This document shows, piece after piece, positions 1-41,648 of a stretch of DNA of 41,648 nucleotides. The notes beneath the pieces were generated by a model. It was given only the letters and a program-made list of their open reading frames with translations. It was not told the DNA's origin and did not search any database. The position numbers were made by a program, and so were the translations under genes. The DNA is from Octopus bimaculoides. Lineage: Eukaryota. Each line of letters opens with the position of its first letter. The first letter of the stretch is position 1. Location: positions 47,465,422-47,507,069 of the forward strand of contig NC_068989.1 of the NCBI RefSeq assembly GCF_001194135.2, given 5' to 3'.

Positions 1-275
1 ATATATATATATATATATATATACACATGACAAGTGAATAAGAAATTATGTAATAGACGTCATGTTAGCTTACAGCTGTTTCTGCTATGTTATGCAAGGC
101 ACTTATAGGTTAGCGCTTCTGTATAACCATATAGTTCCATCGTAGCTTCAAAGATCAGACCTTTTTGTTGTAAGGCATATGAATGAATATTGAAATCTAA
201 GAGCAGGTTTTACTATCGCGATGTCTAAAATAAATACGAATAATAGGAATGGCTGTGAGTTAAGACGTTTGCTAA

Positions 276-637
276 AGCGCAGGCGTTGCTAAGTGGTAAG
301 AAGTCTGCTTCCCAACCACACTGTTGCGGATTCAATCCCACTGCGTGTCACCTTAGGCGAGCTTCTTATATTGTCGACTGAAGCCTTATAACTGGCTATC
401 GTAGACGGAAGTTGAAAAAATGGTATATTCATATATCTTAGTGTGTCTTTTTGTATCTGCGTTTGTTCACCACCAGCACTTGACAACCGGTGTTGGTGCG
501 TTTATGTACTTTTAAATTAGTGGCTCATCAAAAGAGTGTGCTATAACAAGTACTTATAAAAGTAAGTACTGGGTTTCATTCAGTCATTTAAAATTCTTCA
601 AAACATTGCCCTTTCGTGGACGCAGTCTAATGACTGA
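276..637 (+). mobile_element. tRNA-derived SINE, CORE-like family (octopus OR-type), diverged
   Basis: tRNA-like head (GTGGTAAGAAGTCTGCTTCCCAACCAC...GATTCAATCCCACTGCGTG) and TGACTGAAACAA tail; alignable to the copy at 38668-39390. A partial extra head precedes it at 244-273. Confidence 0.8.
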
Positions 638-659
638 AACAATTAACATATGAACTCTG

Positions 660-775
660 TCTCTCCTTACTCCCTCCCTCTCTCTCTCTCTATAAATCTA
701 TATATATATAGAGAGAGAGAGGGAGAGAGAGAGAGAGGGAAAGAGAGAGAGAGAGGGAGAGAGAGAGAGAGGGGG
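660..775. repeat. Compound (TC)n-(TA)n-(GA)n microsatellite
   Basis: Direct reading. Confidence 0.95.
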
Positions 776-1584
776 CGGAAATAAAAGTGCATACATATAT
801 ATCTTTTTACATATAAGTATGCATATTTCCTAACCGATATCTATAATGAATGCTTCTCCGCCATTCAATCTTATTCATTCTTTCTGAAATGGAGTGCATC
901 ATATATTTGTCTACTTGCTGTCGACGAAACGGATACAATATGTAAGTGATGACAATNNNNNNNNNNNNNNNNNNNNNNNNNNNNNNNNNNNNNNNNNNNN
1001 NNNNNNNNNNNNNNNNNNNNNNNNNNNNNNNNNNNNNNNNNNNNNNNNNNNNNNNNNNNNNNNNNNNNNNNNNNNNNNNNNNNNNNNNNNNNNNNNNNNN
1101 NNNNNNNNNNNNNNNNNNNNNNNNNNNNNNNNNNNNNNNNNNNNNNNNNNNNNNNNNNNNNNNNNNNNNNNNNNNNNNNNNNNNNNNNNNNNNNNNNNNN
1201 NNNNNNNNNNNNNNNNNNNNNNNNNNNNNNNNNNNNNNNNNNNNNNNNNNNNNNNNNNNNNNNNNNNNNNNNNNNNNNNNNNNNNNNNNNNNNNNNNNNN
1301 NNNNNNNNNNNNNNNNNNNNNNNNNNNNNNNNNNNNNNNNNNNNNNNNNNNNNNNNNNNNNNNNNNNNNNNNNNNNNNNNNNNNNNNNNNNNNNNNNNNN
1401 NNNNNNNNNNNNNNNNNNNNNNNNNNNNNNNNNNNNNNNNNNNNNNNNNNNNNNNNNNNNNNNNNNNNNNNNNNNNNNNNNNNNNNNNNNNNNNNNNNNN
1501 NNNNNNNNNNNNNNNNNNNNNNNNNNNNNNNNNNNNNNNNNNNNNNNNNNNNNNNNNNNNNNNNNNNNNNNNNNNNNNNNNNNN

Positions 1585-1633
<49 letters not shown>

Positions 1634-1913
1634 CACACACATATATACGAGCACGGCTATACAGATACATTTGCGAAACACATGTATACACGCTCACACA
1701 CGCACACATATACCGTAATACGCTTTGTAAATGTCTGTAAGATATTGTCTATTAATATAAGCAGTCTCAGATGCTTTCAAATTTGGGACAGCCTGATTTT
1801 ATCCTTTAGAGTCGAATGAGCCACGATAGAATCCTATGGTAGAAGTGGTAGTAGTAGGTTTGTAATGTAATAACTTAATCTTTATTCGTAATATTATCTG
1901 CTCTTATATTTAC

Positions 1914-2173
1914 AGAACTCCTAGGCGTGGTCCAAAACTGATTGGCGTGAAGCCATACAAAGTGCTGTCTCCTTCAACTGTCTTTCCTACTGCTACTTCA
2001 CTGCACTCAGGCCCATCCGATTCACTCGCCTCTTCTCTCATGACACTTAAGAGGGGATGCTGCAAAGGTCCTGGCTTTAAGGGTGTCAGGAAAGGCGTGT
2101 TTGAGGGCCCAACCTTCTGAATTGTTTAACAGGTCTTAGATAACCTAAAGGATGCTGTGATATGTGTGTGAAT
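1914..2173 (-). other. Candidate exon of an unidentified host transcript
   Basis: Non-repetitive and GC-richer than its flanks. Bounded by TTTCAG| (2174) and |GTAAAT (1913), with a 61-nt GTAAGA...TTTCAG intron-like gap upstream and a 71-codon open frame (2125-1913). No protein family recognised. Confidence 0.25.
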
Positions 2174-3711
2174 CTGAAAGGTGAATAACTTGAATAAAAT
2201 CATAATTAACTGATCCTGCTGTATTTTCTCTTACCCAAAACCAGGAACTTTACAGTATCCTCTCGTATATTGTGGTCTAATTCCAATTCCATACATTGCA
2301 CAAAGACACTTCATCCAGTAGATCTTCGATTATTCGGAATCTCCTCCAAGATGCAATTATTTTTACTTTAACCGTCAACTTGCAATTGAACAAAAAGCAC
2401 AACTGCATCACTAGAACCAGTTTCCGAGGACTTGCATAAGGCATGAGCAGACATAATTTCTCCAAGCAAAATCATTTTTTTTCAGAAAGCATGAAGCATT
2501 TTCCCGACCCATGAGTGATTCGTCCAATCACCGTCCAAATTATTAATTAACGTTAACTTCTTACTCGTATCGTAAATATAAGTTCGCAGTGCACCGGTAC
2601 CATTATTGATACTAGTAAGGAATACTTCACTTTGCGTACGTCGTAAATGTTTCTTAGCAGAAAACATGAGCGACTTACACTCTCATATACATTCAATTCT
2701 CTTCATAACCAACTTTCCGTCTCTACACGAAATCAACATTTGTTGTTGTAAGCACATAAAAGATGTTTACAATTAAAAAAGAAAACAAAACCAAAACTCG
2801 GTTGCTTTCCCATGCGTCTTGCATTTTTTCCTTGTCCAATACACGCCCCGAACCAAGCAGAAGTATTTTGTCGATGTTCTTTACGAATATAAAGTATGTA
2901 AATATGCGATGTTGGAATAGAAGCAAGAGTGTTTCGTATTGATTTTTGTTCTTACATTACATGTAGACGATCTCTGCATTTGTAGATGTTTGGCTGTGAG
3001 TTGAGAATGTGCATGTGTGGGTGATTGTATTTATTCTTATATAATCCTTGTTTACGTTAGGAAATACTTGGCAGGCGCTGAAATGAGATGCATCTAGGAA
3101 GTAAAAATACAAGGCATAGGTAATGAAAGAAAAAAAATTTCATTTTAAAAATATTTTTGTACGTATAATAGTATTTCCCTTTTACTAAAACGAAAACAAG
3201 AAAGATAGATCAGCTTAGCTTTGAATCAACAAGAGGATATATGAAAAATGCACAATGAAAACTGGGATTATTGCTAACCTCTTGAATGTTTGGGGTACGT
3301 GGTACGATGCAGAACAAAGGACTCGGAGAAGTGAGACACAATAGAAGAACTGGTTCCAGGCAGACTGTGATAGAGAAAAGAATCTAGATCTACCCATTTA
3401 TGCGGCTTTTCAATAATCTTTGGCATGCTTGTCTTCATTTCAAGTTCACATTTCACTTACTTCTAAAGGGAAGTCGGTAAAAATATATTTTAAGTTAAAA
3501 TCATATTTGTTTTAGCGGCACTGCATAGTATTATTATTGTTCTATGATATTTACACATGTTCAAACATATACTGCCCCTTTATGCGCTGAGCTCAAATGT
3601 TGTGGAGATCAAATTGTCATTTCATTCGCCAAGAGGGATAATAAAGTATCGAGTTCGATTTAAGTGACGTCAGTACTTAACTGACACTTAATACAAACCT
3701 CCTCCAGTGCA

Positions 3712-3892
3712 GTGAGCCAGCAGAATCGTTAACACGCTGGGCAAAGTTCTTAGCGGCATTTCGTCCGTCTGCGAGTTCTGAGATCTCGCCGAGATCGACT
3801 TTGTATTCCATCCTTTCGGATAACCACTGGGGCCGATATAATCGACTTACACCTTCCCCAAAATTGCTGAACTCGTTCCAAAATTTGAAACC
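3712..3892 (+). mobile_element. tRNA-derived SINE with a Meta-like core, internally deleted
   Basis: GAGCCAGCAGAATCGTTAACACGCTGGGC...GCCGAGATCGACTTTGTATTCCATCCTTTCG; same family as 33434-33648. An older fragment probably lies at about 3570-3680. Confidence 0.8.
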
Positions 3893-4124
3893 GATGTTAA
3901 CCTCCTCCCTTAGATTGGTTTTGTGCCTCTTTTCCCATTGTGGAATCAGTAGAACAACCATTCAGACGAATTCAAGTTCATCCAAAGAGTTTATGTTCAG
4001 CAGAACCATTAGTGTGTCACAAAAACAAAATTCCTACCAGTTTTACTTCCTGATCTTTACATTATCTATTCAAATCTTGCAGACGTCAACATTGTTCTTC
4101 ATCCCTCTGGACTTGATGAAATAA

Positions 4125-4302
4125 TAGAGTTCTATATTTGAGATGTGAAGAATTATGTACATTATTTATATTATTTACATTTGACAGATATTTGTCCTCA
4201 TCTTGTTTCTTATTAACACAACGTTTCGGCTGATGTATTCTCCAGCCTTCATCANNNNNNNNNNGTTCGAACATGGGTTCTCATTCCTAAGGCATTTTCC
4301 GA
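4125..4302 (-). mobile_element. Penelope-like element terminal remnant carrying a hammerhead motif
   Basis: Minus strand reads [N]TGATGA-A-GGCTGG...TCAGCC-GAAAC-GTTGTG, next to (AAT)n. Hammerhead motifs are characteristic of Penelope-like pseudo-LTRs. No RT or GIY-YIG sequence is visible. Confidence 0.55.
4215..4255 (-). ncRNA. Hammerhead ribozyme-like core
   Basis: UGAUGA box, 6-bp stem II (GGCUGG/UCAGCC) and GAAAC box. The first C of CUGAUGA falls in the 10-N gap; stems I and III are unresolved. Confidence 0.5.

Positions 4303-4364
<62 letters not shown>
4303..4364. repeat. (TTA)n microsatellite
   Basis: Direct reading. Confidence 0.97.
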
Positions 4365-4365
<1 letters not shown>

Positions 4366-4381
4366 GTTCCAGTTCAGACAA

Positions 4382-5520
4382 ACAACTAAATCATGTCGAG
4401 CAGAAGGAGGGATTCTTTACCGTGGAGCAAATGGGTTTCTCACTAAAAGCTCATTACCATATATCCTGAAGGCCTGCCATGACAAGTCAATTACTGGTGG
4501 CCATTTTGGCAGAGATAAAACGTTAGCCAAAATCTCTGACCGTTATTACTGGAAGGAAATGAAGAGTGATGTTCACCAACATATCAAAGCCTGCTCAAAA
4601 TGTTTTGTGATAAATCCCCAAATTAGCAAGGAGGCTCCACCACTTAACAGTATACCAGCACCTAGAAGAGTATGGAACATATTCGGGATTGATATGATTG
4701 GTCCCCTTAAGGAAACATCAAACGACAACAAATATATAGTTGCTGCCACTGATCATTTCTCCAAATAGACTGAAGCAACAGCTGTTTCAGAGAAGGGTGT
4801 CAAGTCAATAGCAAATTTTTTGTACTCCGTTATTTGCCGCCTTGACTGTATGAACACTCTGAATAGCTACCAGGGACGAGAGTTTGTGAACTCGATCATC
4901 GACAACTTGATGGCGCATTTCCAAAAAGGTCGCCGCGTTTCATCTGCCTACCACCCGCAAACAAAGGGCCAGCGGGAAAGTGACAATCGAACACTCTAAG
5001 AATCTCTTAGTAAGCTTGCCAATGTTCAAGGAAACAACTGGGACCAGTTCATCCCTGGTGTTCTGTTCGTTTATCACACAACAGAGTATGCCTCAACCAA
5101 GTGCATTCCATTTGAAGTCATGTGCGAACGGAAGGCCAAGCTTCCTATGGACCCCAAACATTCAGAAGATGACACTGCGGTCCCCACGATGATGCTAATG
5201 CTGATGTTTTGGATACACTGACAACCATTCATAAAATATTCCGTTTAACCGTTGGTACCAACAACCACTCTGCTGAGGAACACTAGAAGCGAGTCTTTGA
5301 TTGAAAACAGAACAGCAGCAAAGAAATCACTCTTGGCTCCATCGTTTACATCAAGAATCAGCGCCGTATTCATCGAATGGGTTCAAAGATGGACCGACGC
5401 TGAATCGGACCCGACTTAATTGTGGAATCTTTGACCGAAGGACGAGTAAGACTTTAGAACAATAAAACTGACGAGATACTGAGCAACACCTACCACGCCA
5501 GCAACCTTAAGATTTACCAA
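4382..5520 (+). pseudogene. Disrupted DDE integrase/transposase (HHCC zinc finger, rve core, GPY/F-like motif)
   Basis: Hand translation: LKACHDKSITGGHFGRDKTLAKISDRYYWKEM...CSKC (HHCC); VWNIFGIDMIGP (D1, 4691); S[Y]QGREF (D2 mutated to TAC, 4868); AYHPQTKGQRE (E, 4976; D35E spacing). After a frameshift, KMDRR*IGPDLIVE (GPY/F-like). Several in-frame stops (e.g. 4766-4768). Confidence 0.93.
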
Positions 5521-5769
5521 GATGAAGAGGTTTCTCTATCACTCTAGTCCCCTGATGTTTGTCCCAGTGTCTCTACTGATGACAACCCAAAGTAAAAGAC
5601 ACTCAAAAGACCACGTGAAGAACCGGACAATGATGACATCTACATCTCACAGAAAGACGAGCAGACCAAGACTTTCAACCCACTACCAAGTTCAGGAGAT
5701 AAGTATCTTAGCACTGCTCTCGGTTTTACGTTTGGTGAGGTTGTGTACTATGGACGTACAAGGGGCCTT

Positions 5770-6169
5770 GGACAAACACGGCGTACATATAAAACCAAAG
5801 GTGAAGGGAACTACAAATCTTGGGCCATCAGCTACATCCTGACAGGATCAGAGGACAACCACTCTCTTCTCAGAATTAAATTCACCCATAAGAACACTGA
5901 CTTGACAAAAAACTACAGGACTACTTGAACCAAAATGTGAATGAATATGTAAACTAGTCTGGCATTTCTCATGATGGAGTCTGGGCAACTGATGCAGAGA
6001 TCATTGCCATAGCGAATCTGTTGAGTTGCAGCATCGTCATCCACATAGAATCAGTGATTCAATGGATTGGTTGACCTATCCTGCAAGTTTGAAGCTTCAG
6101 TCAACAACAGAACATGCAGTTTGTCTTGAAAACAAGCACGATCATTTTGATGTTGTTATCAGTTTCTAA
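5770..6169 (+). pseudogene. Disrupted OTU-family cysteine protease (deubiquitinase-like) domain at the transposase C-terminus
   Basis: TKGEGN[Y]KSWAISYILTGSEDNHSLLR (Cys box, with TAC at 5812 where Cys is expected); GVWATDAEIIAIANLLSCSIVIH; CLENKHDHFDVVISF* (His box, stop 6167-6169). Starts in the same frame as the integrase C-terminus; two internal frameshifts. Confidence 0.8.
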
Positions 6170-8635
6170 CTTTCAACTTTTATATTGTAGCTAGGACTTG
6201 CTAGTCTTAGAAGTTGAAGTTCCAGGACATTATAACTGTTAATATAATATGAACAGTAGAATTAATTATATTACAATTGCATTATACTGTTTTGGGCAGG
6301 GAATTTTATATTAATGTGTAACCACTACTGAGAAGTGTGGTAGTAATCTTTGATCGTTGTGGAAGTATAATATTTTCAAAGATTGAAATTTTTCTGGTTG
6401 AAGTAATTATAGTCTATGCGTTTAGGGTTTTAAGATTTAAGTCAGTTAGCTTTTTCAATTAACTGACCTGACAAAGGTAAATCCTCATAAAATGTTGAAA
6501 AATTAAGTAAATGTTGTGTATATCACTCAACATTACTCATATCATGGAGGCATAAACTGGCCCGAGGGGAATATATACTGGCCTTGGCCATAATGTACTC
6601 GAAGTATAATCTAGCCTCGGCCCCTTTAAACCCAGGTATAGTCCGGACTGGGGGTATACTCTGGTCTGTTGCACCGGAACTAACTTAATATCAAACAACA
6701 TTTGAGAACCTTAATTCAACTGTGTGATACAAGAAAATGTTACAGATTAACAATAATCCTTTCAGTGAAGAGATTGTTATTTATCTGGACACGAAAATTA
6801 AATGTAATCCACTTTCATGCACTTTCAAATTGCTTTAAGAGTCAATTAGTTGTATCCAAATTTCTGGCACATCAAAATTTTGCCGTCCTAAATTTACACT
6901 ACATAAATATGTAGTGGCTTTTATAAATATCTATACAGTTTTAGAATATTAACGGAATTATTACAAAGGCAATTCTTGTAAGTTGTATGAAAATAAATTA
7001 TTTATTTGATTTATTACAAAGCTGGCCAGACTTGCTAAGTGTAAGAGACATATTACAATAAACAGCAGGAGTTTTAGCCGAAATGTCACGTTAATAGTTA
7101 AATTAACAATTGTTAAAATAACAATTTGTTATTTACATATTAATGCTGCCGATGCACAGACTGTGTCTATAAATTAATAGAAGGCTTCAAATTATTCTTT
7201 ACTCTTTAACTGTCCTCTGCCACTGGACTGCAGCTGTGTTGGAGCACAATCTTCAAGGGATTTACGTAAATCTCATCGATTCTTGCTGATATTTCAGCCC
7301 GTTATTTATAACATTTTAGATATCTCTGTTTATCATCGGAAGACTAAATTATCGTTTTAGATAGATATTGTATTTTTTTTACCGAAATGCATGAAGTCAG
7401 CTTCAACGGTTTACAACGATAAACATGCACACGTACATACACATATAACACATAATCAGACATGCCCGCGTACATACACTCACACACACACAAACACACA
7501 CAAACACACACACACACACACACTTTCACGCAAACTCAGGCTGCATGTGTCTCTTGGGGTTGATCAAGTGACGCAGACACCTATGATAGACCCCGATAAG
7601 TGTTGAACATCGATTAAAACAGTTCATCGTTTTTCAATCAGTAGAGAAATAGATAAATTGGACTTGTTTGTATGTTTAATCCGTACGTTTATTTACATAC
7701 ACACACNNNNNNNNNNNNNNNNNNNNNNNNNNNNNNNNNNNNNNNNNNNNNNNNNNNNNNNNNNNNNNNNNNNNNNNNNNNNNNNNNNNNNNNNNNNNNN
7801 NNNNNNNNNNNNNNNNNNNNNNNNNNNNNNNNNNNNNNNNNNNNNNNNNNNNNNNNNNNNNNNNNNNNNNNNNNNNNNNNNNNNNNNNNNNNNNNNNNNN
7901 NNNNNNNNNNNNNNNNNNNNNNNNNNNNNNNNNNNNNNNNNNNNNNNNNNNNNNNNNNNNNNNNNNNNNNNNNNNNNNNNNNNNNNNNNNNNNNNNNNNN
8001 NNNNNNNNNNNNNNNNNNNNNNNNNNNNNNNNNNNNNNNNNNNNNNNNNNNNNNNNNNNNNNNNNNNNNNNNNNNNNNNNNNNNNNNNNNNNNNNNNNNN
8101 NNNNNNNNNNNNNNNNNNNNNNNNNNNNNNNNNNNNNNNNNNNNNNNNNNNNNNNNNNNNNNNNNNNNNNNNNNNNNNNNNNNNNNNNNNNNNNNNNNNN
8201 NNNNNNNNNNNNNNNNNNNNNNNNNNNNNNNNNNNNNNNNNNNNNNNNNNNNNNNNNNNNNNNNNNNNNNGTTTCTGCATTAAATAGAAACTAGATATAC
8301 CCGGATCGAGATCCATTACTTGGCTACGCTACTTCAATTACATAATGTCTTACAGATAATCTTTCAGTGATTTCAAATTGCCAATCCTACATTTGATTCT
8401 CAATAATACAATCATTTTTTCATATTTTCAAATCGATACAAACGCAGTATATATTTAAGAGACTAGAAAATGTGTAATTCTGACTATATTTTATATAGCA
8501 AAAGGCGAACTACAACGCCATATTTAGATCTTCCCACTAAGCTAATCAACTACTTCACTGCATGTATTATGGTGATAATGTTGAATAAACATCGTAAAAC
8601 TCTTCTATTTCCTTGGTGATGTATAACGGTGGAGA

Positions 8636-8637
<2 letters not shown>

Positions 8638-8668
<31 letters not shown>

Positions 8669-8780
8669 TGTATGTATGTGTGTATGTGTGTGTATGTATG
8701 TGTGTTTGTCCGTCCGTCGTCTTTTTGTCTGTCTGTCAGTATGTGTGCATGTATGTATGTTTGTTTGTTTGTATGTATGA
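8638..8780. repeat. (TATG)n and degenerate TG/TTTG tract
   Basis: Direct reading. Confidence 0.9.
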
Positions 8781-8781
8781 T

Positions 8782-9455
8782 TCTTTTGTATTTAATCATT
8801 TAGATTATTCCTCTTAAGCAGGAGCTAATTTCTAATAGATACAAATATTCATCTTTGGAATGTAGATAACGAAAACAATGTCACATTTTAAACCTGAGAA
8901 AACTCTTGCATAGTTTTACTATTCCCTTACAGATCATATTTGTAATGTGCCAAACAGTTGGTTGATTTCTTTTTCTGAAAACCTGTCTTATTCAAACTTA
9001 TAGAACCAAGTGCTCCAGTTATTACTGGTATAAATGCAAATTTGTGATCCGGATATTGAAGCTGGAGGTTTCGAAGCAGTTGTCCATAGTTATCTTTTTT
9101 CTCTTTGATTTTCGAAGAGATATTTATATCAGCAGGATAGCTGACCTCTATGACGGTACATACTTTTTCTTGTCTGTCACAAATCACTATATCTGACCTG
9201 TTATGTTTACACGTAACAGATGGGAATGTTCCACCAGTATCCCTTATGCTGATATCTGTGTACGTATTCAATAACAGGGGGATTCTCTGCATTTATTCCA
9301 GGACTGTCTTTCTTTCGAATGACTTTGTATATTGTTTTTTTTTACGGCAGCGTCTTGTTGCACAGGGCAGTCATACTTTGATGACATTTTTAGGTAGCTG
9401 CTAATCACATGCAGAAATATGACAATATATATTCATGGTTGCATCTTGGAAATCC
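8782..9455 (-). mobile_element. R4/Dong-clade non-LTR retrotransposon 3' fragment (restriction-like endonuclease)
   Basis: ORF 8927-9292: KHNRSDIVICDRQEKVCTVIEVSYPADINISSKIKEKKDNY...FIPVITGALG matches the PD..D/E..K RLE. Upstream is a degenerate zinc-knuckle tail (HVISSYLKMSSKY). The 3' end abuts a CATA/CAAA microsatellite. Confidence 0.88.
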
Positions 9456-9584
9456 AAGGACTTCCCTGTCTCTATTATTGATTAGTTATTTAGTAGCTAT
9501 CTCTTGTTCTTAGATTGCAAATGCATAGCCTTCGAAGTGTGATGGGATGGAGCGGTCACAAATATAAATCCCTCACAAACACGC

Positions 9585-9624
<40 letters not shown>

Positions 9625-9775
9625 GACAAGCTTCTTTCAGTTGCCGTCTACCAAATCCACTCACAGGGCATTAGTCGGCCCGGGGTTATAGTAGAAGAAA
9701 TTTGGCCAAGGGGCCATACAGCAGCACTGAACGCGGAATCAGATGGTTGGGAAGTAAACGTCTTACCACAAAGCC
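9625..9775 (-). mobile_element. CORE-like SINE, 5' half
   Basis: Reverse complement of the head and core seen at 39000-39120. Confidence 0.8.
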
Positions 9776-10407
9776 AGAGATCATTCGCTAAATATCTTAT
9801 ATTGTACATTTTCCGTTCTTAACAGACGCAGATTTGTTAGAGCACCATACAGGATAACGAGTAACTTCATTAAAATAATGATAGAGATAATATTCTTTCG
9901 CCAACATAGTATAAATATTATTAAATAAGTCATATATTTTGGAGCATATTTATTCGTTTAATCTTTGTCTCATCTAGACAAACATTCTTGTGCGTAGTGC
10001 GAGCGCACAGTATTGTATATTATATTCATACAAGTACGTACATATATGTGTTTATGTCTATGGATATATAGGTATGTATATATATATATATATATATNNN
10101 NNNNNNNNNNNNNNNNNNNNNNNNNNNNNNNNNNNNNNNNNNNNNNNNNNNNNNNNNNNNNNNNNNNNNNNNNNNNNNNNNNNNNNNNNNNNNNNNNNNN
10201 NNNNNNNNNNNNNNNNNNNNNNNNNNNNNNNNNNNNNNNNNNNNNNNNNNNNNNNNNNNNNNNNNNNNNNNNNNNNNNNNNNNNNNNNNNNNNNNNNNNN
10301 NNNNNNNNNNNNNNNNNNNNNNNNNNNNNNNNNNNNNNNNNNNNNNNNNNNNNNNNNNNNNNNNNNNNNNNNNNNNNNNNNNNNNNNNNNNNNNNNNNNN
10401 NNNNNNN

Positions 10408-10443
<36 letters not shown>

Positions 10444-13400
10444 TACAAATACATATATATGTGTGTGTGTTTGTGAGACTCAAACACACACTCTCACAGA
10501 TAGGCATGCATACATACATACGTGCATACATATATACATCCTTCTTGATGCTTCAATTATAAATTTCAAAGATTAATATAATTACATTCAGACATAAGAC
10601 TAACAATCAGTATTAATCTTCTTGTTCGTACCAGATTTCAGTGACGTTGTAGAACTCATTTCCATGGAAGAATCGACAATATAATAGAACATATGCACCC
10701 ACACACATGCACATACACTCATACAGATGAAAATACATATACATCCACACTCAGAGAGAAAAGATGACAGAGAAGATATGTTTCTGAGTTTACGAACAAG
10801 TATACTTTCTGTTTCTCTCATCGGCTCTTTGTCCTTGCCTCCCCCGACTCTCTCTCTTTGTCTCCCTCCCATTCTTTCTTAGACACATACACACACACAC
10901 ATTTTATAATTGAACATCCTTCTTATCCAGAATCCTTATAATTTTCCAAACAAAGTAATCTTTTCCTCCATGGTCGGACATGTTGCTAAAGAACATTGAA
11001 AAATGAAGGACCTTCCTAGCAAGACGACGAGGTTTGTTTATAATTGTCATACAATATCAATACACGTACACACCCATATACAAACAGACGCACCCCTATA
11101 CATACAATTTCAATTTATGTCTACCATATTAACTCACAGGACTGAACGCTTTGGTGCAAAAGAAGAGACTAGACTCAAGGTGCAACGCTACTGAAATGAA
11201 ACAGAAACCATATGGTTGGAAATCATTTTTGAACACACTNNNNNNNNNNNNNNNNNNNNNNNNNNNNNNNNNNNNNNNNNNNNNNNNNNNNNNNNNNNNN
11301 NNNNNNNNNNNNNNNNNNNNNNNNNNNNNNNNNNNNNNNNNNNNNNNNNNNNNNNNNNNNNNNNNNNNNNNNNNNNNNNNNNNNNNNNNNNNNNNNNNNN
11401 NNNNNNNNNNNNNNNNNNNNNNNNNNNNNNNNNNNNNNNNNNNNNNNNNNNNNNNNNNNNNNNNNNNNNNNNNNNNNNNNNNNNNNNNNNNNNNNNNNNN
11501 NNNNNNNNNNNNNNNNNNNNNNNNNNNNNNNNNNNNNNNNNNNNNNNNNNNNNNNNNNNNNNNNNNNNNNNNNNNNNNNNNNNNNNNNNNNNNNNNNNNN
11601 NNNNNNNNNNNNNNNNNNNNNNNNNNNNNNNNNNNNNNNNNNNNNNNNNNNNNNNNNNNNNNNNNNNNNNNNNNNNNNNNNNNNNNNNNNNNNNNNNNNN
11701 NNNNNNNNNNNNNNNNNNNNNNNNNNNNNNNNNNNNNNNNNNNNNNNNNNNNNNNNNNNNNNNNNNNNNNNNNNNNNNNNNNNNNNNNNNNNNNNNNNNN
11801 NNNNAATACATGCTCTTCGTGCTAAATTCGGCAATATTTTGGTTTCCTTTTTCTCGGGAGCATATGTTGGTGAATAGTCAACAGCGTTGGAGATCATTAG
11901 GATAAAATCCTAATGGTTTCATTCAGAGCTGCACCTAGAGCCAAAAATATAATGATGATTACCTCCAAGCCCCGGAGAGAGGTACTATGCTCATGTAAGG
12001 TTAACCGTGAGTAGGTAGTCGATACAACAAGGCGGTTGTAGTCTATGAATCAGATGGAGACGAGCAGTAGCAGCAACAACAGCAGCAGTAACAGAAACAA
12101 TAGCAGCAGCAACTCCAACAATGTTAGGGCGCACGCGGAAACGCTGGAGCAACAGAGGGCCATTTTCAGACCAGATTAAATAAGCAAAAGTCCTCTTATA
12201 TGATCCAGAGAGATCTAACGTTACGACATTAGCCAGTGATATATGGCATTTAAAACAAGTGGGAACAACGTTGGACATATCTCAACGGAAGCAGACGATG
12301 CAAACCTTGCTTGGCCGAGAAGAAAATAGCCCTAAATTATTCACAGGATTCAAGTGCTTTCTCGAATTTAAAAAGTAATATTTATAGTCGGTGATCTCAT
12401 GCTACAACACTTGTTTTGGTAACGTGGTCTGGTGTGTCCTGTTTGCATATTAGTCAATAAAAAACGTACGTAAACTTACTCATTTCCGACAAAGCTGGAA
12501 CCGTTTAAATATAGGTAATCTTGTCACTCCCAGAATGGACATTTTCGTTTCGAGGATGTCTTTTGATCAGAGTATTATTTTCTACTACCAAACTAACTGA
12601 AACTGCATTTTTAACTCTATTGGTAAAGTCTGTTGCACCGCCTAAATCACCATGTGCAATGATAAACATNNNNNNNNNNNNNNNNNNNNNNNNNNNNNNN
12701 NNNNNNNNNNNNNNNNNNNNNNNNNNNNNNNNNNNNNNNNNNNNNNNNNNNNNNNNNNNNNNNNNNNNNNNNNNNNNNNNNNNNNNNNNNNNNNNNNNNN
12801 NNNNNNNNNNNNNNNNNNNNNNNNNNNNNNNNNNNNNNNNNNNNNNNNNNNNNNNNNNNNNNNNNNNNNNNNNNNNNNNNNNNNNNNNNNNNNNNNNNNN
12901 NNNNNNNNNNNNNNNNNNNNNNNNNNNNNNNNNNNNNNNNNNNNNNNNNNNNNNNNNNNNNNNNNNNNNNNNNNNNNNNNNNNNNNNNNNNNNNNNNNNN
13001 NNNNNNNNNNNNNNNNNNNNNNNNNNNNNNNNNNNNNNNNNNNNNNNNNNNNNNNNNNNNNNNNNNNNNNNNNNNNNNNNNNNNNNNNNNNNNNNNNNNN
13101 NNNNNNNNNNNNNNNNNNNNNNNNNNNNNNNNNNNNNNNNNNNNNNNNNNNNNNNNNNNNNNNNNNNNNNNNNNNNNNNNNNNNNNNTATATATACATAT
13201 ATATATCTTACCCAATAGACAAACAAGCATAGAGGCACGCATATACGCTTGAAATAAAATATACGTGTACATTAATTAACATTGACATAGATACTCTAAT
13301 ATATCAAAAATACTTATGCAAGCTAAAATGTATACAATGTATACAAATGCTCATTGTTAAATATGTTCACGCACAGAATATACAAAACTAGGCAAATACA

Positions 13401-13599
13401 TGTATATATGTTTATAACGTATGGATATATGTATATTTCTCGATAGCTTTAGAAACAGGAAGAAATATTATGCATAGTAATGTAACTAGCCTACACACAA
13501 ACATAGATAAATAAGACAAAAGAATGAGAGAGACGTAATAATTATTTAATGCTATAAAATGTACTAAGAGATATCGGTATTTAAACTATAGGATATATA

Positions 13600-14053
13600 T
13601 TTAACACGTCACTGGATATAGAAAGTGGCTTAACGTTTGGGATGTTTGTCCCTCGTCAGAAAAAAGAAAGATGGAAACCTAGGAGATTTTATGGAAAGAT
13701 GGAAGATGGGAGCCTTGGAGATGTTAGGGAGGAAAATGAAAATGAAGTTTAAAAACCAGCTTGTAATCATGTCCTATAGTAAGACGATAACAAGAGACGA
13801 AGGGTCGTGTGTATAAAGTGTGTCCGTGTCTGGAAGAGTGTATAAGAAGGAGTGGAGTTTGTGTGCTAGTGTGATGCATGTATGTATACAGATGAGTACA
13901 AGTGCAAAAATATAATGGCGTTGGTTAGTGACGATGTCTATGTATTAGCTTAAATGGGTAGAATGAAAGTGTTTTAGTGATGAAGTAAGAGTTGATGCGA
14001 GTGTGAGGGAATAAAGGTACCGATGAAACAAATGGGACGGTTAAGAGAAAGTT
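13600..14053 (-). mobile_element. Probable Penelope-like 3' remnant with a degenerate hammerhead motif
   Basis: Pyrimidine-rich minus strand ending in CTGACGA-GGGAC-AAAC-ATCCC-AAAC-GTTAAG (13659-13630); the G of GAAA is missing. Confidence 0.4.
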
Positions 14054-14067
14054 GGAATGTGTTACTG

Positions 14068-14448
14068 GTGGAGGCACAATGGCCCAGTGGTTAGGGCAGC
14101 GGACTCGCGGTCATAGGATCACGGTTTCAATTCCCAGACCGGGTGTTGTGGGTGTTTAATGAGCGAAAACACCTAAAGCTCCACGAGGCTCCGGCAGGAG
14201 ATGGTGGTGAACCCTGCAGTAGTATTTCACCACAACTTTCTCTCACTCTTACTTCCTGTTTCTGCTGTGCCTGTAATTCAAAGGGTCAGCCTTGTCACAC
14301 TGTGCCACGCTGAATATCCCCGAGAACTACGTTAAGGGTACACGTGTCTGTGGAGTGCTCAGCCACTTTCACGTTAATTTCACGAGCAGGCTGTTCCGTT
14401 GATCGGATCAACTGGAACCCACGACGTCGTAAGCGACGGAGTGCCAAC
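14068..14448 (+). mobile_element. tRNA-derived SINE with an RTE-like tail (Ceph-SINE-like), full length with TSD
   Basis: A box TGGCCCAGTGG, B-box-like GGTTTCAATTCCC, tail GATCAACTGGAACCC...GACGGAGTGCCAAC. Flanked by GGAATGTGTTA(C/T)TG at 14054-14067 and 14449-14462. Confidence 0.9.
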
Positions 14449-16092
14449 GGAATGTGTTATTGATATGTGTGCCAATATATAATAAAAGTAACAGGGGAGA
14501 GAAAACGTTTTTAAACAAAGAGGGAGACACGGAAAATTTGTTAGAGTGTTCAAGGGATGATGAGACCGGATAAAATAGACTGTATAGTTTCCTAGTTACT
14601 TTTGTGAGTTATATTTTTTCTTTTTAAACATTCTTCTGCAACGCTCGTCCGTTTAGTATTATCAGAATGAATACGAAATATGTTATTAAACCAAAAGATT
14701 CGGCAAATTAAGCAAAATTTAATTAATAAAATTCTCTGAGCAATTAACTTGCTTACAGGTATGATGCAATACATTGTTTACGAGGATAATTACCAACTGG
14801 ATGTTAGACAGGACTTTACCAAAACATTAGTAGTTAGGTGTTAGATGTATTGTATTTAGTCGAACGAAGCACTTAGGGAGGTGTAGAGTTTGCTATGTCT
14901 ACCAATAAGTGAAATGTTATAAATTACCAAGTGACAGAAAGATCCCATATTTATAAAGGCTACAATCTATGTAAGAAGACTACGAAGACGGCTAAATAAC
15001 TGAGGACAGCAAAACTTACGTAGATGACATGCGAAACAAAGTGATATTTTTGAGACAAGAATAGACAGTAAAGGGATGTAAACAGCGGGAGTATTTGCAT
15101 ATGGACGAGTAGATGTTATGAAGGCAAGCAAAAGAGTGAGAACCGGTCCAAGGTGACAGTTGGAAGGATGGGAAAAATTGATGTTTTGGTGCAGTCAACC
15201 AAACACGAGGAGTAACGACGTCTAAAACAATGTTTGTATGAATGTGTCACCGAGTATAGGAAAATCTGTGAGACAGATAGAAAGTTTATAGAAAGTTTAT
15301 AGAAAGAATAGGTGTGTCAGCATACCGGTGTGTGTGTGTGTGNNNNNNNNNNNNNNNNNNNNNNNNNNNNNNNNNNNNNNNNNNNNNNNNNNNNNNNNNN
15401 NNNNNNNNNNNNNNNNNNNNNNNNNNNNNNNNNNNNNNNNNNNNNNNNNNNNNNNNNNNNNNNNNNNNNNNNNNNNNNNNNNNNNNNNNNNNNNNNNNNN
15501 NNNNNNNNNNNNNNNNNNNNNNNNNNNNNNNNNNNNNNNNNNNNNNNNNNNNNNNNNNNNNNNNNNNNNNNNNNNNNNNNNNNNNNNNNNNNNNNNNNNN
15601 NNNNNNNNNNNNNNNNNNNNNNNNNNNNNNNNNNNNNNNNNNNNNNNNNNNNNNNNNNNNNNNNNNNNNNNNNNNNNNNNNNNNNNNNNNNNNNNNNNNN
15701 NNNNNNNNNNNNNNNNNNNNNNNNNNNNNNNNNNNNNNNNNNNNNNNNNNNNNNNNNNNNNNNNNNNNNNNNNNNNNNNNNNNNNNNNNNNNNNNNNNNN
15801 NNNNNNNNNNNNNNNNNNNNNNNNNNNNNNNNNNNNNNNNNNNNNNNNNNNNNNNNNNNNTATACGTATGTATGTATGTATGTATGTATATGTATATGTG
15901 TGTAAACGTGCGTGTAAATGCATTTATTTATCTTAAATGTCACTGTCAAATATTTCTTTGGAAAAGTTTTATAATGACGTACTCTACTAAAAACTAATGA
16001 GTAATCCATCGGTTTAATGTTAAATTATTTTTTATGTAGAACTTCACATAAAAACACACACACAGACACTCACACATACATACATACATACA

Positions 16093-16126
<34 letters not shown>

Positions 16127-17305
16127 CATACATATATATTTGCATATATATAAACATTTATTTATATACGTGCATATGTGTGTGCTTCAGTGCGTATTTG
16201 TGGAGGGTTAAAATGTCGAGAGTAAATCGGTACAAATGCTGATTAAGTTGGAATTAAAGTTTTAAAATTAATTGCGTATAATTTCCCAAATCCTAATTAA
16301 TATTATCTATTAGGATAAGAGATTAATGTGAAATATTATTAACTGTTAAGTATTGTATCACAATAGGAAACATGTTCTGAATGTCATTTAAGAATGAAAT
16401 TCATTCGCTGAGATTACCGCATAGCTTTCAACTGCACGGCCGTTAATCTTTTATTTTTAAAAAATTTTTGAGTACATGGCTTACTTTTCAAAGTAGAATT
16501 TTTTTTCTTTGCAAAAATACTCATGCTTCCATCATTCTTATAATGTTCCACGCTTTTGATTAAGATGTATCAGTTACCGACAATCTTTTTTTTCTTTTTT
16601 TGGCAAAATGCAATATAAATTGAGCCAATTGTACATGTATTGAAAGAAACCACATTTGAAAACTTTCTACGATCACCGTCGGGAATCTTATGATATTGCT
16701 GAAATTAGTGAAATCATGGGGTTTAATTTAAATAAATATTTTGAGAACCAAATCGTCCCCCTTCAAGAGTTTCCGGTTACTTTTGTATACCCCATCGGAT
16801 ATAGATATGCATATGTTTTATATATACATGCGTACACACACGGATACACACACGCACAAACAAATATGTAAAGATTCATATGTACGACATGTATCTTCGT
16901 CTGACCGTATAAACATGCGTAGGTGCTAATTTATAGAGCATACCTCTGTGTGTATGAGAGAGTGTGTGCATGTTTGTCTGTCTGTGTGTGTTTGTATTTG
17001 CTTGTCTCTTATATCTGTTTACAATTCTATTATCCTTTTCGTCTTTCTCTTCCTACTTTCTTTTTGTAGCATACTCATTCAATATTGTCCTGACATAATT
17101 TATTACCGTTTGTTATTGCTTTTTTTATTACAACCCTCAGGCATTTTGGATGCATAAAATATATTTTTTTCGAATGCATCGTGTACAAGTATACACACAC
17201 ACAACCATATATTGGTGTGTATGTGTGTGTGAGCGCGAGTAGGCGTGTGCATGTATATATATATATATATATGCACAGACACACACAGCCTTGTATACAT
17301 ACATA

Positions 17306-17449
<144 letters not shown>

Positions 17450-17512
17450 AATAACTTGTTCTAATTATCTGAACGAGATATTCAGCAATAGTACCAAGTA
17501 GTAAAGTTTATA

Positions 17513-17692
17513 TGCCAACAAAATGTGGTAATCATATAAAAGACGATGTTACTGTTGTTTTAGTCCCAGGGAAACATCTTTTCCAGCTGGCTATCGACAC
17601 ACAGTTTGTGTCCGGATAACATTTGCAAGGGAGGTCGTCGCTCCCATCTCTAGCCGTACGTGATACGCACAGACCTGGGTTTCTAGGTGATT
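17513..17692 (+). repeat. Diverged interspersed copy of the 25457-25844 arm plus adjacent spacer
   Basis: GATGTTACTGTTGTTTTAGTCCCAGG...CCAGCTGGCTATCGACACAC...TTTGCAAGGGAGG...GACCTGGGTTTC aligns to the reverse complement of about 25675-25844. Confidence 0.8.
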
Positions 17693-17702
17693 ACCACATG
17701 TG

Positions 17703-17910
17703 TGTGAGTGAGAGGGAGAAAGAGTGAGTGAGTGAGTGAGTAAGTGAGTGGATGAGTGAGTGAGTGTGAGAGAGAGAGTAAGTGAGTGAGTGAGTGAGTG
17801 AATGAGTGAGTGAGTGAGTGGGTGAGTGAGTGAGTGATTGATTGAGTGAGTGAGTGAGTGAGTGAGTGTGTGTGAGTGAGTGAGTGAGTGAGTGAGTGAC
17901 AGAGTGAGTG
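17703..17910. repeat. (TGAG)n tetranucleotide tract
   Basis: Direct reading. Confidence 0.95.
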
Positions 17911-18029
17911 AAGGTGTGTTGTCATGTATATGTAAGTGGCACTCACTCTCTCTCTCACACGCAAACACTATGTTTCATATACACGTACATACATAAATAC
18001 ATATACACACATCTTTTTGGTATGTATGC

Positions 18030-18108
<79 letters not shown>

Positions 18109-18289
18109 NNNNNNNNNNNNNNNNNNNNNNNNNNNNNNNNNNNNNNNNNNNNNNNNNNNNNNNNNNNNNNNNNNNNNNNNNNNNNNNNNNNNNNNNNNNN
18201 NNNNNNNNNNNNNNNNNNNNNNNNNNNNNNNNNNNNNNNNNNNNNNNNNNNNNNNNNNNNNNNNNNNNNNNNNNNNNNNNNNNNNNNNN

Positions 18290-18340
<51 letters not shown>
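18030..18340. repeat. (TG)n-(AG)n tract spanning an N gap
   Basis: Direct reading. Confidence 0.93.
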
Positions 18341-18344
<4 letters not shown>

Positions 18345-18689
18345 ATCCTTATATGCCATGTTTGCAATTCTCCATATTCTCTTTTCTAATTAAATAGTAA
18401 AAACGAGAGAAAATATCACCCCCTCTTTTGCAAGAGAAATTAATTTTGGCTGTAAGGTCTAAACCCCTTGTTTCACTATCACAATTAAAAAGCGTTTCTC
18501 TTTACTTTACAAAAAAGGATGTGGGGTCGTAGACGTATGACGGAGAATTATTCAATATCGTGTTTGTTTCTATGAGAATCGTTTACCTGTTCATTCGCTT
18601 AAGATTCAGAAATTGTTGCGTGCGCGCACACCAACACAGAAAATTTCCAGACATTTAGCTGTTAATTTTTGCAGTTCATTTTCAATTTT

Positions 18690-19525
18690 TATCTCACCGG
18701 TAGATGATACTGTGACGACATTTTCGGACAACTCCTTATCATGTGGGTGATATATTATGTGCTAGCTCCACAAAGTCTGCATCAATTGTCTTATTTTCCT
18801 GCTTCTTTCACTTTTATTCATCAGGTATTTGGTTGGTATTTCCTGTTCCTGGATTGCAAAAGCATACCTTTCAAAGTGGGAGGAAGTAATTCGGTTACTG
18901 GTCCATGATAAACTGCTTTGACAGTTTTCCCCTTTCATAACTATATAACAACATTTGTCCTGACTAAACTCCAACCCTACATCTTTTGAGAATGTAACAA
19001 GGACAAGTCTCTTTTTCATCACGTGTATATTCTTTGCATAGAGTTTCAAGTCATCCACAAAAAAAGTTTTGTGTAGTTTTGGTATTTCTGTTTCCTTGAG
19101 AACCAGTGAGATATCCTTCACACTTCCTTAACATGAATTACAAGGGGTTCACAGAAAGTATAAACACCAACACAGAGAGGTTGTCCCCTTGAAATATTCT
19201 TTTGCGATACTGCATTGGTTCAGTGAAAATACAATTTTGACATGGTCACTCACGATGAAGTCACGCCAGCTATGTCTTTGACTATGCTCACTGGAACTTT
19301 AACAAGTTGAAGAGCTTCTAGCATCCATGAGTGTAGAACAGAGTCAACGGGTTCCTTGTACTCAAGCCACATTGACACTAGATTCCTCCCATGCGCCTGC
19401 ACCCCTGACATCACAGTTTTATTGATTAACAGTTGCTCGGTATAACTCCAGACTCCCTTCTTCCCAGTTGGTTGTTCTTCTGTGATGATTTTATTAGTCT
19501 CACAACGGTCTTGGAGAAAGAGGTT
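18690..19525 (-). mobile_element. R4/Dong-clade LINE fragment (RT + CCHC), internally deleted
   Basis: Hand translation across frameshifts: IITEEQPTGKKGVWSYTEQLLINK; WLEYKEPVDSVLHSWMLEAL; IFQGDNLSVLVFILSVNPL; FFVDDLKLYAKN; WTSNRITSSHFERYAFAIQEQEIPTKYL; CRLCGAST*YITHMIRSCPKMS. Confidence 0.9.
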
Positions 19526-19543
19526 TAAGCTTATGTATGTATG

Positions 19544-19608
<65 letters not shown>

Positions 19609-20819
19609 NNNNNNNNNNNNNNNNNNNNNNNNNNNNNNNNNNNNNNNNNNNNNNNNNNNNNNNNNNNNNNNNNNNNNNNNNNNNNNNNNNNNNNNNNNNN
19701 NNNNNNNNNNNNNNNNNNNNNNNNNNNNNNNNNNNNNNNNNNNNNNNNNNNNNNNNNNNNNNNNNNNNNNNNNNNNNNNNNNNNNNNNNNNNNNNNNNNN
19801 NNNNNNNNNNNNNNNNNNNNNNNNNNNNNNNNNNNNNNNNNNNNNNNNNNNNNNNNNNNNNNNNNNNNNNNNNNNNNNNNNNNNNNNNNNNNNNNNNNNN
19901 NNNNNNNNNNNNNNNNNNNNNNNNNNNNNNNNNNNNNNNNNNNNNNNNNNNNNNNNNNNNNNNNNNNNNNNNNNNNNNNNNNNNNNNNNNNNNNNNNNNN
20001 NNNNNNNNNNNNNNNNNNNNNNNNNNNNNNNNNNNNNNNNNNNNNNNNNNNNNNNNNNNNNNNNNNNNNNNNNNNNNNNNNNNNNNNNNNNNNNNNNNNN
20101 NNNNNNNNNNNNNNNNNNNNNNNNNNNNNNNNNNNNNNNNNNNNNNNNNNNNNNNNNNNNNNNNNNNNNNNNNNNNNNNNNNNNNNNNNNNNNNNTATAA
20201 TATTTAAAAATTCAAATAAGTTATCGCTATAAAAATAATGATAAAGTGGTCAGCAAACTTTATTCAAATAATATATATATATATATATACATACATATAT
20301 ACATATATACATATATACATATATAATAATTTATAATAAACGAGAACAGAGATTTATATCCAGTTTTATTCAACAGTGAATTGCTTCTTTTCATTTCTGC
20401 ACCTACACATGTTTCTGCATCAACTAATGCACACTGCAGAATTTGCATCTTTACGTGCATGTGTTGTTGCGTGTGTGTGTCGGTGTGTTTGCGTGCGTGC
20501 GTGCGTGCGTGAGTGTATACTATTGTCATAAATGATTAAAGTTTTATCAGATGTGTAATGCAACTTCAATTCTCACCAAATATATAACATTATTAAAAAC
20601 ACACATTTCCCGCATTGGAAGGATCATTCTTTATAATGCAATTTTAGCTTTCCTTGTGTATATATTGATTGAAGAAGATTAGATCATATTAAGAATGATG
20701 CGTCGGTTGTTTGAAACCCTGGGAATGATCGTCTATTGTAATGTGAACAAGTACAATTCATCTTGGATATTCTAAATAATACATTATTACGCAGCTATAT
20801 ATCGATTTCACTATATACG

Positions 20820-21220
20820 CCACCAATTTTGAGGGGGGCGTTAAGTCGATTACATCGACTCCAATATTCAACTGGTGAACTGGTCCCTGCAATAATGAAA
20901 GACTACTTCGGTTGAATTTGAACTTTAAACGCAAAATCGTACGAAATGCTGCTAAGTATTTTGTCTGGCGTGCTAACGATTCTATCAGCTCACCACCTTA
21001 CGCTGCTATACAGTGGTTTCAAATGTTTACACAAAACCTGCTTGTCCACGGTAGGGGTAAGTCAACTACATCATCGCCAATGCTTAACTGGTACTTATTT
21101 CATCGATCCAAAAGTGGTCAAAAGCAAAGTCGGCCTCGATGGAATTTGAACTCAGAACGTATAGACGAAAATGCCGCTTAGTATTCTGAGCAGTGTTCTA
21201 ACGATTGTGCCCACTCGCTA
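20820..21220 (-). mobile_element. Two tandem Meta-like SINE copies (about 20820-21000 and 21012-21220)
   Basis: Reverse complements of the head (CTAACGATTC...GCTC), GAATTTGAACTCAG and AAAGTCGGCCTCG core. Confidence 0.75.
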
Positions 21221-21261
21221 CTCTACGTTGCTATATATTGGGGCTTCATAATATTTCCATA

Positions 21262-21600
21262 CAGGTGCATGTATAGCTATGTGGTTAAGAAGTTTGCTTT
21301 GCAACCGCGTGGATTCAGGTTCAGTTCCAGTGTGTGGAATTTAGGCAATTTTCTCTTACTATAGCTCCAGCTTGTCTAATGGCTTGTGTGAGAATTTAAT
21401 AGGCGGAAGTTGTGTTGAAGCCGATTGTGTATGTTTGTTGATGTGTGGCTCTTTGTGTATGTTTGTCGTCCTCCACTGTTTGACAATCATTGTTCGTTTA
21501 CAATTCTGTAACCTAACAGTTTGGCAAAGGGGTACGATCGAATAAGGACCAGGTTTTAAGAAAGTAAGTACTGCGGCCGATTTGTCCTACACGGCCCCAG
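21262..21600 (+). mobile_element. CORE-like SINE, diverged
   Basis: GTGGTTAAGAAGTTTGCTTTGCAACC...GGTTCAGTTCCAGTGTGTGG; TTGACAATC; GAATAAG tail motifs shared with 38668-39390. Confidence 0.7.
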
Positions 21601-21669
21601 TCTAATAAATTAAACAAAGAAAATATAAAATATAGTATAATATATGTCAATGTATGTATGTATATGTTC

Positions 21670-22600
21670 AGCAGACATGGGACTCTCTCAGGGACATCAT
21701 CCACAATACTGCACTGAGGGCCTTTAGGAGTGGAGGAGAGAAATGACACAAGACTGATTTGAGGAGAGTGTGAATGAGCTCAGTAGTCCCATGGAGAAGA
21801 AGCATGCTGCTCTGCTGAAGCACAATCACCAACCTACCAGGGCAATGCTGCAAGTATTTAGATCAGCAAGGAACGACATGTAGAAGACAGTGAGATGGTG
21901 CGCAAATGACTACAAGCAACATTAGCGGAATGTATGAGAATGTGAAGTAAGCCATCAGACCAACCCAGAGCAAGATAGCTCCACTCACATTCAGAACAGA
22001 AGTTATCAAGGACAAAAGAAGATGGGTGAAACATTATTCCGAACTTAACGTGAAGGAAAGCAAAATCTCGGACGTTGTAGAACACCTACCTGTGTTGGAG
22101 GAGCTGGACACACTGCCAACTGCTGAAGAATTGAGCAGAGCCATTGATAGCTTGCCCACTGGAAAAGCACTGGGTTTGGTTGGCATTCCACCAGATATCA
22201 TCAGATGTGCAAGGAAAGTTTAACTCAGCTACCTGCTGAAGCTACTGTGTCAGTGCAGTGCTGAGAGGCGGGAACAGTCCCGCAAAACATGAGAGACGGC
22301 AACATTATCGCGCTATGTAAGAACAAAGGGGACAAAAGCGACTGCAGAAGTGCCGAGAGCAAAACTAACTACTCTTTATTACTTTCCTTGAGTTCACAAG
22401 ACTCTTCAGTATTGTCCACTCATTTCACGCGGATATGGAAGGCGTCGTTCAATTTGATGACTCTTCTTTGTAGGCATTCAACATAAGTAGGGGCGTGAAG
22501 CAGAACTATGTGCTTACCCCCACTCTGTTTGGCATCTTCATTGCAGTGATGCTGAAACATGCATTTGAGACATCGACTGATGGTGTTTACCTTCAGTCGG
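21670..22600 (+). mobile_element. RTE-clade LINE fragment (linker + RT start), decayed, internally deleted
   Basis: WDSLRDIIHNTALRAF; ELDTLPTAEELSRAIDSLPTGKALGLVGIPPD; MRDGNIIALCKNKGDKSDC; then RGVKQNYVLTPTLFGIFIAVMLKHAF. Confidence 0.9.
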
Positions 22601-22875
22601 GAAACCGGCCCTTAAGAGTTAGGCATGGCTCGAGAAGAAACAAACAACAATAATACACGGCCACTCATACTCACACACATATAATAATTGAAGTTTTCAT
22701 CGCATCATTAGTTTGGCATTTATAACTGTGCATCTTGCAGGTGTTGAACTTATATAGGTCTTTTAAATCAATTCCTTTCTAATAGTTTGCTTTCTGCTTT
22801 AGAAATCAAATTTAAGCACAAATTTAAATTCGATGCTCTCCCTTTGCATATGTTATACTGAAAAAAAAGAAAAGA

Positions 22876-22887
<12 letters not shown>

Positions 22888-22948
<61 letters not shown>

Positions 22949-22990
22949 GATAGATAGATATAATATATATATATGTATATGTATATATAT
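22888..22990. repeat. (TA)n-(GATA)n-(TA)n tract
   Basis: Direct reading. Confidence 0.93.
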
Positions 22991-23162
22991 ATTATTCGGT
23001 TGACATTGAACATATTTGTATTATTCTGACAAACACTTCCTTTACGTTTATCAATTATTTTTTATGCATATGTATGCATTTGCACGTATATAAGTATATA
23101 CGTATGTATATATGTGTAAATGTATATAAATGCACACACACAGGCTTATACACACACACGCG

Positions 23163-23240
<78 letters not shown>

Positions 23241-24367
23241 AATGGTGTGAATGCATGCTCACGCTTGTTTGTAAGTGTAAGTGTGTTTGTGGTTGTCGAC
23301 TCGTGTCTCTGATAAGCACTAAATATATTCCTGTTGCTTGTAAGCTCGTGCAAAGGCAAGAATTTTCCATTTTATATGAAATTCAGTCCTAATAAAACTC
23401 CAGTACACAAAAATGGATTATGCAGTAATGCTTGTGCATTCGTTCTCAGCAATGTGAATAATCAATATGTTGATTGGTTCAGAAAAATATTTTATTGAAT
23501 TAATCATAGATTTTAGTGGACACGTACTTCAAAACAGTAATTTTTTAGATATTATCTGAAACTATGTCACCAGCTAAAAGCATTCTTAATGAAAAACAAA
23601 AGAAACAAACAAAAAAATAGCTGAATTACATTAATACATTAACATAGAATCGAACCAACCGTAGATTATGTTGAACAATATTATGAAGATTATTAGTATT
23701 CATTTATCCTGCATATCCTAAGTTTTACTAAAATAACCAAAATAATCGTAAATCTACACAGGTAGAGAAAGTGCAAGGTGTTATAGTTGAATCTTTCCTT
23801 CAATTTAAGTGTAGGCTTTAATATAAACAAAGGATTTTTAAGCTAGCAAATATGCACTTTCGAAAGTACATGCACAGGAAAACATGTCAGATTAGTGCAT
23901 TAATCTTGTATTAAAGTCAACTATTCTATAACTGAAGATTTCGATATATTTTCCTTATTTCTTTTTCTAATATCAATAGTAACATATATTCAAAACTTAG
24001 AAAATATCAATAATAATGCAACAAGTAATTTCATTATTTCAATAGCATTCCTTTACGTGATGGTTATAGAGCTTGTTCTAATGTGTGTCACACATAGCTA
24101 CATAAAAACGATGATTCAAACCGTCAAAAATTATATCCGTCGTGTAGCGAGGAAATCGGACAGCGCTTTATCGAAGTATATTTGGGAGTTTGGGTGATAA
24201 AAGTTTAGGTGTCATATAAATTAACACTCTTGTGTCTTCAAGAGACAACGACGAGCAAAAGATTATTAGTCAGCAGTATCTACGGAATTACCCATCCTGT
24301 TGAAAATATTCTCAAATGTGAATTAGTTTTAAGTTCGACTATTGGGGAAAATCCTGATACAGTTTTA

Positions 24368-24420
24368 ACGAAAATCTGTAGGAGTTCGATATTAAATATC
24401 GAACTCCTACAGATTTTCGT
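24368..24420. repeat. Perfect 25-bp inverted repeat with a 3-nt loop
   Basis: ACGAAAATCTGTAGGAGTTCGATAT-TAA-ATATCGAACTCCTACAGATTTTCGT; extends 4 more bp after one mismatch. Confidence 0.97.
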
Positions 24421-24922
24421 CAAAAATATTCGCTTCGTTTGCTTTTCGTAATATTCCCGCAGGAGACGCTTTAAACATCGATAATTAAAAAAACTTAAAA
24501 CTTTGATATATATATCGTTGACACTTGTTTTTCATACACATCGTATAATTTCATGCTCCACGTATTGCAATATTTTGGCCAGTCAATAAGATCGGTGAAT
24601 TACTTTTCAGATATTTCTGTGCAAACCAAACCAATTATTCATAACTCCACGTGGAGAAACTCAAGTTTCAGTTAAATGCATTCGGTTGTTTTGTTTATAC
24701 CTTGTAACTTATCAATTTGGACAAATATCATGTAGAATGAGTATCAGATATAAAAAAGCAATAGATAAATGGTCTATTTGATCGGTTAAAACCCTGGAGG
24801 CGGTACCTCAGCACGGCTGCTACCAATTCATCGAAAATATCCAAAAGAAGTTTGTTTACAAAATGTTCTCACATTCCACAAGCGATTACTCAGCATTATA
24901 AAAGGTCGAAGTCTTTCATCAG

Positions 24923-24997
24923 GGCTCTCTTCACTTAATGGTTCGGAGCACACAACCGGACTTTCAGAGGTACAGGGTTCGATTCCCCGTGGAGGCT
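24923..24997 (+). pseudogene. tRNA-like sequence (tRNA pseudogene or SINE head)
   Basis: Perfect B box GGTTCGATTCC (24976-24986) and A-box-like TCACTTAATGG at tRNA spacing. Acceptor and anticodon stems pair poorly. Confidence 0.4.
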
Positions 24998-25456
24998 TCC
25001 CTCCCCACCCNNNNNNNNNNNNNNNNNNNNNNNNNNNNNNNNNNNNNNNNNNNNNNNNNNNNNNNNNNNNNNNNNNNNNNNNNNNNNNNNNNNNNNNNNN
25101 NNNNNNNNNNNNNNNNNNNNNNNNNNNNNNNNNNNNNNNNNNNNNNNNNNNNNNNNNNNNNNNNNNNNNNNNNNNNNNNNNNNNNNNNNNNNNNNNNNNN
25201 NNNNNNNNNNNNNNNNNNNNNNNNNNNNNNNNNNNNNNNNNNNNNNNNNNNNNNNNNNNNNNNNNNNNNNNNNNNNNNNNNNNNNNNNNNNNNNNNNNNN
25301 NNNNNNNNNNNNNNNNNNNNNNNNNNNNNNNNNNNNNNNNNNNNNNNNNNNNNNNNNNNNNNNNNNNNNNNNNNNNNNNNNNNNNNNNNNNNNNNNNNNN
25401 NNNNNNNNNNNNNNNNNNNNNNNNNNNNNNNNNNNNNNNNNNNNNNNNAAGCACAT

Positions 25457-25844
25457 TTGCCACTTAAATGTGGTTGACCCCCAGGGGTGGATGTTACTGT
25501 TGCTTTTAGCCCCAGGAGGACATCTCCTCCAGATGGCTTATCGACACACTACTGTGTCCTGTTTGCCAAGGGAAGTTCAGTGAAGAATTTCACTGGAAAA
25601 GTATACCTAAGATTGCCAAGAATTTATCTCTCTCATCAAAGATCAGTGGCTATCGGACGCTGACAAAGGGAAATAACCCTGAAACCCGGGTCCGTTCGTG
25701 CTACAGATCATGATGAGAGGGATAACTTCCCTTGGCAAACAGGATACAGTAGTGTGTCGATAAGCCAGCTGGAGGAGATGTCCTCCTGGGGCTAAAAGCA
25801 ACAGTAACATCCACCCCTAGGGGTCAGCCACACTTAAGTGGCAA
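25457..25844. repeat. Long inverted repeat: 121-bp arms (25457-25577 and 25724-25844), 146-bp spacer
   Basis: Arms are reverse complements with 5 mismatches by my count. The spacer begins with the hairpin CAGTGAA-GAAT-TTCACTG. Confidence 0.95.
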
Positions 25845-25924
25845 TATACTTCACATTATATATATATACATATAGATATACATATATATACATACATGCA
25901 TACAACGAAACACACACATATATC

Positions 25925-25985
25925 TCCCTCTCTCTTTTTCTCTCTCTCTCTCGTTCTCTCTCTACCTCTCTTTCTCTCTCTCCCC

Positions 25986-26073
<88 letters not shown>
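25925..26073. repeat. (TC)n-(TA)n tract
   Basis: Direct reading. Confidence 0.95.
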
Positions 26074-26077
<4 letters not shown>

Positions 26078-26860
26078 GTCATCCCATTCGTAAGCTCCGA
26101 ATTATGGGTGAGGAAACAAGTTATCTAAATTTACATTTTATATAATTCCCATCATTATCGATGACTTCCTTCCACTTACTTTTGTTTTTCAATTCCATTG
26201 GTGACAAACTCGTTTTGGTTTTGATGAGAGGAAAGAAACGGAGGATAGTTTCGAACTCTTTGGGGATTTTCAGTACGTATCCAGCTAAATACTTCTGTAA
26301 GCTTCCAAACAAATTACAATCAGGAGTGAGGTCCGAGGAATAAGGCGGACGAGGGATGTTTTCCTTGCCAAGTTCTTCCATTTTTTTCTGATGTAAAGTT
26401 TGCAGTGCGGGACTTGGCATCATCATGATGAAACACCAATCTCTTACGATTCGCCAAAGCAGGCATCTTTTTCTTCAACGCAGCAACCAAACGCTGTAAT
26501 TGTTGACAATATGTGTGAACAGTAGTTGTTACATTAGTTGGTAGCAGCTCAAAGTGGATAACACCAGTGCAATTCCACAAAACAGAACGAAGAACCATTT
26601 TTCATGGATTCCTTTTTGGGTTCTGGTTTAGCTACAATTAAACCATTGCTTTCGTCGCTTAACATTTTCACGAAAAATCTATTTTTCATCATTACTCTAA
26701 TTTGTATAATATCGTGAGATACGTTCAAGAGAGTGAAGAGGGGAGCAAATGTCCGCCCGTGACTTTCATTTGGCTTCTGGCAAATCATGGGTACCCATTT
26801 TCTGAGTTTGGGCAACTTACCGTGTTGTTCAAGATGGCTATGCAACATTCATAATTACAT
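26074..26860 (-). mobile_element. Mariner-family transposase remnant
   Basis: Overlapping broken ORFs give RKWVP (WVPHEL-like), NDEK, VLWNCTGVIHFELLP, LVFHHDDAK and RPPYSSDLTPDCNLF (YSPDLAP-like). A TA followed by a TCAGGTCATCCC TIR-like end lies at 26072-26085, against a (TA)n tract. Confidence 0.9.
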
Positions 26861-26864
26861 ATGC

Positions 26865-28095
26865 TCAAACTATGGATTCATCAGAGGATGATAAACTTGC
26901 CTTCTATCTATCACTTACAGAGATTTATGTAGTATCCCCCTTGATGACAAAGTTGTCATTTTGGGTGATTTTAATGCTCGAGTTGGTGCACATTGGGAGA
27001 CCTGGAGTGTCTTGGGAAGGCATAGAGTTGTGAGTTCCAACAGTAATGGTTTACCATTATTGCAAATGTGCGTAGAGATAGATCATTTTTGTGTGATGAA
27101 CACAATGTTTCAACTAAAAAATAATTTTAAAACGACATGGATGCACCCTCGTTCTAAGGAATGGCATTTTATAGATTACATCTTCACTAGGAAACGAGAT
27201 ACTATGGGCTTTACTATTGTACGAGTGATGCATGCCAAGGTGAATGTTGCTGTCATAAATTAGAACAAATAATAAGTTACCTAAACGGACTGATGTCAAT
27301 AAATTTAAGATTCCGTTAGTACACAATCAGTTTGTGAGAGAGATAAATAATCTGTCATGTGATTGAAGTTGAAAGTCATTCAAAGAAAGAGTATATGAGG
27401 TTTGTTGTAACATTCTTGGCTTTGCTGTAAAAAAGCATCAAGAATGGTTTGACGATAATGATGAAGTTAGTCTTATCTTAGTGGAGAAGGAAGAGGCATT
27501 TAACATGTTGCAAAATGTTGAGATGTCAGCAAACCGGAGAGTGGCTACACATTTCAAGGCAGTAAATGCAGAGGAAGCTGAGGATGATGCAAGAAAATTG
27601 GAGCAGTGATAGATGTGATGAAATCCAAGAAGCTTCAAATGCTAATAATTCCAAACTTTTTTACTCTCTCTTTTGGAAAAAGTTTATGGACCAGTTTCAT
27701 CAATATTTGCGCTACTCCGGAGAAAGGATGGCACATAAATATTAACAAATCCTAAAGATACTGTAGGGAGATGGAAAGAGCCTTTTGATGAGTTACTCAA
27801 TAGACCCACTGAAGTGGACCTCTCTTTTCTTGATAATATACCTGAGAGACCAACAAAACATCTTTTAGCAGAAGTTCAAAACCTGGCAGAAATAAAAGCG
27901 GTAAACAGGAAATTGAACACTGGAAAAGCCTCTGATATAGATTGACTGGGTGCAGAGATATATAAATACGGTGGTGAACGTCTCTATACAATGTTAACAG
28001 CTGTGATTCAGAGAGTTTAGCATAGTGAAGAGGTTCCTCCGAATTGACGTGATGCGACTATGGAGATACTATGTAAATCGAAAGGTAGAAAAGAT
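26865..28095 (+). mobile_element. RTE-clade LINE fragment (APE endonuclease C-terminal half through RT start), decayed
   Basis: VVILGDFNARVG...NSNGLPLLQMC...NTMFQLKNNFKTTWMHPRSKEWHFIDYIFTRKRD (APE); later GKAS...GAEIYKYGGERL...RDATMEILCKSKGRKD. Confidence 0.92.
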
Positions 28096-28254
28096 GTCAA
28101 GTAATAATCGGCAGAAGTTATAAAGTGATTCAAGAGCTGAGAGTTTCTTGCGTTGGCACTTATTAGGTAATAAGTGATGAATACCATCTCACGAAATTTT
28201 GTATATATTCATGTCTTGATTCTAGTTTGTGTTGATTGTGTAACCAAACGTAAT

Positions 28255-28285
<31 letters not shown>

Positions 28286-28435
28286 CTGTGTGTGCATGTG
28301 AGTGTTTGTGTGGAGAAAGAGAGAAAAATAGAGACACAGAGATACAGTAATAGGTGAGCGCAAAAAGGTAAACACATATACGCATATGTGTGTGTGTGTA
28401 ATATAAATAAATAAATACACACACACAGACACGCA

Positions 28436-28476
<41 letters not shown>

Positions 28477-28493
28477 ATATACATATACGTGTA

Positions 28494-28524
<31 letters not shown>

Positions 28525-29099
28525 GTGTGTGTAATGATACGTTCAGATACTCACACACACGTTATATTCATACGTATATGTATGCACGTATGAACGTATA
28601 TCACGACATATATATAAATCTTTACTTACAAACTGAAAATATCGTGTGGTCTGAGAATACATGAGGAAAAGAAATGCGCAAAAAAAGAATCACACCATAT
28701 TTTTCCCAAGTCTAATTAATCATCAGTAAACGACAATCGAAAGAAACTATTGTTGACATGTAATTATTACATGCTGTCTTCATCTATCATATCATCGTAT
28801 AAAAATATGACCATAATTGATCGCGCTTCCTTCCGAGATTCTTAAAATGCTTTGCTAGATAATATATATATGGAACAAGATAACATACAGATGTTCTAAA
28901 GAAATATACGATGAAAATATTCCTGATAGTTTATTTGGAAATAATAAAATACAAAATGTTGATATAAATAACGTGATATGAAGCATCAAGTTATTCTAAT
29001 ATTTCTTGCGTTCATTTTTCACGTATGTATTTCTTAATCTGTTCTCGTTTTTGTCTCTGATTCTTAAGCATTATCTTGCTGCACATATCGCTCGCTCTG

Positions 29100-29545
29100 T
29101 ATATAATGCATATGTAGGCATACGATGTGGAGAATATACCGTCAGCATTGCCCAAACGACCTGAACATTAGTTTCAAAATTCATCCAAGGCTGGGATCAC
29201 GGGCCATACGTCCCATCCCCAATTCAGGATCACAACATATAGGCACACTGCGACATAATTTCTTTTCCTCAACAGGCCCTTCCCTGTTTATCATTGTCCC
29301 AAAACTGATTAAAGAGGATGATCCCATCACTTTTAAAAGGAGTCTGGACAGATTTCTTCAAGGAATACCAGATAAGTCACCCATACCTGGATACAACTCA
29401 CTCAACAAGAACTCACTACTTCAATGGACCATGAGCAAAACTTGACTTTAAAAGGATTTAGATAATCCTATCAGGTGGTACTATTAAGTTAGACATGACC
29501 TGGACCAATCTTTGGTCGAAACATATCTAAGTCTTATCTAAGTTT
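29100..29545 (+). mobile_element. CR1-like LINE 3' end
   Basis: ORF 29125-29445: HPRLGSRAIRP...NFFSSTGPSLFIIVPK...FKRSLDRFLQGIPDKSPIPGY...NSLLQW resembles a CR1/L2-group ORF2 C-terminus. It is followed by a short 3' UTR ending in repeated ATCTAAG. Confidence 0.8.
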
Positions 29546-30018
29546 TATATGTGTATACATACATATATATATATATANNNNNNNNNNNNNNNNNNNNNNN
29601 NNNNNNNNNNNNNNNNNNNNNNNNNNNNNNNNNNNNNNNNNNNNNNNNNNNNNNNNNNNNNNNNNNNNNNNNNNNNNNNNNNNNNNNNNNNNNNNNNNNN
29701 NNNNNNNNNNNNNNNNNNNNNNNNNNNNNNNNNNNNNNNNNNNNNNNNNNNNNNNNNNNNNNNNNNNNNNNNNNNNNNNNNNNNNNNNNNNNNNNNNNNN
29801 NNNNNNNNNNNNNNNNNNNNNNNNNNNNNNNNNNNNNNNNNNNNNNNNNNNNNNNNNNNNNNNNNNNNNNNNNNNNNNNNNNNNNNNNNNNNNNNNNNNN
29901 NNNNNNNNNNNNNNNNNNNNNNNNNNNNNNNNNNNNNNNNNNNNNNNNNNNNNNNNNNNNNNNNNNNNNNNNNNNNNNNNNNNNNNNNNNNNNNNNNNNN
30001 NNNNNNNNNNNNNNNNNN

Positions 30019-30091
<73 letters not shown>

Positions 30092-30148
30092 GCAGACAGA
30101 CAGACAGAAAGACAGACAGGTGTATAGATAGATAGATAGATAGATAGA
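30019..30148. repeat. (TA)-(GA)-(GACA)-(GATA) compound tract
   Basis: Direct reading. Confidence 0.95.
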
Positions 30149-30174
30149 CTTTCCGAGTAGCTGATACGCTGCAT

Positions 30175-30452
30175 CAGAGAGATTTGTGCAATAGTGATAC
30201 GATGAAGTAGTTGTATGCTGTCAACTTAATGTGACAGTCCCCTGAAGGGAATAATACTACTGTTGGTTAGACCTAAGAAGCTGCACCGCTTCCTGTCGGC
30301 CTTGACACATTTTCTGTGTCCTTATGTTTACAAGTAGTGATACGATACTTCATCGTATCACTACTGCATAAATCTCTCTGAGAGATTTACAACAGTAGTA
30401 TTATTCCCTTCAGGGTACTGTCACATTAAGTTGACAGCATACAACTACTTCA
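30175..30452. repeat. Scrambled inverted duplication with two junctional hairpins
   Basis: 30175-30209 is the reverse complement of 30346-30380 (33/35). 30203-30265 is the reverse complement of 30390-30452 (62/63). Local hairpins at 30333-30365 (14 bp) and 30369-30389 (9 bp). Confidence 0.95.
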
Positions 30453-30975
30453 CAAAAAAAAAAGAAAATGGAAATTTTACCGGTGTGTTAAACTATAAGG
30501 CACCAAAAGAGAATGACTCTCTCCANNNNNNNNNNNNNNNNNNNNNNNNNNNNNNNNNNNNNNNNNNNNNNNNNNNNNNNNNNNNNNNNNNNNNNNNNNN
30601 NNNNNNNNNNNNNNNNNNNNNNNNNNNNNNNNNNNNNNNNNNNNNNNNNNNNNNNNNNNNNNNNNNNNNNNNNNNNNNNNNNNNNNNNNNNNNNNNNNNN
30701 NNNNNNNNNNNNNNNNNNNNNNNNNNNNNNNNNNNNNNNNNNNNNNNNNNNNNNNNNNNNNNNNNNNNNNNNNNNNNNNNNNNNNNNNNNNNNNNNNNNN
30801 NNNNNNNNNNNNNNNNNNNNNNNNNNNNNNNNNNNNNNNNNNNNNNNNNNNNNNNNNNNNNNNNNNNNNNNNNNNNNNNNNNNNNNNNNNNNNNNNNNNN
30901 NNATATATATATTATACATAAACATACACAAGTCCGTGTCTGTGTCTGTGTATGTGTGTGTGAAAGTCATTAAGA

Positions 30976-32406
30976 TAGTGTTTCCCTGGGTATTGAATTG
31001 TTTTGAAGATGCCTACATCCACACAGTGCCGGTCTCCCAGAGATTTTTGAAGGATGTTGAGGAGCTTCGGGTCCTTGAAACCCAAACTGTTGCAGTATCT
31101 CGTCTTTTGATGGAGATGCTGGGATCTTTGGCACTATGCAATCGCGGCACGTTCTGCTGTTTGTGTAAATTTCAATAGTAGAATTTGTTACGAAACTTTC
31201 AAGGATTTTCCAGATGCATATCACTGCATATCTTTCCCGCCTTCAGTCTAGAGGGATGTGTTTTAATTCTTTCAGACTTTCCGAGTAGCTGATACGCTGC
31301 ATTCAGACGATTTTTTTTTGTGTAACTTCGTTGGATTGCTGCGAGTTCTGCTGTTAACTTTATATTGTGTGGTGACCTCAGTTGTGAGCAGTAGTCCAAG
31401 CAGCTGGGGATGTATTCCCTCCAATGGACCATTATTGTCTCTTTTTTTCTCGTTTTGAAAGTTCGGAGTATCCAGCCAGCCAGCCAGCCCCAAACCATTA
31501 CCAAACTGGCAATATGCACCTGCAAAGACGCATCACTACCCATGCAAATGCCCGGGTCACGCAACGATTTCAACTCAGGGACTGTAATCCTTCCCTCGGT
31601 AGTGCATCCCTTCCGTATGACGTTCACCCTCTGCGCCGGTAGCGCTGGGCCCTGAATTTTCCTGCATCAAACTGCATGCCATCGTCCTCAGTCCATCCGC
31701 ACATCGCATAAGACTCCCGCTGCAAATGCGCAATACCTACAGGATCCTGCATTGACCCAGAGACCCCTGTGCCATTTGCACATCTGACAAACGTGACCAT
31801 CCGAGCAGCCGAGGGCACGTCAGAGAGGGAACCCCATGAACATCAGTGACTCCAAGGCAGTGCTCCCTGGAACACCACACGCCACCCGTGTTTGCCCCGA
31901 GGTGGCTCCACATGCCAATAACCGCCTGTCGTCCGTCGCCCAGAAAGTCAGTCATGCAACCTCCCAACTATATCGAGATCATGTAGTTTGTGATATATCA
32001 TACCATGATCGACTTTATCAAAGGCTTTTGAAAAGACGAGATTTATCACATCCACATTTGAGTCATTTAGCAGCTGTGTTAACACTCAGTCGTTATGTTG
32101 CAAGAGCTGTGTTAGACAGCTTGTACCTGGTCAAAATGCATGCTGGGTATCAGTCAGCAAGTCCTTTTCTTCAAAGAATGCGATTTGTTTCTTGCAGACT
32201 ATCCGTTCCATGACTTTGCTGACGTGTGAGGTTAGAGAGATAGGCCTATAATTTTTAGCATATGCTCGGCTTCCTTCTTTATGGATAGGGCATATTATGT
32301 CTTCCTTCTGGGAAATTGCCTCTCTTAAGAAAGCTCTGAAAAAGAAGATGCAGTGATTTTGCAAGGGATTGCTTCCTTGATTTAAGAAGGATTGCTGGGA
32401 ATCCAT
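30976..32406 (-). mobile_element. CR1-like LINE, 5'-truncated, with a nearly complete but decayed RT domain
   Basis: ICPIHKEGSRAYAKNYRPISLTSHVSKVMERIV...LTDTQH; FSKAFDKVDHG; degenerate GVPQG-like region; DDGMQFDAGKF; CLDYCSQLRSP; MQRISYSESLKELK; RRERYAVICIWKILE. Confidence 0.93.
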
Positions 32407-32560
32407 TATGTATATATACTTTATCTATAAGGCTTAATTTAATATTAATTTTTTATAAATNNNNNNNNNNNNNNNNNNNNNNNNNNNNNNNNNNNNNNNN
32501 NNNNNNNNNNNNNNNNNNNNNNNNNNNNNNNNNNNNNNNNNNNNNNNNNNNNNNNNNNNN

Positions 32561-33425
32561 ATTACTATGTTAGTGTCATGTCTGCCGTTGTTGTTGTTAT
32601 CAATATTATTGTCACTGTCGATGTGATATATGTTGTCTGTATTGTTCTCAATATTGTTATTGCTATTTTATGTCTTGTCTGTTCTTCTTGTTATTCTATT
32701 ATTACTGCCTGTATGATGTACGTTGTTATTGATGTTACTCTCATTATTGTTATTCTTTGTGTTATGCTTGCTATTGTTATTACCGTCACTATCTGTTTTC
32801 ATATCTGTTGTTACTGTTGCTATTGTTGTTGTGATTACTACTATCATGTGCGTTGCTGCTGTTGTTGTTGTTGTTGTTATGGTCACTGTCTGTTCCAAGA
32901 ATGTTGATACTTTCCTTACTGTCTGTGTCATACTTGTTGTAGTTATTGTTGTTGTTACTATTACTGTTGTTGTGATTATTGTCTGATGCTGTTGTTATTG
33001 TTACTGTCTGTGTTATGTCTGTTGTTATTGTTGTTTTTGTTGCTCTGTGTTATGCCCATCGTTATTTGTTCTGATTGTTATTGTTTGTGTTACATATGTT
33101 GTTGTTGGCATTCTTGTTTCACGAAGCTGTTATGTATCTATTTATGTTGCTTTTGCCGTTACTGTCTGCGTCCTGTCTTATGTTGATATGATCATTAGTG
33201 TGTGTGTCATTGTGTCCGGGATGTATAATTTTTGTTATAATTATTAATTTTATCATTATTGTATTTACTGAAAGTTATTTTTAGTGCTATTGTTTCATCA
33301 ATGTTTCGTCTATAGCCATTGTTATAATCGCTTATTACATCCCCGTTATTGTTGTTTACTTATTTCTGTTGCTAATGATATTATTGTTAATATTTGTGTT
33401 ATGTTTGGTATTATTATTATCTTTA
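32561..33425. repeat. Degenerate TTG/TTA/TG low-complexity region
   Basis: Direct reading; it produces the Cys/Val-rich pseudo-ORFs. Confidence 0.9.
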
Positions 33426-33433
33426 TTAAAGAA

Positions 33434-33795
33434 GGCGACGAGCTGGCAGAATCATTGGCAAGCCGGCCAAACTGCTTAGCGGTATTTCGTCTGTTGCTAC
33501 GTTCTGAGTTCAAGTTCCGCCGAGGTCGACATTGCCTTTCATTCTCACGGGGTCAATAAATTAAGTACCAGTGAAACACTGGGGGTCGATGTAATCGACT
33601 AGTCACCTCCCCACAAATTTGAGGCCTTGAGCTTTCAGTAGAAAGGGTTATTCATGTTACTGTTAAAGCTGGCAGAATTGTTAGCACTCTGGACAAAATG
33701 CTTAGTCGTATTTCGTCCGTCTTAACGTTCTGGGTTCAAATGTCACCGAGAACGACATTGCCTTTCGTTATTTCAGGGTCGATAAAATAAGGACA
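33434..33795 (+). mobile_element. Two tandem Meta-like SINE copies (33434-33648 and 33668-33795)
   Basis: GAGCTGGCAGAATC...GAGTTCAAGTTCCGCCGAGGTCGACATTGCCTTTCATTCTCACGGGGTCAATAAATTAAGTACCAG, resembling the MetaSINE core. Confidence 0.85.
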
Positions 33796-34627
33796 CAGAT
33801 TGCGCGCGCGCGTGTGTGTGTGTATTGTTGTGTCTGGGGAGAGTCAGTCTGTTTTAATGCCTTATTAATGAGCACACTCACCGGTTCAATTTCCACTCAT
33901 TTCTTATTCAACAANNNNNNNNNNNNNNNNNNNNNNNNNNNNNNNNNNNNNNNNNNNNNNNNNNNNNNNNNNNNNNNNNNNNNNNNNNNNNNNNNNNNNN
34001 NNNNNNNNNNNNNNNNNNNNNNNNNNNNNNNNNNNNNNNNNNNNNNNNNNNNNNNNNNNNNNNNNNNNNNNNNNNNNNNNNNNNNNNNNNNNNNNNNNNN
34101 NNNNNNNNNNNNNNNNNNNNNNNNNNNNNNNNNNNNNNNNNNNNNNNNNNNNNNNNNNNNNNNNNNNNNNNNNNNNNNNNNNNNNNNNNNNNNNNNNNNN
34201 NNNNNNNNNNNNNNNNNNNNNNNNNNNNNNNNNNNNNNNNNNNNNNNNNNNNNNNNNNNNNNNNNNNNNNNNNNNNNNNNNNNNNNNNNNNNNNNNNNNN
34301 NNNNNNNNNNNNNNNNNNNNNNNNNNNNNNNNNNNNNNNNNNNNNNNNNNNNNNNNNNNNNNNNNNNNNNNNNNNNNNNNNNNNNNNNNNNNNNNNNNNN
34401 NNNNNNNNNNNNNNNNNNNNNNNNNNNNNNNNNNNNNNNNNNNNNNNNNNNNNNNNNNNNNNNNNNNNNNNNNNNNNNNNNNNNNNNNNNNNNNNNNNNN
34501 NNNNNNNNNNNNNNNNNNNNNNNNNNNNNNNNNNNNNNNNNNNNNNNNNNNNNNNNNNNNNNNNNNNNNNNNNNNNNNNNNNNNNNNNNNNNNNNNNNNN
34601 NNNNNNNNNNNNNNNNNNNNNNNNNNN

Positions 34628-34663
<36 letters not shown>

Positions 34664-34673
34664 TGTGTTTGTA

Positions 34674-34705
<32 letters not shown>

Positions 34706-34911
34706 TGTGCGTGTGTCTGTTGAAAGTGACTTCGTTGTTGAGAGTGACTTTGAAGATTCAGTCAGTTAAACCATCGTTCGGCGATGGCTTAACTATAATC
34801 TTGTTTTTAACAAAAGTATAGCGTAAATGTAAAATCTTTTCCATTATAACTAAACATAAAAGCAAACATACATATGTCTGTGTGTGTACATATATATATA
34901 TATATGATTGA

Positions 34912-35068
34912 GATTTTACAGTTTCCGTGTGCCTAATCCACTCACAATGTTTTGGTCGGTGCGGGGCTATTGCAGAAGACACTTGACGAAAGTACCACGC
35001 AAAGAGACTCAACCGGAAACCAGGCGGTTGCGAAGCTAACTTCTTACTATACAGCCGTGCCTGTCCCT
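34912..35068 (-). mobile_element. CORE-like SINE, 5' half
   Basis: Reverse complement of head and core (AATCCACTCACAA...TTGGTCGG...GAAGACACTTG...CCACGC). Confidence 0.75.
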
Positions 35069-35439
35069 ATATAACCATTCTTGCTTTATGTAATAATTAT
35101 CTCGATTTGTTTTTTTTTGGGGGGGGGGATTTTTTTTTTTTCTGAATTGTTTTCTCTCAAGATTTTTCCCTTATTAGATAAAGCAAATATTTCTCGAACC
35201 TACGTTCCATAAGCTGCTGCTACAATTTTCTGACATAAACAAACAATAACGAAAACAATGTGCTAAATTACTGCAGCAGTTGTGAAATTTTGTGGAAATT
35301 ACTTTTGTATAAGAAGATTTCTTGGATGGAGTTTTATCGCAGGAATTATAGAGTTTAAGTGAATAGGAATTTAAATTACTTTCTCGCCATTCTTGTTGTT
35401 ATTTTCTACTTTTGAAATTTCTATCTATAATTTTTTTCT

Positions 35440-35985
<546 letters not shown>

Positions 35986-37064
35986 AATCATCCTCATCGT
36001 AGTCATCGTTACGGTGATCATCATCCATTCCCTCCTCTCCTTTCTTGTTCTCTACAAACTACTCCCCTTAATTATTATTATAATCATTTCTTCATCAGTT
36101 TTATGCGTACTTCCTCTACGCACCGCCACTATACAGAACTCCGTATTCCTAAGCTCTATGAAGAATTGTCTTTTAAAGATATAGGACTGTATCTGTATAT
36201 TAAATCAGTTTCGATTTACTGTGTGGTATGTTAAGCACTTTGCTTCTTGGGCATTTTTTCTGCCTTTTTTCTTAATGCCTCTTCTAGTTTGTAGACTATA
36301 TACAACGTAAACTGTGTTTGCTTGTTGTATGTTATTTGTATTTTGTACATATTGCGAGATTGGCGCTATGTTATGTAACGTTGTGTTGTGATTTGGCAGA
36401 ACATGTCACTTTCCTTGCATGTTCCACATCTGTTTTACAATCATCAACAATTACTGACCTCTATGCCAAAATACGGAGATCCATAATATTTCCTAGAAAG
36501 TGTACAGCTGTTGTTTTCTTTCGCTTTCTGTCGTAGATATATGTATATATATTTACACTTTACTCACCTATTTTCTAGCTCAGTTGAGCTTAGTCTTCAG
36601 ACACACTGTGTAGCATTGTAGCCCTGACGAAAGGATGACTGCTTTACTTGGCTTTATGGCATGTGCAAATATATATGAGCCTATGTGATGCATATCTTTC
36701 CTAGCCTTCCCTCCAGCCCTGCGTATCTTAGATATCGGACCATCACCTTCCACACAAGTTTTCATTATGTGTGTGGTGTGTCTGTGTTTTCATATATGCG
36801 CGTTTGTGTGTGCATGTTTGTGAGTGTGTTTGCGTCTGTACTCACACGCACACACGCACACACACCTAAAATAATCTTCTTAACCACACATCCATAACTC
36901 CGTCCATCAGATCATTTTTTTTTCTTTGGTGAGGTGAGGTGGTTCCAGATTGTACAAGAAACAAATATTCAACGTTGGTATGCTTTAATGATCGAGTTGA
37001 TTTCCATCTGATCGAAGTCCATAAAATAAGAACAAGAGATGTTTCAGTAAAACATCAGCCCCCT

Positions 37065-37129
37065 TCTCTCTCTCTCTCTATCCCTCTCTCTCTCCCTCTC
37101 TCTATCTCCCTCTCTCTCTCTCTCCCTCC

Positions 37130-37174
<45 letters not shown>

Positions 37175-37243
37175 TGAATCATACGGACTCATGCGCAAAT
37201 TTACAATCTATCTATCTGTCTATCTATCTATCTATCTATCTAC

Positions 37244-37293
<50 letters not shown>

Positions 37294-37300
37294 ACATATC
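37065..37300. repeat. (TC)n and (TATC)n tracts
   Basis: Direct reading. Confidence 0.93.
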
Positions 37301-37838
37301 TATCTACATATCTATCCAAATTCCGCGTCGTATTTATCCCAAATAAATGAACATTTTTTTGTCAATTATATAAATTTGTGTCTCTTTATAATTGTTGATT
37401 TAATTTTTTTCGGGAGGAGAGAATATTTTCTGCTCATTCTTTACAATACTATGAACAGAAATTGCACTTCCCGTTCATTTATTTATTTATTCGCTTTTTG
37501 CTCTTTTTGGGTTTTTTCAGCATTCTTTTTTTTTTCTTTCTAATTTGCTTGATATATTTTTAAGACTGGATATTCTGGAAAATTGTAAACCAAAAAGGAA
37601 TAAACAAACAAACAAATAAATAAATAAGAACGGACATCGAATAGCAATAGGTTTACATTGGCTGACGACAGCTGACAATAGCTGGCATTAATGGCTGTAT
37701 TAATCCCATCATGCATTATAATCTGCCACTTGACAGTTTGGAATAAAGTTTCATCTGACCTTTTCCACTTCCCCCACCCTTTTTCTCTTAAAACCCTGAT
37801 AAAATATGAAACTCACGCATGTATACACATTCATTTCT

Positions 37839-37873
<35 letters not shown>

Positions 37874-38667
37874 TGGACACGCATACATACATATACTTGC
37901 CTACGAACAAATACATAAACGTACACTCACAAACATACACACGTATTCTTTCTCTCTACATTTCGTTCTCTTTCTCTCTCTCTCTCCCTACATGTCGTTC
38001 TCTCTCTCTCTCTCTTTCTCTCTCTTTCTCGCTCTCTCTCTCTCTCTCTCTGTCTCTTTTATTTTTTCCTTTCTTTCATTCCTTTTTAAATCCAACTTTA
38101 ATAAATGCTACTAGAAAATCCATCTTAGAAAATAACAGCAAAATCAAATAAAGAAATATATAAAATATCAAACAAATAAATAATGACAACTAATTCAAAG
38201 GAAAAAAAATAAACAAAATATAATAAATATAAAATAAAATCCTAGCATAGCTAAAATGGTATTTCGTGTTGAAACGCGAAAATGTCTTTAAACAATAAGA
38301 ACAGCCAACGGCTGATTTGAAGATATATTAACATCTCAACAGAAAACAGTTCAATTGTGGATTGCTGAGTTGTACTTTCTGCTATAGAAAAGATTTTGCC
38401 CACTCTCATAGTTTAGCGCTTCATCGAACAGCCAGAAGGGCGTGGAGGTGGTGCGTGAAAGACGAAGGTTTGATTGAAATTCTATCCCATGTTAAAAATC
38501 TAACAGGTGTTGACGGCACAGTTTAAAATGCGCTTTCAAATTAAAGATCTGCAACTAGGTTTACTTTCATGACTAGGCTTGCTTCTTGTAGCCTCTATAG
38601 TCTCTCCCCGAGCCTTTTTTTAAAATTCAGTTCAATAACGTTATGTCATGAGAAGATATATTTAGTA

Positions 38668-39129
38668 GGCACAGGAGTGGCTGTGTGGTAAGTAGCTTGT
38701 TTAACCGGAGGAGTGGAATGAGGAAAATTATGATATTTTTAATTGAAATTGTTAATATATTGAAATTGTGTAAAAATTGTAATTTTAAAAGGAAAAAAAA
38801 AGAACAATGTTTTCGAGGGGTTATCAGTCGGCGGGCGCTGGTGCCTNNNNNNNNNNNNNNNNNNNNNNNNNNNNNNNNNNNNNNNNNNNNNNNNNNNNNN
38901 NNNNNNNNNNNNNNNNNNNNNNNNNNNNNNNNNNNNNNNNNNNNNNNNNNNNNNNNNNNNNNNNNGCGAAATTTATTGAAATAAAGTAGCTTGTTTACCA
39001 ACCACATGGTTCAGGGTTCAATCCCACTGCGTGGCACCTTGGGCAAGTGTCTTCTACTATAGCCTCGGGCCGACCAAAGCCTTGTGAGTGTATTTGGTAG
39101 ACGGAAACTGAAAGAAGCCCGTCGTATAT

Positions 39130-39175
<46 letters not shown>

Positions 39176-39390
39176 GTGTGTGTATGTTTGTGTGTCTGTG
39201 TTTGTCCCCCTAGCATTGCTTGACAACCGATGCTTGTGTGTTTACGTTCCTGTAATATAGCGGTTCGGCAAAAAGAGACCGATAGAATAAGTACTAGGCT
39301 TCCAAATAATAAGTCCCGGGGATCGATTTGCTCAACTAAAGGCGGTACTCAAGCATGGCCACAGTCAAATTACTGAAACAAGTAAAAGAG
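38668..39390 (+). mobile_element. CORE-like SINE, young full-length copy interrupted by an insertion
   Basis: Head GGCACAGGAGTGGCTGTGTGGTAAGTAGCTTG; B-box-like GGTTCAATCCC; CORE-like CACCTTGGGCAAGT; internal (TA)/(TG) tract; tail TGAAACAAGTAAAAGAG. Confidence 0.9.
38704..38983. mobile_element. Unidentified insertion with a 14-bp target-site duplication
   Basis: AAGTAGCTTGTTTA occurs at 38690-38703 and 38984-38997. The SINE head reads through when the intervening sequence is removed. 119 N lie inside the insert. Confidence 0.65.
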
Positions 39391-40479
39391 TATAAGCTAT
39401 TGCGGGTAAGATCATGGAAACGTGTCAAGAAATAAGGAAGCTTGAGCTAGATCACTTCTATCCCGAGGTCATGAACTTAATAAGCTTCCAAGGTCATGAA
39501 CCTAATAAATGCGTATTAAACGTTCGGATAACTAATGGCTCTGTATGCTAACCATTCGGGTAGCTGATGATAAATTGTGTAATAAAGAATCGGGGTGTTG
39601 CTGAAAAACTATGTATAATAACCACTCGGATACCGAGTAATGAACCCCACACTAACATGTCTGGTACCAAGTGAGTGAACTATAATAACTATTGGGGTAC
39701 CTGGTGTTCAACTGTACAATAGCCGTCAGGATACCTGTGTTGAACTTTAGGTATCTGAAGGTGTTATCCATCTGAAGTGTGGTATATTCCAAATGAAAAC
39801 AAACGCTTTCTTTCACTCAAAAATATCTCTTACTAAAAATCCCAGACAAGATGAGAAAAGTCCATTAGAACAAATGACATAAAATTATTTTTAAACATTT
39901 CGCAACAGGTAGTTTTTCGGTTAAAATTATTAGTTGTTTCGAAAGTTATTTGTCTTGTTTCCTTGTCACTGACACTAATTAGAAAAGTGCATTTAGACAG
40001 TATTTAAGAGTCAGGTAAATTACTTTGCCAAGTAATTAATAGTAACCAAAATAATTAGTAAGGTTTGGTTGTGTAACTGAAGGCAGTTGTGATGATTAAT
40101 ATCGTCAGAGTCGAGGATTATAATGATGGTCTGTGTCGCCAAACTGCAGACAATAGTGAATGTTTTTTGTCGCCTGAAAAGACTAGAGGTGGTTATTGTG
40201 GTCAAATAGTTATGTTTTCTTATTTTTGTCTCAGCGGATACTAACGATGATTCATATTGACAAACTAGGCTAAGACAGTTGCGAGGTTTTGTTTTGTTAA
40301 ACAGAGTAAGGTAACGGTGGATTTTACGGTCAGAGGATATAGTTTATGGTCTCTGCTGTCAAACTATTATATTGCACTTTAAAATATTTTATTAATACGT
40401 TGAAGTTCCTTGGTTTCTATTCTCGATTTGAAAACAGAAAGTTTGATTGCGGAGAATGGGATTTGGCTGTTGGTAATGA

Positions 40480-41125
40480 TGATTAAGAAAGGAAAGAGAA
40501 AATGGTGAAGAAGATCAGAATGACAGTGATTGTTATGAGAATCAGAAAGGTGCAGTTGATGGAGAGAAAGAGGATGAAGTAGAAGGATATGATAATGAGG
40601 AAGCATGACGAAGGGGAGATGAAAATATAAAACTGGAGATAACGGAGAATAAGGTGAATAGTGATGATCGTGGTAGTGATGATGACGAATAGGAGGAAGA
40701 TAAATAGAAAGTGAGGATAATAATGACAATGATAAAGATGGTACATATAATTACAAGGGAAAACAGGAACGAGATGGGTGTGGTGGTGGTGGTGGTGGTG
40801 GTGACGGTGGTGGTGACGGTGGTAGTGGTGGTGGTGGTGGTGGTGGTGGTAGTGGTGGTGGTGGTGGTGACGATGACAATGATGCTGATGATGACGATAA
40901 TGACGATGATGACAACGACGACACCGATGATGATGATGGGTTAGTGGTGGTGGTGGTGTTTGGGGGAGGAGAAGGAGAGGATGAGGTGAAAGAAAAGTTT
41001 GTTGGTGGTAATAGATGACTAAATATCCTTTGTAATATTGGAGCTGAATGCGATAGAACGGTACCAAGCACGGTAAGAAAACAGTTGTAAGTGAAAGAAA
41101 GGGAAGGGGAACAGAGAGGGAGAGG
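40480..41125. repeat. Purine-rich low-complexity region with (GGT)n and (GAT/GAC)n tracts
   Basis: Direct reading; the (GGT)n core is at about 40780-40870. Confidence 0.9.
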
Positions 41126-41319
41126 ATTAAGAAGCTTATCACGCATAAGGGTTAGCTCCGAATAGTATTGTTTGATAGTAATGTGATAGATATTAGATAG
41201 ATAGAATAGTTGGCCTTCATTTCGTCCTTAGCGTATAATGTGTGCATAAAGGAGGGATAAGTTGAATAGATGAGTGGATAGATTTAGAGGACATATACTC
41301 ATTGTGTTCAGTGTAGTGT

Positions 41320-41648
41320 GGAGGCGCAATGGCCCAGTGGTTAGGGCAGCGGACTCGCGGTTTCTATTCCCAGACCGGGCGTTGTGAGTGTTTATTGAGC
41401 GAAAACACCTAAAGCTCCACGAGGCTCCGGCAGGGGTTGGTGGCGAACCCTGCTATACTCTTTCACCACAACTTTCTCTTACTTTATCTTCCTGTTTCTG
41501 TTGTGCCTGTAATTCAAAGGGTCAGCCTTGTCACATTGTGTCACGCTGAATATCCCCGAGAACTATGTTAAAGGTACACGTGTCTGTGGAGTGCTCAGCC
41601 ACTTGCACGTTAATTTCACGAGCAGGCTGTTCCGTTGATCGGATCAAC
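41320..41648 (+). mobile_element. Second copy of the Ceph-like SINE (runs off the window end)
   Basis: Highly similar to 14070-14412, with a 14-nt deletion between CGGT microhomologies in the tRNA region. Confidence 0.9.

What the first reader, a model, noticed from the sequence alone, without database searches (positions are those of the whole stretch)
4365..6677. Ginger1-type DNA transposon whose integrase is fused to an OTU deubiquitinase-like domain
Seen in sequence: HHCC finger, D,D35E core and GPY/F-like motif, continuing in frame into GEGN[C>Y], WATDAEI and NKHDHFDVV, the Cys, middle and His boxes of OTU proteases. The ORF track misses this domain because stops and frameshifts break it. 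Established knowledge: Ginger1 elements are TIR transposons with Gypsy-related integrases, some carry OTU, Ulp1 or PHD domains, and they prefer CCGG-like targets. Inference: this is a cephalopod Ginger-OTU family, and a transposase carrying its own deubiquitinase could resist proteasomal or chromatin ubiquitin defence. This copy is dead: catalytic D2 and the OTU Cys are each a single-base change to Tyr.
Basis: partly seen in the sequence, partly recalled or inferred. Interest (0 to 1): 0.72.

Follow-up and report, generated by a model that had tools for sequence, protein, structure and literature searches.

The report
Dead Ginger1 transposon copy with OTU domain
This stretch is a broken, front-truncated copy of a Ginger1 cut-and-paste DNA transposon whose integrase-like transposase carries an OTU deubiquitinase domain, an architecture described in 2010, so it is an ordinary genomic fossil.

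Summary
Window 4364-6169 (+) aligns colinearly, across three frameshifts and nine in-frame stops, to residues 36-639 of intact 611-668-aa proteins built as H2C2 zinc finger + DDE integrase core + GPY/F (SH3-like) + OTU protease. The nearest is 59% identical in protein and 72.6% in DNA.

The OTU domain is real: 33-45 bits in three intact relatives scanned, a confident model that matches OTUD3/OTUD1, and Cys and His invariant in 15 relatives. Complete relatives from three lineages are 2.9-4.1 kb and have one long ORF, no RT or gag, terminal inverted repeats, TGTAA/TGTAG termini and CCGG target duplications. These are the published Ginger1 definition.

The window keeps the homologous 3' inverted repeat, ending ...TCTGGTCTGTTGCA at 6673 and followed by CCGG (6674-6677). 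Its 5' end is missing at an (ATT)20 tract and a 10-N gap.

The copy is dead: D2 is Tyr, GPY is GPD, and GDGNC is GEGNY.

Ginger1-OTU fusions, including one in the mollusc Aplysia, were published by Bao et al. in 2010, so novelty is low. The cephalopod origin and the idea that the OTU counters ubiquitin-based defence remain untested.

The parts
4255..4363 (.). 5' break of the copy: a 10-N assembly gap (4255-4264), 39 bp of unrelated sequence, and an (ATT)20 microsatellite (4304-4363) that abuts the first homologous codon.
   Evidence: No N-terminal or 5' TIR homology was found upstream.
4364..6169 (+). Transposase pseudogene, equivalent to residues 36-640 of the intact family protein. It has nine in-frame stops, three frameshifts, and a native TAA stop at 6167.
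   Evidence: tblastn of P0001 gives four colinear HSPs. blastn to L001 gives 72.6% identity over 1827 columns.
4454..4618 (+). H2C2 (HHCC) zinc-binding domain of the integrase. All four ligands are retained.
   Evidence: Pfam PF17921, 66.5 bits, E 2e-18. Family alignment.
4670..5110 (+). DDE (D,D35E) catalytic core. D1 is at 4691-4693. D2 at 4868-4870 is mutated to Tyr (TAC). E is at 4976-4978.
   Evidence: Pfam rve 18.3 bits on this copy and 34-45 bits on the intact relatives P0001, P0005 and P0007. DQGrEF is invariant in 15 relatives.
5344..5517 (+). GPY/F-containing SH3-like C-terminal integrase domain. The motif reads GPD here (5407-5415).
   Evidence: Pfam SH3_Tf2-1 is weak on this copy (14.4 bits) and just below its 30-bit cut-off in P0001 (29.2 bits). 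'Gpy' is conserved in the family.
5518..5673 (+). Variable, low-conservation linker between the integrase and the OTU domain.
   Evidence: Length and sequence vary across the family alignment.
5674..6166 (+). OTU cysteine-protease domain, split over three frames. The Cys box GEGNY (5800-5814) has Cys changed to Tyr and Asp changed to Glu. WATDAEI and the His box (HDHFDVV, 6137-6157) are retained.
   Evidence: Pfam OTU 22.1 bits on this copy and 33-45 bits in relatives. PDB sequence match to OTUD1 at 1e-6. AF2 model with pLDDT 92, and Foldseek matches to OTUD3/OTUD1.
6170..6539 (+). Non-coding 3' internal region of the element.
   Evidence: There is no ORF and no significant match. It lies between the stop codon and the TIR.
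6540..6673 (+). 3' terminal inverted repeat, ending ...GGGGGTATACTCTGGTCTGTTGCA-3'. It contains the only three copies in the window of the reiterated terminal motif GGGTATATTCTGGCC (6569, 6586 on the minus strand, and 6652).
   Evidence: It aligns to both TIR arms of relatives from three lineages, with 42 invariant columns.
6674..6677 (.). CCGG target site, the 3' copy of the expected 4-bp target-site duplication.
   Evidence: It directly follows the terminal CA. Relatives are flanked by CCGG on both sides (L009, L012). The chance of this at a fixed site is about 0.001.

Best explanation
Window 4364-6677 is a 5'-truncated, mutationally dead copy of a Ginger1 cut-and-paste DNA transposon of the OTU-carrying subgroup.

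In intact relatives, a 2.9-4.1-kb element carries a single gene for a transposase of about 610-670 aa. The domains in order are a YPYY-like motif, an H2C2 zinc finger, a DDE (D,D35E) RNase-H-fold core, a GPY/F SH3-like domain, a variable linker and a C-terminal OTU cysteine protease.

What is shown:
- The element ends are 100-300-bp inverted repeats built from reiterated, partly palindromic copies of a motif of about 15-17 nt (GGGTATAnTCTGGSC).
- The termini are 5'-TGTAA/TGTAG ... TTACA-3'.
- Insertions sit in CCGG, which is duplicated.

What is inferred:
- The transposase binds the reiterated motifs, cuts at the TG...CA ends and integrates into CCGG with a 4-bp stagger, as retroviral-type integrases do.
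- The OTU domain is an active isopeptidase needed by the element. Its Cys, His and the Asp of DGNC are conserved in the sponge, gastropod and unidentified-eukaryote relatives aligned here. It most likely removes ubiquitin, or a ubiquitin-like modifier, from the transposase itself or from chromatin or repair factors at the excision and integration site.

The window copy can do none of this. It lacks the first ~35 codons, the 5' UTR and the 5' TIR. It has nine stops and three frameshifts. It has lost catalytic D2 (Tyr), the GPY Tyr, and the OTU Cys (Tyr).
For: - Colinear tblastn to P0001 residues 36-639.
- One search returned 49 homologues. About 30 carry rve plus OTU, often with Integrase_H2C2, and none of those has an RT domain. 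The only RT-bearing hits are far weaker (1e-44 and 1e-33, against 1e-213).
- Pfam on intact relatives: H2C2 71-72 bits, rve 34-45, OTU 33-45.
- Complete elements with TIRs, TGTAA/TGTAG termini and CCGG on both flanks in three lineages: L001-L004, the sponge L009 and L012.
- Each of those elements has only one long ORF.
- The window's 3' end aligns to these TIRs and is followed by CCGG. The terminal motif occurs in the window only at 6569-6666.
- OTU fold: AF2 pLDDT 92, top PDB matches OTUD3 (7.5e-8) and OTUD1, then nairovirus vOTUs, DUBA and yeast Otu1.
- Catalytic residues are invariant in 15 relatives and mutated in the window.
- The published Ginger1 definition matches point by point (PMC2836005).
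Against: - This copy has only one end, so a TIR pair and a true duplication cannot be shown for it. The classification is by homology to complete relatives.
- The 3' terminus reads TTGCA, not the canonical YNACA. It is one transition away from the TTACA of L001-L004 and L012.
- The truncation point coincides with a microsatellite and lies about 100 bp from an N gap. Part of the 'truncation' could therefore be an assembly artefact.
- Two other relatives' loci (L010, L011) showed no recognisable TIRs.
- No experiment or expression data bear on the role of the OTU.
- No named Repbase Ginger1 sequence was available for direct comparison.
Confidence: 0.92

Rival explanations
1. It is the 3' part of a Ty3/Gypsy LTR retrotransposon pol (integrase) that happens to carry an OTU domain. 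The upstream RT and gag would be lost in the truncation, and 6540-6673 would be part of a 3' LTR.
For: The integrase domains (Integrase_H2C2, rve, SH3_Tf2-1) are the Gypsy type. The copy is 5'-truncated exactly where RT and RNase H would lie, so the window alone cannot exclude it. One database name for a relative calls it 'Retrovirus-related Pol polyprotein' (P0010).
Against: All close relatives are stand-alone proteins of about 610-670 aa that start with Met roughly 60 residues before the zinc finger. They sit in 2.9-4.1-kb elements with no room for RT. Their ends are inverted, not direct, repeats and are flanked by CCGG. The window's 3' end is homologous to those TIRs. RT-containing hits are at least 170 orders of magnitude weaker.
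Confidence: 0.02
2. It is a pseudogene of a domesticated, Ginger1-derived host gene (like vertebrate GIN1 or crustacean Imagin), not a transposon copy.
For: Ginger1 transposases have been domesticated repeatedly (PMC2836005; PMC12863088). There is only one copy in the window.
Against: The fragment retains the element's own non-coding 3' region and TIR, with the terminal TG..CA-type end abutting CCGG. A domesticated gene would not be expected to keep these. It also keeps the OTU domain. The only integrase-only relative seen here (P0010) is an unverified candidate for such a domesticated gene.
Confidence: 0.03
3. On mechanism only: the OTU domain is not a deubiquitinase acting on host ubiquitin signalling. 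It would be a processing protease that cleaves the transposase at the variable linker, as OTU-like or papain-like proteases of some RNA viruses cleave their polyproteins. Alternatively it could be a catalytically irrelevant ubiquitin-binding module.
For: The linker between the integrase and the OTU is long, variable and poorly conserved. The structural neighbours include viral OTU proteases embedded in large polyproteins.
Against: The nearest sequence and fold matches are cellular deubiquitinases, OTUD1 and OTUD3. No conserved cleavage motif is visible in the linker. The same OTU clade sits in Helitron Rep/helicase proteins at different positions. Other Ginger1 elements carry Ulp1, and a USP domain is fused to a related integrase. 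Convergence on isopeptidases suggests the target is ubiquitin or a ubiquitin-like modifier. The invariant Cys and His argue against a purely binding role.
Confidence: 0.15

Closest known systems
Ginger1 DNA transposons with a C-terminal OTU domain (Ginger1-1/2/3/11_HM of Hydra, Ginger1-1_AC of Aplysia californica; Bao, Kapitonov & Jurka 2010, PMC2836005)
   Same: A single transposase with YPYY, H2C2, DDE and GPY/F followed by OTU. Element size 2.6-7 kb (relatives here 2.9-4.1 kb). TIRs 40-270 bp (about 100-300 bp here). TGTNR termini. A 4-bp CCGG target duplication. No RT.
   Different: No Repbase sequence was available, so identity to a named family is unknown. The nearest sequence held is 72.6% identical in DNA and comes from an unidentified freshwater-metagenome eukaryote. 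The window copy is truncated and dead.
Ty3/Gypsy (Metaviridae) integrases
   Same: The same H2C2 + DDE + GPY/F (SH3_Tf2-1) integrase module and TG...CA element termini.
   Different: No gag, protease, RT or RNase H. Inverted rather than long direct terminal repeats. A fixed CCGG target. An extra OTU domain.
Domesticated Ginger1 derivatives (vertebrate GIN1; malacostracan Imagin, PMC12863088)
   Same: Homologous integrase module. P0010 from Homarus (51% identity, integrase only) may be such a gene; this is unverified.
   Different: Those are single-copy host genes without TIRs. P0010, the possible example here, has no OTU hit. This locus keeps the TIR, the CCGG flank and the OTU, and it is a decayed pseudogene.
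Animal Helitrons whose Rep/helicase protein carries OTU
   Same: The same OTU clade. A profile built from the Ginger1 OTU hits Helitron_like_N + PIF1 proteins at 1e-57 to 1e-35.
   Different: A completely different transposition enzyme (rolling-circle Rep/helicase). The OTU is N-terminal or internal and is sometimes duplicated.
Cellular and viral OTU deubiquitinases (OTUD1, OTUD3, OTUD5/DUBA, yeast Otu1, nairovirus vOTU)
   Same: The fold and the Cys, His and DGNC catalytic signature.
   Different: Only 17-24% identity. Here the domain is fused to a transposase. The substrate is unknown.

Membership tests
Ginger1 DNA transposon | Transposase with a Gypsy-type integrase module: H2C2 zinc finger, DDE core and GPY/F motif | tested here: met
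   Window copy: H2C2 66.5 bits; rve and SH3_Tf2-1 sub-threshold but colinear. Three intact relatives scanned: H2C2 71-72 bits and rve 34-45 bits; SH3_Tf2-1 is sub-threshold (29.2 bits in P0001 against a cut-off of 30). D, D, E and GPY are conserved in the alignment.
Ginger1 DNA transposon | YPYY motif N-terminal to the zinc finger | tested here: inconclusive
   Relatives have a conserved 'KYPxxIY' at residues ~19-25. The window copy starts at residue 36, so the motif region is missing.
Ginger1 DNA transposon | Extra C-terminal OTU or Ulp1 protease domain in the same ORF | tested here: met
   OTU is in frame with the integrase in uninterrupted ORFs of 611-668 aa. The window has the homologous, decayed domain at 5674-6166.
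Ginger1 DNA transposon | Terminal inverted repeats of about 40-270 bp | tested here: met
   Relatives: L001 has arms of 102 nt at 96% plus 102 nt at 86%. L009 and L012 have inverted ends. The window has only the 3' arm (6540-6673), which aligns to both arms of the relatives. No 5' arm is present.
Ginger1 DNA transposon | Termini 5'-TGTNR ... YNACA-3' | tested here: met
   L001 and L003 TGTAA, L009 TGTAA, L012 TGTAG. The 3' ends are TTACA in L001, L002, L004 and L012 and CTACA in L009. The window's 3' end is TTGCA, one transition from the TTACA type.
Ginger1 DNA transposon | 4-bp target-site duplication, CCGG (or CCGT/ACGG) | tested here: met
   CCGG is on both flanks in L009 and L012. It is also at the L001 5' flank and at the L002 and L004 3' flanks. 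In the window, CCGG sits at the one flank that exists (6674-6677). A duplication cannot be shown for this copy.
Ginger1 DNA transposon | No reverse transcriptase, RNase H or gag in the element | tested here: met
   Complete relatives are 2.9-4.1 kb with one long ORF. No RVT domain appears in any close homologue. In the window, nothing upstream of 4364 resembles the family or an adjacent pol. The nearest RT fragments belong to unrelated LINE debris on the other strand.
OTU cysteine proteases (Pfam PF02338) | Profile match above the curated threshold | tested here: met
   Intact relatives score 45.0, 43.1 and 33.4 bits against a cut-off of 23.3. The window copy itself scores 22.1 bits (E 2e-4), just below the cut-off, because of decay.
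OTU cysteine proteases (Pfam PF02338) | Catalytic Cys (DGNC box) and His (C-terminal box) | tested here: met
   D44, N46, C47 and H159 are invariant in 15 relatives. In the window copy, Cys is Tyr and Asp is Glu, while His is retained. The family has the triad; this copy has lost it.
OTU cysteine proteases (Pfam PF02338) | OTU fold | tested here: met
   AF2 model of the P0001 C-terminal domain: pLDDT 92.1, pTM 0.89. All 50 listed Foldseek PDB matches are OTU domains; OTUD3 4bou gives E 7.5e-8 with target-normalised TM-score (TMt) 0.69.
OTU cysteine proteases (Pfam PF02338) | Deubiquitinase or ubiquitin-like isopeptidase activity | not testable with these tools
   This needs a biochemical assay.
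Ty3/Gypsy LTR retrotransposon | Long direct terminal repeats, and gag, PR, RT and RNase H upstream of the integrase | tested here: not met
   The ends of complete relatives are inverted repeats. There is a single ORF and no RT.

The most novel reading that the evidence does not exclude
The OTU isopeptidase may be an obligatory, catalytically active part of Ginger1 transposition that acts on host ubiquitin or ubiquitin-like marks. It might shield the transposase from ubiquitin-dependent degradation, or erase ubiquitin signals on chromatin or repair factors at the cut site. Ginger1 lineages would then have repeatedly captured different isopeptidase classes for that purpose: OTU, Ulp1, and apparently USP/UCH in a sea-urchin protein. 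The evidence here is compatible with this but does not demonstrate it. The catalytic residues are invariant in the sponge, gastropod and unidentified-eukaryote relatives aligned here, and the same OTU clade is shared with Helitrons.
Probability: 0.3. Interest if true: 0.45.

Novelty: new member of a known kind. Interest (0 to 1): 0.13.

Why it matters
The main value is for annotation. This is a Ginger1 DNA-transposon fossil and should not be labelled as Gypsy or retroviral pol, as at least one database name for a relative does.

The comparative by-products are modestly useful. First, the terminal motif (GGGTATAnTCTGGSC, reiterated in both orientations) and the ...CTGTTACA|CCGG junction are shared by elements from a sponge, two unidentified eukaryotes and this genome. 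That gives a ready candidate transposase-binding site. Second, the OTU catalytic residues are invariant across the family, so the long-standing but untested idea that Ginger1 needs a deubiquitinase can be tested with the intact relatives found here.

Nothing about this particular copy is functional or surprising.

Tried and rejected
- Whole-window repeat search. It was swamped by N runs and microsatellites and gave no information on the element.
- Search for a 5' TIR or N-terminal coding remnant upstream of the (ATT)n tract. Fuzzy matching of the reverse-complemented 3' end, blastn-short, and tblastn with the N-termini of eight relatives found nothing above noise. By eye, 'VRTWVLIP' upstream looked faintly like the YPxWIYDLP motif. 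I rejected it as unsupported.
- Testing the 'cephalopod' attribution. A search with a 142-aa neighbouring ORF found nothing. A search with a LINE RT fragment found 143 unnamed metagenome or assembly proteins at 76% identity or less. Rfam and tRNA scans found nothing. Pfam on neighbouring ORFs gave only a weak RVT_1 hit. The host taxon stays unverified. From memory, the SINE-like repeat at 3715-3785 resembles octopus repeats, but that is a lead, not a test.
- Literature search for Ginger in cephalopods. The hits were the 'GINGER' gene-prediction program or author names, not the transposon.
- TIR search in L010 and L011. No convincing inverted repeats flank the gene.
- Look-ups of the genomic loci of P0005 (Nucella) and P0041 (sea-urchin USP fusion). 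They are not on record.
- The Gypsy-retrotransposon and domesticated-gene readings were considered and rejected (see rival explanations).


Full report
**Observation**

The window is a gap-ridden, microsatellite-rich eukaryotic scaffold with 16 N runs and 37% GC.

Between 4364 and 6169 on the plus strand, three reading frames together spell an integrase-like protein followed by an OTU-like domain. tblastn with the closest intact relative, P0001 (640 aa), gives four colinear HSPs that cover its residues 36-639:
- 4364-5197, frame +2, 67% identity
- 5188-5910, frame +1, 53%
- 5907-6077, frame +3, 59%
- 6047-6163, frame +2, 69%

There is no second copy anywhere in the window.

The copy carries nine in-frame stops and three frameshifts. 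Its native stop is TAA at 6167. On the decayed copy itself, Pfam gives a solid Integrase_H2C2 hit (66.5 bits). rve (18.3), SH3_Tf2-1 (14.4) and OTU (22.1 against a cut-off of 23.3; E 2e-4) are sub-threshold. The only correction is that the GPY/F site reads GPD here.

**Relatives and domain architecture**

A search of 5.8 billion proteins returned 49 homologues. The best are 611-668-aa proteins with the architecture Integrase_H2C2 + rve (+ SH3_Tf2-1) + OTU. They come from a gastropod (Nucella lapillus), a glass sponge (Oopsacas minuta) and many unnamed assemblies. E-values go down to 7e-213, and the nearest is 59% identical over the full length.

None of the close hits has a reverse-transcriptase domain. 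The only RT-bearing hits are at 1e-44 and 1e-33.

Pfam re-scored on three intact members gives H2C2 71-72 bits, rve 34-45 bits and OTU 33-45 bits, all above their cut-offs.

In an alignment of 15 relatives, these positions are invariant: D1, D2 (DQGrEF), E, and the OTU Asp, Asn and Cys of the DGNC box, the Trp-Ala of WATD, and the catalytic His. The GPY motif is conserved in at least 80% of them.

The window copy differs as follows:
- D2 is Tyr (TAC at 4868; GAC in L001).
- GPY is GPD.
- GDGNC is GEGNY (Cys is TAC at 5812; TGT in L001).

**The OTU domain is real**

The C-terminal 166 residues of P0001 match the OTUD1 and OTUD3 catalytic domains by sequence (1e-6 and 2e-6).

An AlphaFold2 model built on the family alignment is confident (pLDDT 92.1, pTM 0.89). 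All of its listed PDB fold matches are OTU proteases: OTUD3, OTUD1, nairovirus vOTUs, DUBA, A20 and yeast Otu1.

A profile of this domain finds 259 cluster representatives at E<=1e-30 and 2,475 at E<=1e-10 among 1.84 billion. This is a large, common clade. Several of the long hits are Helitron Rep/helicase proteins carrying the same OTU, as Bao et al. already noted.

**Ginger versus Gypsy**

- *L001-L008.* Eight ~4-kb metagenome contigs encoding P0001 are essentially the element itself. L001 reads CCGG|TGTAAGGCCAG... at its 5' end. Its 3' end reads ...GGCCTGTTACA, flanked by CTGG in that contig. The 3' ends of L002 and L004 read ...GGCCTGTTACA|CCGG. The inverted arms are about 100-200 bp (102 nt at 96%, then 102 nt at 86%). 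The element is 4,100 bp.
- *L009.* The sponge locus gives a perfect case: CCGG|TGTAACAGCCTAGATTA ... TAATCTAGGCTGCTACA|CCGG, 2,905 bp.
- *L012.* A third lineage gives CCGG|TGTAGCAGCCCAGAATATACCCCC ... GGGGGTATAATCTGGGCTGTTACA|CCGG, 3,308 bp.

Each element has one long ORF and no room for gag or pol.

These are exactly the published defining features of Ginger1 (PMC2836005):
- TIRs of 40-270 bp
- TGTNR termini
- a 4-bp CCGG or CCGT duplication
- a Gypsy-like integrase with YPYY, H2C2, DDE and GPY/F
- a C-terminal OTU or Ulp1 domain

**The window's own end**

The window reads ...GGGGGTATACTCTGGTCTGTTGCA|CCGG at 6650-6677. The last ~134 bp (6540-6673) align to both TIR arms of all three lineages, with 42 invariant columns.

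The 15-mer GGGTATATTCTGGCC (three mismatches or fewer) occurs only three times in the 41.6-kb window, all at 6569-6666. In the complete relatives it occurs 11-21 times, exclusively within the two ends and in both orientations. CCGG at a fixed position has a chance of about 0.001.

On the left, homology stops abruptly at 4364, where an (ATT)20 tract begins. A 10-N gap lies 100 bp further upstream. Neither the first ~35 codons, nor a 5' UTR, nor a 5' TIR can be found upstream. As assembled, the copy is 5'-truncated. An assembly artefact at the gap cannot be excluded.

**Mechanism**

Shown:
- the anatomy described above
- the conservation of the catalytic residues of both enzymes across distant hosts
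- the loss of those residues in this copy

Inferred from the established chemistry of retroviral-type DDE integrases:
- The transposase recognises the reiterated terminal motifs.
- It cleaves at the TG...CA ends.
- It inserts with a 4-bp stagger into CCGG.

The role of the OTU is not known. Bao et al. suggested involvement in transposition or in ubiquitin- or SUMO-regulated DNA repair.

Four observations favour a catalytic isopeptidase function useful to the element:
- the invariant Cys and His
- the presence of alternative isopeptidases at the same position in other Ginger1 elements (Ulp1)
- a USP/UCH domain (86 bits) fused to a related integrase in a sea-urchin protein
- the sharing of this OTU clade with Helitrons

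None of this identifies the substrate. A polyprotein-processing role is a weaker alternative.

**Comparison with what is known, and novelty**

The architecture, the target site, the termini, and even a molluscan example with OTU (Ginger1-1_AC of Aplysia) were published in 2010. Ginger elements are routinely counted in mollusc TE surveys (PMC10294476). Domesticated Ginger1 derivatives are known, namely GIN1 and Imagin (PMC12863088).

This locus is therefore a new, dead member of a known kind.

The host taxon ('cephalopod') could not be verified. Searches with neighbouring sequences returned no named proteins, and the literature search turned up only a gene-prediction program called GINGER.

**Verdict**

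The functional speculation and the taxon are untested. Interest is low.

Noticed in passing
P0041 (Pfam), Strongylocentrotus purpuratus LOC100889000: An 808-aa protein has a Ginger1-type integrase (H2C2 66 bits, rve 43 bits; 38% identical to the window's conceptual protein). Its C-terminal domain is a USP/UCH deubiquitinase (PF00443, 86 bits) instead of OTU. The Ginger1 paper lists only OTU, Ulp1 and PHD. This may be a third isopeptidase class captured at the same position, or a host-gene fusion.
   Followed up: partly
P0177, P0191, P0307: The OTU clade of these Ginger1 transposases also sits in 1.4-2.8-kaa Helitron proteins (Helitron_like_N + PIF1). P0177 matches Pfam OTU in two stretches. 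P0307 additionally has a Herpes_teg_N domain (37 bits). From my own knowledge, that domain is another cysteine deubiquitinase fold.
   Followed up: partly
L001 15-230 and 3900-4114; L009 5606-5840 and 8280-8510; L012 4309-4480 and 7350-7616; window 6569-6666: The TIRs are built from many copies, in both orientations, of a motif of about 15-17 nt (GGGTATAnTCTGGSC, often forming the palindrome CTGGCCTAGGCCAG). The motif and the terminal ...CTGTTACA|CCGG junction are shared by elements from a sponge, two unidentified eukaryotes and this genome. It is a likely transposase-binding site.
   Followed up: partly
P0045, Anomaloglossus baeobatrachus 'CD226 antigen': A frog gene model combines this transposon-type OTU (60% identical to the window's over 27% of the query) with immunoglobulin domains. 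It is probably a chimeric annotation or an exonised transposon fragment.
   Followed up: no
P0010, Homarus americanus 'Retrovirus-related Pol polyprotein ... partial': A 473-aa integrase-only relative (51% identity, no OTU) is named as retroviral pol. It may be the Ginger1-derived Imagin gene recently described in malacostracans (PMC12863088). I did not verify this.
   Followed up: partly
window 8280-9560 (-), 18300-19600 (-), 30950-32450 (-): These are decayed non-LTR retrotransposon fragments. The first two share a stretch of their C-terminal region (…SHFERYAFAIQEQEIPTKYL…), which suggests copies of one LINE family. The third has a recognisable RT segment whose best database matches are 76% identical or less and unnamed.
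   Followed up: partly
window 14119-14412 and 41355-41648: A 294-nt direct repeat at 93% identity, 27 kb apart. The second copy runs into the end of the window. It is probably two copies of another interspersed repeat.
   Followed up: no
window 3715-3785, 33441-33511, 33667-33737: A SINE-like repeat family of about 71 nt (73-76% identity). One copy lies just upstream of the Ginger1 fragment. ARAGORN and Rfam find no tRNA or RNA family there.
   Followed up: partly
window 4255-4363: The 5' break of the element coincides with an (ATT)20 microsatellite and lies 100 bp from a 10-N gap. The apparent truncation might be partly an assembly artefact. The window has 16 N runs in all.
   Followed up: partly
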